DNA of 64,000 nucleotides from Bryobacteraceae bacterium (GTDB lineage Bacteria; Acidobacteriota; Terriglobia; Bryobacterales; Bryobacteraceae): NCBI GenBank assembly GCA_965226755.1, contig CBDDDT010000005.1:148306-212305 (forward strand), in the 5' to 3' direction. How positions within the stretch are numbered: position 1 is the first letter of the stretch; the number at the start of each line of letters is the position of its first letter. The translations under genes were made by a program, and so were the position numbers. Below, in pieces: positions 1 through 64,000 of this stretch. A model generated the notes under the pieces. It searched no databases. It saw nothing but the letters and a program-made list of their open reading frames with translations, and was not told the DNA's origin.

Positions 1-1253
1 TGGATACGAGCCAATGAGTCATAAAGGCTGGCCAGCCAGCCGTCGTCTTTGGCGAGGAGTTTCTCGAAGAACTGCGCGCCTTTGTCGGGCGGCGCGCCGA
101 CCAGTTCGCCCCACGCGGCGGCGGAGCGCTGGCCTCCGGGAACGACGGCGCGGCCGTCGCGGATTTCAAACATCCCGCCGAAGAAATCGAGCACATGCGC
201 GTAGGCGCGGATGCGCGGCATGGGAACGTTGGCCTTGAGCTGCTCGGCGGTCGTGCGATCCAGTTTGGCCATGCCGAGATAGAAGCGGCATAGCGAGGGG
301 TCGGCGAGAAAGGCGTCCAGGAAGTCGCCGTTTCCCTTTTCTTTCGCGGTGACCCAATAGGCGGGTCCGAACAGGACGGGGATGCGGGAAGGATGGTAAT
401 CGAACACGAACGGACGGCTGGTGCGGAGGGCCTGTTCAAGATCGGCCATCGGGAAGCCGGAATCCGTGGTGAGGAACGCGCGGGCGGCGTTGACGGTTTC
501 CAGAACCACTTCGCTGCCGCAGCCGCCGCGCATGCGAAATCCAACGATGCGGAGCAGTTCGCCAGTCTGGGCGGATTCGCAGTTCTCGATCCGGATCACC
601 TTGGCGGGACCGGCGAGAGCTTCCAGTTCGCGAGCCTGCGAGACATAGCGGACGACGAGCTTGAGGTACTCGGTTTGTTCGAGGACGTCGTTGCTGCGCG
701 AAGCCTGGTAGCCGTTGGTGACGACGTTGCGGGCGAGCGCGGGCAGCACGTCATCGGGCTCGGGATCGGAGACGATGGCCGCCATGCGGGCGAAGGAGCG
801 GATGGGCCCGGGGATTTCGATCGTGTCCTTCATGCGGGCCGGATCGGCGGGTTCGCCCGCGGGAAGATTCAGTTCGTGACCGCCCGCCGCGCGATACGCG
901 GCCAGGTCAGCGGTCGTCGCGGCATGGTCGCCGCTGACAAGATCGAGAATCACGATTCGGCGGAGGACGAAGCGGGTCTGGCCGGAGCCGGGCGGCAGAG
1001 CGGCAAGCCACTTCCGATACGCGCCGATCGCATCCACGTCGTGGTAGCGATCGAGGAACCCGGCATAGGCGCCGAGGACGGCCGGATCGTTGGGAGCGCG
1101 CTGGGTCTCGGCGAGCAGTTCGGCACGGGCGGCGCCGGCCTCCCCGGAATGTTCCAGCCGATCCGCATTCTCAATCGCCAGGCTTGCGCCGGACGCAATG
1201 GTAGGAAGAAACACAGAGGCAAGAACAGCAGCCACTGCCCTGAAACGCTTCAT
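1..1253 (-). CDS. Large secreted hypothetical protein, 3' end runs off the window (partial)
   Basis: Manual minus-strand translation from ATG 1253 gives MKRFRAVAAVLASVFLPTIASGASLAIENADRLEHSGE..., a signal peptide followed by an open frame to the window edge. It is missing from the ORF track because no stop codon lies inside the window. Confidence 0.85.
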   Translation of the reverse strand, partial: MKRFRAVAAVLASVFLPTIASGASLAIENADRLEHSGEAGAARAELLAETQRAPNDPAVLGAYAGFLDRYHDVDAIGAYRKWLAALPPGSGQTRFVLRRIVILDLVSGDHAATTADLAAYRAAGGHELNLPAGEPADPARMKDTIEIPGPIRSFARMAAIVSDPEPDDVLPALARNVVTNGYQASRSNDVLEQTEYLKLVVRYVSQARELEALAGPAKVIRIENCESAQTGELLRIVGFRMRGGCGSEVVLETVNAARAFLTTDSGFPMADLEQALRTSRPFVFDYHPSRIPVLFGPAYWVTAKEKGNGDFLDAFLADPSLCRFYLGMAKLDRTTAEQLKANVPMPRIRAYAHVLDFFGGMFEIRDGRAVVPGGQRSAAAWGELVGAPPDKGAQFFEKLLAKDDGWLASLYDSLARI

Positions 1254-1330
1254 TGGGTTCCCCGCTTTGGAACACACTTTATCATTTTTTGGGCGCCCGC
1301 CGCCCGCACCGCTCGTTACAATCGGGAAAC

Positions 1331-3184
1331 GTGAGCGAAACCCATGCGGCGCCGGCTCCGGCGATCCGCCGCCTCTCGACGCGCCGTCATTTGCTTTTTG
1401 TAACCGCTCTGGTGTTTCTGCTCCGACTGCCGTTCCTGAACCAGGCCGTGGGAGGCGACGACGTCTATTACCTGGCCGCAGCCTACCACGGGCTGACCGA
1501 TCCGCTCCATCCCAATCACACCTGGTATGTCTTCGAAGGCAGGGACGTCACCTTTCAGGGATATCCGCATCCGCCCGGAAACGCTTGGGTTTTGACCGCT
1601 TTGCTGGCGGTCTTCGGCGACGTGCGGGAGATCCCGTTTCACGCGGCCTATCTCGTTTTCTCGCTTGTGACCGCCTGGTCGATGTATGCGCTGGCGCGCC
1701 GTTTCAGCCCTCGTCCGCTCTGGACGACGGCCTTGTTTCTGGCGGTCCCGGCGTTCGTGATCAACGGCAATTCGTTCGAGTCCGACCTGCCGCTGCTGGC
1801 CTTCTGGATGACGTGCGCGGCGGCATTCATTTACGGCATGGACCGGCGGAGCTGGCGTCTGTTGACGCTCGCGGCGCTCAGCCTTGCCGCCGCCGCGCTC
1901 GTGGCCATGCAATCGGTTTTGTTCGTGCCCATCCTGCTGAGCTATTTGTGGTCGTCGCGCGTCCGGCGGCTGTGGCGGCCAGCCGTTGTGGCCGCGCTCA
2001 CTCCTTTGCTGGTTCTGGCCGGGTGGCAGCTGTTTGAGCGCGTCACCAGCGGTCAATTTCCGGTGGCGGTCTCGGCCGGATACATGTCGAGCTACGGCTT
2101 GGAGCGCCTCTCCATGAAGCTGCGCAACGCCGCCGCGCTCTCCGTCCACGCCTGCTTCATCGTGTTCCCGATTCTGCTGCCATTCGCCTTCCGCGAAGTC
2201 TGGCGAAAGCGGCGCGACCCGGATACACGGTTCCTGCTGCTGTGGATCGGCGTGTTCCTCGCGGGAGCATATGCGCTCTTCTACGCCGGATCGGCGCGCT
2301 ACCTCTTGCCGCTGGCCGCGCCCGTGGTGATTCTGGCGTCGCGGGCGCCGCTCGGGTGGGTGCGCGCGGCGGTCGCGATCCAGTTTGTCATCTCGTTTTC
2401 GCTGGCTGTCGTGAACTTCGAGCATTGGAACGCCTACCGCGATTTCGCCGCTCAGCTGCGTCCGCAGACGCGGCAGAAGCGCGTGTGGGTGGATGCGGAA
2501 TGGGGATTGCGTCACTATCTCGAGGCGGACGGAGCGCTGCCGCTGCACCGGGATCAATGGATCCCGACCGGCGATATCGTGGTCCAAAGCCAGCTCGCGT
2601 TCCCCGCCCCGATTCCGCACGGCGGCCGCGCGCTCACGCCGATCGCCGAATCCGATATCCAGCCGTGGCTTCCGTTGCGCCTGATCGGACTAGAGGCCCG
2701 CTCCGGCTATTCCACCGACAGCGAGGGACTGCTGCCCTATGATTTCCGCGGCGGCTTGATCGACCGCGTCCAGGCGTTCACGTTGCGCGCCCAGGATCCG
2801 GTGCTGTCGCAATTGCCGATGAACGCGCCGGAAGCCGATGCGCAGATCCTGTTTGGAATTTACCCGGCGGAAGGACAGCCGTGGCGGTGGATGGGCGGTG
2901 AAGGCGCCCTGCTGCTCAAGAGCCCCGGCAAGCCCGCTCAGTTGGAAGTGAAGTTGTATATCGCGGACGCGGCGCCGGCCCGCTCGGTTCGCGTAGCGGT
3001 GCTGCACGGACCTTCCGTCACGCGCACGTTCCCCGGGCCGGGCAGTTACACGCTGGCGTTTCCGGTGGACGCCACGCACCTTTCGCCGGTGACGGTAACG
3101 ATCACCGCCGATCGCACGTTTGAGCCGCCGGGCGATAACCGGAAGCTCGGAATCATTCTAAATTCGGTCACGCTCGTTCCTTGA
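1331..3184 (+). CDS. GT-C fold (ArnT/PMT-2-like, GT39/GT83) membrane glycosyltransferase
   Basis: N-terminal TM followed by GGDDVYY acidic loop and HPPG motif, many TM helices, periplasmic C-terminal domain. Start moved from 1253 to GTG 1331. Confidence 0.8.
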   Translation: MSETHAAPAPAIRRLSTRRHLLFVTALVFLLRLPFLNQAVGGDDVYYLAAAYHGLTDPLHPNHTWYVFEGRDVTFQGYPHPPGNAWVLTALLAVFGDVREIPFHAAYLVFSLVTAWSMYALARRFSPRPLWTTALFLAVPAFVINGNSFESDLPLLAFWMTCAAAFIYGMDRRSWRLLTLAALSLAAAALVAMQSVLFVPILLSYLWSSRVRRLWRPAVVAALTPLLVLAGWQLFERVTSGQFPVAVSAGYMSSYGLERLSMKLRNAAALSVHACFIVFPILLPFAFREVWRKRRDPDTRFLLLWIGVFLAGAYALFYAGSARYLLPLAAPVVILASRAPLGWVRAAVAIQFVISFSLAVVNFEHWNAYRDFAAQLRPQTRQKRVWVDAEWGLRHYLEADGALPLHRDQWIPTGDIVVQSQLAFPAPIPHGGRALTPIAESDIQPWLPLRLIGLEARSGYSTDSEGLLPYDFRGGLIDRVQAFTLRAQDPVLSQLPMNAPEADAQILFGIYPAEGQPWRWMGGEGALLLKSPGKPAQLEVKLYIADAAPARSVRVAVLHGPSVTRTFPGPGSYTLAFPVDATHLSPVTVTITADRTFEPPGDNRKLGIILNSVTLVP

Positions 3185-4738
3185 TCAGTTGGCCGGAACG
3201 ACGTAAACGATGTAGGAGGGGTTGCGGTAAACGGGCGGGCGATCCGGGAGCGCGTGGCGCACACAGATGAACGCGATTCCCAGCCCGCGATATTCTTCGA
3301 CCGGCAGCGGATGCAGCATCACCTTTCGCCAGCGGACCCACCACTCCGCGCTGAATTCGCGCAGGTAGTTGACTTGTCCGCCGCCTTTCCAATCGACATA
3401 GACGGGGCGCAAGGACCGGGCGCGGAACCACCCCGGCGCGTGGTCGTGGCCGGCGTCCGGAAAGGCGAAGACCGCGCTGGCCGGCGTATTCGAGCGCGCC
3501 CAATCCGCCAGCGCCGTGAGATCGGGCGTCGCGACTGATGGGTAGTTCACGACGCCCGCCGCGAAAGCCAGAGCGGGCGCCAGCGCCAAGGCCGCCGGAA
3601 CGCGCCAGCGCCGCCGGGCGAAAGCCAGCAGCGCGCTCATGGCGAACACCACGAAAACGACGCGGATCCCCGGCCACGCGAAGAAGGCGTCATGGGCCGG
3701 AATCAGCAGCGCGAAGGCGAACCAGCACGCGGCCTCCAAGCGCCGGCTTTGGCGCGCGGCTGCGCACCCGGCGACGCCGGCGGCCAGAACGGCGGTCGCG
3801 GTGACGAACAGAAGCGCGCGGGCGGGTTGCACCTGCGGGATGAGGGCCAGGCGTTCGTGCTCGAGCAGCAGCCACGAAAGCGGGACGCTGAGGAATCCGG
3901 CTAAGACGAGGCCGCCCAGCAGCGCCCAGGCTTCCCGCTTCGCATGGATTCTCCACAGCGCGAGGGTCGCGACGAGGCCGAAGAACAGGTATTGCCCCAT
4001 CCAACGCATCCACCAAAGGGAGACGTAGTCGTAGGCGGTGCGCATGCGCTGCAGCGCTTCCTGCGCGGGCGGGAGCCGGTCGAAGAAGCGCTGCGGCTCG
4101 GCGACCGATTGGGAGCTTCCGATCGCCAATAAGAGCAGGGCGGCGGCCAGCAGAGGAAGGAACGCGACGGCGGCGCGCCGACGCACGGCCGCGAGTGCGA
4201 GAAGCGCCAGCGCGAGAGGCCAGGTGGCCGGGGCATGAAGAAGGAAAGCGCCGCCGAGGACCACGCCCGCCAGCCAGGGGCGGTTCCGCAGCGCAAAGCC
4301 CGCCGCGAGCATAAGCAGAGGAACCGCGAGGCTGCGCGGCGTCGGTTCATACTCGACCGTGAGGACGGCGGGTCCCGCGATAGCGGCGCCGAGCGCCCAG
4401 ATCGCCGTCACAACCAGTGCTCCGGCGGAGTCCGCGCCGATCGCCATGGCCGCCAGGTAGATTCCCCAGAAGCCCAGCGCGCGGAACACGATCTGCTCGC
4501 CTTCGAGAACCGTTTCGAGCGGCAGGCGCGTGAGCCAGCGCAAGGCGCCGGTCATCTCATCAAACAGGGTGTAATTGACGTGCGGGCGCTCGACCAGGAG
4601 GTCGCCCGACAGCGCGCCGCTCCACTGGTTCTCCAGAATGGGCACGTAGATCTGCGAATCCTGCTGCAGGTAAGTGTGGCCGGGGAAGATGAAGAAGGAA
4701 AGCGCGGTGATCGCCAGAAGGGCCGCCGCCACCCTCAT
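3185..4738 (-). CDS. Polytopic membrane protein, possible GT-C-like transferase
   Basis: 517 aa, more than 10 hydrophobic segments, QQDSQIY loop after TM1, C-terminal soluble domain with VYVDWKGG. Confidence 0.7.
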   Translation of the reverse strand: MRVAAALLAITALSFFIFPGHTYLQQDSQIYVPILENQWSGALSGDLLVERPHVNYTLFDEMTGALRWLTRLPLETVLEGEQIVFRALGFWGIYLAAMAIGADSAGALVVTAIWALGAAIAGPAVLTVEYEPTPRSLAVPLLMLAAGFALRNRPWLAGVVLGGAFLLHAPATWPLALALLALAAVRRRAAVAFLPLLAAALLLLAIGSSQSVAEPQRFFDRLPPAQEALQRMRTAYDYVSLWWMRWMGQYLFFGLVATLALWRIHAKREAWALLGGLVLAGFLSVPLSWLLLEHERLALIPQVQPARALLFVTATAVLAAGVAGCAAARQSRRLEAACWFAFALLIPAHDAFFAWPGIRVVFVVFAMSALLAFARRRWRVPAALALAPALAFAAGVVNYPSVATPDLTALADWARSNTPASAVFAFPDAGHDHAPGWFRARSLRPVYVDWKGGGQVNYLREFSAEWWVRWRKVMLHPLPVEEYRGLGIAFICVRHALPDRPPVYRNPSYIVYVVPAN

Positions 4739-5448
4739 GTCGCGGGAGTTTTGTCGAGCTGCTGCCGGGCCCAGACGCGCTCCGGGTCAAGCGCGAGCGA
4801 TTTCTGGAAGGACTTGCGGGCGCCGGCGTTGTCGTGCTTCTTGCGCTGAGCGAGACCGAGCCAGAGCCAGGCTTCCGCGCTCTTGCCGTCGATCTGGATG
4901 GCGTGCTCGAAACTGCGGATGGCGGGATCGGGACCGCCGCCGAAGCTCGCCGGCATGTAGTAGTTGCCGACGCCGTCCGCAATCCAGACCTGGGCGGAGT
5001 TGGGGTCCATCTGCCGGGCTTTCTCGATGGCGTCCTTTGCGCGTTTGCCGTAACTGAACGCGGAGAAGATGTTGGCTGGAATGACCTGGCCGCAGAGCGT
5101 GGCGAGGACGCGGTAGTACTCGGCGTTGGCGCCGTCGAGCGCGATGGCGTCATCGGCCGCTTTGACGCCGGCAATGGCGGCTTTCTCGGCGGCGGCTTTG
5201 TCTTTCTGCTCCAGCGCGACTTCGCCCAGAATGGAAGACGCGAGAGCGAACCGGTACTGCGCGGCGGCGTCTTTGGGAGCTTTGCCGGCGCTGTCGCGAG
5301 CGGCGGCGACGAGCTTATCGAGGGCGCCGCGATCCTGGGCGTCGCGCGCCCGCAGCAGCGCCGGATCCACGGCGGACGCGCCGCTCGCACCGGGGATTCC
5401 CGCGCATAGCCCTACACACAATGCCGCCAGCAGGATCCGCCGGGTCAT
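4735..5448 (-). CDS. Secreted TPR-repeat protein
   Basis: Signal peptide and repeated TPR helices (AEAWLWLG...FQKSLALDP); 4-nt overlaps with both neighbours. Confidence 0.85.
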   Translation of the reverse strand: MTRRILLAALCVGLCAGIPGASGASAVDPALLRARDAQDRGALDKLVAAARDSAGKAPKDAAAQYRFALASSILGEVALEQKDKAAAEKAAIAGVKAADDAIALDGANAEYYRVLATLCGQVIPANIFSAFSYGKRAKDAIEKARQMDPNSAQVWIADGVGNYYMPASFGGGPDPAIRSFEHAIQIDGKSAEAWLWLGLAQRKKHDNAGARKSFQKSLALDPERVWARQQLDKTPAT

Positions 5449-6650
5449 AACGCCGCCACCTTTCGATGCATAACTAGAAAGTACACGCCCACCATCGCCA
5501 GCAGCAAGCCGTTGGCGGTGATCACCATGGGCGCGGAGAAGAACCCGACCAGATATCCCGTGGTCAAACTGCCCACCGGCATGCCGCCGCGGAAGGCGAC
5601 GTTGTAGACGCTCATCACGCGGCCGCGCATCTCATTAGACGTGATCAACTGGACCAGCGAGCTGATCATGGAGAACGCGACCATAAGCATGCCGCCGTTC
5701 AGGAACACCAGCGCGCAGCTGAGGTAGAGATTGCGCGACAGCGAGAAGCCGGCGATGCACGCGCCCAGCGCGACGAGGCTGCCCAACGCGAGCAGGCCCT
5801 TGTTCTTGATGTTGCCCAGGGCCGCGACGGTGAGGGCGCCGACGACGGAGCCGACGCCGGAGGTGGAGAGCAGGATCGTGTAGACCTGCGGGCCGCCGTG
5901 AAACACGTCTTTGGCGAAGACCGGGAAGAACGTCAGCATCGGGAAGGCGAACAGGGTCATGCAGAAGGCGATGGCGATGAGACCCTGCATAGCGCCTTGT
6001 TTGCGAATGAACTGGAAGCCTTCGCCCATGCTGGTGAGGATGGAAACGGTGGCGCGGCTGGGGCGGAAATCGGTCTTCAACAGGAGCAGCGAGAAGACGA
6101 CGGCCACGAAGGAAAGGCCGTTCAGGCCGAAGCACCAGGACGCGCCGTACTGGGTGAGGGCGATGCCGCCCAGCACGGGTCCGATGACGCGCGCCAGATT
6201 GAACTGGATGGAATTGAGCGCGATGGCGTTGGGGAGATCTTCCTTGGAGACCAGGCTGGGGACCAGCGCCTGATAAGCCGGGCCGCCAAACGCCTGCGCG
6301 GTGCCGACCACGAAGGACAGGGCCAGGATGTGCCAGACGCGGATTACGCCGGTGGAGATCAGGATGGTCAGCGTGAACGCGGAGGCCATCTGCACATACT
6401 GCGAAAGCAGCAGAAGGCGGCGGCGGTCCATGCGGTCGGCGATGACGCCGCCCACCAGCGAGAACAGGATGATGGGGAGCTGTCCGAGGAACGCGTCGAG
6501 GCCCAGCATGAAAGCGGACTTCGACATATCGAAGACCAGCCAGCTCTGGGCGATCTGCTGCATCCAGGTACCGATGCTGGAGGTGAACGCGCCAAACCAG
6601 AGCAGGCGGTAGTTCGGATAGGAGAAGGCCTTGAAGATCCGGCTAAGCAC
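5445..6650 (-). CDS. MFS transporter (MFS_3/DHA3-like)
   Basis: 12-TM pattern, GGVIADRMDRRRLL motif A, NAIALNSIQFNLARVIGP signature. Confidence 0.92.
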   Translation of the reverse strand: MLSRIFKAFSYPNYRLLWFGAFTSSIGTWMQQIAQSWLVFDMSKSAFMLGLDAFLGQLPIILFSLVGGVIADRMDRRRLLLLSQYVQMASAFTLTILISTGVIRVWHILALSFVVGTAQAFGGPAYQALVPSLVSKEDLPNAIALNSIQFNLARVIGPVLGGIALTQYGASWCFGLNGLSFVAVVFSLLLLKTDFRPSRATVSILTSMGEGFQFIRKQGAMQGLIAIAFCMTLFAFPMLTFFPVFAKDVFHGGPQVYTILLSTSGVGSVVGALTVAALGNIKNKGLLALGSLVALGACIAGFSLSRNLYLSCALVFLNGGMLMVAFSMISSLVQLITSNEMRGRVMSVYNVAFRGGMPVGSLTTGYLVGFFSAPMVITANGLLLAMVGVYFLVMHRKVAAL

Positions 6651-6663
6651 GATGAGCGCCGGT

Positions 6664-7038
6664 TCAGGGAAGCGGCTTTTGACGATGAATCAGATGCAGG
6701 GCGTTGCCGTCGCCGTCTTCGAAGAAGACCAAGCGGTTGCCTTGAACGGCGTAGGGCTCCGTCAGGAACTTGACCTTCCTGGAAGTGAGGTGGGCCAGCG
6801 CGAGATCAAAATCGTCCACGGCGATGGCGAGGTGGCGGATTCCGGGTGTTTTCAAGACGGCCGGCAGCGGATCGCCTTCGCTGGGGATAATCTCCAGCAT
6901 GGCGCCGTCGGGGGCTTTCACGAAGTAATTGCCGGCGTATTCGTAGTTGATGCGGAAGTGAAGATTCTCGACGTACCAGCCGGCGAGCCGGGCGGGGTCG
7001 GGCGAAGCGATTGCCGTGTGCTCCACGCCTTTAAACAT
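6664..7038 (-). CDS. VOC/glyoxalase family protein
   Basis: MFKGVEHTAI, GIRHLAIAVDD and FFEDGDGNALHL motifs. Start moved to ATG 7038. Confidence 0.88.
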   Translation of the reverse strand: MFKGVEHTAIASPDPARLAGWYVENLHFRINYEYAGNYFVKAPDGAMLEIIPSEGDPLPAVLKTPGIRHLAIAVDDFDLALAHLTSRKVKFLTEPYAVQGNRLVFFEDGDGNALHLIHRQKPLP

Positions 7039-7096
7039 ATGAAGGTTCAGTGTACCAGCCTGCAACGCAAGCCGCGGTTGGAGCATCATTGTATGG

Positions 7097-7957
7097 GTGA
7101 TGAAGCGGATGGCGAGACTTGCGGCGGCGATGTGCCTGGGCGGCCTGTTAGGGGCCGCGGCGGGAGACAGCGTGGAACAGGCGCAGCGTCTCTACGATCG
7201 AACCGACTACGCGGGAGCGATCGCGCGGCTGAACGGCGCAAACGACGCCGCGTCCCTGCAACTGACGGGCGAGAGCTATCTGATGCTGGCGGAGTATAAG
7301 AAAGCGACCGAGGCGCTGGAGCGCGCGGCGGCGGCCGACGACCGCAGTTCGAGGACGTTCCTGTATCTGGGCCGCGCTTACGGGCGGCGCGCGGAGACGG
7401 CTTTCGCGGTGGCTGCGCCCGGCTTTGCGGTGAAAGCGCGGCAGAGCTTCGAGAAGGCGGTGGAGCTGGATCCGAAGAACTGGGAAGCGCTGGACGACCT
7501 GTTCGAATATTATCTGGAAGCTCCGGGGTTTCTGGGCGGCGGTTTAGACAAGGCGACGCGCATCGCCGGTCTTATCGGGCAGCATGACGAAGCGCAGGCC
7601 AGCTTCGACCGGGGAAAGATCGCCGAACAGCGGAAGGAGTTCGACGCGGCCGAAGCGAACCTGCGCCGCGCGGTGGATCTGGCGCCCGGGCGAGCGGGCA
7701 ACGTGGTGGAGCTGGCCGGCTTTCTGGCGCGGCGCGGGCGGTTCGCGGAAAGCGACCAGACGTTTGCGCGGGCGCTGCAAGCGGCGCCGAACACGCCGCG
7801 GCTGGTCTACATGCGCGCGCATACGCTGATCGAATGCAACCGCAACCTGCCGGAGGCGCGCGATCTGCTGAAGCGCTATCTGGCGATGAACCTGTCGCCG
7901 GACGATCCCTCGCGGCGGGACGCCGAGAAGCTGCTGCGCAAGGTGTCAGGCTCCTAG
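7097..7957 (+). CDS. Secreted TPR-repeat protein
   Basis: Signal peptide and multiple TPR units (LGRAYGRRAE, FEKAVELDP). Confidence 0.85.
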   Translation: MMKRMARLAAAMCLGGLLGAAAGDSVEQAQRLYDRTDYAGAIARLNGANDAASLQLTGESYLMLAEYKKATEALERAAAADDRSSRTFLYLGRAYGRRAETAFAVAAPGFAVKARQSFEKAVELDPKNWEALDDLFEYYLEAPGFLGGGLDKATRIAGLIGQHDEAQASFDRGKIAEQRKEFDAAEANLRRAVDLAPGRAGNVVELAGFLARRGRFAESDQTFARALQAAPNTPRLVYMRAHTLIECNRNLPEARDLLKRYLAMNLSPDDPSRRDAEKLLRKVSGS

Positions 7958-7961
7958 GCGC

Positions 7962-9170
7962 ATGATCTGGAGCGAGGCTTTAGGCTTCAGCGTACAAGCG
8001 CTTCGCGCGAACCCGATCCGGAGTTTTCTGACAGGTCTGGGGATGGTGATCGGCACGGCCTCGGTGATCCTGGTGGTGACGATCTCGCTCACCAGCCAGG
8101 AGTACATCATCAATCAGATCGAGGCGGTGGGATCGAACATGATCTTCGCTTCGTTCGAGGTCAGCAGCAGCCAGGCGGGCGTGGAAGTGAACGCGGACTT
8201 CATCAAGCTGGCCGACGTGCAGGCCGTGCGCGACACGCTGGGCAATCGCATCGTGGCGGCGACGGGCGTGGAGAACAACTACGACCGGATCACGGTGAAC
8301 GGGCGGGTGCAGCGGCTGCTGATCATCGGGTCGGATCAGTTCTACCAGCCGGTGCGGAACCTGGAAGTGACGGCGGGACGCTTCATCGATTCCGACGACG
8401 TCGCGAACCGCCAGCATGTGGCGGTGCTGACGCAGAAGCTGGCCAAGCGGCTGTTCGGGGCGCAAACGGCCGCGGTGGGTCAGACGCTCAAGGTGTACGG
8501 CCTGCAGTTCGACGTGATCGGGACGTTCCGCGAACGGCAGGACAGCTTCGGACAGTCGGAGCTGAACGACGAGACCGTGGTGATCCCGCTTTCGGTGCAG
8601 AAGCTTTTCGTGCCGGTGGAGCGGATCGATCCGCTGTATGTGCAGGCCCGAAACGCCGACGATGTGGTGGCGCTGACGGCGCAGGTGAAGGACATTCTGG
8701 AGAGCCGGCATCACCAGGGGACGAACTACAAGGTCGAGAACCTGGTGGGGATTCTGAACGCGGCGAAGCAGATCGGGGTGGCGCTGCGGGTGGTGCTGAT
8801 CCTGGTGTCGGCGATCGCGCTGATCATCTCCGGGATCGGGATCATGAACATCATGCTGGTGACGGTGACGGAGCGGACGCGCGAGATCGGGCTGCGGATG
8901 GCGGTGGGCGCGTCGCGGCGCGAAATCCTGGAGCAGTTCCTGACCGAAGCGGTGCTGATCAGCGTGGGCGGCGGCGCGGTGGGAATCCTGGTGGGCGTGT
9001 CCGTGCCGCTGGCGGTGGATCTGCTGTCGGTGGGAGTGTACATTCCGATCTCGGTGGCGTCCATCGCGATCGCGTTCTCGGTGTCGTGCGCGGTGGGGCT
9101 GGTGTTTGGAATTCTGCCGGCGAACCGGGCGTCGCAGCTGAATCCCACCGAGGCGCTGCGGTATGAATGA
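7962..9170 (+). CDS. MacB/FtsX-family ABC transporter permease
   Basis: RSFLTGLGMVIG, GRFI...VAVL, IGIMNIMLVTVTERTREIGLRMAVGA and LNPTEALRYE signatures. Confidence 0.93.
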   Translation: MIWSEALGFSVQALRANPIRSFLTGLGMVIGTASVILVVTISLTSQEYIINQIEAVGSNMIFASFEVSSSQAGVEVNADFIKLADVQAVRDTLGNRIVAATGVENNYDRITVNGRVQRLLIIGSDQFYQPVRNLEVTAGRFIDSDDVANRQHVAVLTQKLAKRLFGAQTAAVGQTLKVYGLQFDVIGTFRERQDSFGQSELNDETVVIPLSVQKLFVPVERIDPLYVQARNADDVVALTAQVKDILESRHHQGTNYKVENLVGILNAAKQIGVALRVVLILVSAIALIISGIGIMNIMLVTVTERTREIGLRMAVGASRREILEQFLTEAVLISVGGGAVGILVGVSVPLAVDLLSVGVYIPISVASIAIAFSVSCAVGLVFGILPANRASQLNPTEALRYE

Positions 9171-9198
9171 ACGGGGTTAGTAGACTGGTGATACACAG

Positions 9199-11583
9199 AT
9201 GAGAGGAACGCGCTGGCTGATCCTGCTGGCCATTGTGGCCGTAATCGCCGGTTCCGCTTACCTGTACCGATTGGACCAAGCGAACGCGAAGCGGCACCAG
9301 GTGGCGCGGCCCGCGATCCTGGAGGCGGACACGAACGCCACGGCGATCGACTACCAGTGGGCGCAGAGTTCGGGCGGATTCGCCAGCGTCGAAGTGAAGG
9401 CGCGGGAGTTCCGGCAGGTGCGGGACACGCCGAACTACGATCTGAAGGGGCTGGAGCTGAAGCTCAACCAGAAGGACCACCAGCACTACGATCTGATCAA
9501 GAGCGCCAGCGCCAAGTTCAACCAGGCGGAAGGGCGCATGTATTCGGACGGCGAGGTGGAGATCACGCTGGATATCCCGATCGAAGGGAAGCCGATGCAC
9601 AAGCTGACTTCGATCAAGAGCTCCGGGATCACGTTCGACAGCAAGACGGGCAAGGCGGTGACGGACCGCGCGGCGACGTTCGAATTCGAGAACGGGGACG
9701 GGAAATCGACCGGCGCTTCGTATGATCCGACGACGCATGAGCTGCACCTGCTGAACAACCCCGAGATGAACATGCGCGGACAAGGGCCGCACAGCAAGCC
9801 GATGAAGGTGCAGGCGGCGGAGATCACGTATCAGGAGCTGGGCTCGGTGGTGTTTTTGAACACGTGGTCGCGGATGGTCCGCGCGGAGACGACGATCGAC
9901 GCGGGGCCGAGCGTGGTGCACCTGAAGGACAACCAGGTGGATTCGATCGATTCCCAGCAGGCGCATGGCGTGGACAAGTACCCCAAGCGCGAACTGCACT
10001 ATTCGGCGGATACGCTGCATGTGACTTACACGGACGGCGAGATCAGCCGGATCAGCGGGAACGGGAACGCGCGGATGCTGGAAGAGAGCGAAGGGGCGGT
10101 GACGAACACGAGTTCGAAGACGGCCGATCTGGACTTCGCGCCGCGCGATAACGAGACGGTGCTGCAGCATGTGACGGCGAGCGGGGCGGCGATCGCGGAG
10201 TCCAAGCCGGCGCCGGACGCGGCCGGCCACAGGGCCGAATCGCGGATCCTGAAGAGCGAGACGATCGAGGTCGCGATGCAGGCGGACGGCAAGGACATCA
10301 CGCAGATCAAGACGCATGCGCCGAGCACGCTGGAGTTTCTGCCGAACGCTCCGGATCAGCACCACCGCATTCTGAACGGCGACGAGATGCTGATCGGGTA
10401 TGCGCCGAAGAACGTGATCAAGGACTTCCAAACGGCGCATTCGACGACGGTGACGTTCCCGCCCGCGAACAGCAAGGCCAAGAACCCGGCGCCGAGCAAG
10501 ACGGCGAGCGCGCAACTGACGGCGACGTTCGACAGCCGGGGGCAGCTCGCCACGATGAAGCAGTGGGACCACTTCACCTACGAGGAAGGCGAGCGGCGGG
10601 CGAAATCGTCGGCGGCGACGCTGGACCAGCAGGCCAACACGATGGATCTGGAGACCGGGGCGCGCATCTGGGACAACAGCGGATCCACGGACGCGGACAA
10701 GATCCACCTGATCCAGAAGACCGGGGACTATGTGGCGGACGGAAACGTGGTGACGAGCCGGCTGCCCGACCAGGATCCGAAGAAGAAGGCGGGCGAGATG
10801 CTGGACGGCGACGAACCGATCCAGGGGACCGCGCCGCACATGACTTCGGCGAACCACAACAAGCTGGTCCGCTATGACGGCGGCGCGGTGTTGTGGCAGG
10901 GGTCGGACCGGATTTCGGCGCAGCAAATAGAAATCGACCGGGACAAGCACCTGCTGACCGCCCACGGCAAGGTGATGACGCAGTTCCTCGACCAGCAGAA
11001 GAAGAACGACGATAAGAGCGATGGAGACCAGGGCGCGGGCGCGAAGACGGCCGCGGCCGAGAGCGTGAAGGTGATCAAGGTTTCGGCCAAACCAGCCAAG
11101 CCGGACGCTCCGCCGCCCGCGCCGACTACGCCGCTCTACACCGTGGTGACGGCCGATCAGATGATCTACACAGATACGGACCGGCTGGCCCACTATACGG
11201 GCGACGTGGTTTTGAACCGGCCGGGGTTGAACGTGAAGAGCGCGGATTTGCGGGCGTTTCTGAATCCGCGGGACACGCAGGAAGACAGCCGGTTGAATCA
11301 CGCGCTGGGAGACGGGAAGGTGGAGATCGTGGAGAGCCGCCCCGACCGCCAGCGCATCGGCAAGGGCGAAACCGGAGAATACATCACCAAGGAAGATAAG
11401 GTGATTCTGCGGGGCAACCTGGCCGATCTCTACGATTCGCTGAAGAATGACGAGAGCCACGGCACGGAATTGACCTACTTCACCTCGGATGATAGGCTGC
11501 TGATTACCGGAATCCCCAAAAAACCCGTGGAGAGCAAGATCCACCGGAAACCCCGTTTGAATGCCAATTCTGGAAACCGCTGA
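9199..11583 (+). CDS. lptC: LPS export protein, LptC N-terminus fused to several LptA/OstA-like beta-jellyroll domains
   Basis: Single N-terminal TM anchor, beta-rich repeats, OstA-like AHYTGDVVL and [20 protein letters not shown] segments; lies directly upstream of lptB. Confidence 0.8.
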
Positions 11584-12328
11584 GGTTTCAAAGTCCTACC
11601 GGGGCCGCAAGGTGGTGGACAACGTATCGGTCCACGTATCGGACGGCGAAGTGGTCGGGCTGCTCGGCCCGAACGGCGCGGGGAAGACCACATCCTTCTA
11701 TATGATCGTGGGGCTGGTGAGCCCCGATTCGGGCAAGGTGCTGCTGGACGGCGTGGATCTGACGCGCATGCCGATGTACCAGCGCGCCCGGAACGGGATT
11801 AGTTACCTTCCGCAGGAGCCGAGCGTGTTCCGGAAGCTGTCGGTGGAAGACAACCTGATGGCGATCCTGGAAACGCGCGGATTGTCGAGCGGGGCGCGGC
11901 GGGCGAAGATGGACGAGCTGATCTCGCAACTGGGGCTGGAGCGGGTGCGGCGCAGCAAGGGATACATGCTGTCGGGCGGTGAACGGCGCCGGGTGGAGAT
12001 TGCGCGATCGCTGGCGATCGAGCCCAAGTTTCTGCTGCTGGACGAGCCCTTCTCGGGGATCGATCCGATCCAGGTGATCGAGCTGCAGCGTATCGTTCAC
12101 GATCTGCGAAACGCGGGGATCGGAATCCTGATCACGGACCACAATGTCCGGGAAACCCTGATGGTGGTGGATCGCGCTTACATCATCGCGAACGGGAAGA
12201 TTTTCCGGACCGGAAGCCCGGCGATGCTGGGCCGCGATCCCGAGGTGAAACGGGTATACCTGGGGGAAAATTTTCACTTTCCGCAGGACAAAGAACCGCT
12301 TCCGCCGGGCAGCAATCCAGGTACCTAG
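11561..12328 (+). CDS. lptB: LPS export ABC transporter ATP-binding protein
   Basis: Walker [55 protein letters not shown]; lptB-rpoN synteny. Confidence 0.97.
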
Positions 12329-12403
12329 GCCGCCGCGGGTGCGTATTCCCGCTAACAAACGGGAGGGTTCGAAAGTTCAGTTGCACGACTATAATGAAAG
12401 GCA

Positions 12404-13969
12404 ATGAGCACGCTTTCGCACAGACTGCAGTTAAAAGTCGCGCAGAAGCAGGTCCTTACACCTGGCCTGGTCCAGATGGTCACCGTGCTCCAGATGAACC
12501 GTCTGGAGCTGAAAGAGCTGATCAATCAGGAGATGGTCAACAACCCGGTGATCGAGGAATCCGCGGAAGCCGGCGAGGAGATTACTCCGGAGGAACTGCA
12601 GCCTCTGCTCGAAGGGGAAGCGGAGCGCAACCTGGACCCGGCGGATAAGAGCCTGCTGGAAGCGATGCGGGAAGTTCCGGAGCTGGACGGATCCGAACCT
12701 CCGGCCGAAACAGGAGTGAGCGTCACCGCCGATTTCTCTCATGAATCGCAGGTGGAAGCGGGGACGGAGACGGCGAGCGATCCTTTCGACGAGATCGATT
12801 TCGGCTCGTTCTTCGACGAGTATCTGGATCCAGGTCACAAGAGCCCGGCTTCGGAGTCGGTGGAAAAGCCGTCGTTTGAGACCTTTCTCTCGCAGCCGCA
12901 GACTCTGCCCGATCACCTGCGCTCGCAACTGAGCGTGACGCTGATCTCGGACGAGATCCGGGAGGCGGCCGAATCGGTCATCGGCAATCTGGATGAAGAC
13001 GGCTATCTCACCGCGACCCTGGACGAGATCGGGGAGATGGGCGGCCATGACCACGCGTTGATGGATCTGGCGTTGAAAGCGGTGCAGTCGCTGGAGCCGG
13101 CGGGAGTGGGAGCGCGGGATCTGCGCGAGTGCCTGCTGCTGCAACTGGAAAGCCGCAACGCGAAGGATAGCGTGGCGTGGCTGATCGTGGCGAAGCATCT
13201 GCGGCTGCTCGAAACGCGGCAGTTCCGGGAACTGGCGAAAGTGCTGGGGCGTCCGCAGGAGCACGTAGAAATCGCGGTGCATCTGATCCGGCATCTAAAT
13301 CCGCGGCCGGGGATCCGATATTCGGGACCGGGCGCGCGTTCGGTGGAGCCGGACGTCTACTTCATCAAAGACGGCGACGATTACATGATCCAGATGAACG
13401 ACGAAGAGCTGCCGCAGCTTCGTCTGAACCGGGATTATCACCGCATGCTGGACCGGCAGAACGGATCGCCCAAGGAAGTGCGCGACTACGTGCGGGAGCG
13501 CTACACGTCGGCGATCCAGCTGATGAAGAACATCGAGCAGCGCAAGCAGACGATACTGCGCGTGTGCGACGCCATCAAACGCCGGCAAACCGAGTTTCTC
13601 GCCCTGGGGTTGGACTACCTGAAGCCGATGATGATCAAGGAAGTGGCCGAAGAGGTCGGCGTGCATCCTTCGACGGTCAGCCGCGCGGTAGCCAACAAGT
13701 ACGCGCATACGCCGCAGGGCGTATTCGAGCTTCGTTACTTCTTCTCCGAATCCGTGCAGGGGCCGAGCGGCGGAGAACTGCCGCTGCTGCTGCTGAAGCG
13801 GAAGGTGAAGAAGATGATCGAGGATGAAAACCCGCGCCGTCCGCTGACCGACGAGCAAATCACCTCGCTGCTGCAGGCTGAGGGCATCGACGTGACGCGC
13901 CGCACCGTGGCGAAATACCGCGAGGACATGAAAATTCCGTCCACGCACCAGCGGCGCGTGCGGGATTAA
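12404..13969 (+). CDS. rpoN: RNA polymerase sigma-54 factor
   Basis: Gln/Leu-rich region I, GNLDEDGYL, HPSTVSRAV helix-turn-helix, RpoN box TRRTVAKYRE. Confidence 0.98.
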   Translation: MSTLSHRLQLKVAQKQVLTPGLVQMVTVLQMNRLELKELINQEMVNNPVIEESAEAGEEITPEELQPLLEGEAERNLDPADKSLLEAMREVPELDGSEPPAETGVSVTADFSHESQVEAGTETASDPFDEIDFGSFFDEYLDPGHKSPASESVEKPSFETFLSQPQTLPDHLRSQLSVTLISDEIREAAESVIGNLDEDGYLTATLDEIGEMGGHDHALMDLALKAVQSLEPAGVGARDLRECLLLQLESRNAKDSVAWLIVAKHLRLLETRQFRELAKVLGRPQEHVEIAVHLIRHLNPRPGIRYSGPGARSVEPDVYFIKDGDDYMIQMNDEELPQLRLNRDYHRMLDRQNGSPKEVRDYVRERYTSAIQLMKNIEQRKQTILRVCDAIKRRQTEFLALGLDYLKPMMIKEVAEEVGVHPSTVSRAVANKYAHTPQGVFELRYFFSESVQGPSGGELPLLLLKRKVKKMIEDENPRRPLTDEQITSLLQAEGIDVTRRTVAKYREDMKIPSTHQRRVRD

Positions 13970-14016
13970 CCGGCCGGGCGTATCAAACGCTTCGACCGGA
14001 ACACGAGGGCCGCTCA

Positions 14017-14406
14017 ATGAAGATCACCTATACCGGCCGGCAGGTGGATTTCCCTCCGGCGCAGCTTGAGAAGATTCAGGGTCAGTTCGCGAAGCTGGCG
14101 AAGTTGCTGGACAGACGCGGCGAGCGGGAAGCGCACATCGTGCTTTCCCACGAGCGCCACCTCCATCACGCGGAGGTGACGGTGAATTACCAGAACCACG
14201 CGCTGGTGGGACTGGCAAGCGACGTGGACGCCTTCGCGGCGGTGCATGCGGCGGTGGGAAAACTGGAGAAGCAGGCGTTGAAAGTGCGGGAGAAGTGGCG
14301 CGACGGGCACCGTCCGGGGGACGCCAAAGAGGCGCTGGCGAGCCGGGTGGAGACGGAGGGCGCGGAAGGGGAACCTTCCGGCGAGACGGATTCGACCGAG
14401 GTTTAA
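14017..14406 (+). CDS. hpf: Ribosome hibernation promoting factor (HPF/RaiA)
   Basis: MKITYTGRQ, AEVTV and DAFAAVHAAVGKLEKQ motifs; directly after rpoN. Confidence 0.93.
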   Translation: MKITYTGRQVDFPPAQLEKIQGQFAKLAKLLDRRGEREAHIVLSHERHLHHAEVTVNYQNHALVGLASDVDAFAAVHAAVGKLEKQALKVREKWRDGHRPGDAKEALASRVETEGAEGEPSGETDSTEV

Positions 14407-14417
14407 ACTGGGCTTGC

Positions 14418-15413
14418 ATGGCTGCCGGCAAAGACAGCAGTTCCTCTCGAGCGAAGAAGAAGCGATCCAAACCCGCATCGAAGGCGGGCCCGAAATCAGC
14501 GCAGCAAGACGGCGCAGAACCCGCGGGGGCGGCTTTATCGCCGCGCGACCCCGGCGCTTCCGAACTGGTGATCATCACCGGCCTCAGCGGGTCAGGCAAG
14601 GGATCGGTTTTGAAGGTGCTCGAAGACCTGGGCTACTATGCGGTGGATAATCTGCCGATCGATCTGATTCCGAAGTTCGCCGAGCTGACGCGGGATTCGA
14701 GCACGATTCACCAAGCGGCGCTGGTGGTGGATATTCGGGAAGGGGAAGGGCTGAAGCGCTTCCCCGCCCTGTATGCCAAGATCCGCCAGAGCATTCCGAC
14801 GCGGCTGGTGTTTCTGGAAGCGGAGCGGGATGCGATTCTGCGGCGGTTCAGCGAGACGCGGCGGCCGCATCCGTTGGGGACCGAACAATCGATCAGCGAA
14901 AACATCAGCGCGGAGATCGCGCAGCTTGCGCCGATCCGCGACGTGGCGGACATCGTGATCAACACGTCCAAGTTCACGGTGCATGAGCTTCGCGACTTCG
15001 TGCGCGAGAAGTTCACCGCCGGCGACGACGACCAGAAGATCATGGTCTATGTCAGCAGCTTCGGGTACCGCCATGGCGTGCCGCCGGACAGCGACCTGGT
15101 GTTCGATGTGCGGTTCTTGCCGAACCCCAACTACATTCCGAAGTTCAAGAAGCTGACGGGGCGGCATCCGGCGGTGGCGGCGTATATCCGGAGCTTTCCG
15201 CAGACGACGGAATTCATCGGGCGGATTTCGGAGCTTCTGATTTATCTACTGCCGCACTATATCGAGGAAGGCAAGAGCTATCTGACGATCGGTTTCGGGT
15301 GCACGGGCGGGCACCATCGGTCGGTGATGATCGCGGACCAGATCCGGAAGAATCTGAATCAGGCCGGTTTCAAGGCCAAAGTGACGCATCGGGACATCGT
15401 CAAGCCGGTGTAG
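14418..15413 (+). CDS. rapZ: RNase adapter RapZ/YvcJ (P-loop NTPase)
   Basis: ITGLSGSGK, YYAVDNLP, FSETRRPHP, DVRFLPNP, GCTGGHHRSV. Start moved to ATG 14418. Confidence 0.96.
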   Translation: MAAGKDSSSSRAKKKRSKPASKAGPKSAQQDGAEPAGAALSPRDPGASELVIITGLSGSGKGSVLKVLEDLGYYAVDNLPIDLIPKFAELTRDSSTIHQAALVVDIREGEGLKRFPALYAKIRQSIPTRLVFLEAERDAILRRFSETRRPHPLGTEQSISENISAEIAQLAPIRDVADIVINTSKFTVHELRDFVREKFTAGDDDQKIMVYVSSFGYRHGVPPDSDLVFDVRFLPNPNYIPKFKKLTGRHPAVAAYIRSFPQTTEFIGRISELLIYLLPHYIEEGKSYLTIGFGCTGGHHRSVMIADQIRKNLNQAGFKAKVTHRDIVKPV

Positions 15414-15432
15414 CGGGGCGCCGCTGGGGAGA

Positions 15433-16242
15433 CTAGCGATCCTCGGCGTCGGAGGTTTGCCAGCCGTCCGCGGGCCGGACGGCGAAGTTCATCTCGCGGT
15501 GATTGCGGACGACGGCCACGGGAATGGGAAGGTCGTTGAGATGGTCCTTGAAACGGGAGGAGACTTCGCGCGGGGAAGTTACGGCTCCGCCATTGACGCG
15601 GACGACGACGTCCCCGGCTTTGACGCCGGCTTTCTCGGCGGGAGAGTTTTTGGCGACCCAGACCACGAGCGCGCCCTGTTTGACTCCGAAGTATTCAGCG
15701 AGCTGCGAGTTCAGGTTGGTCAGTTCGATGCCGACGCTGCGATTTTCCCAACCGAGGGAAGGACGCGGGGTGTCGGGCAGGATGAAGCGGGGCAGATCCG
15801 GCATGGAAGGAATCGGCGGGATTCCAGGGAAGTTGCCGGTGATGGAGGACATGGCGGGCTTGGCGGCCAGCGTGGCGGTGACGGTCTGGGATGATCCGTT
15901 GCGGCTGATGCGCAGGGTGATTTTGCGATTGGCCGGCGTTTCGCGGACGAGGCGGATGAACTCGTCGGCGCCTTCGACGCGCTGGCCGTTGTATTCGAGG
16001 ATGACGTCGGATTCCTTGAGGCCGGCGCGCGCGGCGGGAGTGCCGGGGTCGACATTCATGACGACCACGCCGTGGTCTTCCTTGAGGTTGAGCGCCTTGG
16101 CGCGTTCGTCGTCGATCTCGGCGACCCCGATGCCGAGGTAACCGCCGGAATGGGCGTGGGGCGCGGGGTTCTGGGCGAGCGCGCGATGGACGGTGGCGAC
16201 GTTGATCAACAAGCAAAACAGGAGTGCGAGCCGGGACTTCAT
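15433..16242 (-). CDS. Secreted tandem-PDZ protein without a protease domain
   Basis: Signal peptide, GGYLGIGV plus PAARAGLKESDVI (PDZ1), SPAEKAGVKAGDVV (PDZ2); no trypsin-like domain visible. Confidence 0.88.
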   Translation of the reverse strand: MKSRLALLFCLLINVATVHRALAQNPAPHAHSGGYLGIGVAEIDDERAKALNLKEDHGVVVMNVDPGTPAARAGLKESDVILEYNGQRVEGADEFIRLVRETPANRKITLRISRNGSSQTVTATLAAKPAMSSITGNFPGIPPIPSMPDLPRFILPDTPRPSLGWENRSVGIELTNLNSQLAEYFGVKQGALVVWVAKNSPAEKAGVKAGDVVVRVNGGAVTSPREVSSRFKDHLNDLPIPVAVVRNHREMNFAVRPADGWQTSDAEDR

Positions 16243-16248
16243 AGCGTT

Positions 16249-17409
16249 CTACCTTTTCTTTATCCAAATGGTTCCACTGGCGGCTTCCAGGCGGAGCACG
16301 GGACCGCCGCCGTGAAGAGGGCCGCGAGCGACGGCCATGCCGCCCTCCAAGCGGACGGGAAGATCGGAAAATTCGGATACGATGCCCTGAGCGCGGGAGG
16401 CGCCGTCGTTGCGGGCCTGGACGTTCACACCGAGGTTGGACGGGAGATAGACGGTAATGTCACCCGAGCCGGTGGAAACGGAAGAATCGGCCAGAAGGCG
16501 GCCGCCTTCGAACTGCGCGACGACGCTGCCGGAGGCGGTGGCGATGCGGAAAGAGCCGGAGAGGTTGCTGACGCGGATGGGTCCGGATGCGCTGTCGCAC
16601 CGCGCGCCTCCGCCGGCGGATGCGACGTTGATGGGGCCGCCGCCCGCGTTGTGAGCGGTGACGGCGCCTACGACTTTCCCGATATCGATGATGCCGCCGC
16701 CGGTGATGGCGATCACGGCGCCGGAAGCGCGGCCGATGCGAACCTTGCCTCCGGCGGTCTCGGCGCGGATGCTGGTTCCGGCGCTATCGACGGAGATGTC
16801 GCCGCCGCCGGTTTCCAGGCGGGCTTCTCCGCTGACGGAATCGGCGGAGATGTCGCCGCCGGCGGTGCTGGCGCGGACCCAGCCGCCGATGTCGCCGAGA
16901 TGCAGAGTGCCGCCGGAGGTTTTGACGTCGACGCTGCCCTTCACGTGATGGAAACGGACGTCGCCGGCGCTGGTCTGGGCTTGGACGTTGCCGTCGAGAT
17001 CGGTGGCTTCGACGTTGCCGGATTCGACGCCGACCAGGACGGCGCGAAGGCCGCGGGGCACGGCGACCTGGAGTTCGACGGGACCGGCGGAATCGTCAAC
17101 GGCCAGACGCAAGAAGCGGCCCTGGCGCGCGAGGACAACGCCGGCGTCCTCCAACTGCTCGCGAGCGTGGGCTTCATCGCGGGCGCGAACTCTCCGGATC
17201 ATCGTATAGGCGACCTCGGGATGATCGCTGCCGCGGACCGTGACGTTGCCCAGACAGGTGATTTTGATCTGGTCGCCTTCCCCGACGGCTTCCGAACCGG
17301 TGGTGGTTTCGACCCAGAAGGCGCCATCGTGGCGCAACGCGGGCGGCGCGGCGAGCAGCAGGCCGTGAGCGAGGGCGGCGAGAGCGAAAAGCGAGGCGGG
17401 CGTGCGCAC
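16249..17409 (-). CDS. DUF4097/adhesin-type beta-solenoid repeat protein
   Basis: Signal peptide and many xT(S/A)GG(D/T)I repeats. Confidence 0.85.
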   Translation of the reverse strand: MRTPASLFALAALAHGLLLAAPPALRHDGAFWVETTTGSEAVGEGDQIKITCLGNVTVRGSDHPEVAYTMIRRVRARDEAHAREQLEDAGVVLARQGRFLRLAVDDSAGPVELQVAVPRGLRAVLVGVESGNVEATDLDGNVQAQTSAGDVRFHHVKGSVDVKTSGGTLHLGDIGGWVRASTAGGDISADSVSGEARLETGGGDISVDSAGTSIRAETAGGKVRIGRASGAVIAITGGGIIDIGKVVGAVTAHNAGGGPINVASAGGGARCDSASGPIRVSNLSGSFRIATASGSVVAQFEGGRLLADSSVSTGSGDITVYLPSNLGVNVQARNDGASRAQGIVSEFSDLPVRLEGGMAVARGPLHGGGPVLRLEAASGTIWIKKR

Positions 17410-17410
17410 T

Positions 17411-18340
17411 TTAGAAGGTTCCTACCGAAGCGTTCATCTCGCGCAGAGCGTTGGTCATGCGCATGCGGACGTAGCCGTTATCTTCTTTCCGCATGGCGTT
17501 CTGCAGCGGGCCGACCATGGCTTCATCCTTGTGGGCGGTGAGCAGATCGATGGCTTTGACGCGAACGCCGGGGTTGGCGTCGTTGAGGAGAACGGCGGTG
17601 AGAGCTTTGCGAACATCGGGATCGGCGCCGTATTGTTTGAGGCCTTCGAGGGCATTCATGCGGACGCCGACGTTGGGATCGCGCTGAATGGCGTCGAGAA
17701 GGGCGTTGCGGATGCCGGCGTCGGCGGCGTGGTCTTTGATGATGCCGGCGGCTTCGACGCGGAGACCGGCGTTCGATTCATCCTTCATGGACGCCAGCAG
17801 GAGCTGGCGAATTTTCGGGTCGTCGGGGGAGCCGAGAACGGTTTTTTCGGAGACGTTGTCGAAGGCGATGCGGACCTGGCCGGCGCCATCCGGCTCAACC
17901 GAGCGGACGCTGACGAAGCCGGCCTGCTGAGCGGTGTTGAAGCCGGGAAACGGCAGGACCCCGGGGACGAGTTTGCCGCCGAGGAAGCCGAGCGCGAGCA
18001 GGGCCAGAGCTCCGGCCGGGATGCGGAAGCCGATGTGCATGCCCATGAACTGCTGAAGCTTTTCCTTCCAACCGGCGGCGAGGGTCGCGCGGGGTTCGGG
18101 GCTGACGGCGAGTTCGGCGGCGAGCGAGCGTTTCAGGCCGGCGCGGCACTCGGCGAGAAGGTAATCCGGAACGGGCGCTTCGGCGCCCAGCAGAGCCTGA
18201 CGCATTCGACGGAACGAAGCCAACTGGGCGGCGCAAGCGGGGCAAACCGCCATATGCTGCTCCAGGCGCTCCTCTTCTTCCTGCGTCAGTTCGCCGTAGT
18301 CATAGAGCGGGATGTCATTCGCGAGCTGTGGACACGTCAT
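17411..18340 (-). CDS. Anti-sigma factor (zf-HC2, TM, HEAT repeats)
   Basis: LEQHMAVCPAC zinc-binding motif, one TM, repeated D(E/P/A)NxGVR HEAT units. Start moved to ATG 18340, 2 nt after the sigma factor stop. Confidence 0.88.
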   Translation of the reverse strand: MTCPQLANDIPLYDYGELTQEEEERLEQHMAVCPACAAQLASFRRMRQALLGAEAPVPDYLLAECRAGLKRSLAAELAVSPEPRATLAAGWKEKLQQFMGMHIGFRIPAGALALLALGFLGGKLVPGVLPFPGFNTAQQAGFVSVRSVEPDGAGQVRIAFDNVSEKTVLGSPDDPKIRQLLLASMKDESNAGLRVEAAGIIKDHAADAGIRNALLDAIQRDPNVGVRMNALEGLKQYGADPDVRKALTAVLLNDANPGVRVKAIDLLTAHKDEAMVGPLQNAMRKEDNGYVRMRMTNALREMNASVGTF

Positions 18341-18342
18341 TT

Positions 18343-18954
18343 TCAACAATCTCCCAAGGCGTCCCGGAGTTTCCGGGTGGCGCGGAACAGGCAATTCTTG
18401 GCGGCTTCCTCACTGGTTCCCAGAACCTCGCCGATATTTCTGAGGCGCAGGCCCTGATAGTGGCGCAGCTCGAAAACCATACGCTCACGCGGGGAAAGCC
18501 CGGCGAGCGCTCCGGCGATTCTGGAGGAGAGCTGCCGGCTTTGCGTTTGGCGCTCGGGATCAGCGTAAGGAGCGGGTTCCTGAAAGCGCTCCATGCGATC
18601 AACCGGGCCCTCTTCGGTCTCCACCGTACTTTGTTCTTCGCGCCGGACCTTCCGTTTGCGGAGCTGGTCGAGGCAGATGTTGGTCACGATCCGATACAGC
18701 CAGGTGTGAAAGCTGCAATCGAATCGGAAGGAATGAAGGTTGCGGAACACGCGGAGGAAGGCCTCCTGATACACGTCTCGCGCATCTTCCGGCGAGCGGA
18801 GCATGTTCATGGCGATACGAAGGACGCTCGCGTCGTACGCGCGCACCAACCGTTCAAAGGCTGCGCCGTCGCCAGCCTGGGCCGCGCGGATCAATCCGGC
18901 TTCATCCAGGGGAACGGCCAGCTTGGCCGTCATCAAACCGGCTGCATCCCGCAT
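18343..18954 (-). CDS. ECF sigma-70 factor
   Basis: DARDVYQEAFLRVF, FHTWLYRIVTN (region 2), LSPRERMVFELRHYQGL (region 4). Confidence 0.95.
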   Translation of the reverse strand: MRDAAGLMTAKLAVPLDEAGLIRAAQAGDGAAFERLVRAYDASVLRIAMNMLRSPEDARDVYQEAFLRVFRNLHSFRFDCSFHTWLYRIVTNICLDQLRKRKVRREEQSTVETEEGPVDRMERFQEPAPYADPERQTQSRQLSSRIAGALAGLSPRERMVFELRHYQGLRLRNIGEVLGTSEEAAKNCLFRATRKLRDALGDC

Positions 18955-18986
18955 TAGCTCCTACGAAGAATAACTTCTTATCCATA

Positions 18987-19012
18987 TTGACGGAGTGACG
19001 GCGAAAAGGTCA
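18987..19012 (-). promoter_or_regulatory. Putative ECF-type promoter of the sigma operon (TGACC-N15-CGTCAA)
   Basis: The minus strand reads gTGACCttttcgccgtcactcCGTCAA about 30 nt upstream of the sigma ATG. A CGTC-type -10 is typical of ECF promoters. Confidence 0.4.
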
Positions 19013-19089
19013 CGCCGGCGGACGGAGTTGTCATGCGGGTCTGGCTGCGATGGGGACGTTCGGCGAGTTCGGACGAGTTTGGGCGAGAG

Positions 19090-19734
19090 CTAGAAGTTTT
19101 TGAGCAGCTCCTGAAGGTCGTCTTCGTCCATGTCCTCGGAGCCCATGGTCTCTTTGACCATGCGCATGAAATTTTCGTCGGGAACAAAGCCATCGAGAGC
19201 CGGGATTTTGTAGGGCTTGCCGTGGGGATCGACGGCGGGTTTGGACTTGGACGACGGCTTGGCGGAGGTTCGCTCGCGGCGTTCGGCCTGCACGGCGCGG
19301 AGTTCTTTGCGCGTGGCGTCCCGGCGGCGGGTCAGACGACCGACCTGGCGGCTGAGCTGGTCGACGAGGCGGGCGTTCTTTTCGAAACCGAGCGCGGCGG
19401 CGATCTGGCGGCGCTGGGCCGGGTCCAGCCCGGCTTCGACCTGGGGCATCTCACGGGCGGTGATGATCTGGTGGAAGGCGGATTCGAGCAATTGCATGCC
19501 TTTGAGCTGCCACTCGGCTTCGTGCAGACCGTGGGTGAGATCGATTTCGTAGGCGCCCTCGGGGGCGAAGTGATCGAAGAGCATTTTGCCGAGACGGTCA
19601 AAGGCGGGAACGTCTTCGGTGGGGATGAGGCGCGCCGGCGAGAACGGGCCGGCGGAGACGGAGGTCATGGGGATCTTGTTGGCGCGCTCGGCCAACTGTT
19701 CCGGGGTGCATGGGATTTCGAGGATGGAGCTCAT
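19090..19734 (-). CDS. Hypothetical helical protein
   Basis: 214-aa ORF with a TATATT -10-like box upstream; fills the gap between confident genes. Confidence 0.65.
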   Translation of the reverse strand: MSSILEIPCTPEQLAERANKIPMTSVSAGPFSPARLIPTEDVPAFDRLGKMLFDHFAPEGAYEIDLTHGLHEAEWQLKGMQLLESAFHQIITAREMPQVEAGLDPAQRRQIAAALGFEKNARLVDQLSRQVGRLTRRRDATRKELRAVQAERRERTSAKPSSKSKPAVDPHGKPYKIPALDGFVPDENFMRMVKETMGSEDMDEDDLQELLKNF

Positions 19735-19883
19735 GGAGAATGGTTTCCTTTCCCGCTCTCAATATAGGGACGCGGGCGGGGATTGGAAGCGCCGTCACAC
19801 GGGGATTCGTTGACACGGGAGGCGCAAAGAGTTTTGTGGGACGCGTGAACGCCGCTTGGACGCGGCGGGAATAGGATGGGTGG

Positions 19884-20579
19884 ATGTCTTTGATTTCGCG
19901 ACGATCCATGCTGGCGCTGGGCGCGGCGGCGTTGGTTGCGCAGGAGCGGCGCAAGCTGAAGGTGGTGGTGACGGGCGGCCATCCGGGAGATCCGGAATAT
20001 GGTTGCGGGGGAACGGCGGCGCGGTATGCGGAGCGGGGCGACGACGTGGTGCTGCTGTATTTGAACCGGGGGGACACGTCCTGCGGGGCGACGAACCCGC
20101 GGGTGGACGAGGCGAACCGGGCGTGCAAGCTGTTGCAGGCGCGGCCGGTGTTCGCGGGCCAATGCGACGGACATGCCGTGGTGGATGAAGCGCACTCGCG
20201 GGAGTTCAGCAAGCTGGTGGATGCGGAACAGCCGGATGTGGTGTTCGCGCAATGGCCGGTGGATGCGCACGCGGATCATCGCGCGATCGCGTCGTTGGCG
20301 TACCAGGCGTGGCTGGGATCCGGGAGGCGGTACGGATTCTACTACTACGAAGTTTCCGATGGGGAAGACACGTCGCTGTTCGCGCCGACGGACTGGGTGG
20401 ACGTGAGCGGCGTGGAGGCGAAGAAGCGGGCGGCGTGTTACGCACATGCGTCGCAGTCTCCCGATAAGTACTATGCGATGCAGAGCGCGGTGATGCGGTT
20501 CCGCGGGGTGGAGAGCGGACATGCCGTGGCGGAGGCGTTCATCCGGCATCCGCGGAGTCCGAACGGGCTGCTGCCGTGA
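19884..20579 (+). CDS. PIG-L/LmbE family deacetylase with possible Tat signal
   Basis: GGHPGDPEYGCGG and HADH metal motifs; SRRSML at the N-terminus. Confidence 0.9.
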   Translation: MSLISRRSMLALGAAALVAQERRKLKVVVTGGHPGDPEYGCGGTAARYAERGDDVVLLYLNRGDTSCGATNPRVDEANRACKLLQARPVFAGQCDGHAVVDEAHSREFSKLVDAEQPDVVFAQWPVDAHADHRAIASLAYQAWLGSGRRYGFYYYEVSDGEDTSLFAPTDWVDVSGVEAKKRAACYAHASQSPDKYYAMQSAVMRFRGVESGHAVAEAFIRHPRSPNGLLP

Positions 20580-20585
20580 GCGGGC

Positions 20586-21923
20586 TCAGAGCTTCGTCGT
20601 CCTGGCGAGGGCCAGCGGCACGACGCGGGGCTGGAGACCGGCTTTGGCGAGAAGGGCGTAGACCAGAAAACCGGCGATGAAGCTATAGACGGCGGAGGGC
20701 TGCAGGTAAGGCTTGGTTTCGGGCGCGATGGGCAGGAAGGGCAGGATGCCGATGAAGAAGCCGACAGCCCAAGCGCCGTAGCCGGCGAAGTTGACGCCTT
20801 CGCGAGGGCCGGCCCACTTGTTTCCGGAGAGCCAATAATCGGCCGCCATGGCGCCGCAGATGGGTCCGAAGGACGCGCCGATGATGGTGAACAGGTTGAC
20901 CAGGTTGGCGGCGGCGCCGGTGACGGCGAGGATGGCGGCGATGACGGCGCCGACCATGGTGGAGGTGGAGCGCGGGACGCCGGGAATCATGGTGGCGAGA
21001 CTATTGCCGGCGATGAAGGACGAGAAGCACATGGGCACGATGGAGGCGACGGCGAAAAGGAGAAAGGCGATGGCGGCGAAGCTGCCGGTCTGAGCGATGG
21101 CGGAATCGAATCGAAAATCGGCCGCGCCGCCGAGGCCTTGGGCGCCGGCGATGGCGAGCAGCGGGAGTCCCCCGGCGATGAGGACGGCGAGCAGGACGCC
21201 GACGAGTCCGCCGCGTTCGACGTCTTGCTGATTGCGGCTGTTGATGCCGAAATCGGCCCCGGCCGCGCCGGCGGTGGCGAAGAAGCCGACCACGATCTGG
21301 ATGAGCATCACGAAGCCGATGTAGGGGCTGGGATGGGCGGGCGCGTAGTGGGGGATGCCGCGGGCGTTGGCGGCGAATACAACCAGGATCATGACGAGGG
21401 GGACGAAGTTGAGATAGAGCGCGAAACGGGCGACGTAGTGGATTCCTTTGGCGCCCACGTAGCCGAGCCCGAGCGACCAGAGCACGGCGATCACGGAGAA
21501 CAGGAGACTGCCGGGACCGGCTTTGGAGCCGAATGCGGTGAGAAGGAACGTGGTGGCGACGAAGGCGTTCACGGACATCCAGCCGATTTGCAGAACACCC
21601 ATGAGGATGCCCGGCATAAGGTATCCGCCCTGCGTGCCGAACGTGGAGCTGCCGAGGACGTAAAGAGGGAAGCCCGTGCGCATTCCCATAGTGGCGGGAA
21701 TGCGGTAGAAGAGGAGATAGCTGATGAGCCCGGCGACGAGGAGCGCGAGCAGGCAGAGCCCGACTCCGGCGCGATCGACCGTACCGGCGCCGATCTCGCG
21801 GTAGAAGACGATCCAAAGAAAAACCCCGGCGTAGGTGGGCGCGGTGTTCTTATACCAGGGCGCGCGGTTCGAGGCGGGGTTCGGTGAGGCTTTATCGAGA
21901 TAGGCTGGCAACGTGGTCGGCAA
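20586..21923 (-). CDS. NCS1 purine/cytosine permease
   Basis: 12-TM pattern, GMRTGFPLYVLGSSTFG, GWMSVNA, AGADFG; TTG start with AAAGGAG RBS and TATAAT upstream. Confidence 0.88.
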   Translation of the reverse strand: MPTTLPAYLDKASPNPASNRAPWYKNTAPTYAGVFLWIVFYREIGAGTVDRAGVGLCLLALLVAGLISYLLFYRIPATMGMRTGFPLYVLGSSTFGTQGGYLMPGILMGVLQIGWMSVNAFVATTFLLTAFGSKAGPGSLLFSVIAVLWSLGLGYVGAKGIHYVARFALYLNFVPLVMILVVFAANARGIPHYAPAHPSPYIGFVMLIQIVVGFFATAGAAGADFGINSRNQQDVERGGLVGVLLAVLIAGGLPLLAIAGAQGLGGAADFRFDSAIAQTGSFAAIAFLLFAVASIVPMCFSSFIAGNSLATMIPGVPRSTSTMVGAVIAAILAVTGAAANLVNLFTIIGASFGPICGAMAADYWLSGNKWAGPREGVNFAGYGAWAVGFFIGILPFLPIAPETKPYLQPSAVYSFIAGFLVYALLAKAGLQPRVVPLALARTTKL

Positions 21924-22308
21924 GCGGGACGGCTCCTTTGGCTTTGCGAGATGCTCATTATATACGCCGGTCGGTGTCTCCTATTACGGTCAGACAGGGA
22001 GAGACAATTCTTTTCGCACCGGAAGGGGTCGCGAGCCTGGTTTGAGCCGTTAGAATGAGAGGACCGTCACGCAATTCTCCAGAACAGCGGAGGATCGCGG
22101 GCGGAGCGACCCGGTGAGGGCGCGCGATCCGAACGCGTGGGTTCACCTGGTGACGGAGCGAGCGGCCGAGCGCATGGCCGACCGCGCGACTGCAACATTG
22201 CGTCGAGCGAGAACTGCCCGGCACTGCAATAGACCAGTCAGCCTGGAACCAACGACGGCGGTGTTCGACCGCCGGACGATCAAGCGAATTCATGAGGAGA
22301 GCGCGCGA

Positions 22309-22752
22309 ATGTGGCAAGAACGGAAGCAGGATGTTGCACGGACCGCGGTGAACGATCCCGCGGAGGGACTGGGAGTAGCGCGGATTGGCAAAGGGATGCT
22401 GATCAAGGGGCGCGTCGAGAGCCGGCAAGACCTTTATATAGACGGCGAAGTGCAGGGGACGCTGACGGTTCCGGATCACCGTCTGACGATCGGCCCGAAC
22501 GGAAGAGCGGGCGCGGGAGCGAAGGCGCGGGAGGTGGACGTCATGGGGGTGATTGACGGGGATATCGAATCTTCGGAGAAGGTGTCGGTGCGCAAGGGGG
22601 GAAGGCTGGTGGGGGACGTGCGGACGGCGGGGATTGTGATTGAAGACGGCGCGTATTTCAAAGGCAGTATCGATATAGTAAAGCGGCGTCCTACGCCCGC
22701 GCCGGATCCGCCACGGGCGGCGGTGTTGGAGCCAGCGACGCAAGAGGTGTAG
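22309..22752 (+). CDS. Bactofilin (polymer-forming cytoskeletal protein)
   Basis: IGKGMLIKGRVES, LYIDGEVQGTL, LTIGPNG, IVIEDGAYFKGSIDI beta-helix pattern; GAGGAG RBS supports ATG 22309. Confidence 0.93.
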   Translation: MWQERKQDVARTAVNDPAEGLGVARIGKGMLIKGRVESRQDLYIDGEVQGTLTVPDHRLTIGPNGRAGAGAKAREVDVMGVIDGDIESSEKVSVRKGGRLVGDVRTAGIVIEDGAYFKGSIDIVKRRPTPAPDPPRAAVLEPATQEV

Positions 22753-22753
22753 A

Positions 22754-24163
22754 TTGAACGAATTCTGGAGGCAGGCCGAAGGGCAGCGGCTGGACGGGAT
22801 GTACAACCTGGGCGCGAGCTTGGGGGGCGCCGAGGATAGCGCGGTATTCCCGACACAGTCGCAGGAAGGCCGGCCGGCAGCGGTGAAGATTTGGCGCGGG
22901 GAAGATGGGGACGCCGCGCTGGCGGGGGTGCGGGAGGCCGCGGGGCTGGCGCACCCTCATCTGATTCCCATCTGGGCGACGGGGCGATCGGAGCTGGGCG
23001 GCAAGCCGGTCGTGTATGCGGTGATGGAGCGGGCGGATGAAAATCTGGCGGGCGTCCTGGAAGCACGGGCGCTGAGCGAGGCGGAAATCCGGGAGATGCT
23101 GAGTCCGGCGCTGGAGGCGCTGGTATGGCTGCACGAGAAGGGCTTCGTGCATGGGGCGATGCGGCCGTCGAATGTCATGGCGGCGGGCGAGACTTTGAAG
23201 CTGTCGAGCGATCAGATCCAGCGCGCGGGGGCGACGACGGCGGCGTTCGGGGGAAGCGTCTATGACGCGCCGAGCGACGAACCGGGCGTGGCGGTCGCGA
23301 GCGCGGATGTATGGGCGCTGGGCGTGCTGCTGTTTTACGCGTCGACGCGGCAGTTTCCGGAGTGGGGCGAGAGCGCGAGCGGCGCGCCGATCAATTTAGA
23401 TGCAGTGCCGGCGGGGATTGCGGACATTGTGGAGCATTGCCTGCGATTCGAACCGAGCGGACGATGGACGGTCGGCGAGATTCGGAGCGCGCTGAATGGC
23501 GGGAAGAAGGCGGCCGCGGCGGATTCCCTGCCCGAGCCTGTAGCGGCGACGCCCGTGAAACCGGTTGAGCCGGTGAGAGTGGTTGAGCCGGTTCGGCCGG
23601 AGCCGGTGCGCGAAGCTCCAGCGCGCTTGGCGGCGCCGTTGCGGAGCAGATATCTGGACGAAGTGGAGAAGCCGGCGCGGGAGCGGCCGCAGTGGCTGAT
23701 TCCCGTGGCCGTGCTGTTGGCGCTGGCGGTGTTGATTGTGAGCTGGATGGCGGCGAAGACGGGCGGCGCGGGTCCTCGAACGGTGACGAAAGCGGGGGAA
23801 GCGCCGGTCGCGGGCGCGGCGGCGGTCACTACTCCGGCTCCGATTGCGACTCCGGCTCCGGCGCCAGCGGCCGCGGCGGTTTCGAAGCCGGCGGCGCGCG
23901 ATTCGCGGGGTGGTCACGGGAATACATGGTTCGTGGTGGTGGCGACGTATGTGGACCGGGGCGCGGCGAACCACCGCGCGGCGGAGATCAGCCGGCGTTT
24001 TCCGCGATTCCAGGCGCGCGTTTACGCGCCGCCGGTGACGAACCCGCATCACCTGGTGGTGATCGGCGAGAACCTGACCGAAGAGCAGGCCGACGCGCTA
24101 CGGACGCGCGCGCGAGCGGCGGGGCTGCCGCGCGACGTGTACATCAAGAAATTCCCGGGCTGA
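22754..24163 (+). CDS. Ser/Thr kinase-like (probable pseudokinase) domain, TM and C-terminal SPOR domain
   Basis: AAVK, HPHL, ADVWALGVLL kinase elements; HGAMRPSN replaces HRD; TM around residues 316-337; SPOR-like WFVVVATY...HLVVIG. Confidence 0.85.
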   Translation: MNEFWRQAEGQRLDGMYNLGASLGGAEDSAVFPTQSQEGRPAAVKIWRGEDGDAALAGVREAAGLAHPHLIPIWATGRSELGGKPVVYAVMERADENLAGVLEARALSEAEIREMLSPALEALVWLHEKGFVHGAMRPSNVMAAGETLKLSSDQIQRAGATTAAFGGSVYDAPSDEPGVAVASADVWALGVLLFYASTRQFPEWGESASGAPINLDAVPAGIADIVEHCLRFEPSGRWTVGEIRSALNGGKKAAAADSLPEPVAATPVKPVEPVRVVEPVRPEPVREAPARLAAPLRSRYLDEVEKPARERPQWLIPVAVLLALAVLIVSWMAAKTGGAGPRTVTKAGEAPVAGAAAVTTPAPIATPAPAPAAAAVSKPAARDSRGGHGNTWFVVVATYVDRGAANHRAAEISRRFPRFQARVYAPPVTNPHHLVVIGENLTEEQADALRTRARAAGLPRDVYIKKFPG

Positions 24164-24171
24164 GCGGCGCG

Positions 24172-25926
24172 CTAACGGGCGGCGGCGAGAGTTCCGGCCA
24201 GAAGGAAAACGAGCGGGGCGTTCCAATTGATGGCGACTTCATTGGTGGCGTAGGAGGCCTGCTCATCGAGGTACATGCGGGCGGGCGGCAGGTTATCGGG
24301 GAGAGCAGCCATGGCCGGATCGCTCTTGCGCCCGTTGGGACCGCCGGAAAGAAGTCCGGGCCAGGGTTCTTCGTTCAGATCGGCGCCGCTCGGGCGGTGG
24401 TGGGGATGGCGGAACGGGTTGTCTCCCAGGCGCGTGACCCAGGAGAGCGAGAAGGTGTTGCGTCCCAGAAGGTAGTGGAGGTTTTCGAGCGCGGTCTGGG
24501 GATAACGCGGGTCGGGTTGGATGGCGTTGGCGATTAGAAGCTGCAATCCGTAGTTGGCGGCGACGCCATTGGAGCCCCAAACGTAGTCTTGCGTGGTGAG
24601 GGTGATGCGGTAGGGATTGAGAGCGGCGCGCGCGACGATGGCGTTGGCGGCGTCGCGAGTGGCGGCGCGGATGGCGTCGGCGGCGCCCGCGTCATTCTTT
24701 GAGTTTGGCCTTGAGTTTGGGCCGCGGCCGAGGACATAAGTCCATAGGGCGAGAGCGGCGACGTTTCCCCACGAAGGCGGACTGGTCGCACTGATGGCAG
24801 TCAGCGATTCGCGGTAATGATCCAAAAAATACCGATTGTAGGGAGCTTCTTGCGCGGTGCGGGCGAGTTCGGCGGCGGCCCAGAGGCGCTCATCGTCACA
24901 GTGGGCATCGCCGTAACCGCCGGTGGCGACGCCGGGCGGATTTCGGAATAGCACGCCGGGATATTTGTCCAGCCAGGCCCACGCGCGGATGGCGGCTTCG
25001 CGGCACCGGCGGGCGAAGGCGACATCGAAGGCAGCATAATCGCGGGCGGCGATGGCCATCACGGCCGCGAAATCCGCGGTGGCGCAGGAACTCTTGAAAG
25101 GCGCGGCGCCGGTCCCGATCACGTAGCTGGTCAGCTTATCGGCTTCGGGCATGATGAAGGCGCAGAAGCGCTCGCTGGTTTGCTTGTGCCAGACGCCGCC
25201 ATCGTCATCCTGGAGAGACAGCATCCAGTTGAGATTCCAGCGGACTTCGTTGAGGATGTCGGGAACTCCATTGCCGGATTCGGGCAGGTGCAGGTTGACG
25301 GCGCCGACCGGCTTGCCGAACAGTTCCCAAGCCCAGAGCAGCGTGGCGGTGGAGATGCCGGAGTTGACCACGTAGCGGCCATAGTCGCCCGCGTCGTGCC
25401 AACCGCCGGAGGATTGCGCGGAGCCCGTCTTGCCGGAGGAGGCGTGATAAGCGGCGTCGAGGTGGCATGCGGGATGTTTATAGCCGGGAAATTCCGGGCC
25501 GAGATCGACCGCGATGCCGCACCGTTGGCCGTAAAATGCGCGTATTGCGAGATAGAATGCGCGCGAATAAACGGCGGGCGATATAGAAAATGTCCAACTC
25601 CGCCCCACATTTGGAACATCGAGATAATATTCGCCTGAGGCGGTCAGCGCCGTGAATTCGGCGGTCTGAACGCGGTCTCCGGTATCCGGATCGGAAACGG
25701 GGGCGGAGAGCATTCCATGATAGACTACGGCGCCAGCGGGAAGGCTGCGAATCAGGAACTCCGAGGCTGGCGCGGTCGCGGAGATGAACGCGAATTTCGG
25801 CGCGTTTGGAAAATATCCAACTTGGTCGACCTTGATTAGATGCGAGCCCGCAGCGTTCAAAGCAGCGCCCGCAGGTGTGAGAACGACGACAGAAATTATG
25901 AAAGGAAACAACGAGAGGTATTTCAA
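24172..25926 (-). CDS. Glycoside hydrolase family 9 with N-terminal Ig-like domain
   Basis: DQVGY, GGWHDAGDYGRY, HPHHRPS and YLDEQASYATNEVAINWNA GH9 motifs; signal peptide. Confidence 0.95.
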   Translation of the reverse strand: MKYLSLFPFIISVVVLTPAGAALNAAGSHLIKVDQVGYFPNAPKFAFISATAPASEFLIRSLPAGAVVYHGMLSAPVSDPDTGDRVQTAEFTALTASGEYYLDVPNVGRSWTFSISPAVYSRAFYLAIRAFYGQRCGIAVDLGPEFPGYKHPACHLDAAYHASSGKTGSAQSSGGWHDAGDYGRYVVNSGISTATLLWAWELFGKPVGAVNLHLPESGNGVPDILNEVRWNLNWMLSLQDDDGGVWHKQTSERFCAFIMPEADKLTSYVIGTGAAPFKSSCATADFAAVMAIAARDYAAFDVAFARRCREAAIRAWAWLDKYPGVLFRNPPGVATGGYGDAHCDDERLWAAAELARTAQEAPYNRYFLDHYRESLTAISATSPPSWGNVAALALWTYVLGRGPNSRPNSKNDAGAADAIRAATRDAANAIVARAALNPYRITLTTQDYVWGSNGVAANYGLQLLIANAIQPDPRYPQTALENLHYLLGRNTFSLSWVTRLGDNPFRHPHHRPSGADLNEEPWPGLLSGGPNGRKSDPAMAALPDNLPPARMYLDEQASYATNEVAINWNAPLVFLLAGTLAAAR

Positions 25927-26025
25927 AATACAAACAATTTACCAGCGCCCATGTAAGAAGTTAAATGCCAGTTAAATAACATTGGACGTCTGTAAGGAAT
26001 GTAAAACTTTCTTAGATACAATCCG

Positions 26026-26055
26026 TTGACGACAGAAACTCTTTTCGGGTATTCT
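26026..26055 (+). promoter_or_regulatory. Sigma-70-like promoter TTGACG-N18-TATTCT
   Basis: Near-consensus hexamers 30 nt upstream of ATG 26085 in an AT-rich intergenic region. Confidence 0.55.
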
Positions 26056-26084
26056 TGAAATCGCATTTACATTTTGGAGCGAAT

Positions 26085-26507
26085 ATGGGTGTAGTCGGAC
26101 TAAACCACGAGTACCACCTGCAGACGGAGCTCTCGTTCGCAGGTTTCGCCTCGATGAAGCGATTGCTCCGGGAAGGGGACCTGGCTCTGGTAGCGGGCGA
26201 CCGGAAACTATTGAGGAAGTTGCGCGTCGAGCGGCTGCGCATTTTCCGGCAGTTTGTGCGATGCCTGTCGCGGGAGATCAATCAAATTCAAGCGAAGCAG
26301 CGGGAGCAGGCGAACGCATTGGGCCGTTTCGACGCCAAGGGGTTCGCGCGCAAACGGATTTACGCGTTAGCGATGATTACGGGGTTGCGGATGGCGGGCT
26401 ATTCGTATGCGCTGCGATTGCCAGTGTCCGCGAACTTCGCTGATCAGATTCTTTTCTCGGTGGAATACATGTTCTTTAGTGCAAGCCCTTCGACGGCGAC
26501 CATTTGA
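26085..26507 (+). CDS. Hypothetical 140-aa basic alpha-helical protein
   Basis: GGAG RBS and promoter support ATG 26085. Arg-rich helices (RLRIFRQFVRCLSRE). Its 3' end overlaps the convergent 7-TM gene. Confidence 0.75.
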   Translation: MGVVGLNHEYHLQTELSFAGFASMKRLLREGDLALVAGDRKLLRKLRVERLRIFRQFVRCLSREINQIQAKQREQANALGRFDAKGFARKRIYALAMITGLRMAGYSYALRLPVSANFADQILFSVEYMFFSASPSTATI

Positions 26508-27264
26508 AGCTTCTGAGGAACTGATTGGAAGCGGCCTCCCACCGGTCGATCACCTCGACTTCGCGGGGCGTTGGCGGTCGTGCCGTTTCGAGAATTTCCC
26601 CGGATTTCCCGAGCAGCGCGGTCCAAAGGCAGAAGCAAGTGGCGGTGAGGAGTTGAAGGACTTTGCCGACTCGCGCGGCGTTCCCGCCAGCGCTCAAACG
26701 CATGGCGAACAGCGACATCCCTGAGATGAAGAAGTAGGCCGCTCCGACGCGTTCGATGACGAGGACGTTGCGGCGAGTGGGAACGCTGATCACGGCGAAG
26801 GAGACGGCCACCAGCACGAGAAAGATGGCGATCGCGGTGGTGGAGTAGCGGGCGGTGCTGACCGCGGCGGCGACAAGGCCCCAATCGGGCGCATTCAGTT
26901 CGAAGCGGAGCAAGAGCGCGGAACCGAACAGCGCGGTCGCCACCACGGCCAGCAGGAATTTAACCACGCTCCCTATCCCGCGGTAATGACTTAAATGAAT
27001 GGCGAAGATTTCCGCTCCGAGGCTGAACTGCGTGAAGACGGCAATCACGGAAATGAGAGCATACACGCGGTTATAGTCGTGCACGCCCTGCCGGCTTGTA
27101 AGGACGCCTAACAGCACCAGCGACGAGGCAAGGTCAAACATGACCCAAGCGGTGAAGGCCGGGTAGCGCCTGACCAGGCCGGCGGCGATGAGCCGGACGG
27201 TCAGACACGCCTCGGCCCCCATCGCCAGATACCAGCACCATCTAAACAGATGAATCTCGTCCAC
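26476..27264 (-). CDS. 7-TM hypothetical membrane protein, candidate peptide receptor
   Basis: Seven hydrophobic segments by eye plus a cytoplasmic-type tail of about 44 aa; no kinase, cyclase or HTH domain visible. Confidence 0.8.
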   Translation of the reverse strand: MDEIHLFRWCWYLAMGAEACLTVRLIAAGLVRRYPAFTAWVMFDLASSLVLLGVLTSRQGVHDYNRVYALISVIAVFTQFSLGAEIFAIHLSHYRGIGSVVKFLLAVVATALFGSALLLRFELNAPDWGLVAAAVSTARYSTTAIAIFLVLVAVSFAVISVPTRRNVLVIERVGAAYFFISGMSLFAMRLSAGGNAARVGKVLQLLTATCFCLWTALLGKSGEILETARPPTPREVEVIDRWEAASNQFLRSFKWSPSKGLH

Positions 27265-27329
27265 GGGCGTTTAGCTAAAAGTAAATCGAAAGACGACGCC
27301 GAATGCAACGGGGGATGGTGACGATCCGT

Positions 27330-27449
27330 TCATTTTGGCGGGCACAACGGCGGGCAGTAAGGAGGAGGCGGAATGACCTTGGCCTGTTGGGCAGAAGTCG
27401 CGGCGATGAGGCAGAGGAAGACAAGAGCGGCGGCGCGTGGGAACTTCAT
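27330..27449 (-). CDS. 39-aa secreted Pro/Cys-rich peptide precursor (sORF absent from the ORF track)
   Basis: Manual translation gives MKFPRAAALVFLCLIAATSAQQAKVIPPPPYCPPLCPPK-stop. AAAGGAG RBS 10 nt upstream; Sec-type n/h/c regions. Confidence 0.85.
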   Translation of the reverse strand: MKFPRAAALVFLCLIAATSAQQAKVIPPPPYCPPLCPPK

Positions 27450-27484
27450 CGTTTGAATTCTCCTTTAATCTCAGAAATTGTTGA

Positions 27485-27497
27485 TTGGAATTTCCAA
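27485..27497. promoter_or_regulatory. Inverted repeat TTGGAA-t-TTCCAA upstream of the peptide gene
   Basis: Perfect 6-bp arms about 35 nt upstream of the sORF ATG. Confidence 0.35.
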
Positions 27498-27576
27498 CTA
27501 TTGTCCTCATGAACAATTTGTCTTCCATTCGTAAGCTTCACATCTTCACCACGCAGAAAGCAAGAGAGCGGGTTGA

Positions 27577-28431
27577 TCAGGGTTCGGAAATGATATGGGA
27601 ATCCGTGGAGAATCTTTGATAGTTGCTGTAAATGACTATCTCTTCGAGATTGAAATGCTTCACGAGAGCGCGGGCGGTGACGCGGGCGGTGATGGATTTG
27701 GGGAGCCATACTTCGTTGTTTACGCGGGTGCGCTCCAGAGTGAAGTGGGAACCGCGCGACATTCTCGCAAGGAAAAATCCGAAGGACACATCGTCGAGGA
27801 CTTCGGCTTCGAGGCGGACCCATTCGAGGTCGGATTTGTCGATCCAGATCTTGCCGCGGATGTTCCGCAGGAGATTGGCGTACTTGCCGCGATAGGCGGA
27901 GCGCGGGTCGGCCTGGATGAGATAGCAAGGCCGTCCATCGTGGAGGGAATCGCGCAGTAAAGAGAAGTCGTAGGCGTCGGGGATCATTTTGACGGACTCG
28001 CGCTGTTTGGCGCGTTCGCGCTGATAGTCGGCGAAGCGGCGATCGCGCTCGGACGGGGTCAGCCTGGCGGCTTCGGCCGCGGCCTTATCCAGGCGGGCTT
28101 TCTCTTTGCGAGCCTCCGCGGCCGGAAGCGGCGCGTCGTTTCTGGCAGTGAGGCGTTCGTAACGCTTGCCGCCGAGGAACAAGATGTCGCGGGTTTCCGA
28201 GGTGGTTTTCCGGAGATTGCCGGCGCCGTCGAGTTCTTTGGTGAGATCGTGCTCCTGATAGGTGTACTGACTCGCGATAGCGAGCGCTTCGTTATCCGCG
28301 CGAAGGGATCGAACGACGATGTCATGCGCTTTGATGTCATGCGCTTTGATGTCATGCGCTTTGTTAGGCGCATTGTTGGGCGCGGCGTTTTGCGCGAAGA
28401 CGACGGCGCAGAGGAGCAGGGGAGCGAGCAC
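27577..28431 (-). CDS. Secreted hypothetical protein (beta-rich C-terminus)
   Basis: Signal peptide from GTG 28431 (VLAPLLLCAVVFAQ); GKIWID...WVRLEAE and EVWLP motifs. The upstream part of the 522-aa ORF is antisense shadow of the pirin gene. Confidence 0.8.
   Translation of the reverse strand: MLAPLLLCAVVFAQNAAPNNAPNKAHDIKAHDIKAHDIVVRSLRADNEALAIASQYTYQEHDLTKELDGAGNLRKTTSETRDILFLGGKRYERLTARNDAPLPAAEARKEKARLDKAAAEAARLTPSERDRRFADYQRERAKQRESVKMIPDAYDFSLLRDSLHDGRPCYLIQADPRSAYRGKYANLLRNIRGKIWIDKSDLEWVRLEAEVLDDVSFGFFLARMSRGSHFTLERTRVNNEVWLPKSITARVTARALVKHFNLEEIVIYSNYQRFSTDSHIISEP
28318..28362. repeat. Three perfect 15-bp tandem repeats GATGTCATGCGCTTT (in-frame KAHDI x3)
   Basis: Read directly from the sequence. 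Confidence 0.95.
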
Positions 28432-28554
28432 AATTTGGAGATGCCGCGGCCCGCGCCGAGGATGTTGACCCTTTGTGAGCGGGAGGCGCGCCGCGCCGCT
28501 AGGCTGAAACTTTACGCTCACCTCTTCATCTAGCTGGATGTCGAGGGAAACGCG

Positions 28555-29448
28555 ATGACGGTCGGGACGGCGGCGGAGCGAGGCATAGAGGGGATTTACC
28601 AGGGAGACGGTTTTCACTGGGTGGGGGATGGATTTCGCGTGACGAACTATTTCCCCTCGGGCAACGATTTCGGGAACAGGATGAGCCCGTACGTGCTGCT
28701 GGATTATCACGCGCCTTTCCGTTATGCCCCGGAAGCGGGGGCGAAGCGCGGGGTGGGAGTGCATCCGCACCGGGGCTTTGAGACGGTGACGCTGGCCTTT
28801 GAAGGCAGCGTGGCGCACCATGACAGCGGCGGAAATTCCGGAGTGATCGGACCGGGCGACGTGCAGTGGATGACGGCGGCGTCGGGAGTTTTGCATAAGG
28901 AGTACCACGCGGAGGAGTTTTCGCGCCAGGGCGGCGTGATGCACATGGCGCAAATCTGGGTGAATCTTCCGCGGGCGCACAAGATGGATGCGCCGGCGTA
29001 CCAGGCGCTGGGGGCGGACTCGATGGGGCTGGTGAACTTGCCTGACGGCGCGGGGCAAGTGCGCGTGATCGCGGGCGAGTGGGGAGGCGTGAAAGGGCCG
29101 GCGCGCACGTTTTCTCCGCTCGAGATGCTCGACGTCCGGTTGCATTCAGAAGGACGCGTGCCGCTGTCGTTTCCGGCGAAGCACAACCTAGGACTGCTGG
29201 TTTTAGGCGGAGAAATCGTGATCAACGACGAAGCGAAGGCGACTGCGCTCGATTTCGTTCTGTTTGCGGACGGGGGCGGCCAGATCCGGATCAAAGCCGG
29301 AAGAGAAGCGCATTTGCTGATTCTGGGTGGTGAACCAATTGACGAGCCGGTGGTGCAGCGCGGCCCGTTTGTGATGAATACGCAGCAGGAGATTCGTCAG
29401 GCGATGATCGACCTGCAAGACGGGAAATTCGGGCGCCTGGATGACTAG
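28555..29448 (+). CDS. Pirin family protein
   Basis: HPHRGFETVT, GDVQWMTAASGVLHKE, GEPIDEPVVQRGPFVMN. Confidence 0.95.
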   Translation: MTVGTAAERGIEGIYQGDGFHWVGDGFRVTNYFPSGNDFGNRMSPYVLLDYHAPFRYAPEAGAKRGVGVHPHRGFETVTLAFEGSVAHHDSGGNSGVIGPGDVQWMTAASGVLHKEYHAEEFSRQGGVMHMAQIWVNLPRAHKMDAPAYQALGADSMGLVNLPDGAGQVRVIAGEWGGVKGPARTFSPLEMLDVRLHSEGRVPLSFPAKHNLGLLVLGGEIVINDEAKATALDFVLFADGGGQIRIKAGREAHLLILGGEPIDEPVVQRGPFVMNTQQEIRQAMIDLQDGKFGRLDD

Positions 29449-29479
29449 GTTTGGCGGGGGGAAATTGAAGGAGACGCAG

Positions 29480-30346
29480 ATGAAGCGAGCGGGGGCGGCG
29501 TTCGCCGTCGGGGCGGCGATTGTGCTGATGGCGGGGACCGCGCACGCGGCGGAGTTGAAGCCGGAAACGCTGCAGGCGTGGGAGCAGTATGCGGCGGCGG
29601 CGCGGGCAGGCGCGGGGGAGAAGTTTTCGCTGTCGGAAGATCAGCGGCGGGCGGAGCGTTTGCGGGGCGGCGAAATTCCGGTGCGGCCGATGCACGAGCA
29701 CGGGGCGACAGCGGTTCCGGGCGGATTGATTCACGACTGGGTGGGAATCGCGTTCATCCCGAATGTGAAGGCGCCGGAGATGATGGGCCTTCTCCAGAAT
29801 TACGGGCGCTATAAGGACATCTATCAGCCGCTGGTGATCGATTCGCGGGCGTTATCGCATACCGAGAACGAGGACCGCTACTCGATGCGATGGATGCATA
29901 AGGTTTTGTTCGTGACAGCGGCGCTCGATGCCGAGTATGAAGCGAACATTGTCCGCGTGGACGAACACCGATTCTATGCAATCTCCCGGACGACGTGCAT
30001 TCACCAGATACAGAATTACGGACAGCCGAGCGAGCGAATTCTGCCGCCCGATCAGGGAGACGGTTATATCTGGCGGATGATGAGCATCGCGCGGTTCGAG
30101 GAGCGGGACGGCGGGGTGTATGCGGAGCTGGAGGCGATCGTGCTGACGCGCGATATCCCGTCGTCTTTGCGTTGGATGATGAAGCCGGTGGTGTCGAAGC
30201 TATCGCGGAACTCGCTGGCGGTATCGCTGGCGCAGACACGCGGGGCGTTAACCGGGGCGGCGCGAGGTGCGGAGCTGCCGGAGCGCGCGCCGGGAAACGC
30301 ATCGGAGAGCGGACGTGAAAATTTGGCGCGATCGCTGCAGCACTGA
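29480..30346 (+). CDS. Secreted hypothetical protein
   Basis: AAGGAG RBS before ATG 29480, signal peptide, GLIHDWVG and GYIWRM...EERDGGVYAELE segments. Confidence 0.8.
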   Translation: MKRAGAAFAVGAAIVLMAGTAHAAELKPETLQAWEQYAAAARAGAGEKFSLSEDQRRAERLRGGEIPVRPMHEHGATAVPGGLIHDWVGIAFIPNVKAPEMMGLLQNYGRYKDIYQPLVIDSRALSHTENEDRYSMRWMHKVLFVTAALDAEYEANIVRVDEHRFYAISRTTCIHQIQNYGQPSERILPPDQGDGYIWRMMSIARFEERDGGVYAELEAIVLTRDIPSSLRWMMKPVVSKLSRNSLAVSLAQTRGALTGAARGAELPERAPGNASESGRENLARSLQH

Positions 30347-30491
30347 AAACGCGGCGCTCACCGGATTGGTTGTTTTCGGATTGGCTCACAGGCTAGAATT
30401 AATCGAATTGCAATCTAAGAAGCGGCACGGAACAGGCGCGTGCCGGAATCGCCGCTGAGCTATTTCCGTCGAAACTTTTTCCGTTTAAACT

Positions 30492-31472
30492 ATGGCAGCT
30501 CCGAAGCCCGTACGCGCAATGAACCCGGAACGCATCAAGGTGTTCTCGGGGCGGGCGAATCCCGCGCTGGCTGCTGAAATTTGCGCGAATCTGGGGTTGC
30601 CGTTGAGCGATGCCGGAATCCGGCATTTTTCCGACGGCGAGATCGGGTTGCAGTTGCAGGAGAACGTGCGGGGCGCGGATGTCTTCATCGTGCAACCGAC
30701 GTGCGCGCCGGTGGATCAGCACCTGATGGAAGTGCTGCTGATGATCGACGCGTTGAAGCTGGCGTCGGCGGAGCGGATCACGGTGGTGCTGCCTTACTAC
30801 GGATATAGCCGGCAGGACCGCAAGGACAAACCGCGGGTGCCGATCGCGGCGAAGCTGGTGGCGCGGCTGCTGGAATCGGCGGGCGCGAACCGGATCATGG
30901 CGCTGGATCTGCATGCGGCGCAGATTCAGGGATTCTTCGATATTCCGGTGGACCACTTATATTTCCGGCCGGTGATGGTGGATTACTTCCGGCATCTGAA
31001 GCGGCCGAAACTGACGGTCGTTTCGCCGGACGCGGGCGGCGTGGAGCGGGCGCGATCGATGGCGAAGCGGCTGAACACGCGTTTAGCGATTATCGACAAG
31101 CGCCGGGAAGAAGCCAACGTGGCGGAGATCATGAACGTGATCGGGGACGTGCGGGATGCGCATTGCCTGGTGATCGACGATCTGATCGACACGGCGGGAA
31201 CGCTGGTGGGGGTGGTGGAAGCGTTGCTCGAAAAGGGGGCGGCGTCGGTGACGGCGGCGGCGACGCACGCGGTGCTCTCGGGGCCGGCGGTGGAGCGCAT
31301 CGAAAATTCAGCGCTGGTGGAACTGGTCTGTTCCAACTCCATCCCGCTGTCGCACGAAGCGGGGAAGTGCCCCAAGATCCGGGTGCTGTCGGTGGCGCAA
31401 CTGCTGGCGCGGGGCATACAGTCGGTCCACGAGGAGACCAGCATCAGCGTGCTGTTCGAGAACGAGGATTGA
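30492..31472 (+). CDS. prs: Ribose-phosphate pyrophosphokinase
   Basis: FSDGEI, PYYGYSRQDRK, DLHAAQIQGFF, VSPDAGGVERAR, DDLIDTAGT. Confidence 0.98.
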   Translation: MAAPKPVRAMNPERIKVFSGRANPALAAEICANLGLPLSDAGIRHFSDGEIGLQLQENVRGADVFIVQPTCAPVDQHLMEVLLMIDALKLASAERITVVLPYYGYSRQDRKDKPRVPIAAKLVARLLESAGANRIMALDLHAAQIQGFFDIPVDHLYFRPVMVDYFRHLKRPKLTVVSPDAGGVERARSMAKRLNTRLAIIDKRREEANVAEIMNVIGDVRDAHCLVIDDLIDTAGTLVGVVEALLEKGAASVTAAATHAVLSGPAVERIENSALVELVCSNSIPLSHEAGKCPKIRVLSVAQLLARGIQSVHEETSISVLFENED

Positions 31473-31515
31473 TGCAAGAAAAGGCGCGGCGGTCCGGTCT
31501 AAGATAAAAGGAACT

Positions 31516-32079
31516 GTGATGAGAACTCTGTTTGCTTTAGCGCTCGCGGCCGCGTCGACGATGACGGCGGCTGCCCAGAATACGCCCCGGCTCGCGCCGG
31601 AATTCGCGGTGAATATGCCGGACGGCAGCCAGAAGCTGCTCAGCTCATTCAAAGGCAAGCCGGTGAGCCTTTCGTTTTTCTTTACGACGTGCCCGCACTG
31701 CCAGGACATGTCGAAGCTGCTGAGCAGCCAGATCGTGCCGGAGTATGCGCCCAAGGGCGTGCAATTTTTGGCGGCGGCATTTGACGACAACGTGGGCAGG
31801 CAGCAGGTGAACGATTTCGCGAGTCAGTTCGTGAAAGGGGCGTTCCCGATGGGGTACACGGATCGGGGCGCGGTGCTCGAATTCCTGCAGAAGTCGATCA
31901 TGACGCCGTTGTATGTGCCGATCATGGTGTTCATCGACCGGAAGGGCATGATTGTGGACGAGTATATCGGGGATCAGAAGTTCCTGTCGGATCCGCCGAA
32001 GAATGTACGGGCGGAGCTGGATAAGATCTTGGCGAAGCCGGCCGTCTCCAAACCGGTCACGCGCATTTCGAAGCGTTAG
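31516..32079 (+). CDS. Secreted TlpA/redoxin-like thioredoxin-fold protein
   Basis: Signal peptide, TTCPHC active site, VPIMVFIDRKG. Confidence 0.88.
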   Translation: MMRTLFALALAAASTMTAAAQNTPRLAPEFAVNMPDGSQKLLSSFKGKPVSLSFFFTTCPHCQDMSKLLSSQIVPEYAPKGVQFLAAAFDDNVGRQQVNDFASQFVKGAFPMGYTDRGAVLEFLQKSIMTPLYVPIMVFIDRKGMIVDEYIGDQKFLSDPPKNVRAELDKILAKPAVSKPVTRISKR

Positions 32080-32137
32080 GGCTTGAGCGGGCAAACCGCG
32101 CGGGCGACGGCGGCGTTCGATACAATCTGCAAAGATC

Positions 32138-32908
32138 ATGGACCGCCGCCAGATGCTTCTTTCTTCCCTTGCCGCTCCTTTGATGGGGCAAACCGGCTCC
32201 GCCCCCCAGAGCCGGCGACAGTACTACGAACTCCGCTGGTTTTATCTGAGGAATGGCGCGCATGCGCCGCGCATGATGGATCTGCTGAAGAACCATTGGG
32301 CTCCAGCCGCGCAGCGCGCCGGGATGAACGCGCCCGGATTTTTCCAGCCTTCCATCGGCGACGCGTCGCCCTCCGTGCTGATGCTGTCGACGTTCAGCAG
32401 TCCGGATGAAGCCGCCGGAGCGTTCGAGCATCTCATGGGCGATCGGGAATTTGCCGCCGCCTACGCCGGGGCGCATTCTCCGGAACCGGCCTTCACGCGG
32501 ATGGAAGCCACGCTGCTGCGCGCGTTTGAAGGGATGCCGACATTACAGCCGCCTCCGGCGCGAGAGGGCGGCGGCCATATATTCGAACTGCGCACTTATG
32601 AATCGAATTCCATGATCAGCCTGGGGACTAAGCTGGCCATGTTCAACGGCGGCGAGATCGGCATTTTCCAGCGGCTCGGGATGATGCCGGTTTTCTTCGG
32701 CGAAGCAATCTTCGGACGCAATCTGCCGAGCCTGACTTATATGCTCAGTTATGACGATTTAGCGGCGCGCGAGCGTGTGTGGAAAGCGTTCATCGCCGAT
32801 CCGGAATTCACGCGCCTGCGGACGAAGCCGGGGTACTCGGATGCGGATATCGTCTCCAACATCAGCAATGCGATCGTGAGCCCGCTCGGGTTTTCGGCGA
32901 TTCGCTGA
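32138..32908 (+). CDS. NIPSNAP family protein (two domains, possible Tat signal)
   Basis: YYELRWFY and IFELRTYE repeats, LTYMLSYDDLAARERVWKAF. Confidence 0.9.
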   Translation: MDRRQMLLSSLAAPLMGQTGSAPQSRRQYYELRWFYLRNGAHAPRMMDLLKNHWAPAAQRAGMNAPGFFQPSIGDASPSVLMLSTFSSPDEAAGAFEHLMGDREFAAAYAGAHSPEPAFTRMEATLLRAFEGMPTLQPPPAREGGGHIFELRTYESNSMISLGTKLAMFNGGEIGIFQRLGMMPVFFGEAIFGRNLPSLTYMLSYDDLAARERVWKAFIADPEFTRLRTKPGYSDADIVSNISNAIVSPLGFSAIR

Positions 32909-32933
32909 ACACATCACTGAACACATCGCTGAA
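32905..32933. repeat. 12-bp tandem repeat CTGAACACATC(A/G), about 2.4 copies, starting at the NIPSNAP stop codon
   Basis: Read directly from the sequence. Confidence 0.8.
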
Positions 32934-32990
32934 GCGCGGGCGCGTTCCCGCGAGCGCTCGGGATTCGATAAAATAACGGGATCGCTCCCC

Positions 32991-33320
32991 ATGACCGAAA
33001 CCACCACATTCCGGGAGCAGGAAACCGCCGAGCAACGGGACCTCACGCCGCTTTACCGGGTGGTGCTGCTGGATGACGACGACCACACGTACGACTATGT
33101 GATCGAGATGCTGCAGAAAGTGTTCGTGTTTACTCTGCGCGAAGCTTACCAGCATGCCGTGGAAGTGGATACGCGGGGACGGACGGTGCTGATCACTTGC
33201 GAGCTGGCCCAGGCGCATTTCGCCCGCGACCAGGTGCAGAGCTATGGCCCTGACTGGCGCCTGGACCGCAGTAAAGGATCGATGTCGGCGATCGTGGAAC
33301 CGGCGGGCAGCGAAAGTTAG
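32991..33320 (+). CDS. clpS: ATP-dependent Clp protease adaptor
   Basis: YRVVLLDDDDHTYDYVIEMLQKVF and VDTRGR ClpS core. Confidence 0.92.
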   Translation: MTETTTFREQETAEQRDLTPLYRVVLLDDDDHTYDYVIEMLQKVFVFTLREAYQHAVEVDTRGRTVLITCELAQAHFARDQVQSYGPDWRLDRSKGSMSAIVEPAGSES

Positions 33321-33715
33321 GATGTCGGCGGGGGCGGTTTGTGTTCGAGAGTGGAGCGGACGCGGCTGGCCAGACCCTCCGGGGTGAAGGGCTTGCGCAG
33401 ATAGTCGCACCCGGAATCGATCCCCTTCGCGGCGATCTGATGCAAGTCATATCCCGACATGAAAATGCAGGGAATCTTGGGGTGTACGGACTTGATCTCT
33501 TTCACCAGATCCGGTCCGCTGACATTGGGCATGACAATGTCGGTGAGCACCAGATCGACCGGAAACTGATCATTTTCGTCGATCGCGCGGCGGGGATCGT
33601 CGTAGTCATAAACCGTGTAGCCGCAATGGCTGAGGATGGACCGGGCGAGTTTTAAAACGATGGGTTCATCATCGACCAGCAAAATGGCTTCGCTACCGCG
33701 ATATTGTTCAAGCAT
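33317..33715 (-). CDS. Single-domain response regulator (CheY-like receiver)
   Basis: ILLVDDE, LTDIVMP (phospho-acceptor Asp), FMSGY, LRKPF. Confidence 0.94.
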   Translation of the reverse strand: MLEQYRGSEAILLVDDEPIVLKLARSILSHCGYTVYDYDDPRRAIDENDQFPVDLVLTDIVMPNVSGPDLVKEIKSVHPKIPCIFMSGYDLHQIAAKGIDSGCDYLRKPFTPEGLASRVRSTLEHKPPPPTS

Positions 33716-33855
33716 TTAAGGCAGGCCCGCATTTCCGTAGGCGGGCAGGAGGGCAGAAGGGTTACGGGATCTTTCAACTGTGATCCACGCGGAGGGCGAT
33801 GTCAACTCCCGGGGGCTGTCGTCAAACCCCATTCGGGTCACGGTAAACTAACAAG

Positions 33856-34851
33856 GTGAACAGAATCACAATTAAAACCTTTACCTTGGGCGGTATGCTG
33901 GCAGCGGCAGGAGTGGTTTCGGCGCAAGTCACCGCGACTCCGTCGCCAGCCCAGAGCCCGCAGCCCTCAGCGGCTCCTTCCCACAGTTCTCCGGCGAGCG
34001 CCGGTCCGGCGGCACCGGTTGTCCCGGGGATCACCGCGACCACGGATCCCGACAAAGTTGTCCTCAATATCGACGGCGACAAGATGACGGCCCGCCAGTT
34101 CGACGAAATGATCAAAGCCTTTCCCCCGCAGATTCAACAGGCGGCGAACGGGCCTCAACGGCACCAGTTCATTGAACAGTACGTTCAATTGAAGCTGGCC
34201 GCGAAGGAGGCCGAGAAGCGCAATCTGGAGAGCAAACCGGAGGTCAAGCAGCAGCTCTCCATTCAGCACGACAATGTCCTCGCGCAGGCGCTTTACCAGG
34301 ATCTTTCGGCCAATATCAAGGTGTCCGACGCGGAAATTCAGAAGTACTATGACGACCACAAGAAGGACTACGAAACGGCCAAAGCACATCATGTGCTGAT
34401 CGCCTTCAAGGGTTCTCCGGTAACGCCGAAGGACAAGAAGGAATTGACGGACGCGGAAGCGCTGGCAAAAGCGCAAGCGGTGCAGAAGCGGCTGCTAGCG
34501 GGTGAAGACATCGCCACGGTGGCCAAAGAAGTCTCCGACGACACCAGTTCGCCGACCGGCGATCTGGGAACGTTCAGCCATGGGCAGATGGTTCCGGCGT
34601 TCGATGCGGCCGTCTTCTCGCTGCCGATCGGGAAAGTGAGCGACCCGGTGAAGACGAACTTCGGATATCACGTGATCCGCGTGGATTCCCGCGAGTCGAA
34701 GCCGCTCTCCGAGGTGCGCGCGCAGATCGAGCCGAAAGTGCGCCAGGAGATGGCTAAGAAAGAGATGGACGATTTGCGGTCTAAGAACACCGTCATGATC
34801 GACGATGCGTTCTTCAAGCCGGCGGGGCCGAGCGGCGGTCCGACGAAGTAG
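33856..34851 (+). CDS. PpiC/parvulin peptidyl-prolyl isomerase (PrsA/SurA-like)
   Basis: Signal peptide, AHHVLI, GDLGTFSHGQMVPAFDAAVFSL, TNFGYHVI. Confidence 0.93.
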   Translation: MNRITIKTFTLGGMLAAAGVVSAQVTATPSPAQSPQPSAAPSHSSPASAGPAAPVVPGITATTDPDKVVLNIDGDKMTARQFDEMIKAFPPQIQQAANGPQRHQFIEQYVQLKLAAKEAEKRNLESKPEVKQQLSIQHDNVLAQALYQDLSANIKVSDAEIQKYYDDHKKDYETAKAHHVLIAFKGSPVTPKDKKELTDAEALAKAQAVQKRLLAGEDIATVAKEVSDDTSSPTGDLGTFSHGQMVPAFDAAVFSLPIGKVSDPVKTNFGYHVIRVDSRESKPLSEVRAQIEPKVRQEMAKKEMDDLRSKNTVMIDDAFFKPAGPSGGPTK

Positions 34852-34878
34852 CTTCTCCGATCGAGCGGCGAGGGAACA

Positions 34879-34909
34879 GGCGCGGGTTTATCGATCCGCG
34901 CCGTTTTTT
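34879..34909 (+). terminator. Rho-independent terminator
   Basis: GGCGCGG/CCGCGCC stem followed by gTTTTTT, downstream of the PPIase gene. Confidence 0.75.
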
Positions 34910-34922
34910 CGCCTGGACGTTC

Positions 34923-35951
34923 TTAGGAGTGGCGCTGGCGCACGACGATCGAATTAGACTCCTGCAATGTCGGGAAGGTCTTGGACATGTGATCGTGCCA
35001 GGTGAGGCCTTCTTCATCGAGCAGCGCCCAGAACAGGCCGACTCCGCCGGATAGAACGCCGATCCAGGCGCCGGCCATGCGCAAGGCGCGGCTGCGCCCA
35101 TCGAGCGGAAACCCATCGAAGTTGATGAGACGGAGGTGAGTCCAACGCATCCCCGGCGTGAGACTCCCCGCGATGGCGAAGAGCAGTCCATACCACAGGG
35201 CGATGAGCCCGAGCATTCCGCCGAGCAGAACCAGCGCGGTGCGATCGAGCGCGGCGGGTTTGGCCACCTCTTGAAAGATCAGAAGGACGATGCCGAGGGC
35301 GGACAGAATCATGCACAGGTCGAGCACGGCGGCGGTGGCGCGATGCACGGGGGCGGCGACGGCGGCATCGCAAAAGATCACCGCTTCGGCGTTGGTTTTC
35401 AGGGTGCGCGCGGTGTTTCTAACGGGAGGAAGGAAGTCCAGCGTGGCCTGGGTGTCGTCGACGGCAGCGCTCCGCGGGGAGTTCGTTTTGGCCGGCGGCT
35501 TGGGCGCGATGCCGCGAACTCCGGGCATCGCCAGCGGTTCGGCGGCGGGCGTCCCCGGGCGCGACGGAGCGGGTTGCACGACCGCGGGTCCGCCTTCGCT
35601 TTTGGGGAGAGAGTCAAACGGGATGATGCGAGGCTGCATTTCCGCGCCGAACAGAGAGGGCTGGGCGGCGCGGTTCTTGCGGGAGCGAGGCAGTTCGTCG
35701 AGGGTCGCGGCGGTGTCGATGGCGATCTCCGGCGCGAGACGCTTGACCTGCTGTCTTTCCGGGGCCGGCTCGGGCTCCATCACGCGAGCGACGGCCAAGG
35801 CGTTGGCGCCGGAGGCCTGGGCGGCCATGCGGACGTGCGCTCTGGCCGGGTGCGTGGGAGCTCCTATGTGTGTGCCCGCTAAACGCCGCCCGCAACGGCG
35901 GCAGCGGTGATCATCCGCGGAATTAGTAAACTGGCAATACGCGCAAGTCAT
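34923..35951 (-). CDS. RDD family membrane protein with N-terminal zinc ribbon
   Basis: MTCAYC...CRRCG, long Pro-rich linker, RATAAVLD and TPGMRWTHLRLINFDG RDD motifs. Start moved to ATG 35951. Confidence 0.88.
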   Translation of the reverse strand: MTCAYCQFTNSADDHRCRRCGRRLAGTHIGAPTHPARAHVRMAAQASGANALAVARVMEPEPAPERQQVKRLAPEIAIDTAATLDELPRSRKNRAAQPSLFGAEMQPRIIPFDSLPKSEGGPAVVQPAPSRPGTPAAEPLAMPGVRGIAPKPPAKTNSPRSAAVDDTQATLDFLPPVRNTARTLKTNAEAVIFCDAAVAAPVHRATAAVLDLCMILSALGIVLLIFQEVAKPAALDRTALVLLGGMLGLIALWYGLLFAIAGSLTPGMRWTHLRLINFDGFPLDGRSRALRMAGAWIGVLSGGVGLFWALLDEEGLTWHDHMSKTFPTLQESNSIVVRQRHS

Positions 35952-36057
35952 GGCTGGCTTTTCTGTTACGCTGAAACGTGCCGCGATCGGGTTGCGTCGA
36001 TGTTCGTCGAGCAACGCCACTCCTGATTTGAGTAGCGCAATTAAGAACTTCTTTCTC

Positions 36058-38523
36058 TTGAGATTCTCTCGCAAAATTCTTCTGTTGTGTGGCTTAAGCC
36101 TCGCATTCCCGCATTTTGCGTTACCGCAATTTAGCAGAATCATCGGACTGCCCGCCAATCCTGAACCGGAGCCGCCCAGCGAACTGGCGCCGGATAAGGC
36201 GGATCACGTTCCGCGAACCAACATTCCGCCGCTCGACAAGACTTACATCAGCGCGCGCGACCGGCAGGAATCGGAAAACGGCATCTATCACCTGCGCGGC
36301 AACGCGGTTCTCGAGCAGACGGACGCGGTGCTGAAGGCGGACGAGATCGACTACAACGAGGAAACCGGCGACGCGGAAGCGCGCGGCCACGTGTTCTACC
36401 AGAACTTCACGCAGAACGAGAAGATCACCTGCGACCGCGTGGAGTACAACCTGGATACGGAGCGCGGAAAATTCTATAACGTGCATGGCACGGTGAAGAC
36501 GCACATCGACGCGCGGCCGGGAATGCTCACCTCGAACAACCCTTTTTATTTCGAGGCCAAGTGGGCCGAACGGATTGAAGAGAAGTACATTCTGCACGAG
36601 GGATTGATCACCGGCTGCACGCTGCCGAACCCTTGGTGGACGCTGCGCGGGCCCCGTTTCGACATTATCCCGGAGAAGCGCGCGCTGGCCTACAACTCCT
36701 GGTTCTTTGTGCGCAAGATGCCGCTTTTCTATACGCCGTTCTTCTACAAGTCGCTCGAAAAGGAACCCCGGCAAAGCGGGTTTCTCACGCCCAACATCGG
36801 GCACAGCTCCCTGCGCGGTTTCATCTTTGGCGTGGGTTATTTCTGGGCCATCAATCGCAGCTATGATCTGACTTACCTCTTCCAGGACTGGTCCGCGCGC
36901 GGGTATGCGCACCATATGGATTTTCGAGGCAAGCCCAACGATAAGACCGATTTCAATGTAATCGCGTACGGGGTGCAGGATCGCGGCATTGAGCAGAACG
37001 GAGCGCTGCAGAAGTTCCCTGGATACGACGTGACAGGCACATTGCGGTCCGACCTGGGGGACGGCTGGACGGTGCGCGCGAATCTTGACCTGCTCAGTTC
37101 GCTGGCCTTCCGCGAGCAGTTCACCGATTCGTTTAACGAAGCAATTTTCTCCTCTTCCACGTCGACCGCGTGGGTGGGCAAGCATTTCGGCGCGTACAGC
37201 TTTGACGTGGCGGCGCAGCGCGTGCAGCTTTACGAGGACGCCACGCCCGGAAACTTCGTCATCCTGCACCGGCTGCCGGAGGTGGATTTCACGAGCCGCG
37301 ACCAGCAGATCAGCGACACGGTGCTTCCCCTGTGGGTTTCGTTCGACTCCAGCGCGGGACTGCTTCACCGGAGCGACCCGACCGAGGACTTTCGAAACAG
37401 CGCGACCGTGGAGGAGACGGCCTATTCGACGGGGCCGGCCATGCCGCGCATTGACGCGGACCCGCGGATCATGACGGCACTGCACTGGGGCGGCATCACG
37501 CTGACGCCGAGCTTCGCGCTGCACGAGACGTACTTCGGCCAGAGCTTTGCGAACGATCTGCAGACGAGCGGCACGGTGGAGACCAACGCGGTGACGCAAA
37601 GCGGAATCGACCGCTTCGCGGAAGAAGCGGGGGTGGACATCACGTTTCCGGCGATCGAGCGCATTTATAACCGCAAGACGTTCCTGGGCGATAAGCTCAA
37701 GCACGTGGTGGAGACGCGCGCCACCTACAAGTACGTGGCCGGGGTCACGGATTTCAACCGCCTTATCCGATTCGATACGACCGAACTGCTGAACGACACG
37801 AACCAGATCGAATTTTCGGTGACGAACCGGCTGTACGCCAAACGCGGGGATACGGTTTCGGAAGTGCTGACGTGGGAGGTGGCGCAGCAGCGCTACTTCG
37901 ATCCCACGTTTGGCGGCGCGCTGGTGGCGGGGCAGCGGAATGTCACGCTGGATTCGCTGGAACTGACGGCCTACGCTTTCCTGAGCGGACCGCGCAACTA
38001 TTCGCCGATCTCTTCCAACCTGCGGTTCAATCCTTTGCTGGGCGTGTCGGTGATCTGGCAGGCCGACTATGATCCGCTCCGCGGAGGGTTGATCGACAGC
38101 GGAATCACCGCCGATTTTCACCACAAGATTTATTTCGTCTCGGCTGGAAACAACTACGTGCGAGGAATTCTTCTGCCGAGTTCGACCGGCACGCTGATCC
38201 CGCAGAATCAGAACTACATCTCGCCTCCGGCGAACCAACTGCGCGGCGAGGTGGGACTGGGAAACAACACGCGCCGCGGGTGGAACGGCGCGGTGACGGG
38301 CGTTTATGATTACCGGGCCGCCGCGCTGAACCTGGCGCCTTTGCAGTTTCTAATCGCCCAGATCACCTACAACACGGACTGCTGCGGAATCAGCGGCCAG
38401 TACCGGCTCTATGACATCGGGACCGGACCGACGCTGCGCCACGACAACGAGTACCGGGTGGCGTTCACGATCGCCAATGTGGGGCAGTTCGGCAATATGC
38501 GCAAGCAAGAGCGCATTTTCTAA
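36058..38523 (+). CDS. lptD: LPS-assembly outer membrane protein LptD
   Basis: OstA-like N-terminal domain (LKADEIDYNEETGDAEARG), ITGCTLPNPWW, SGFLTP, beta-barrel, YNTDCC near the C-terminus. Start uncertain; TTG 36058 chosen. Confidence 0.9.
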   Translation: MRFSRKILLLCGLSLAFPHFALPQFSRIIGLPANPEPEPPSELAPDKADHVPRTNIPPLDKTYISARDRQESENGIYHLRGNAVLEQTDAVLKADEIDYNEETGDAEARGHVFYQNFTQNEKITCDRVEYNLDTERGKFYNVHGTVKTHIDARPGMLTSNNPFYFEAKWAERIEEKYILHEGLITGCTLPNPWWTLRGPRFDIIPEKRALAYNSWFFVRKMPLFYTPFFYKSLEKEPRQSGFLTPNIGHSSLRGFIFGVGYFWAINRSYDLTYLFQDWSARGYAHHMDFRGKPNDKTDFNVIAYGVQDRGIEQNGALQKFPGYDVTGTLRSDLGDGWTVRANLDLLSSLAFREQFTDSFNEAIFSSSTSTAWVGKHFGAYSFDVAAQRVQLYEDATPGNFVILHRLPEVDFTSRDQQISDTVLPLWVSFDSSAGLLHRSDPTEDFRNSATVEETAYSTGPAMPRIDADPRIMTALHWGGITLTPSFALHETYFGQSFANDLQTSGTVETNAVTQSGIDRFAEEAGVDITFPAIERIYNRKTFLGDKLKHVVETRATYKYVAGVTDFNRLIRFDTTELLNDTNQIEFSVTNRLYAKRGDTVSEVLTWEVAQQRYFDPTFGGALVAGQRNVTLDSLELTAYAFLSGPRNYSPISSNLRFNPLLGVSVIWQADYDPLRGGLIDSGITADFHHKIYFVSAGNNYVRGILLPSSTGTLIPQNQNYISPPANQLRGEVGLGNNTRRGWNGAVTGVYDYRAAALNLAPLQFLIAQITYNTDCCGISGQYRLYDIGTGPTLRHDNEYRVAFTIANVGQFGNMRKQERIF

Positions 38524-38683
38524 AACAGAGGGTGCGGCCGCGAGGCCTTCCGGACATGCTACGCTAGTCCTGTCGGCTGCGGCTTCCGCGGGCCTGTGCT
38601 CCCCTTTCAGTGAAACTGAAACGGAATGTCCCCTGGAAGTGCTTCGGAGCGGCAATTTCAGTACGAATTCGGGTTTTCTGGAC

Positions 38684-38711
38684 TTGACTTTTCCGCACAA
38701 GTCCATATCAT
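38684..38711 (+). promoter_or_regulatory. Sigma-70 promoter of rpsU (TTGACT-N16-TATCAT)
   Basis: Near-consensus hexamers upstream of rpsU. Confidence 0.6.
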
Positions 38712-38784
38712 GTCAGTACCTTAGTCGTAAGTTCCTGGTATACGGCGGGTTATTCAGCGGATGGGTTGGAGGTGTATTTCCAGT

Positions 38785-38982
38785 TTGGCAGAAGTAAAAC
38801 TGCAAGAGGGCGAAACCATCGAGAACGCCCTGCGCCGTTTCAAGCGGAAGGTTCAACAAGAGGACATCATCAAAGAGGTGAAGCGTCACTCCTTTTACCT
38901 GAAGCCCGGCGAGAAGAAGCGCGTAAAGCAGGCGCTGGCGCGTAAACGGAACCGGAAGAAAAGCCGCCGGGAACCCGAATAG
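38785..38982 (+). CDS. rpsU: 30S ribosomal protein S21
   Basis: ETIENALRRFKRKV and YLKPGEKKR; GGAGGT RBS before TTG 38785. Confidence 0.95.
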   Translation: MAEVKLQEGETIENALRRFKRKVQQEDIIKEVKRHSFYLKPGEKKRVKQALARKRNRKKSRREPE

Positions 38983-39073
38983 GTCAGCTCCTTTACTGTG
39001 ATACCGGGCCGGTCCATCCACCGGCCCAACCCAAAGGGCGAGATGCCCGGGAAAGGACCGGCAGGAGCAGCCG

Positions 39074-39379
39074 ATGCCAGATTTTCAGGATAGATCCCTC
39101 AAGTGCGTCGATTGCGGCGGAGACTTCATCTTCACCGCGGGCGAGCAAACCTTCTTTCACGACAAGAACTTCAAGAACGAGCCCAAGCGCTGCCGCGCGT
39201 GCAAGCAGAAACGTCAGGGTCCGTCGGCCGCGGGCCACGGGCGCGTGGAGACCTCCACCAGCTGCTCGCAGTGCGGGCGCGAAACCACCGTGCCCTTCCG
39301 GCCTACGCAGGGACGTCCGGTGTTCTGCCGCGACTGCTTCCAGGGCCGCCGAAGCGAAGTGCAGGCCGCATCGGCTTAA
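39074..39379 (+). CDS. Zinc-ribbon protein (tandem CxxC pairs, including CxxC-x17-CxxC)
   Basis: CVDCG-FIFTAGEQTFF-NEPKRCRAC and CSQCG...VPFRPTQGRPVFCRDC; AGGAG RBS. Confidence 0.92.
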   Translation: MPDFQDRSLKCVDCGGDFIFTAGEQTFFHDKNFKNEPKRCRACKQKRQGPSAAGHGRVETSTSCSQCGRETTVPFRPTQGRPVFCRDCFQGRRSEVQAASA

Positions 39380-39433
39380 GAGCGCAATTCACCACAACTT
39401 TCGCGGAAGACGCCGGGGCCAGCCGCGCACACC

Positions 39434-40816
39434 CTAGCTTTGCCTGCGCTTGCGGGCCCAGCCCTCTTTGAGGACCTGCCGGGAACGGCCTAGGGCGAGA
39501 GCTTCGGCGGGGACGGGTTTGGTGATCACGCTTCCCGCCGCGATGTAGCTCCCGTCGCCAATCTCGACGGGTGCGATCAGCGTCGAATTGCTGCCCACAA
39601 AGGCGTCGCTGCCGATGCCGGTATGGTGCTTATGCACGCCATCGTAGTTGCAGGTGATGGTTCCGGCGCCGATATTGGCGCGCTCCCCGACGGAACAATC
39701 GCCCAGGTAGGCCAAGTGCATGGCTTTCGCGCCGGCGTGAACCTCCGCCTTTTTCAGCTCCACGAAATTTCCGATGTGGGCGCCCGCGCCGACCACGCTG
39801 CCTGGACGGATGCGCGAGTAGGGTCCGACCTGGGCGCCGGAGGAGACGCGCGCCTCCTGAATGCTGGTGAAAGGATGCACCTGGACGCCATCCTCGATCA
39901 GGGCGTCGAGGAGCACCGAATAGGCGCCGATGCGGCAATTTTCACCGATACGCGTGTGTCCCAGAAGGCGCACTCCGGGTTCGATCACCGAATCGATCCC
40001 GACGGTGACCCCGCCATCGACGGTGACAGTCTCGGGTTTTTCGACCGTAGCGCCTTCGAGCATCACGAGTTGAATTTTGCGAGCGCGGAAGATGGCGTCG
40101 ACAGCCGCCAATTCCACGCGATTGTTGATTCCCATCAATTCGGAAGCGTCCGCGACGGGATAGGGCTCGACTCTGCCCCCCGCGCGAAGGAGCACGCCGA
40201 TCATGTCCGTCAGGTAGTACTCGCGGGCGGGGTTATCGGGGCGCAGTTCGCCGACGTGTTTCCAGAACAGATCGGCGTCAAAGCAATACTGGCCGGTGTT
40301 GACTTCGCGAATGGCGAGCTGCTCCGGGGTGGCCGCCTTTTGCTCCACGATCGCCTCCACGCCGCCGACGGCATTGCGGATGATGCGCCCGTAGCCGGTG
40401 GGGTCGGCCAAGTCAGCCGTGATCATGAGAGCGGCGGCGTCGGTCCGTTCGGCTTGGGAGATGAAGCCTTGGAGCGTTTCGGTCCGGAGCAGGGGCCCAT
40501 CGCCATTGAGGACCATCATGCGGCCGCCGAGCCCGATCAGCTGGTCGCGTCCGCACATGACGGCGTGGCCGGTGCCCAGCTGTTCGGCCTGGTGGATGAA
40601 ACCGATGCCCCGATGGGCGAGCAGCGCGCGCACGCGCTCCGCCTGATGGCCGACGACCACAAACGTGCGCTCCGGGGGCGCGATGGAGGCCGCCCGATCG
40701 AGCACGTGTTCGATCAGGGTCTGGCCGCCCGCGCGGTGCAGCACCTTGGCCTGCCGGGAGCGCATCCGCGTGCCGAGCCCAGCCGCCATCACCACCACTG
40801 TCACATCAGCCTTCAT
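39434..40816 (-). CDS. glmU: Bifunctional UDP-GlcNAc pyrophosphorylase / GlcN-1-P acetyltransferase
   Basis: MAAGLGTRMRS, EQLGTGHAV, EYYLTD, hexapeptide repeats, GAGTITCNYDG. Confidence 0.98.
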   Translation of the reverse strand: MKADVTVVVMAAGLGTRMRSRQAKVLHRAGGQTLIEHVLDRAASIAPPERTFVVVGHQAERVRALLAHRGIGFIHQAEQLGTGHAVMCGRDQLIGLGGRMMVLNGDGPLLRTETLQGFISQAERTDAAALMITADLADPTGYGRIIRNAVGGVEAIVEQKAATPEQLAIREVNTGQYCFDADLFWKHVGELRPDNPAREYYLTDMIGVLLRAGGRVEPYPVADASELMGINNRVELAAVDAIFRARKIQLVMLEGATVEKPETVTVDGGVTVGIDSVIEPGVRLLGHTRIGENCRIGAYSVLLDALIEDGVQVHPFTSIQEARVSSGAQVGPYSRIRPGSVVGAGAHIGNFVELKKAEVHAGAKAMHLAYLGDCSVGERANIGAGTITCNYDGVHKHHTGIGSDAFVGSNSTLIAPVEIGDGSYIAAGSVITKPVPAEALALGRSRQVLKEGWARKRRQS

Positions 40817-41798
40817 TCGCTTCCTTCAGCCTCTTTCGCCGGTTGGCCCGGACCAGGCGGAGCGCGACATTGGCCGAGCGCCGCGGATCATGCCGCACCA
40901 CTTCGGACGCCTGCAGCAGCTCCGCCTGAACGACCCGGATGCCCATGGCCCGGATGGTATCGAGATCATTTTCCACCGGCTGCACGTTGGCGCGCGCATA
41001 CCGCCGGCGCATGGCCGGACGGATGGCGCTGCAATTGACGACAGCCGTATCGATGAGTTTTCCGCCAGCGTGCTGGTGAATGGCGCGGATATGGTCCGAC
41101 GCGCGAAACCGGATGGTCTCCCCAGGCTGCCACATCAGGTTGACGAAATAGGCCTTGGTGGCGCGCGAAGCCCGGATGGCCTCCGGAATTCCGGCGACCA
41201 GCAGGTTGGGGATGACGCTGGTGAACAGCGATCCGGGGCCGAGCGTGATGAGGTCGGCCGCGGCGATGGCGTCCAGCGTCTCGGGAAGCGGGCGGCATTG
41301 CCTGGGCCGCAGGCGGATGGTGGCGATGTGGCGGCGGCTCTTGCTGATTTTGGTTTCTCCGGTGACGAGGGATCCATCTTCCAGAACCGCTTCGAGCTCG
41401 ACGTTTTCCGACGTCGAGGGGAAGATATGGCCGCGAATCTTGAGCACCTCGGCGGATTGTTTCACCGCCAGGGCGAAATCGCCCGTGATGTGCGCGAGCG
41501 CGGTGAGGAAGAGATTTCCGAAGCTGTGGCCCTTGAGTCCGGAACCGCTCTGGAAGCGATATTGGAAGAGCTTCGACAGCAGCGCTTCGTCTTCCGACAG
41601 GGCCACCATGCAGTTCCGGATATCGCCGGGCGGCAGGACGGCGAAATCGCGACGAAGCCGTCCGGAACTGCCGCCATCGTCGGTGACCGTAACGATGGCG
41701 GTGATGTCGAGCGGGGTCGTAACCTGCTTTAGCCCGTGGAGCAGCGCCGAGAGCCCGGTGCCGCCTCCGATGGCCACGATGTGGAGAGGCGCGCTCAT
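40806..41798 (-). CDS. yvcK: YvcK/GlmR (CofD-related) UDP-GlcNAc-binding gluconeogenesis factor
   Basis: IGGGTGLS, VTDDGGSSG, PPGDIRNC, GHSFGNL, GPGSLFTSVIPNL. Confidence 0.96.
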   Translation of the reverse strand: MSAPLHIVAIGGGTGLSALLHGLKQVTTPLDITAIVTVTDDGGSSGRLRRDFAVLPPGDIRNCMVALSEDEALLSKLFQYRFQSGSGLKGHSFGNLFLTALAHITGDFALAVKQSAEVLKIRGHIFPSTSENVELEAVLEDGSLVTGETKISKSRRHIATIRLRPRQCRPLPETLDAIAAADLITLGPGSLFTSVIPNLLVAGIPEAIRASRATKAYFVNLMWQPGETIRFRASDHIRAIHQHAGGKLIDTAVVNCSAIRPAMRRRYARANVQPVENDLDTIRAMGIRVVQAELLQASEVVRHDPRRSANVALRLVRANRRKRLKEANEG

Positions 41799-41816
41799 GC
41801 GTCGAAAGGCGCGGAC

Positions 41817-42404
41817 TCAGAAGGGTTGCGATCTCTCGGGATGGAGGAGCTGGGCAAAAAGCGGGGTGTGCGCGACGGAGGCGAAATCCGGATCCTGGCG
41901 CGCGGCGTTGCGATTGCGCGGGTCGGCATCAACGGCACGTCTAAGATTCTCATATGCGCCGGAGATATCCCCGCTGAGCGCGAGGGCGGCCGCATATCCG
42001 TACAGCATGTAATCGCATTTGGGATCCAGAGCGAGGGCGACTTCAAGGTGCTTTCGGGCGGTTTCCAGATCCCGCGCATTCAGGCGCTCGACTCCGTAGT
42101 GGTAGTGGTCCGACGCGGTTTTCAGCGCTAACAGCGGCTTCTGCATGCGCCGGTCGCAGACCACGACGTGGTTTTTGGCGGTGAGGGTCACGGGCAGTTG
42201 GGGGCCCTTGGCGGCGTGCTCGAAGAAGACGCGTGCCTCGGCGAACTGCTGGGCGCGGAAAAGCCGGAGGCCCTGTTCGAGAGCCTTCATCTGGGCGTCG
42301 GCCTGGGTCTGCACAACAGCAGCCGCGCCGTCGACCGCCGCGCCAGGAACGGCGCCGGCTTTCTCCGCGGCGGGAGTTCCTTCAACCTTCTTTCGCGTCG
42401 CCAT
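41817..42404 (-). CDS. TPR-repeat hypothetical protein
   Basis: TPR helices and NRNAARQDPDF motif. Start moved to ATG 42404. Confidence 0.8.
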   Translation of the reverse strand: MATRKKVEGTPAAEKAGAVPGAAVDGAAAVVQTQADAQMKALEQGLRLFRAQQFAEARVFFEHAAKGPQLPVTLTAKNHVVVCDRRMQKPLLALKTASDHYHYGVERLNARDLETARKHLEVALALDPKCDYMLYGYAAALALSGDISGAYENLRRAVDADPRNRNAARQDPDFASVAHTPLFAQLLHPERSQPF

Positions 42405-42471
42405 ATTCGTCCAACGAGACGCAGTGTTTATAGCAGACTCGCTGCCGCAAGTCAAAAAGAGCGACCGGAGC

Positions 42472-42510
42472 AAAAAAGAAGCCCCCTAAAGTTTTCACTC
42501 GAGAGGGCTT
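42472..42510 (-). terminator. Probable Rho-independent terminator
   Basis: Minus strand AAGCCCTCT...AGGGGGCTT stem followed by CTTTTTT, just after the di-heme gene. Confidence 0.6.
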
Positions 42511-42536
42511 GGGATTACGGCGAGTTCACTCCGGGA

Positions 42537-44888
42537 TCAGGGCAAGCCGCCGACCGGAGTGCCCATGATGGTCATAATTCCGCCTTTGGCGATGATGGCG
42601 GAGAGCTGAGCGTGGGTGTAACTTGCGCCGCCCGCCTCATTCGTATAGAGCGCCGTCGTCGGATTATAGAGCAGAGTCCGGGGTGAGGTGTTGATGGCGC
42701 CTTGCGCGATCAAAGAGCAGTTTCCCGCCGCGGCCTGAGACTCCAGCGTCGCCCAGTCCGAGGTGATGGAAGGAGTGGTGATGTTGGCGGAGGTGACGGT
42801 GCGGGTGTACCCGACCGTGGGCGCCATTCCGGTGTCGAACGACAACATGTAGGCCGCGATGTCGTTCTGGAGCTGCACTTTACCCGTCAATCCGACGAAA
42901 GCGCCGTTGCCGAGGAAGGAAGCCAAACCAGGTGTGTCGCCACCGTTGTTCAAGCCGAACCCGTCGATGGTCTGGCCGGTCTTGTTGAACAGGAGCTTGG
43001 TGTAGATGGCCCGCAATTGGGGAATTTTCAGCGGCTGCGGCTCGAGGCCCTGACGAATCGAGAGATCGGAGCCGATTGAGCCGGCGTGACACTGGATGCA
43101 GATCTGGCCGTTGGTGCCCGAAGGATAGTTGAGGAACAACGAAAGACCCGTTTGCGCGTTCCCGCCAGCCAGGCTGGTCGGATAGGTGCGGTCCAGATTC
43201 TGGTTCGGGTTCGGCATGTACTGAATCGTGTTGATGAAGTTGGTGAAGCTCGTCATATCCGAGTCAGAGAGCTGGTTGCCGCCCATCAACTCCTGGAAGG
43301 CGACGTTGAAATCGGAGAAGGCGGGCTTGTCGCCGCGCCAGTGGTAAGGCGCCGTGCCGTTCAGACCACGGAGGGGGAAAGTGGTCATGGGACCCTTCAT
43401 CGGATTCAACTCATAGGTCACGCCGGTGTTTAGAACTACCGGGAAGTAGGTGCCGGTGGGATCGTTGAGATCCCAGGAAAGATGATCGGTTTCGCCGTCA
43501 AGGTGGCAGGATGCGCAGGAATTGCTGCCGTTGCCGGAGAGCTTGGCGTCGTAGAGGAATCCGCGGCCCTGGGAGATGACGGCGGGGGTCGGATCGGTCG
43601 CTCCGGTTTTAAGATCCCATGCCACGACGGCGTTGGTGGTGGTGTTGATGATCGAGAATGTGTTCGAGATCCGGTTCCACTCGTAGAGGACGTGGGCGGT
43701 GTTGTTGATGGCCAGACCGCGGGGGCCGCGCTTGGTGGCCGGGGCGACGACGTCGCCGATCTCCTGCTGGTTGATCTCGATGCGGGCGAGGATGTTGCCC
43801 GCGCTATCTACCTGAGCAACGCGATCGGTGCCGAAGGCGGCAATGTACATTGTGCTTCCCGTGCCGTCGAAAACGACGTTGGTGGGCTGCGCCAGCGCGA
43901 GCGAGAGCGCGTTGGTGTCAACGGCGCAATGGATGTTGGAGACCGGATCGAGGACGTAAGCGGTGACGGTGTTCTGCGGAGTCACCTTGCTCAAGCGATT
44001 GACCGAATATTCGCCGCACATCGTAGGCTGGTCCTGGACCAGATTCGTCGAATCCGTATTGGTTACGTACAGGTTCCCCGTGGAGGGCTGCACCGCGATG
44101 TTGAAGTTGTTGGTCCCGATCGCGTTGAAATAGCCGTTGATCGCGAGTTTGCTTACCCCGATCGCGACCACGTCGTTATCCGGCATCGTGAAGGTGACGA
44201 CGTTCGAGAAGGCCGGGTTGTTGTAGTTGGTGATGTAGTCCTGCAACGGGATGGGCTCCAGATTGGCGGGACCGGTGGGCTGGTACTTGAGGGCGAATTC
44301 GCGCGCGATGACGGTCGATTGGTTTCCGGAAGCGCGGAAAGCGGCATAAACGGTGTTCCCGTCCGGGCTCAGGGCCATAGCCTTGGGCTGGCCTCCGAAG
44401 ACCGGGATTGACTGCACCAGAGCGTGGCTCGTGGCGTTGTAGACATTGATCAGATTGCTGCGGGCGATGCTCACGAAAGCGTTCCCGCCGGCAAACACGA
44501 TATCGGCAGGCTCATCTTTGGCCGCGATGGTGTCGGTGACGGTCTGTTTGGAAACCGAAACGACACTGATGCTGTCTGATTCCTGGTTGACCACCCATAC
44601 CTCGTCATTGGGATTTGCGGCGTAGGGATTAGGAGCGACGGAGACGGGCTCGATCCCGACCGGGATCTCGGCGATTTTCACCGGACTGGTGGGCGCGGTG
44701 ACATCGAATACGGAGAGGCTGGAATTGGGTTCGTTGATCACGAACAACCGGGTGAGATCACTCGAGAGGCGGATCGGGTTGACTGGAGATCCTTCGAAAT
44801 TAGTATAGGGCGGCGGAGATTGGGTAAGCGATGGCCATGCGAGCAGAAAAAGGGCAGCAAGCAAGGGCTTTGCCTTGGGAAGTGTCAA
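42537..44888 (-). CDS. Secreted YncE/YVTN-type beta-propeller fused to a di-heme cytochrome c peroxidase/MauG-like domain
   Basis: Signal peptide, propeller repeats (VWVVNQESDSISVV), two CxxCH sites (CASCH, CIQCH), LRGL...PYHWRGD and KIPQLR; AAAGGAG RBS before TTG. Confidence 0.85.
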   Translation of the reverse strand: MTLPKAKPLLAALFLLAWPSLTQSPPPYTNFEGSPVNPIRLSSDLTRLFVINEPNSSLSVFDVTAPTSPVKIAEIPVGIEPVSVAPNPYAANPNDEVWVVNQESDSISVVSVSKQTVTDTIAAKDEPADIVFAGGNAFVSIARSNLINVYNATSHALVQSIPVFGGQPKAMALSPDGNTVYAAFRASGNQSTVIAREFALKYQPTGPANLEPIPLQDYITNYNNPAFSNVVTFTMPDNDVVAIGVSKLAINGYFNAIGTNNFNIAVQPSTGNLYVTNTDSTNLVQDQPTMCGEYSVNRLSKVTPQNTVTAYVLDPVSNIHCAVDTNALSLALAQPTNVVFDGTGSTMYIAAFGTDRVAQVDSAGNILARIEINQQEIGDVVAPATKRGPRGLAINNTAHVLYEWNRISNTFSIINTTTNAVVAWDLKTGATDPTPAVISQGRGFLYDAKLSGNGSNSCASCHLDGETDHLSWDLNDPTGTYFPVVLNTGVTYELNPMKGPMTTFPLRGLNGTAPYHWRGDKPAFSDFNVAFQELMGGNQLSDSDMTSFTNFINTIQYMPNPNQNLDRTYPTSLAGGNAQTGLSLFLNYPSGTNGQICIQCHAGSIGSDLSIRQGLEPQPLKIPQLRAIYTKLLFNKTGQTIDGFGLNNGGDTPGLASFLGNGAFVGLTGKVQLQNDIAAYMLSFDTGMAPTVGYTRTVTSANITTPSITSDWATLESQAAAGNCSLIAQGAINTSPRTLLYNPTTALYTNEAGGASYTHAQLSAIIAKGGIMTIMGTPVGGLP

Positions 44889-45066
44889 GGTTCGTACTCC
44901 TTTAGGGATTGAGCAAGCGTACCAAATCTACGAACAGAAACAAACCCTTTAACTCGATAAAAGCGAATCTCCTAGAACTTTTTCAAACACTTGATGGACT
45001 GGCAGGCGCGCTCGGGACGATTTTGCTCCGGAGGCGACGCCAGATGGAGAGCGGATACGAAGACGA

Positions 45067-46224
45067 TTAGGGGATTTGAAACATCCCCATAAGCGCATTT
45101 CCGGCCACCGCGGCGATGCCGATCGGGATCAGCCACTTCCAGCCGAGGCGCATCAGTTGGTCGTAACGCAGCCGGGGAAACGTGGCGCGGCACCAGATGG
45201 CGGCGTATAGAAAGGATAGTACTTTCACTAAGAACCAGAAGAGTCCGGAGAGAGCCAGATTCACCGACGGGAAGAGAAAAGAGACGCCCAATAGCAGGGA
45301 GAGCGCGGCGAGTCCGAACAGAATGGCGCGGAAGATGGGGATCTCCGGCTTCCGCGCGAGCCAGAACATGCCGGCGGCAATGGCGACAAAGACGAGGGCC
45401 GGAGCGCCAAAACCAAGCGGATAATCCAGCCAGCGCACATTCGGAAACGGACGCAGCCATCCACCCCAGAACAGGGTGGCGGCCACGGCGCAGGCGATGA
45501 ACAAGTTGGCGTACTCGGCGAGCATGAAGAAGGCGAAGCGCATACCGCTGTACTCGAGGTGATAGCCGCCGGCGAGTTCCGATTCCGCTTCGGGGAGATC
45601 GAAAGGCGCGCGGTTGGATTCGGCGAGGGCGGCCACGGCGAATAACCCAAACGCCACCAACCCGAAGCCCCAGTGGTCAAAAGCGAACCAAACGCGCCGC
45701 GCCGCCTGGGCCTCGACGATGCCGCGAAGGCGGAGCGTTCCCGCGGACATCAATCCGCAAAGGAGGGCGAAGGAGAGAGCGATCTCATAGCTGACCAGCT
45801 GCGCGGCGCTGCGAAGCGCGCCTAAGAGGGGGTAATGGCTGTTGGACGCCCACCCGCCCAGCACGAGTCCCAAGACGCCGAACGAAGCGGTCGCGACGAT
45901 CAGGAGCAGGCCGACATTCAGATCCGCCACAAAGATGGCGCGGCCGAACGGGAGCACCGCCATGGCGGACAGGGCGCCGGCGGTCGCCATGACGGGGGCC
46001 AGACGAAAGACGACGGGATCGGCGGCCGAAGGGACGATGTCCTCTTTCAACAAGAGTTTCAGTGCGTCCGCCACGCCCTGCAAGACGCCGTGGGGGCCGA
46101 CGCGCATGGGACCGAGGCGGCCCTGCATGTCCGCCAGGACCTTACGCTCCAGAAGAGTCAGGTACAGGATGAACGGCGGAAATAGAAGGACAATGGCGAC
46201 CGCGGTGATGAGGGAAGCGATCAT
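45067..46224 (-). CDS. nuoH: NADH-quinone oxidoreductase subunit H
   Basis: ERKVLADMQGRLGP, ADALKLLLKED, AAQLVSYE, NRAPFDLPEAESEL, PRLRYDQLM. Confidence 0.97.
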   Translation of the reverse strand: MIASLITAVAIVLLFPPFILYLTLLERKVLADMQGRLGPMRVGPHGVLQGVADALKLLLKEDIVPSAADPVVFRLAPVMATAGALSAMAVLPFGRAIFVADLNVGLLLIVATASFGVLGLVLGGWASNSHYPLLGALRSAAQLVSYEIALSFALLCGLMSAGTLRLRGIVEAQAARRVWFAFDHWGFGLVAFGLFAVAALAESNRAPFDLPEAESELAGGYHLEYSGMRFAFFMLAEYANLFIACAVAATLFWGGWLRPFPNVRWLDYPLGFGAPALVFVAIAAGMFWLARKPEIPIFRAILFGLAALSLLLGVSFLFPSVNLALSGLFWFLVKVLSFLYAAIWCRATFPRLRYDQLMRLGWKWLIPIGIAAVAGNALMGMFQIP

Positions 46225-46227
46225 GCT

Positions 46228-47655
46228 CTATTTGATCGCTTCCTGGGCAAAGCGCAGAACGGGCTCCGGAAAAAGGCCCGCGATCAACGTCACGGCGGCG
46301 CTGGCGCCCAACGCCACGCTCAGACCCCAAGGCGCGCGGGGCCGTTCGGTTCCGACCTCTGGCTGGAGAAAAAGGAAGCGGATCAGCCGGAAGTAGTAAA
46401 AACAGGACACGGCGATGTAGAGGACGGCGACGGTCGCCAGCCCGTAATGCCCGGTCTGCATCAGGGCGAGCGCAATATAGTACTTGCCCCAAAAGCCGGC
46501 GGTGGGGGGAATGCCGGCGAGCGAGAGCAGAAACAGGAGCATGGCCAACGCATAGGCCGGGCTCTTGCGCATAAGTCCCGCGAGGTCCGAAACGTCTTCG
46601 CCTAAACCGTGGCCGCGCTCAAGAGCGATCACGACGGCGAACGCGCCGACGTTGCTGACGCCATAGACCAGGAGGTAAAGCGCGAGGCCGTCGCGGCCGG
46701 TCTGGTTGCCCGCCACGACGCCCAGCAACATGTAACCGGCATGCGCGATGGAGCTATAGGCCAGCAGGCGTTTCAGGTTGGTCTGGGTGAGCGCGGCGAA
46801 ATTGCCGATGGTGAGCGTGAGCACGGCCGCGATGCTCAGCAGGGGACCCCAGAGGGCGCGCGCGCTTTCCAGCGCTCCGGGCAGGAGGCGCATCAGCAAA
46901 GCGACGGACGCCGCTTTGGAGGCGACGGAAAGATAGGCGGTGATGGCGGAAGGCGCGCCTTCGTAGGCGTCAGGCGTCCACATGTGGAAAGGCGCGGCGG
47001 AAATCTTAAACAGCAGCCCCACGGTGACGGCGGCGATGGCGACGAGGAGCACCGGGTCACGCGGATCGCGGGCGGCGGCGGCGGCCGACACATCGCGCAG
47101 CAGCGTGGATCCGGAGATCCCGAACAGGAGCGAAAAGCCGTACGCGAGAATGGCGCTGGAAAAGCCGCCGAGCAGGAGAAACTTGATGGCCGCCTCGGTG
47201 GACCGGCGATCTCCGCGGCCGAAGGCGACGAGGACGTAGAAGCTGATGGCCATCAGTTCCAGGCCTAGAAACAAAGTGATGAGATCGGCCCCGGCGGCAA
47301 GGAAGAACATGCCGGTCTGGGCGAACAGGAGCATGGCGAGATGCTCGGCTCGGCGGTCACGCGAGACAAGCACGACCAGCGCCGCCGTTCCGGTGAACAA
47401 CCAGTTGAAGAATAGGGCGAACGAATCGATGGTTAACGCGCCGTGGAACCCGACGAGTTCGAGCGACCCGGCGCCATGCAGCCAGGCCTGCTGGCGCACC
47501 AGAGCGACGGCGGTGAACGTGAGTCCGGCGAGAGCGAGAAACAGGGGAGCGCGCGACATCCGGCCGCCGGCAAAGCGCAACAGGAGCAGGGCGCATGCGA
47601 ACAGGGCGGGCATCAGGCCCGGCAGCAACGCCAGATGGTCCGCGCTGCTGTACAT
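46228..47655 (-). CDS. nuoN: NADH-quinone oxidoreductase subunit N
   Basis: LGLELMAIS, EAAIKFLLLG, FKISAAPFHMWTPDAYEGAP, KRLLAYSSIAHAG. Start moved to ATG 47655. Confidence 0.95.
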   Translation of the reverse strand: MYSSADHLALLPGLMPALFACALLLLRFAGGRMSRAPLFLALAGLTFTAVALVRQQAWLHGAGSLELVGFHGALTIDSFALFFNWLFTGTAALVVLVSRDRRAEHLAMLLFAQTGMFFLAAGADLITLFLGLELMAISFYVLVAFGRGDRRSTEAAIKFLLLGGFSSAILAYGFSLLFGISGSTLLRDVSAAAAARDPRDPVLLVAIAAVTVGLLFKISAAPFHMWTPDAYEGAPSAITAYLSVASKAASVALLMRLLPGALESARALWGPLLSIAAVLTLTIGNFAALTQTNLKRLLAYSSIAHAGYMLLGVVAGNQTGRDGLALYLLVYGVSNVGAFAVVIALERGHGLGEDVSDLAGLMRKSPAYALAMLLFLLSLAGIPPTAGFWGKYYIALALMQTGHYGLATVAVLYIAVSCFYYFRLIRFLFLQPEVGTERPRAPWGLSVALGASAAVTLIAGLFPEPVLRFAQEAIK

Positions 47656-49151
47656 TACGGCACCGGCGTTCCATGGACGCGCGCCACGATGGCGGCGACG
47701 GGCCGCCGCAGCAGATCGAAATAGGGTTTCGGGTAGATGCCGATGGAGATGGCCCATAACACCAGCGGCATGACGATCCACATCTCGCGCGCGTTCAGGT
47801 CCGGCAGCTTGCGGTTGGCCTCATGCCGGATTTCGCCGAGCATGGTCCTTTGATAGAGCCAGAGCATGTACGCCGCCGCCAGGACGATTCCCAAGACCGC
47901 GCAGGCGGCCCAGACGCGGCTGACGGCGAACACGCCCTGCAGAATCGTAAACTCTCCGACGAAGCCGTTGAGCAGGGGCAATCCGGCGGAGGCGAACGCG
48001 GCGATGGCGAAAACCACGGCAAAGCGCGGCATGACGCGGGCGACGCCGCCGTACCCGGCGATCTCCCGCGTGTGGCGGCGCTCGTAGATCATTCCCACCA
48101 GCAGAAAGAGGAGCCCGGTGGTGATTCCATGATTCAATTGCTGGAGGACGCTTCCGGTGAGCCCGGCCTCATTCAGCGCGAAGATCCCGAGCGTACAGAA
48201 GCCCATGTGGCTGACAGACGAGTAGGCGATCAGTTTCTTCCAATCGCGCTGCATCAGGCTCACGAGCGCGCCATAGAGGATGGCGATGATGGAAAGAACG
48301 GCCATGATCTCGACCACGATACGATCCGCGGACGCGACGGGCAGCAGGGGCAAGGAGAACCGAATGAAGCCGTAGGTTCCCATTTTGAGGAGCAGGCTGG
48401 CGAGCACGACGGAGCCGCCGGTGGGCGCCTCCACATGGGCGTCGGGAAGCCAGGTGTGGAACGGGAACATCGGAACTTTGATGGCGAATCCGCAGAACAG
48501 AGCCCAAAAGATCCACTGCTGCGCGACAGGCGCCAGGTTGAGCTTCAGCAGGTCCGCAATTTCGAAGGAGTAGAACCCGTAGCGCTGGAAGTGAAGGAAG
48601 TAGAGGGCCAGCAGCCCGAGCAGCATCAACACCGATCCGGTGAGGGTGTAGAGAAAGAATTTAATGGCCGCGTGCAGGCGGCGCGGTCCGCCCCAGATGC
48701 CGATGATGAAGTACATCGGGATCAGCACGGCTTCGAAGAAAACGTAGAAGAGGAACGCGTCAAGCGACAGGAAGACGCCCAGGATCCCGGCTTCGAGCAG
48801 CAAGAAGAGCGCGAAGAATTCCTTGAGTCGCTCTTCAATGGTCCAGGAGGCCAGCAACGCCAAGGGCAGGATGACGGCCGAGAGCAAGACGAGCAGCAGG
48901 CTGATCCCGTCGACTCCGAGCGAGTAATCGATTCCCAGAGAGGGCACCCAGGGGATGCGCTCCGCAAACTGGAATCCGGCGGCGTCCGGCTCGAACGCGC
49001 GCAGGAGGATGAGCGCGAGGACCAAGGTGAGAAGCGAGGCGCCGATGGCGACCAGCCGCAGCGCGCGGCGGTTCCGCCCAGGAACACAGAGCAATACGGC
49101 GAGCCCGGCGACCGGCGTCACGAGCAGAGACGTGAGGATGTGCGGCATCAC
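47655..49151 (-). CDS. nuoM: NADH-quinone oxidoreductase subunit M
   Basis: LGVDGISL, FFEAVLIPMYFIIGIWGG, IKVPMFPFHTWLPDAHVEAP, KKLIAYSSVSHMG. Confidence 0.97.
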   Translation of the reverse strand: MMPHILTSLLVTPVAGLAVLLCVPGRNRRALRLVAIGASLLTLVLALILLRAFEPDAAGFQFAERIPWVPSLGIDYSLGVDGISLLLVLLSAVILPLALLASWTIEERLKEFFALFLLLEAGILGVFLSLDAFLFYVFFEAVLIPMYFIIGIWGGPRRLHAAIKFFLYTLTGSVLMLLGLLALYFLHFQRYGFYSFEIADLLKLNLAPVAQQWIFWALFCGFAIKVPMFPFHTWLPDAHVEAPTGGSVVLASLLLKMGTYGFIRFSLPLLPVASADRIVVEIMAVLSIIAILYGALVSLMQRDWKKLIAYSSVSHMGFCTLGIFALNEAGLTGSVLQQLNHGITTGLLFLLVGMIYERRHTREIAGYGGVARVMPRFAVVFAIAAFASAGLPLLNGFVGEFTILQGVFAVSRVWAACAVLGIVLAAAYMLWLYQRTMLGEIRHEANRKLPDLNAREMWIVMPLVLWAISIGIYPKPYFDLLRRPVAAIVARVHGTPVP

Positions 49152-49175
49152 GAGAGCGACATCATTTGCGCCTCA

Positions 49176-51125
49176 TCAGTGAACCCAAACCAACCAGCCC
49201 AGCATGGCGCCGAGGCCGAGGGTGATCCACCAGGCGTATTGGGAGAAAACGCCGGTCTGCAACGCGCGGACCGGCAGGGAGGAAGCGCGGACAAAGAAAG
49301 CGAGGGCGCGCACGGCGCCATCCACCACAAAGCGGTCGCAGGCCGAAGAGAAGCGCCCGGCGCCGCGGGCCAGAGAGCCGACGCCGAGCACGCCGGAATC
49401 GAGAATGGCGTCGTCGAAGCGGGCGAGCGCGCGTCCGCCGCCTCGCGCCAATCCCCGCACGAATACGAAATGGTAGAGGCGATCGAGATACCACTCCTCG
49501 GAAAGAACGCCGTGCAGAGGCTTAAGCGCCTGTTCCAGGTTGCTGGGGATTTCGGGACGGTGGTGGTAAAGGTAACGCGCGAGCGCGAAGCCGATCAGGG
49601 CGACGGCGGCCGAGGTTCCGGTCAAGATCCACTCACTGCCGGGCGCGGTATGAGGAGTATGTCCGGAACCCGCGAACACGGGGCTGAGCCAATGCTCGAA
49701 CGAATGCATCCACGCGGGACCGCGCCATGAGGCGGGCACGCCGATCCAGCCTGACATGACGCTGGCCGCGGCCAGCACGACCAACGGTCCGGTCATCAAT
49801 CCGGGAGATTCATGGGCGCGGGCGACGCGGGAGTGGGCGACTCCGTAGAACGTGAGGTGCATCAGGCGCCACATGTAGATGGCGGTGAGGCCGCTGGTCA
49901 GCACGCCGATGAAGTAGAGCGGGCGCGCGCCGGCCCCGAAGGTCTCGTTCAGGATGGCGTCCTTGGAGAAAAACCCGGCGAGTCCCGGGATGCCGCTCAG
50001 GGCGACGGCGCCGATGAACATCGTCCAATATGTGAGGGGCATTTTACGGTAGAGTCCGCCCATTTTGCGCAGATCCTGCTCCCCATCGAGCGCGTGAATC
50101 ACCGACCCCGCGCCGAGGAACAGGAGCGCCTTGAAGAAGGCATGGGTGAACAGATGGAACACGGCGACCCACCATGCGCCCACGCCGAGCGCCAGAAACA
50201 TGAAGCCGAGCTGGCTGACGGTCGAATACGCCAGCACGCGTTTGATATCGGTATGGACCAGAGCGGTGGCGGCAGCGAAGATGGCGGTGAAGGCGCCCAC
50301 GGTGGCCACCAGAACCGCGGCCGGATGCGAAGCCGCAAACAGCGCGCTGGAGCGGGCGATCAGGTAGACGCCGGCGGTGACCATGGTGGCCGCATGGATC
50401 AGCGCGGAGACGGGAACGGGGCCCTCCATGGCGTCCGGCAGCCAGACATGCAAGGGAAACTGGGCCGATTTTCCGGCCGCTCCGAAAAAGAAAAGAAGCG
50501 CTACCCATGCCAGGGAAGAGCCGTTCATCCCCGGCGCTTTGGCCAGGAAGCCGACGGAGCCGGTGACCGCAAACAGCCACAGAATGCCCATGAGGAACGA
50601 CGCGTCTCCGATGCGATTCACCAGAAACGCCTTCAAGCCGGCACGCGCGGCGGCGGGGCGCCCGTAATCAAACCCGACCAGCAGATAACTGCACAGCCCG
50701 ACGCCTTCCCATCCTGCAAACAGCAGCGCATAGTTGTCGGCCAGCAGCAGGAGCAGCATGAGGCTCACGAAGAGATTCATGTAGCAGAAAAAGCGCGCCG
50801 CGCCGGGGTCGTCGCGCATGTATTCCACCGCGTAGACGTGGACCAGGGCGCCGACGCCGGTGACGATCAGAATGAGGACGCCGCTCAGCGGATCGAGCAG
50901 CAATCCCCAGTGGGCATGGACCAGCGGAAGCCAATCACCATAGATCACTTCCCAATGGCGGTTGGGCAGATCGCGGAGCTGCAGGAACGCGACCAGCGCG
51001 GCGACGAAAGCGGCGATGACGCTGCCGGGCGCGAGCCACCGCACCAACTTGCGCGGGGGATTCAGGGCGCACGAGAGCGCGCCCGCCAGCGGGAGCAAGG
51101 GAATCAAGGCCAGAATGCTTACCAC
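49176..51125 (-). CDS. nuoL: NADH-quinone oxidoreductase subunit L with lengthened amphipathic helix
   Basis: [53 protein letters not shown] 51125 overlaps the nuoK stop. Confidence 0.96.
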
Positions 51126-51415
51126 TTGAGGAGATTCACCTCGTCGGTCAGGACGGTCTTGCGATGGCGGAACAGCGCGATCAGAATGGCCAGACCGACC
51201 GCGGCCTCGGCGACCGCGTCGGCGATTACAAACAGGGCGAAAATCTGGCCCCGCGTGGTGGCCCAGTGCTGGGAGAACGCCACGAGATTGATATTGACGG
51301 CGTTCAACATCAGTTCGATCGACATCAGGACGACGACGATGCTGCGGCGCAGGAGCACGCCGGCCACGCCGATCGAGAGCAAAATGGCGCTGAGCAAGAT
51401 GTAACGGCCGGTCAC
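51119..51415 (-). CDS. nuoK: NADH-quinone oxidoreductase subunit K
   Basis: [18 protein letters not shown] and AEAAVGLAI. Confidence 0.96.
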
Positions 51416-51900
51416 GCTTCGCCTCGCGCGAGCACCACGGCGCCGACCAGGGCGGCCAGCAGCAGGATGGAGACAATCTCAAAGGGCAGCTGATATTCGA
51501 GCAGCAGCATGGCGCCGATCGCCTCCGTGTTCAACCGCGGCATTTCTCCGGAAGCGGGCGGGAGCGCCACGGAGCGGAGCATCCACAAGAGTTCCACGCA
51601 GGCGAAGCCCGCGCCGGCTAATCCGACGGGCCACCATCTGGTGAACCGGCGTTCCCCCTGGGCGCGGTCCAGATTGACCAGCATGATAACGAACAGAAAC
51701 AGCAGCACAATGCCGCCCGCGTAGACGATCAGCTGGGCGGCGAACAGAAACTCCGCCCGGGTTTGCAGGAAGATGCCGGCCACTCCCAGCAGCGAGGCGA
51801 GCAGTCCCAAAGCGCAGTGCACCGGGTTTCGCAAGGAAACCGTGAGCAGCGCGCCCACGAGCGTCAGGGCCGCGAAAGCGTAGAAGAAAGCAAGAGCCAA
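51412..51900 (-). CDS. nuoJ: NADH-quinone oxidoreductase subunit J
   Basis: [38 protein letters not shown]. Confidence 0.95.
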
Positions 51901-51968
51901 TCGTTCATTATGAACGGCTTACAAAAGCGGCAGGGATGCCAGGGCAGCGAATGGCGGTTTTTCCGGCG

Positions 51969-52436
51969 TTAGCGGGGGTACTCGACGGGACGAGGGCCTT
52001 CTTCGAGCATTTGGCGATTCCAGATCTGCCCCTCGCGGGTGTAGGACGCGAGTTCGAAATCCTGCGTGAGTTCCAGAGCGTCTACGGGGCACGCGTCTTC
52101 GCACAACCCGCAAAACATGCAGCGGGACAGATCATAAGTGAACTCGATCAGATCTTTGCGGCGGGTCTGTTCGTTGCGCTCGCTCATTACGACGATCAGG
52201 TTCTCCGGGCAGGCGATGGCGCAGAGATTACAAGAGATACACAGCGTTTCGCCGTCCTGGGGATTGATGTTCAGCCGGGGCGCGCCGCGGTAGCGTTCGG
52301 AGACGGGAGCACGCTCCAGCGGATACTGCTCGGTCACGATCTCCCGCGGCCGCTGGGTTCGAAACGTTACGAACAGCCCGCGAATCAAATCGATGAAGGG
52401 CAGTTTCATCCAGACGCTTTCTAATCGTTTCGGCAT
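51969..52436 (-). CDS. nuoI: NADH-quinone oxidoreductase subunit I
   Basis: TEQYP, CISCNLCAIACP and CMFCGLCEDACP 4Fe-4S motifs. Confidence 0.96.
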   Translation of the reverse strand: MPKRLESVWMKLPFIDLIRGLFVTFRTQRPREIVTEQYPLERAPVSERYRGAPRLNINPQDGETLCISCNLCAIACPENLIVVMSERNEQTRRKDLIEFTYDLSRCMFCGLCEDACPVDALELTQDFELASYTREGQIWNRQMLEEGPRPVEYPR

Positions 52437-52501
52437 AGGAAATGCTGTGTATGAATTTGTACCCGGACCGCGCTACACTAAGCGAGGTTACTTAAGGAAT
52501 A

Positions 52502-53131
52502 ATGGATTCCCAACAAAACTGTGCTTCCTGGGATGGATTTGAGCGCATCAACCAGTTTGCGCTCGTAGGTTATATACCCGATCCCCTGGGAAGATTTCTG
52601 GACGCGCTCCGTTTGCATTTGGTTCCCGATTGTAAGCCTCACGCCCATGTCACCATTCTCCCTCCAAGGCCGCTCTGCGGCTCCGCGGAAGACGCGGCCC
52701 GTGAGATTCGGCTGGCGGCGCGCGATTTCCAACCGTTCTCGATCCGTCTGGGAGATGTTGCCCGGTTCGAGAAATCCGATGTCATCTATATAGAGATCGC
52801 ATCCGGTTGCTCCGAGCTGAAGGCCATGTACCACGCGATGAACGCGGGCTGCAACTCCTACTGCGAGAAATTCTGCTACTCCCCGCACATCACGCTTGCT
52901 CAGAACCTTCCCGCCGAACTGGTGCAACACACGCTAGACGAGGCGGTCGCCGCCTGGAAGAACTTCCCGTTTGAAAAAGCTTTCCGGGTGGATGTTCTCA
53001 CGTTCGTTCAGAACACGTCGGGCTGCCGCTGGATCGACCTGGAAGAGATGCCTTTGGGCTATCGCACGCCGGGCCGGCCTTCGGGCGTTCTCAATCAAAG
53101 AGACGTGGCTGCGCCGCAACATCAGGCTTAA
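52502..53131 (+). CDS. 2H phosphoesterase (2'-5' RNA ligase family)
   Basis: Two HxT motifs, AHVTIL and PHITLA. Confidence 0.88.
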   Translation: MDSQQNCASWDGFERINQFALVGYIPDPLGRFLDALRLHLVPDCKPHAHVTILPPRPLCGSAEDAAREIRLAARDFQPFSIRLGDVARFEKSDVIYIEIASGCSELKAMYHAMNAGCNSYCEKFCYSPHITLAQNLPAELVQHTLDEAVAAWKNFPFEKAFRVDVLTFVQNTSGCRWIDLEEMPLGYRTPGRPSGVLNQRDVAAPQHQA

Positions 53132-53585
53132 TCCGCGGTTTGGACGGAGCTTTCCGCAGAGGACTTCCGACTACGCTCAGCACCTGGATCGAGAGCAGCG
53201 CCTCGCGGGGCACAAACATCTTCTGATTGTTCGAATAAGGCTCTGGGGGCGTTACGGTGTAGCCCTGGGCGTCGACAACCAGCAGGTTGTTAGGAAGAAT
53301 GCCGTCCAACAGATCGCCGTCGCGGAACTTCATCCGCACCCATAAACCTTCCATTTTGGGCCGGGTCTGAAACAGGCGGGCTTCGATGGGCTCGCGGGCG
53401 CCTTCGAAATCCTTGACGAAGCATACGGACTTAATTTCGCCGTACGCGATGGCGGCCACGTCGCCATCGGGCCTGAGCAACTCAATGCCGGTGGGCTGCT
53501 GATAGGCGTGCGCGCTGACGAATCCGGTCAGCGGCTCGCGATCGAACCGCCGGACAACGACCTTCTTGGTTGTGGATGCCGCCAA
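53091..53585 (-). CDS. Hypothetical protein (DUF6982-like, tentative)
   Basis: KKVVVRRFD, KSVCFVKDF, LWVRMKFRDGDLLDG pattern with an internal two-fold repeat. Confidence 0.75.
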   Translation of the reverse strand: MAASTTKKVVVRRFDREPLTGFVSAHAYQQPTGIELLRPDGDVAAIAYGEIKSVCFVKDFEGAREPIEARLFQTRPKMEGLWVRMKFRDGDLLDGILPNNLLVVDAQGYTVTPPEPYSNNQKMFVPREALLSIQVLSVVGSPLRKAPSKPRIKPDVAAQPRLFD

Positions 53586-53667
53586 ATATAGCCGACCTAG
53601 CTGTCCGTCAATCTTACTTCCGATTTATGTTCTAAACATTTGTGGGGATATTGTATCATTGGCTTCG

Positions 53668-54579
53668 ATGATCCCGGGTCCCTCGTCCAAGACCGGACCG
53701 CTTCAAGCCACCGTGACGGCCTATCTCCACCATTGCCGGGTGGAACGGGGACTGGCTGCGAATACGATTGATGCTTATCGAACGGATCTCCAGCGTTTCG
53801 AAGCATTTGGGGGTGACGACCTTATCCATTGCATGAATGCTGAATCTGTTCAGAAATACATTCGTTCACTGTATGGAACGGGTCTCAGCAGCCGGTCAAT
53901 CGCGCGGCACATCGCCTCTCTGCGCGGGTTATTCAAATTTCTCTTGAGCGAAGGACGCATCACGGCGGATCCTACCGAGCACCTGCAGACACCTCAGCAG
54001 TGGCAATCGATTCCCCGGTTTCTGAGCCGCGACCAGGTGGAAGCTCTTTTGAACGCGCCGAAACCATCCGAGCCAACGGGTTTGCGCAACCGGGCTATGC
54101 TGCAGCTTCTGTATGCGACGGGACTGCGCGTGTCGGAGTTGTGCAAGGTGAGGACAGCCGATCTGAACCGCGACATGGGAATCGTCACGGTGCTCGGAAA
54201 GGGCAATAAGCAACGCCTGGTGCCGGTGGGAGACCACGCGCTGGCGGCGGTGGAGACATACCTGAACAAGGCGCGCCCTGATCTGCTGCGGGGACGAGTT
54301 TCGCCGTTTCTTTTTGTAACCTCCCGCGGCGGGAGGATGACGCGGCAGGCTTTCTGGAAGTTGATTGTCGCGCACGGTAAGACGGCAGGCATCTTCCAGG
54401 GATTGAGCCCGCACGTTCTGCGGCATAGTTTTGCGACCCATCTGCTCGAAGGGGGCGCAGACCTTCGCAGTCTCCAGACGATGCTCGGCCATTCGGACAT
54501 CGCAACCACACAGATATATACCCACGTCATGCGGTCGCGTCTTCGCACCGTAGTTGACCAGCACCACCCCCGCGCCTAA
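53668..54579 (+). CDS. xerD: Site-specific tyrosine recombinase XerD
   Basis: NTIDAYRTDL, LYATGLRVSEL, GKGNKQRLVP, HVLRHSFATHLL, LGHSDIATTQIY. Start moved to ATG 53668. Confidence 0.95.
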   Translation: MIPGPSSKTGPLQATVTAYLHHCRVERGLAANTIDAYRTDLQRFEAFGGDDLIHCMNAESVQKYIRSLYGTGLSSRSIARHIASLRGLFKFLLSEGRITADPTEHLQTPQQWQSIPRFLSRDQVEALLNAPKPSEPTGLRNRAMLQLLYATGLRVSELCKVRTADLNRDMGIVTVLGKGNKQRLVPVGDHALAAVETYLNKARPDLLRGRVSPFLFVTSRGGRMTRQAFWKLIVAHGKTAGIFQGLSPHVLRHSFATHLLEGGADLRSLQTMLGHSDIATTQIYTHVMRSRLRTVVDQHHPRA

Positions 54580-54582
54580 GCC

Positions 54583-55872
54583 ATGAGTGATTACATGTAC
54601 CTGCTCGACAGCCATCTCAGCCGCGAGCAGTCCCAGCTTCTAACTGCCGTCCAAGACGCCGCCGGCGAGCTTGGCATCGCGCTCTATTTGACCGGCGGCG
54701 CCATGCGCGACATGCTCGGCGGCTTCCCGATTCGAGATCTCGACTTCACCTTCGAGGGCCAGCCGCCGACGGCGCTCGCCAAGCTGATCGGAGAGCGGCT
54801 GCCCGGGATCGAATGCATCGAAGATACGCTGCGCAAGGTCGCGGAGCTTCGCCTTCCTTCCGGCGTTTCGGCGTCGCTCCGGATGGCGCACGTTCAGAAG
54901 GTGTCCAAACCCGGGGGGACGCCAAAGATCACGGCGGCGAACCTTCTGGAGGATCTGGCGCAGCGCGATTTCACGGTGAATGCGATCGCCATTTCGCTGG
55001 CGAAGGCTTCCCGCGGACTTATCCGCGATCCGCGCAACGGCGTCTCGGACTTGCAGAATCGCGAGATTCGCGTCACCTATCCGCAAGCGTTTTTTGACGA
55101 GCCGGTCCGCATGGTGCGCGCCGTGCGACTGCGGCACCGCCTGGGATTCCAGATGGAAGAACGAACGCAACGTTATTTCGCAACGGGCGTGGAAGAAGGC
55201 TGGATCAAAACCCTGACCCCGGCGGATTGGGCCCAGGAACTGCATCTGGTGGCCACCGAGCGGGAGCCGTCCGAGATTCTCGCGGAACTGGAGGCCTCGC
55301 AGCTGCTTCCCATCGACCCAGGAGGTCTGAACCTGGCGGGTCTCGGCCGCTGGGAGAAATTGCGGCGGATGATCCCTGGCCGGGGCGCCGAGTGGCTTCT
55401 CTTCCTGCAGGTTCTCACCGAGGAGATGAAGACGAAAGAGCGGACGACGTTCTTCGCGGCTTTTGGGATTGATCCCGCGGAATGGGAAGCGGGCCGCAAG
55501 CTGAAACCGCGGGCGGCCAAGCTGGAGGCAGCGTTAAAATCTCCCGCGCTGCGCCGGCCGTCGCAGGTTTACAATGCCCTGTGCGACGCGCCGCTGGCCG
55601 ACATTTTGACGCTGCTCTACGAATCCAGCCAGCGAATCGTCCAGGAGCGGCTGCGCAATTACCTGGAGAAGTATCTGCAAGAGGCGAGCGAGATCACCGA
55701 CGCCCAGGTGGAATTGACGGGCGCCAAGCCGGGGACCGCGCAGTTCCGGAAAGCAAAGACGGCGCTGATCGCAGCCCGCCTGAATGCTCCGATTCCGCAG
55801 ACTCCGCCGGACGCCCCGGCGACGCCCAGTCCGGTCCCTGCCGGCGGTGCGCCGGCGCGCATCGCGCGTTAG
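54583..55872 (+). CDS. Class II tRNA nucleotidyltransferase / poly(A) polymerase family protein
   Basis: LTGGAMRD, DLDF, EDLAQRDFTVNAIA; variant DEPVR motif. Confidence 0.88.
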   Translation: MSDYMYLLDSHLSREQSQLLTAVQDAAGELGIALYLTGGAMRDMLGGFPIRDLDFTFEGQPPTALAKLIGERLPGIECIEDTLRKVAELRLPSGVSASLRMAHVQKVSKPGGTPKITAANLLEDLAQRDFTVNAIAISLAKASRGLIRDPRNGVSDLQNREIRVTYPQAFFDEPVRMVRAVRLRHRLGFQMEERTQRYFATGVEEGWIKTLTPADWAQELHLVATEREPSEILAELEASQLLPIDPGGLNLAGLGRWEKLRRMIPGRGAEWLLFLQVLTEEMKTKERTTFFAAFGIDPAEWEAGRKLKPRAAKLEAALKSPALRRPSQVYNALCDAPLADILTLLYESSQRIVQERLRNYLEKYLQEASEITDAQVELTGAKPGTAQFRKAKTALIAARLNAPIPQTPPDAPATPSPVPAGGAPARIAR

Positions 55873-55928
55873 ACCGGAATCGGGATAAACAAGAATCAAA
55901 AGTTCGCGCCGGAAAAATATTTTGGATC

Positions 55929-55955
55929 TGTCGATTCGGGGCATGTCCGTTCGTT
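55929..55955 (+). promoter_or_regulatory. ECF42-like promoter (TGTCGA-N17-CGTT)
   Basis: Exact TGTCGA -35 upstream of an operon containing a DGPF gene; the -10 is one base off CGTC. Confidence 0.5.
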
Positions 55956-55992
55956 GTTGTTGCGTGGGACAAATCCCGCAAGGAGCGAAACG

Positions 55993-56508
55993 ATGAACAA
56001 ACACTGGACACTGATAGCCGGCTTGCTGTTATCTTCGGCGGCCTTCGCCGCCGGACCTGGAACGAGCGATGGAACAATGGACGCGGGCGCTGCCTTCAAC
56101 CGCCTCAAGAGCCTCACGGGGGAGTGGGAAGCGGACACCGGCCAGGGCAAAGCGCACCTGAGTTACGAACTGATCGCGGGCGGAAGCGCGCTGGTGGAAC
56201 GCGAGTCCGCCGAGAACATGCCGGCCATGATGACGGTCTATCATCTGGACGGCAGCCGCGTGGTGCTGGAACACTACTGCATGACTGGAAACCAGCCCCG
56301 CATGGAAGCGAGCAGTTTCAATCCGGCGACCGGCGAACTGCGGTTCCAGTTTCTGAACGCGACGAACCTACCGGACGCCAACGCGCCTCACATGCATAAC
56401 GCCACGTTTGTGTTCGGGGACGCGTCCCACTTTACAACCACGTGGGAGCTTTATGCTGACGGCCATTTGAAGAACACCGAGAAGTCCGCATTCACGCGCG
56501 TGCGCTAA
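55993..56508 (+). CDS. Secreted hypothetical beta-barrel-like protein
   Basis: AGGAG RBS, signal peptide, MMTVYHLDG, HYCMTGNQPRM and HMH motifs. Confidence 0.82.
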   Translation: MNKHWTLIAGLLLSSAAFAAGPGTSDGTMDAGAAFNRLKSLTGEWEADTGQGKAHLSYELIAGGSALVERESAENMPAMMTVYHLDGSRVVLEHYCMTGNQPRMEASSFNPATGELRFQFLNATNLPDANAPHMHNATFVFGDASHFTTTWELYADGHLKNTEKSAFTRVR

Positions 56509-56518
56509 GGAGACAGAC

Positions 56519-56854
56519 ATGCCGCATTACATGCTGCTGCTTTACGACGATCCGACGGGATGGGACAGACTGAGCCGGGAGGAGCAGGAGACCGCCATGG
56601 GCGAATACAAGGCGTGGCGCGAGAAACCTTTTGTGACCGGCGGCCAGCGTCTCGCTCCCGACCACGGCCGCATCCTGCGCTCACAGGGCGGCCAGCCCCG
56701 CGCGACGGACGGGCCTTACAGCGAAACGAAGGAATTCCTCGGCGGCTTCTACAGTATCGAGGCCGCCGATTATGACGAGGCTGTTCAACGTACGCTCGAT
56801 AATCCGCACGTGCGGCACGGGACTGTGGAGATCCGGCATATATTCGGGACGTAA
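56519..56854 (+). CDS. YciI/DGPF-domain protein
   Basis: MPHYMLLLY, TDGPYSETKEFLGGFY, GTVEIR. Confidence 0.92.
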   Translation: MPHYMLLLYDDPTGWDRLSREEQETAMGEYKAWREKPFVTGGQRLAPDHGRILRSQGGQPRATDGPYSETKEFLGGFYSIEAADYDEAVQRTLDNPHVRHGTVEIRHIFGT

Positions 56855-56869
56855 AAACAACGCTGGAAA

Positions 56870-58441
56870 CTAATGCGCCGCCGGCGTGCTCGCGCCAGGC
56901 TTGCCGCGGCGCATTAGAAAGACAAACGGGATCAGACAGGCGACGACCAGCGCCAACATCGACAGGACATCGATATAGGCGAGAGCCGTGGCCTGACCCT
57001 GAATCATCAGATTTACGCGCGCGTAGGCTTGCCGCGTGGCCGTAGTCGCACTGAGCCCGCTTTGGCGGAGCGAGGCGCTGATTCCATTCACCAGATTATC
57101 GAAATTCGGGCTGCCCGGAATGGCGTGAGCGGCCAGAAACGTTGTATGCTTCTGCCCCTGGCGCGTCAGAAAAGTGGTGATCAGCGCGATGCCGATGCTG
57201 CCGCCGATGTTGCGCACGAACGCGTTCATCCCGGAGACCTGGTTGTTCTGCTCGCGCGCGATCCCGAGGTAGGCGAGCGTATTGGAAGGCAGAAAGATGA
57301 ATGGCAAGCTCAGCGTCTGGAGCGCGCGCATGGTGAACGCCGTGTTGAAGTCCAACCCCAGACTCATATGGGTCGTCATCCAGTAAAGCGACGCGGAGGT
57401 TCCGGCGAAACCTGCCGCCATCATGAGCCGGGGATCGAATTTGGACACCAGAAAGCCCGACACGGGCATCATGAACATCATCACGATCCCGCCGCCCGCG
57501 AGCGCTTCGCCGGCCTTCACGGCGGGATAGCCCAGCAGCGTCTCCAAGAATTGCGGGATCACGACCGTGGTGCCGAACAAGACGATTCCCAGCATGAACG
57601 TGAAGAACATCGCGACGGAGAAGTTGCGTTTCTTGAACAGCTTGATGTTCACGATGGGGAACGGGTGCTTCCACTCCCACATGATCCAAATCAGGAAAGT
57701 GGCGGCGGCGATGGTGAGCAGCGTGGTGATCCACCAGGCGGAGAACCAGTCGACTTCCTGTCCCTTGTCGAGCACGATCTGCAAGCAGCCGATGGCGATG
57801 GCGATGAGTCCCAATCCCAGGAAGTCGGGTTTAATGCCGGCGGAGCGTTTGCGCACGGCTTGCAGATAAGGCGGATCCTCCACCAGGCGGTTGGTCAGGA
57901 ATAGGGACAGAATGACGACCGGGATATTGATATAGAAGATCCAGCGCCAACTGTAGTTATCCGTAATCCAGCCGCCGAGGGTGGGACCGATCGCGGGCGC
58001 AACAACCACCGCCATGCCATACACGGCGAAGGCCATGCCCCGCATGGACGGAGGAAACGTGTCGGCCAGAATGGCCTGCTCGCTGGGCGCGAGCCCGCCG
58101 CCGCCGGCGCCCTGCAGAATGCGGAAAAAGACCAGCATGCCGAGACTTGGCGCGAGACCGCAAAGGAAACTGCTGACCCCAAAAACGGCGACGCAGGTCA
58201 TGTAGAAGCGCTTGCGGCCGAGCACGGTGGCGAGCCACGCGCTGATCGGCAAGATAATGGCGTTTGAAACCAGATAGCTGGTGAGAACCCAGGTGGATTC
58301 GTTCTGACTCGCGGAGAGCGAACCGGCGATATGCGGGAGGGCGACATTGGCGATGGAAGTATCCAGCACTTCCATGAAAGTGGCGAGCGTGACGGTTAAC
58401 GCGACGGCCCACCGATTGTGCCTCGGCTGCCAGTCATTCAT
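56870..58441 (-). CDS. DHA2 (EmrB/QacA) MFS efflux permease
   Basis: TFMEVLDTSIANVALPHI, WVLTSYLVSNA, RILQGAGGG, GPTLGGWITDNYSWRWIFYINIP. Confidence 0.96.
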   Translation of the reverse strand: MNDWQPRHNRWAVALTVTLATFMEVLDTSIANVALPHIAGSLSASQNESTWVLTSYLVSNAIILPISAWLATVLGRKRFYMTCVAVFGVSSFLCGLAPSLGMLVFFRILQGAGGGGLAPSEQAILADTFPPSMRGMAFAVYGMAVVVAPAIGPTLGGWITDNYSWRWIFYINIPVVILSLFLTNRLVEDPPYLQAVRKRSAGIKPDFLGLGLIAIAIGCLQIVLDKGQEVDWFSAWWITTLLTIAAATFLIWIMWEWKHPFPIVNIKLFKKRNFSVAMFFTFMLGIVLFGTTVVIPQFLETLLGYPAVKAGEALAGGGIVMMFMMPVSGFLVSKFDPRLMMAAGFAGTSASLYWMTTHMSLGLDFNTAFTMRALQTLSLPFIFLPSNTLAYLGIAREQNNQVSGMNAFVRNIGGSIGIALITTFLTRQGQKHTTFLAAHAIPGSPNFDNLVNGISASLRQSGLSATTATRQAYARVNLMIQGQATALAYIDVLSMLALVVACLIPFVFLMRRGKPGASTPAAH

Positions 58442-59064
58442 GCGATGGCCCGCCGTTCCGGGGACGTTTCCGAGATGCCGCTCAAGAACACGTCGACGCA
58501 GACGGCGACATAGGCGTCGCGCCCGTAGCGCTGGCGGTGCATGTGGCGGCGGAGCGCACCGGCGAAGAGCATTCCGGTAAAAGCGTCGACGGCGGGGAGC
58601 AGATCCAGATCACGCACCAATCCGCGGCCGCGCGCCTCCTCGAGGTATGCCAGAAAGCGCGCCCGCAGCGGCTCGACGATGTCGCGCATGATCTGGTCGC
58701 TCAATTCCGGGGACGCGGGCCGGGCGATCATGGTGCGGATAAAGCCCATGTGCTTGGTCGTGGAGCGGTCGTAAGCCTCGGCGATGCTCGCCAGATCGCG
58801 CCGCAGATCGAAGTTCACCAGGTCGACGCGATCGAGCGCCTCGGACTGAAGGCGGCAGATTTCCCGGGTGACCTCGGTCAGCAATCGCTCCTTGGTCTCG
58901 AACTGGCGAAATAGGGTTACCTCATTGACGCCGGCCTCGCGGGCGATTTCGCGAGTAGTGGCGCCGAGCCCTTCCCGCGAGAACACCGCGAGCGCGGCGG
59001 CAAGAACGCGCCGGCCCGCGGATCGGGGATTGGAGGCAGATGTCGAAGACCGGGCGGATGGCAT
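58438..59064 (-). CDS. TetR/AcrR family transcriptional regulator
   Basis: ATTREIAREAGVNEVTLFRQFETKE helix-turn-helix; 4-nt overlap with the efflux gene. Confidence 0.94.
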   Translation of the reverse strand: MPSARSSTSASNPRSAGRRVLAAALAVFSREGLGATTREIAREAGVNEVTLFRQFETKERLLTEVTREICRLQSEALDRVDLVNFDLRRDLASIAEAYDRSTTKHMGFIRTMIARPASPELSDQIMRDIVEPLRARFLAYLEEARGRGLVRDLDLLPAVDAFTGMLFAGALRRHMHRQRYGRDAYVAVCVDVFLSGISETSPERRAIA

Positions 59065-59082
59065 GCAAGCGCTTGCTTACAT
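59063..59082. promoter_or_regulatory. Putative TetR operator ATGCAAGC-gctt-GCTTACAT overlapping the tetR start
   Basis: Inverted repeat matching at 7 of 8 positions; contains the perfect 12-bp palindrome GCAAGCGCTTGC (59065-59076). Confidence 0.6.
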
Positions 59083-59228
59083 TTTTACCATACCGGGATG
59101 TGAGGACCCGGACCCGGGCAATCCTTGTAGTAGAGTACTCGCATAGCGAACATTCGACCGCGCGTGTCGCGCGTTTGAGGCCGCTGCGCAAATCATGGTG
59201 CGGCGTACTCACGAGGGATTTTGAGCCG

Positions 59229-59831
59229 ATGTTGGAAACGACATATGACCGAGAGAATTTACCTCATCGCCTCATGTGGCGCATCGTCTTGGACCACGCA
59301 GACCTTGCAAAGGAAAGCGGAATAGAATGGGAAAAGCCTTCCCTCGTCGCCATGGTGTTCGGATTTCACGCGATGGAAGCATACCTGAATTATGTCGGTC
59401 CGAAGGTTGCGCCCGAGGCGTGGGAAAACGAAAGAGAATACTTTCGCGGAACCGGTTTCAAAGGTAAGCTCCGAGAAGTGATGGACCGGGCGGCCCTGCC
59501 TTGGGAACCCGGCAGACGCCCGCTTCAAACGGTTCTCGGGCTCGAAAAATTGAGGAATACTATCGCTCACGGAAAGCCAGAGAGGCGGACAGGGAAATTC
59601 GTCCATGGCATCTACAAGGAGCCTTCTTATCCAGCATTCTCATTGCATAAACTGTTCGCGCCAAAGAACAAAATGCCGAAGGCGGTGCATGATCTGGAAC
59701 AGCTCGCAAATGAGATTCACGGAGCTGTAAAACTGAAATCCAAAGTTTCGGACCCCTGGTTCGGCAAAGAAGCCTTTCATGGATCGCCAAGCTTTGGTTC
59801 CCACCGCACAACGTTCAAGAATAGTAGCTAG
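59229..59831 (+). CDS. Stand-alone HEPN-like protein (RxxxxH motif RNTIAH)
   Basis: All-helical; AMVFGFHAMEAYLN helix and LRNTIAHGK motif; lower GC than the flanks. Start moved to ATG 59229. Confidence 0.7.
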   Translation: MLETTYDRENLPHRLMWRIVLDHADLAKESGIEWEKPSLVAMVFGFHAMEAYLNYVGPKVAPEAWENEREYFRGTGFKGKLREVMDRAALPWEPGRRPLQTVLGLEKLRNTIAHGKPERRTGKFVHGIYKEPSYPAFSLHKLFAPKNKMPKAVHDLEQLANEIHGAVKLKSKVSDPWFGKEAFHGSPSFGSHRTTFKNSS

Positions 59832-59956
59832 TGGCGGTGCCGGCGCCAAATATGCGTCGAACAAGGAAATCCCCTTAGCGGCCTGTGATTGATCAAGCGC
59901 GATCAAACGCGGCGCGACCTGACAGCAAAGGCGATCTGTAACTTCGAAGATCTACT

Positions 59957-60169
59957 TCAAAGGTCCTGCTTCTTTAGCCCGGGCACGCGCCTTTTGAGGT
60001 AGCCGATGACATCCTGATAAGGATCACCGGTATGGCGGAACGCGTAATCCGAGTTGTGCGCCATGCCCATAGCGAAAGCCGTAAGCTGGCTTTCCGTCTG
60101 TCGTTCCGAGGTCGGAAGTTCTTGCCAAGCCCTGAGGATGGCTCGGAGCGCGCCTTCTCGCTTCATCAT
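59957..60169 (-). CDS. 70-aa hypothetical protein
   Basis: Protein-like sequence MMKREGALRAILRAWQELP...GDPYQDVIGYL; TATGCT -10 box 6 nt upstream of the ATG. Confidence 0.65.
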   Translation of the reverse strand: MMKREGALRAILRAWQELPTSERQTESQLTAFAMGMAHNSDYAFRHTGDPYQDVIGYLKRRVPGLKKQDL

Positions 60170-60259
60170 GGTTCAAGCATATGCGCTTCTAGTCGGTCCA
60201 ATGCACTGCTTGGCCGAATTTCGTTCGAGCGTGGGGTCACGCCGCGTTTCGAAGGAAGA

Positions 60260-60730
60260 TCAAGCGTCCGGCCGCAGGGCCTCGGCAAGGACCTGGAAGC
60301 AGCCTTCCCAGCCGCGTTCGTGCTCGGCCCGCACGGTGTCGTTGTCGAGCAGTTCGTGGGTGAAGATCATCTCGGTTTCCGCGCCGCGGTCGAGAAGGAG
60401 AACCGTGACAACCGAATCCTCCTTCTGCAGAGGGATCGCGGGATCTGGCGGCGTTCGCGTCCAGGCCCAAGTGAAGACCAGCTTTTCCGGCGGCAGAACT
60501 TCCTGGAAAATTCCGCGACCGTGATAGGCCACGCCATCGGGCATGAGGATCTCGATCAAGTACGATCCTCCCGCGCGAACGTCCAGCTCCGTGTAGCGAG
60601 CCTGCTGAGTGGGGACGTCGCGGCACATCCAGCGTTCCAACTGCGCGCGTTCGGTCCAGGCCGCGAAGACTCTGTCCCGGGGCGCCCGGAAAGTGCGGCA
60701 AATCTGCAGAGAGGTGCTCGTTGAAGTCAT
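60260..60730 (-). CDS. SRPBCC/AHSA1 (START-like) protein
   Basis: RTFRAPRDRVFAAWT, LDVRAGGSY, EKLVFTWAW, HERGWEGCF. Start moved to ATG 60730. Confidence 0.92.
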   Translation of the reverse strand: MTSTSTSLQICRTFRAPRDRVFAAWTERAQLERWMCRDVPTQQARYTELDVRAGGSYLIEILMPDGVAYHGRGIFQEVLPPEKLVFTWAWTRTPPDPAIPLQKEDSVVTVLLLDRGAETEMIFTHELLDNDTVRAEHERGWEGCFQVLAEALRPDA

Positions 60731-61083
60731 GCGTTTGTTCCTCCTTCGGGATTTTCCAGTTGTTCGGCCAGTGCGTCGAAGCGGCGCTCCCAGAATTGCC
60801 GTTGATGCTCGATCCACTCCAAAGCCGGCTGCATCGTTTCCGGCCTTAACCGGCAGCGATGCACCCGGCCGGTCTTACGCGTTTCGATCAGGCGGGCGCG
60901 CTCCAGCACGCGCAAGTGTTTACAAACGGCGGGCATCGACATGGCGAACGGCTCGGCCAGCTGACTGACGGACGCTTCCCCGCGCGTCAGGACGGCCACG
61001 ATGCGCCGTCTGGTCGCATCGGAGAGCGCGGCGAAGGTGGCGTTGAGGTCCGCCTCGCAGCCTTCTCCGGAATAATTAACCAT
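60727..61083 (-). CDS. ArsR/SmtB family transcriptional regulator
   Basis: FAALSDATRRRIV, SQLAEPFAMSMPAVCKHLRVLERARLI; 4-nt overlap with the SRPBCC gene. Confidence 0.94.
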   Translation of the reverse strand: MVNYSGEGCEADLNATFAALSDATRRRIVAVLTRGEASVSQLAEPFAMSMPAVCKHLRVLERARLIETRKTGRVHRCRLRPETMQPALEWIEHQRQFWERRFDALAEQLENPEGGTNA

Positions 61084-61172
61084 TTGGTTTAGTTTTAGCT
61101 CGTGCGGACGGACCTGTCAAGCGCTTTCCGAAAATCCCGGCGGAATTCTCAGAAGATGCGGGTCAGGTCATA

Positions 61173-62360
61173 ATGACGTTAACGGTGCGAGAGCCTATTG
61201 GCCGGGAACAGGGTGTTCACGTGGTATGGCTGCTGGCAGCGGTGTGCCTGCTCGAAGCAGGGTGTATCGGGAAGGGAACGTTCTCCCAAAAAACCGATCC
61301 CGACGCCAACCAGCCCACGGCGTCGCTATTCACGGTGGCGAGCAACCAGCTGCCGCGTCTGCGGGTGGCGCCTGCTCGAATCGTGTCTTTCCCGATCTCG
61401 GACCACACGACGGGCACTGTCGATTGGGACGAGAATCACACGACGCCGGCGATCAGCCAGGTGAGCGGCCCCGTATCGCGAATCCTGGTAGATACCGGCG
61501 TGAAAGTGAAGCTGGGGCAGCCGCTGCTTTACATTGCGAGTCCCGACGCCTCCAATGCCATCGCCACGTATCGCAAGGCGAAGAACGACGAGCGACTGGC
61601 GCGGCTCACCATGGAGCGTTCCAAGGATCTGCTAGACCATGGCGCGATCGCGATCAAGGATTATGAGACGGCGCAGGCGGCGTTCAACGACGCCGCCGTG
61701 GATGTGCAAAACAGTTTGCAGGCGCTGCGCATCTTCGGCTTGACGCAGCAGGATATCGATGAAGCACAAAGAGAGGGCGTGCCCATCCGTCCCGAGATCG
61801 CGCTGCGCTCTCCGATCGCCGGGGACGTGGTTCAGAAGACCGTCGCGCCGGGGCAACTGGTCCAGGCAGGCACCACCACTTGCTTCCTGATAAGCGATAC
61901 GTCGACGGTCTGGATCCTGGCGCATGTTTTCGATCACGATCTGCCGTCGGTGCATATGGGCGATGCGGTCGAGGCTTCCAATCCTTCTTTCAGCCAGCGG
62001 TTTCACGGGACCGTATCCTATATTGATGCGCTGGTGGATCCCGCCACGCGCACGACGCTGGTCCGCGTGGTGGTGAGGAATGCGGGCGAGCTTCTGAAGA
62101 AGGATATGTACGTCGACACGGTGATTCACACGCGCACGCAGAGAAATATATTGGCCGTGCCGGCGTCCGCTATCTTGCGGGATTCCCAGAATGAGCCGAT
62201 CGTTTACGTGGAAGCCGCTCCCGGTAAGTTCGGACAACGCGTCATCAGCATCGGGGTTCAACAGGACGATCAGGTGGAGGTTCGGAGCGGACTCAAAGAG
62301 GGCGAAAGCGTAGTTTCCGAAGGCAGCGTTTTTCTGCAGTTCGCCAGCACATACCAGTAG
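61173..62360 (+). CDS. RND efflux periplasmic adaptor (CzcB/CusB-like)
   Basis: LRSPIAGDV, VWILAHVF, VDPATRTTLVR, VEVRSGLKEGESVVSEG; start uncertain. Confidence 0.9.
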   Translation: MTLTVREPIGREQGVHVVWLLAAVCLLEAGCIGKGTFSQKTDPDANQPTASLFTVASNQLPRLRVAPARIVSFPISDHTTGTVDWDENHTTPAISQVSGPVSRILVDTGVKVKLGQPLLYIASPDASNAIATYRKAKNDERLARLTMERSKDLLDHGAIAIKDYETAQAAFNDAAVDVQNSLQALRIFGLTQQDIDEAQREGVPIRPEIALRSPIAGDVVQKTVAPGQLVQAGTTTCFLISDTSTVWILAHVFDHDLPSVHMGDAVEASNPSFSQRFHGTVSYIDALVDPATRTTLVRVVVRNAGELLKKDMYVDTVIHTRTQRNILAVPASAILRDSQNEPIVYVEAAPGKFGQRVISIGVQQDDQVEVRSGLKEGESVVSEGSVFLQFASTYQ

Positions 62361-62374
62361 GGAAACCCGACGGA

Positions 62375-64000
62375 ATGATTTCGCGCCTCGTATCGTTCGC
62401 GCTTTCGCAACGCTTTCTCATCCTCGCCGGATCGCTGATGCTGATGATCTGGGGCGCGATCTCGTTCGGGCGCTTACCCATCGACGCGTATCCCGATCTC
62501 TCGCCCACGCACGTCGAGATCATTTCGCAATGGCCGGGGCATGCCGCCGAGGAGATGGAGCGGCTGGTCACGATTCCCATCGAAATCGAGATGAACGGAA
62601 TTCCGCGCCTGGAATTTCTGCGCTCGATCTCGCTCTACGGACTCTCGTCGGTGCAGATGAATTTCCAGTACGGCATCGATCCGTACTTTGCGCGGGAACA
62701 GGCTTTCGAGCGCGTGGCGAACGCGACCATGCCCGCGGGAGTGACTCCGTCGCTCTCGCCTCTGTTCAGCCCGAGCGGACTGATTTACCGGTACGTTCTG
62801 CAAAGTCCCGACCGCAGCCCGCAGGATCTGAAGATCATCGACGACTGGGTGCTGAATCGCCGGTTTCGGGCCATTGAAGGCGTAGCGGACGAGTCTGGAC
62901 TGGGCGGCACGACGATGCAGTATCAGGTGCTGCTCGATCCGGCCAAATTGCTGGCGTACGGAGTGACGGTGCCGTTGGTGGTGCAGCAACTCGGCGCGAA
63001 CAACGCGAACTCCGGCGGCGGCTTCTACTCGCAGGGAGGCCAGTTCTATTACGTCCGGGGTCTGGGACTGGTGCGCGACACCTCCGATATCGGCAATATC
63101 GTGCTGACGACGCATAGCGGCATTCCGGTTTACGTGCGCGACATCGCGCAGGTGCAGATCGGATACGCGCCGCGTCTGGGCCAGTTCGGATTCATGCGCC
63201 AGGACGATGCCGTGGAAGGCGTGATCCTGATGCGGGTCGGCGAGCAGGCGCAGGTTGTTCTGGATCGCGTCGCGCGCGTCACCGACGATATCAACCGGCA
63301 CGTGCTGCCTCCCGATGTAAAGATCGTGCCTTTCTATGACCGGCACGCGCTGATTGACGAGACGACCGACACCGTGGAGCGCAACCTGCTGCGCGGGATG
63401 GCTCTGGTGCTGATCGTTCTCGGGCTCATGTTGTTTAGCGTCCGGGCGGCGCTGATTGTCGCCGTCACGATTCCGTTCTCGCTGTTCTTTGCGTTCATCT
63501 GCCTGGACCTGCGTCATATTCCGGCGAACCTGCTCTCGATCGGCGCGATCGATTTCGGAATCATCGTGGACGGCGCGGTGGTGATGGTGGAGAACATTTT
63601 CCGCGAACTGGCGGAACATCGAGACCGGCCCCACAACGTAGTGGATGTGATCCGCAACGCGGCGCGCGACGTGGAGCGTCCGATTTTTTACGCGGTCGCC
63701 GTGATCGTGGCCGCCTATCTGCCGATCTACGTGCTCTCGGGCCCGTCGGGTCAGTTGTTCCAGCCGATGGCCGACACGATGTCCTTCGCGCTGCTGGGAT
63801 CTTTGCTTTGCGCCCTGACGCTGCTGCCGGTGCTGTGCGCCTACTTCATGCGGAACGTGAAGGAGCCCGATGCCCGATTTTTCGAATGGATCCGCAAGCA
63901 TTACGGCCGCTTGCTGGGCTGGTGTTTGCGTAACCGGATCGCGACGCTGCTGGTGTGCACGGTTGCGTTCGCGGCATCGCTGCTGTTGATTCCTTCGATC
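62375..64000 (+). CDS. CusA/CzcA heavy-metal RND permease, runs off the window (partial)
   Basis: Manual translation MISRLVSFALSQRFL..., LPIDAYPDL, EEMERLVTIPIE, SIGAIDFGIIVDGAVVMVEN, LFQPMA. Confidence 0.95.
   Translation, partial: MISRLVSFALSQRFLILAGSLMLMIWGAISFGRLPIDAYPDLSPTHVEIISQWPGHAAEEMERLVTIPIEIEMNGIPRLEFLRSISLYGLSSVQMNFQYGIDPYFAREQAFERVANATMPAGVTPSLSPLFSPSGLIYRYVLQSPDRSPQDLKIIDDWVLNRRFRAIEGVADESGLGGTTMQYQVLLDPAKLLAYGVTVPLVVQQLGANNANSGGGFYSQGGQFYYVRGLGLVRDTSDIGNIVLTTHSGIPVYVRDIAQVQIGYAPRLGQFGFMRQDDAVEGVILMRVGEQAQVVLDRVARVTDDINRHVLPPDVKIVPFYDRHALIDETTDTVERNLLRGMALVLIVLGLMLFSVRAALIVAVTIPFSLFFAFICLDLRHIPANLLSIGAIDFGIIVDGAVVMVENIFRELAEHRDRPHNVVDVIRNAARDVERPIFYAVAVIVAAYLPIYVLSGPSGQLFQPMADTMSFALLGSLLCALTLLPVLCAYFMRNVKEPDARFFEWIRKHYGRLLGWCLRNRIATLLVCTVAFAASLLLIPSI

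Follow-up and report, generated by a model that had tools for sequence, protein, structure and literature searches.

In Firmicutes, the Phr, PapR and NprX peptides of the RNPP systems are made as precursors of about 40 residues, in which a Sec signal peptide is followed by a short exported tail. In Sec-dependent class II bacteriocins, such as enterocin P, a signal peptide replaces the double-glycine leader, and an adjacent membrane protein confers immunity. In Salmonella, the leader ORFs mgtL and mgtP contain proline codons and precede a gene for a membrane protein. Secretion-monitoring arrest peptides (SecM, VemP, MifM, ApdA and ApdP; PMC7897499; 10.1101/2023.09.02.556018) combine an N-terminal signal with a Pro-containing C-terminal segment, are encoded upstream of a membrane-protein gene and have their arrest site at median distances of 54-133 residues from the localisation signal (10.1101/2023.09.02.556018). 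Finally, surveys of small ORFs have catalogued unannotated bacterial small proteins (≤50 aa) with Sec signal peptides (e.g., PMC11364881, PMC10723866), the entries being usually backed by multi-genome conservation or by Ribo-seq or proteomics.

A 39-codon ORF in the DNA of a Bryobacteraceae bacterium (the whole stretch analysed, of 64,000 nucleotides, is called the window here) resembles each of these systems in part. It fits, as an orphan, into the wide category of small, unannotated proteins exported by Sec. With the catalogued small proteins it shares a sub-threshold length, an intergenic position behind a Shine-Dalgarno (SD) sequence, an N-terminal signal peptide and the restriction to one lineage, but the support that it has in place of theirs consists of three polymorphisms, all of them synonymous, and it is atypical in codon usage. 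Like the Phr, PapR and NprX precursors, its product has about 40 residues and consists of a predicted signal peptide and a short tail; in contrast to them, it has no adjacent RNPP/TPR receptor gene, belongs to a diderm acidobacterial host and shows no sequence similarity. As no TPR/RNPP receptor domain was found in the neighbouring ORFs scanned, membership among the RNPP pro-peptides was rejected. With the class II bacteriocins it has in common the signal peptide, a basic mature peptide that contains Cys and a gene for a polytopic membrane protein directly downstream. However, its mature part is of 19 aa, with 42% Pro and no YGNGV-type motif, and the downstream protein, with about seven predicted transmembrane helices (7-TM), matches no immunity, CPBP or PADLOC-type family among those of Pfam and NCBIfam, to which this comparison was confined.

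The two cis-acting systems are similarly close in outline and distant in detail. The ORF is very short, has consecutive Pro codons and is followed by a membrane-protein gene, as are mgtL and mgtP, but no attenuator structure was detected around it and it encodes a full signal peptide. By contrast with the arrest peptides, its spacer between signal and possible arrest site is of 7-19 residues, it lacks RAPP/RGPP and the other known arrest motifs, and the gene downstream is not secA, secDF or yidC; spacer and genomic context thus led us to reject membership in this group. Our preferred reading, to which we give a probability of about one half, is that the ORF represents a genuine but young, lineage-restricted small gene whose product would be translated and exported by the Sec pathway to the periplasm.

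The reading frame, its predicted signal and its neighbours

The ORF lies within a 312-nt gap between two genes of its own direction (minus strand). The features referred to below are, in coordinates of the window:

27577..28431, minus strand: upstream gene for a LolA-like/TP_0789-like exported protein (P0002, 284 aa); homologues 57-64% identical, one with PF17131
27450..27576, minus strand: AT-rich spacer from the LolA-like stop codon to the ORF; 127 nt, 39% GC, 8 variable sites including a 1-nt deletion at 27517
27460..27466, minus strand: SD-like AAAGGAG, 10 nt before the ATG; the same in all strain-level relatives
27330..27449, minus strand: the small ORF, 39 codons plus TGA; product MKFPRAAALVFLCLIAATSAQQAKVIPPPPYCPPLCPPK
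27390..27449, minus strand: predicted Sec/signal peptidase I (SPase I) signal peptide, codons 1-20; n/h/c layout by a heuristic rule
27333..27389, minus strand: predicted mature 19-mer QQAKVIPPPPYCPPLCPPK, codons 21-39
27336..27371, minus strand: Pro/Cys core PPPPYCPPLCPP; includes CCG-CCT-CCT-CCT, with the rare CCT three times
27265..27329, minus strand: downstream spacer, 65 nt to GTG 27264 or 107 nt to ATG 27222
26476..27222, minus strand: downstream gene for an orphan membrane protein (P0001, 248 aa, ~7 predicted helices)
27373..27456, plus strand: antisense 27-aa ORF with the product MTLACWAEVAAMRQRKTRAAARGNFIV, preceded by TAAGGAGGAGG (27358-27368)

An earlier note on this DNA had pointed to a hidden 39-aa ORF with AAAGGAG 10 nt upstream, and direct translation of 27449..27330 (ATG AAG TTC ... 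CCA AAA TGA) bears this out. The 10-nt spacer between AAAGGAG (27466-27460) and the ATG reads aattcaaacg. As there is an in-frame TAA 18 nt 5′ of this ATG, 27449 is the sole possible start and no longer version of the ORF exists. AAGGAG serves real genes of this genome as SD; it occurs 31 times in the window, in 6 cases ahead of an ORF of 80 aa or more. The GC content is 62.4% in the window and 62% in the ORF.

The N-terminus of the product comprises an n-region, MKFPR (+2), an h-region of 12 residues, AAALVFLCLIAA, and a c-region, T(-3)-S-A(-1), which is followed by Q. This corresponds to the Sec/SPase I layout (an n-region with positive charge, 7-15 hydrophobic residues in the h-region, and residues at -3 and -1 that are small and uncharged), so that the n-region, hydrophobic core and T-S-A site named earlier hold as a predicted signal under a crude rule. 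A third Cys, C13, falls within the signal peptide, in the middle of the hydrophobic core, but its context is V-F-L-C, with Leu at position -1; the lipobox [LVI][ASTVI][GAS]C does not occur in the 39-mer, and membership among the lipoproteins was consequently rejected. There is no twin-arginine motif in the N-terminus of the 39-mer either, and the 12-residue core is below the length needed for a stable membrane anchor. Since a lipobox and a twin-arginine motif are lacking and the core is too short to anchor, a cleavable Sec/SPase I signal is the natural reading. The window has 311 ORFs of 30-70 aa; by the crude n/h/c-region rule, just one of them, that at 27449..27330, was signal-peptide-like. 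Locally shuffled windows gave 0.77 such ORFs per window, and 0.07 that had a GGAG-type SD as well.

Residue 20 is the last of the predicted signal peptide, residues 27-30 form the Pro run, and the stop codon comes after residue 39. In the predicted mature 19-mer, 8 residues (42%) are Pro, all of them encoded within the last 13 codons, and Cys32 and Cys36, separated by P-P-L, form the sequence CPPLC; the earlier counts of 8 Pro and of two Cys 3 residues apart were therefore correct. For this 19-mer we computed a monoisotopic mass of 2072.10 Da in the reduced form and of 2053.05 Da with pyroglutamate and one disulfide, and a pI of 8.9. With pyroglutamate alone the mass would be 2055.07 Da, and a pyroglutamate dimer joined by two disulfides would have about 4106 Da.

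With regard to the surroundings, the locus occurs in runs labelled as peat, moss and soil metagenomes, and in several organism-labelled runs. This points to an acidobacterium of peat, moss or soil, which, to judge by the organism labels, seems to be in culture. A scan of GTDB with the LolA-like neighbour returned only two loci, in a Bryobacteraceae MAG and an Acidobacteria gp1 MAG, with 35-37% identity. In relatives, the LolA-like gene is found close to prs and ribosomal-protein genes, and it is through this position that prs was assigned to the vicinity of the locus. The 7-TM protein has no homologue but itself among 5.8 billion protein clusters and belongs to no Pfam or NCBIfam family; its AlphaFold model has a pLDDT of 45 and hence was not used. 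Its gene, on the other hand, has native codon usage, its polymorphisms are synonymous in 9 cases and non-synonymous in 4, and contigs of a soil metatranscriptome (X23) span 26520-27021 of it. It is a real gene under purifying selection, and an expressed orphan itself.

Neither a sigma-70-like promoter nor a convincing terminator was found in the 312-nt gap, the spacer at 27265..27329 having no more than a weak hairpin of 5 bp, followed by a poor T tract. As no promoter or terminator motif separates the genes, the simplest reading is that the LolA-like gene, the small ORF and the 7-TM gene are on one transcript, and the 7-TM gene is probably co-transcribed with the small ORF.

The wider neighbourhood codes for a GH9 cellulase, a pirin, a protein kinase, a permease, a redoxin, a NIPSNAP protein, a parvulin-type peptidyl-prolyl isomerase (PPIase), an RDD protein and some proteins without family. 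Ten ORFs in the range 17.4-36.2 kb and the genes next to the ORF yielded no RiPP maturase (radical SAM, YcaO, LanM/LanB, prolyl oligopeptidase, etc.). The earlier statement that none lies nearby held over this range, and the ORF was rejected as a RiPP precursor on the same ground. The redoxin/AhpC-TSA-type thiol oxidoreductase (31516-32079, plus strand) and the parvulin-type PPIase (33856-34851, plus strand) are located 4-6 kb from the ORF for this Pro/Cys-rich peptide, which is most likely a coincidence. In addition, a 469-aa protein (22754-24163, plus strand) begins with a protein kinase domain, which is followed by a linker rich in Pro and Ala and by a C-terminal segment; its gene is followed by the convergent gene for the GH9 cellulase, which has a CelD_N domain.

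Strain-level variation and distant relatives

The comparative set consists of strain-level relatives only, that is, contigs about 97-98% identical to the window, from runs X4, X5, X6, X10 and X7. These five runs have variant haplotypes, the X7 contig spanning only 27355-27518. Among other runs, X8, X11, X12 and X16 are identical or do not span the ORF, and X13, X15, X17 and X18 do not span it. The variable sites within the ORF are:

27449, minus strand: start codon ATG>GTG in X4, a valid start being kept
27363, minus strand: P29, CCT>CCG, synonymous
27354, minus strand: C32, TGC>TGT, synonymous
27333, minus strand: K39, AAA>AAG, synonymous

In codons 2-39, all three substitutions are thus in third position and synonymous (hypergeometric P≈0.017, with 26% of possible changes synonymous and n=3), and no non-synonymous change occurs in ~84 non-synonymous sites, compared with a neutral expectation of 3.8-5.3 (P 0.005-0.02). 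The ORF is also free of indels; one (1-nt, 27517) is found in the upstream spacer. In no other open frame are all three changes synonymous, and the one antisense frame in which they are has stop codons. Two overlapping candidates were rejected: an 85-aa minus-strand ORF is frameshifted by the 1-nt deletion at 27517 and has non-synonymous polymorphisms, and the polymorphisms are non-synonymous in the frame of a 69-aa plus-strand ORF. Low diversity, by contrast, is neither specific to the ORF nor diagnostic, as the 65-nt downstream spacer is equally free of variants among the relatives. With a very small sample of three substitutions, the strain-level pattern fits selection on the 39-codon frame.

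Other parts of the locus vary in their own ways among the strains. The 550-nt gap between the GH9 cellulase start and the 7-TM stop (25927-26475), for instance, is hypervariable, with ~30 SNPs and several indels, and contains a 150-aa plus-strand ORF (26055-26507) without Pfam match. The N-terminus of the LolA-like protein includes a KAHDI x3 tandem repeat (~28300-28360, minus strand) of variable length, with a 30-nt deletion in X5 and X6, and a 12-nt deletion and smaller ones in X4.

The earlier note had proposed frame conservation and dN/dS in related genomes as a check. At the strain level the frame behaves as that proposal would have it, with its synonymous changes, its GTG start and the lack of indels, but in distant relatives the locus is absent. 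In fact, neither the ORF nor the 7-TM gene is present in ten contigs with LolA-like homologues 53-64% identical. What follows the LolA-like gene in these relatives includes genes for OCD, ArsC or a GHMP kinase in convergent orientation, one for MreB, an ORF of 982 aa and a 142-aa lipoprotein gene, and the region 3′ of the LolA-like gene is unlike in every relative examined.

Searches with the peptide itself returned no homologue among 1.84 billion representative proteins (phmmer), none by exact-product look-up or word-index search of protein collections (the latter with one padding residue), and no match in Pfam, NCBIfam, the PDB or plasmids (tblastn). As the peptide is missing from the protein collections and both neighbour proteins are present in them, no gene caller has predicted it. 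A degenerate DNA motif for PPYCPPxCPP was found at 65 loci of metagenome contigs, all of which were (PPYC)n-type repeats or Arg-rich off-frame noise, none with a signal peptide. A literature search for CPPLC produced nothing relevant, the matches being to Clostridium perfringens phospholipase C and to conotoxin reviews.

Codon usage, transcripts and the competing explanations

The synonymous-codon score of the ORF is 0.012, compared with 0.465±0.149 for the same peptide with native codon usage (P=0.005) and -0.285±0.235 when it is drawn from background composition. Its overall codon score, -0.148, falls under the 5th percentile for real-gene segments of 40 codons and is matched or exceeded by 35% of small, mostly spurious ORFs. 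In native genes, CCT is used 66 times versus 396 for CCG, while the Pro run of the ORF uses three consecutive CCT codons. Codon usage speaks against an established gene. Moreover, the 41 likely genes in the window (15,662 aa) contain PPP 3 times and PPPP not once, and a PPPP run would be costly to translate. With respect to transcription, two runs of unknown library type, X9 and X22, gave patchy signals without enrichment over flanking translation and housekeeping genes, and in X23, the sole true metatranscriptome, the ORF is not covered, though the 7-TM gene is. At the RNA level, the region 27200-27480 folds with a minimum free energy of -76.4 kcal/mol, compared with -81.6±5.0 for shuffled sequences (z = +1.05), and has no Rfam match. 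A structured RNA or riboswitch was rejected accordingly, and so was membership among attenuator leader peptides, the 5-bp hairpin being the only structure present.

These codon scores are among the observations that have to be weighed against the preferred reading. It is possible, if doubtful, that the ORF is a relic or a chance ORF without selected function, that is, the leftover 5′ end (promoter or SD, signal peptide and Pro-rich linker) of a truncated gene for an exported protein or lipoprotein, perhaps still translated. A codon usage nearer to background than to native genes is consistent with such an origin, and so are the lack of homologues, the failure of any gene finder to call the ORF and the remodelling, in each relative examined, of the region downstream of the LolA-like gene. 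A lipoprotein of 142/143 aa without Pfam family is encoded 3′ of the LolA-like gene in two of these relatives (L006 5833-6261 and L003 6490-6921, the copies being 68% identical), and in L006 it has the same position and strand as the small ORF. Of 208 signal-peptide- or TM-like N-termini, none matches the peptide better than that of the L006 lipoprotein (Smith-Waterman score 56, shuffle p = 0.0005), and that of its L003 orthologue ranks second (score 39, shuffle p = 0.18), while hhalign gives a 47% probability to the alignment of peptide and lipoprotein over 27 columns. Nevertheless, the L006 and L003 lipoprotein genes have no DNA-level similarity to the ORF, their mature domain leaves no trace in the window, the lipobox cysteine is missing from the 39-mer, and a resemblance made of a signal peptide and a PPP linker is easily convergent. 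The three synonymous substitutions, the start kept as GTG and the indel-free frame also argue against a relic. In any case, an origin by truncation and a present-day function are not mutually exclusive.

Two further explanations would make the peptide itself irrelevant or shift attention to the other strand. In the former, which we regard as unlikely, the ORF would be a cis-acting leader in which EF-P-dependent pausing at PPPP, CPP and CPPK near the stop codon tunes the 7-TM gene, located 65-107 nt further on, at the level of transcription or translation. It is established that ribosomes stall on polyproline, that EF-P relieves this stalling and that EF-P is linked to transcription-translation coupling (PMC11611912, PMC5021804, PMC8129111). 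The short ORF is directly 5′ of a membrane-protein gene with no terminator in between, three of the eight Pro codons among its last 13 are the rare CCT, and polyproline is otherwise avoided in the likely proteins of the window, all of which agrees with a leader. A leader ORF, however, has no need of a canonical signal peptide, which is rare by chance, and there are no alternative hairpins or attenuator here, where the fold is no more stable than that of shuffled RNA. Nor would it be a secretion-monitoring arrest peptide, given a signal-to-arrest spacer well short of the medians described above, and neither Pfam nor NCBIfam places the 7-TM protein in a Sec or YidC family. On the other strand, TAAGGAGGAGG, the complement of the CCG-CCT-CCT-CCT proline codons, is a striking, near-perfect SD 4-7 nt before the ATG of the antisense 27-aa ORF. 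It has TAAGGAGG 7 nt before that ATG and an overlapping second GGAGG 4 nt before it, and the unusual run of three CCT codons could mirror a constraint on the antisense strand. A functional antisense ORF, or a role at the RNA level of the CCUCCUCCU run as an anti-SD, seems extremely improbable to us. The 27-aa ORF opposes the direction of the gene cluster, MTLACWAEVAAMRQRKTRAAARGNFIV resembles the typical antisense translation of an Ala-rich region, X4 has the non-synonymous change I26T in this frame, the variant at 27363 hits the antisense SD, and neither excess RNA structure nor an Rfam family was found. The antisense ORF and its SD are probably a by-product of the CCT proline codons.

The peptide under the preferred reading

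If the ORF is a young gene for an exported peptide, it would be transcribed together with the LolA-like and 7-TM genes, and its translated product would be directed to SecYEG by the classical n/h/c signal peptide. Signal peptidase I would then cleave after T-S-A(20), which would free the basic 19-residue peptide QQAKVIPPPPYCPPLCPPK into the periplasm of a diderm acidobacterium. The gene may stem from the 5′ end of the exported-protein gene that relatives have at this position, and we propose that youth, or this derivation, would explain both the lack of homologues and a codon usage unadapted to the genome. Acidobacteria are diderm, and for this reason the predicted site of export is the periplasm and not the culture supernatant. 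The description of the peptide as "secreted" in the earlier note is thus kept as regards the predicted Sec-type signal, but we read the product as periplasmic, unless a 2-kDa peptide leaks through porins.

As for the shape of the peptide, residues i and i+4 are ~12 Å apart in the polyproline-II conformation, and the CPPCP sequence of the IgG hinge forms inter-chain disulfides. By analogy, the Pro-flanked CPPLC probably adopts an extended polyproline-II shape, in which inter-chain disulfides may be at least as plausible as an intra-chain loop. The "disulfide-closed ligand" proposed from the sequence composition, with an intra-chain bond, is possible, and the N-terminal Gln could cyclise to pyroglutamate. 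Our guess is an extended, polyproline-type peptide with its cysteines oxidised within or between chains, which might have the 7-TM orphan, encoded on the proposed common transcript, as its partner or act at another place in the envelope; the nearest hint to its function that we can infer is indeed this probable co-transcription. In a bolder version, which we consider very unlikely, a new-born, species-specific exported micropeptide and the 7-TM orphan would constitute a peptide-receptor or partner module, with PPPPYCPPLCPP as a rigid, hinge-like polyproline rod, disulfide-stapled or dimerised.

At present, the small ORF opens no long-standing question. If real, the peptide, which is well defined in mass (2.05-2.07 kDa), would be another unannotated small exported protein missed by gene callers, and one of odd composition: 42% of it is Pro, and it has a PPPP run, which this genome otherwise avoids. 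It might also represent a gene that arose very recently next to another orphan, in a phylum of soil and peat that has been little studied.

Follow-up and report, generated by a model that had tools for sequence, protein, structure and literature searches.

The window analyzed here, a 64,000-nucleotide stretch of a Bryobacteraceae genome (assembly GCA_965226755.1, contig CBDDDT010000005.1, positions 148,306 to 212,305), carries a tightly packed seven-gene complex I operon with the order nuoI-J-K-L-M-N-H and a single nuoM (Table 1). The Pfam and NCBIfam assignments agree with a sequence-only reading of the same DNA, which had proposed that the cluster encodes only the L, M, and N antiporter-like subunits. 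The nuoL product also matched the NuoL equivalog model TIGR01974 with 655 bits (cut-off 407.5); its gene starts with a GTG that overlaps the nuoK stop, and an identical 649-aa protein is already present in records.

Within this operon, nuoH stands at the end rather than ahead of nuoI (window 45067-52436). Bryobacterales relatives with NuoL identities as low as 54% (L008-L019, L010, and L109) keep the nuoH-last order, and other Acidobacteriota have the order A-(B)-C-D-H-I-J-K-L-M-N. In the Pfam match of NuoH, residues 8-373 cover 292 profile positions, which implies ~70 inserted residues compared to the family model. Upstream of nuoI (window 52502-54579) lie genes for an XerD-like integrase, a DUF6982 protein, and a 2H phosphoesterase, an arrangement also kept in Bryobacterales relatives (L008:5594-7635; L009:5732-7684).

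Table 1. The nuo operon of the window and the features of the lateral helix HL of its NuoL (positions are those of the window).
Feature	Position	Strand	Size or residues	Basis and remarks
nuoI, first gene of the operon	51969-52436	minus		NCBIfam TIGR01971, 116.6 bits (cut-off 113)
nuoJ	51412-51900	minus		Pfam PF00499
nuoK	51119-51415	minus		Pfam PF00420
nuoL	49176-51125	minus	649 aa	NCBIfam NF005141, 663.9 bits (cut-off 556); Pfam PF00662 and PF00361
Main part of lateral helix HL (LDRLY...LQTG)	49251-49487	minus	L547-G625	Spacer of 70 residues
HL module 1	49347-49424	minus	568-593	D571 and D576 invariant; matches the E. coli D563-P564-L565-N566 kink
HL module 2, duplicated copy	49269-49346	minus	594-619	D597, D602, and G603 invariant; PDB segment aligns to both modules
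TM16, C-terminal membrane anchor after the conserved QTG..Y	49182-49244	minus	628-648	Helix in the AlphaFold2 model
nuoM, the only nuoM of the cluster	47655-49151	minus	498 aa	NCBIfam TIGR01972, 609 bits; start 24 nt after the nuoL stop
nuoN	46228-47655	minus	475 aa	NCBIfam TIGR01770, 395 bits (cut-off 332.6); ATG overlaps the nuoM stop
nuoH, last gene of the operon	45067-46224	minus	385 aa	Pfam PF00146, 9e-110; start 3 nt after nuoN

The window sits on contig 5 of a 5.32 Mb assembly that is 99.35% complete. Across this genome, a PF00361 search recovered six antiporter-like genes, i.e., the L, M, and N genes of the window and those of a canonical cluster on contig 6 (C6:153260-166243; nuoA-C-D-E-F-G-H-J-K-L-M-N), and these two complete sets leave no spare nuoM in the genome. 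A single set of nuoE, nuoF, and nuoG was found genome-wide, while second copies exist for nuoA, B, C, D, and I. The window operon can thus be assigned as the membrane arm of a second, NuoEFG-less (11-subunit) complex I, with its own A, B, C, D, and H to N subunits and no E, F, or G of its own. In this it resembles the 11-subunit, ferredoxin-linked relatives (cyanobacterial NDH-1 and Fpo-type enzymes), which also lack NuoEFG, although the single nuoEFG set of the genome could in principle be shared with the window enzyme. Neither set has all its nuo genes in one place: nuoB and nuoI are missing from the canonical contig 6 cluster, a second nuoC-nuoD pair stands alone on contig 7 (C7:179943-181555), and individual copies of nuoA, nuoB (two copies), and nuoI are found elsewhere (C2:238608-238964, C2:44942-45271, C3:2147692-2148015, and C3:515093-515479). 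An Mrp subunit serving as fourth pump was considered and rejected for this genome, since no Mrp-type gene was present among the six PF00361 matches.

The window NuoL is distinguished by the length of its lateral helix HL. Counted with both motifs, the span from LDRLY to LQTG comprises 79 residues, the number given in the sequence-only reading; the residues actually lying between the two motifs, as that reading had worded it, number 70. Two similar 12-residue elements begin at D571 and D597, and their spacing of exactly 26 residues was as previously described. By comparison, the same spacer is 45 residues in the NuoL1 paralogue of this genome and about 41-44 in T. thermophilus Nqo12 and M. smegmatis NuoL. 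Among 130 NuoLs, spacer length was bimodal, with values of either 41-48 or 70-81 and none in between. Against the 41-48 residues of canonical NuoLs, the alignment yields 26 extra residues by duplication, i.e., the net insertion that had been suggested from the letters alone.

Several comparisons point to the origin of this excess. One segment of the solved NdhF1 (604-613) aligns to both HL copies, as does one segment of P. denitrificans Nqo12 (648-660), and canonical NuoLs searched with the long-helix profile give two partial matches with overlapping DNA coordinates. Self-similarity within HL is maximal at an offset of 26, with a family mean BLOSUM score of -0.06 vs about -1.0 at the remaining offsets; for the window NuoL, the score at offset 26 was 0.365, a value equalled at any of 40 offsets in 61 of 5000 shuffles. 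Judged from these sequence comparisons, a 26-residue module was duplicated in tandem to give the HL excess, and the repeat goes beyond what would be expected by chance. The two 78-nt units share 47% DNA identity (background 33%), and their translations agree at only 4 of 26 positions, which indicates that the duplication is old. A recent duplication or an assembly artefact was ruled out by this divergence, together with the persistence of the trait down to ~53-55% protein identity.

Both copies of the module appear to be maintained. When ten distant long-helix NuoLs were aligned (649-aa numbering), the invariant columns included D548 and Y551 (DxxY), D571, D576, D597, D602, and QTG..Y. A D-x4-D(G) signature is thus invariant in both modules, and module 2 is no less conserved than module 1. 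The flanks of HL and the QTG..Y/TM16 motif are alike in the window NuoL and in canonical NuoL. Position D571 is equivalent to E. coli D563, next to the HL kink at P564-L565-N566 that touches NuoM (Belevich et al., PMC3274701), and the doubled unit thus corresponds to the NuoM-contact module.

An AlphaFold2 monomer model of NuoL, built with 76 homologues (mean pLDDT 82, pTM 0.80), includes TM15, the lateral helix, and TM16 as helices 495-522, 525-624, and 628-648, respectively, with residues 545-624 predicted as one continuous 80-residue helix (pLDDT 60-75). The best Foldseek matches were NuoL chains (probability 1.0, TM-score 0.76-0.80). Solved canonical NuoL/Nqo12/ND5/NdhF chains (4HE8, 3RKO, 7Z7S, 8E9G, 8QBY, and 6HUM) have the same fold at 37-44% identity to the window NuoL, and share with it the 14 core helices, TM15, HL, and TM16; each of them, however, including the NdhF1 of cyanobacterial NDH-1, has a single D-x4-D module in HL where the window NuoL has two, and no gap-free PDB match to the long helix was found among the solved chains. 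The rmsd to solved chains was 10-11 Å over the whole chain and about 4 Å where the far end of the solved chain is missing, a pattern weakly suggestive of a displaced TM16. If the helix is straight, as in the monomer model, TM16 would lie ~39 Å further from TM15, a shift that would correspond to the width of one antiporter-like subunit.

We next consider how widespread the long helix is and which genes accompany it. The spacer was 69-70 residues in 120 of the 120 closest homologues (identity down to ~53-55%), and relatives on long contigs displayed either I-J-K-L-M-N-H or C-D-I-J-K-L-M-N-H, with one M. A homologue search confined to the helix stretch recovered close relatives only. Full-length matches to the long-helix profile were obtained in at least ~149 of 401 Acidobacteriota species genomes, and 94 of the matching acidobacterial loci were fetched and read for gene order. 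L-M-N was the order in 76 of these, L-M in 11 (nuoN not adjacent, or contig end), and L-M-M-N in 7. The sequence-only reading had taken the lengthened helix as typical of four-pump 2M complex I; single-M complexes, however, commonly have a helix of the same length, which is an observation that this reading had itself named as refuting. Loci with wide flanks (L091-L143) read nuoA-(B)-C-D-H-I-J-K-L-M-N without nuoE, F, and G, and nuoEFG were absent from the sampled long-helix clusters. A long helix with one nuoM was also found in Myxococcota and deltaproteobacterial MAGs (L031 and L061), and 20 Chloroflexota loci were divided into 12 with L-M-M-N and 8 with L-M-N; no helix of three to five modules was seen in these 20 loci. 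Overall, a second nuoM was present in 19 of ~103 long-helix clusters vs none of ~55 canonical-helix clusters. Some variants have a spacer of 79-81 residues, with ~10 extra Pro/Gly-rich residues near the start of HL.

A 26-residue doubling of HL is therefore normal in a very large NuoEFG-less complex I lineage with a single nuoM, common in Acidobacteriota and also present in Dehalococcoidia-like Chloroflexota, Myxococcota, and deltaproteobacterial MAGs. Since this single-nuoM lineage is fixed for the duplication, the extra length is a family trait, and the window nuoL is an ordinary member of the lineage that bears no sign of a missing or lost gene. As a separate observation, four Chloroflexota loci from genomes of 1.4-1.9 Mb (L189-L192, Dehalococcoidia-like) encode a two-module HL in which the modules are 29 rather than 26 residues apart, next to a single nuoM.

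Complete genomes provide a direct view of the available pump subunits. In six single-contig acidobacterial genomes (G110, G325, G258, G073, G334, and G367), the long-helix NuoL was the sole NuoL among the matches listed, and no NuoF homologue was found in any of the six, so that complex I in these organisms cannot use the usual NADH module. Two of them, G110 and G325, hold five PF00361 genes, i.e., L, M, N, and two more, which in G110 sit in an ordinary mrpA-G operon. In Chloroflexota, the 1.7 Mb single-contig genome G537 holds three PF00361 genes and no more; its NuoL matches the long-helix profile over the full length, the long spacer itself having been read in sister genomes. Taken together, complete genomes without a further nuoM, and G537 with its three antiporter-like genes, indicate that the enzyme works from one nuoL, one nuoM, and one nuoN. 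A non-homologous filler subunit was also considered and rejected: clustering of ORFs in and beside 52 long-helix clusters revealed no conserved unknown membrane ORF, and the only recurrent neighbors were NuoB and a downstream atpZ/atpB/atpE group.

The relationship of the window enzyme to 2M complex I is one of shared helix length and different gene content. Passages in papers citing Chadwick, Hemp, Fischer & Orphan 2018 (ISME J 12:2668) describe a NuoL HL lengthening of ~26 residues in 2M complex I (PMC9040806 and PMC6606698), and what these passages give, along with those in PMC7117926 and PMC11636273, corresponds to the window NuoL in both position within HL and length; the link to 2M-type lengthening drawn from the sequence alone was thus well founded. 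As far as the same passages describe them, 2M "clade 3" operons are, like the window cluster, without nuoE and nuoF. The second nuoM that defines 2M complex I is, however, absent from the window cluster and from the genome, and the 2M clusters sampled here (7 Acidobacteriaceae-like and 12 Chloroflexota) carry NuoL lineages other than that of the window. A combination of long helix and single nuoM was already known: Yu, Chadwick, Lingappa & Leadbetter 2022 (mBio, PMC9040806) reported a similar HL insertion in single-nuoM clusters of "Ca. Manganitrophaceae", which they called curious and left unexplained, and the window locus is a further ordinary case. Compared by description only, Complex_I_1 and Complex_I_2 of Manganitrophaceae share with the window an HL insertion of similar length and one nuoM, but have canonical gene content and order, whereas the window set is split, NuoEFG-less, with nuoH last, and from Bryobacterales. 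Apart from the 2M papers, a phrase search of the literature covered here returned no further mention of a NuoL helix described as lengthened, extended, or inserted.

The seven acidobacterial L-M-M-N clusters belong to four genera within a single family (f3, Acidobacteriaceae-like) and have a spacer of 69 residues, with a very different HL sequence (DWLDRxVxxGAV ... DVxxVN). In NuoL-core and L-core+N trees, their NuoLs form a long-branched clade beside E. coli-like canonical NuoLs and far from the window lineage, all trees being FastTree reconstructions in which deep branches are weak and Nitrospira 2M clades are not among the sequences. The L-core+N tree placed 51 of 53 long-helix single-M NuoLs in one group. 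Label changes numbered two in the NuoM tree and two in the L+N tree, vs 11 in the tree of the NuoL core alone, across which the long-helix sequences were scattered. Within family f3 (L130-L143), the second, NuoEFG-less complex I is a 2M cluster in genera g6, g8, g10, and g15, and a long-helix single-nuoM cluster with ~10 extra residues in genera g9, g11, g12, and g18; apparently no sampled f3 genome holds both forms.

How one nuoM goes with a doubled contact module can be explained in several ways. We tentatively prefer, at somewhat less than even confidence, an option already raised in the sequence-only reading, in which the single NuoM polypeptide fills two adjacent strap positions, giving L-M-M-N from three genes. 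According to this proposal, the HL strap would offer four docking positions, two adjacent ones would be occupied by one and the same NuoM polypeptide, and HL would act as a ruler that sets copy number. The outcome would be a four-pump enzyme using a donor whose potential lies below that of NADH, probably ferredoxin, a non-NADH donor being proposed because the six complete genomes with only the long-helix enzyme have no NuoF; the two-nuoM lineages would then be later gene duplications of the one-NuoM-twice state. This reading is preferred because the doubled unit is the NuoM-contact module, because its two copies are equally conserved between unchanged flanks and an unchanged TM16 docking motif, because the spacer stays at 69-70 residues throughout the lineage, and because the added length would, in the model, equal one subunit width. 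In addition, a second nuoM occurs only beside long helices, for which two pre-existing M positions would have offered an easy route. Speaking somewhat against NuoM reuse, none of ~87 main-lineage clusters gained a second nuoM, which would be unexpected if two M positions were long-standing. The pLDDT of HL is also only 60-75, and a monomer model would be blind to a bulge imposed by partner subunits. We know of no solved complex I that uses one antiporter-like subunit twice. Nearly as likely as NuoM reuse is an enzyme with three pumps only, L-M-N as encoded, in which the longer strap would run without a fourth antiporter-like subunit and helix length would not count pumps. In one version, NuoN would underlie module 2, and the TM16 end would dock further along, over NuoK/J/A towards NuoH; in another, the helix would bow or kink. 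This explanation takes the genes at face value, i.e., exactly L, M, and N in main-lineage members and in complete genomes, and both the lack of any second nuoM gain in the ~87 clusters and the lack of subunit reuse in the solved complexes known to us speak for it. The variants with a spacer of 79-81 likewise suggest that the strap is not a strict ruler, and the E. coli HL tolerates flexible inserts of 6-7 residues at some positions (PMC3274701), so that by analogy slack in the strap is possible, to the detriment of the reuse reading. A three-pump enzyme is harder to reconcile with the canonical-like QTG..Y/TM16 motif and preceding stretch, which suggest the same NuoN/NuoK docking site, with an extra length that is one subunit width and a duplicated NuoM-contact module, with a module 2 conserved as well as module 1, and with second nuoM genes being confined to the vicinity of long helices.

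The remaining two explanations, both raised in the sequence-only reading, fared less well. A reduced 2M operon, in which a two-nuoM ancestor lost one gene and kept the long helix, would fit the presence of L-M-M-N clusters with a spacer of 69 in the same phylum, and of others in Chloroflexota, and a "transition toward or away from" 2M-type capacity was raised by Yu et al. 2022 (PMC9040806). In this phylum, however, the NuoLs of 2M clusters are distant from the window lineage: their HL sequence is quite different, and in trees built without Nitrospira-type 2M sequences they fall with E. coli-like canonical NuoLs. The single-M state is also uniform across the main lineage, so that a loss could only have happened very early; we consider this explanation improbable. 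Still more remote, and in our view very unlikely, is a second NuoM supplied in trans, with NuoM1, encoded in the canonical contig 6 cluster, as the fourth pump. Although the genome does hold this second nuoM in a canonical nuoA-N-type cluster, NuoM1 is only 44% identical to NuoM2 of the window and belongs to its own full L-M-N set, and completely sequenced long-helix relatives hold no nuoM beyond their own: their antiporter-like genes are either L, M, and N accompanied by an Mrp operon, or just three in total, which means that the trait cannot depend on another nuoM.

According to the accepted reading, as conveyed in passages of papers citing Chadwick et al. 2018, the 26-residue lengthening makes room for a second NuoM. 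Most of the long-helix clusters sampled here have no second nuoM, and these include complete genomes with three antiporter-like genes. If NuoM reuse is true, it would represent a new assembly principle for complex I, with a changed proton stoichiometry; if strap length and pump number are instead uncoupled, helix length would become a weaker genomic marker of "2M" enzymes. With HL as a ruler and one nuoM product in two positions, the widespread NuoEFG-less class might be a four-pump machine made from three pump genes, and the known 2M enzymes its gene-duplicated descendants, a broader picture that we regard as possible and advance with reserve.

Finally, the genes directly downstream of nuoN were recurrent in many long-helix loci: atpZ/I-like, atpB, and atpE genes follow on the same strand in 26 of 52 loci (e.g., L039:10095-11307 and L064:15288-15617).
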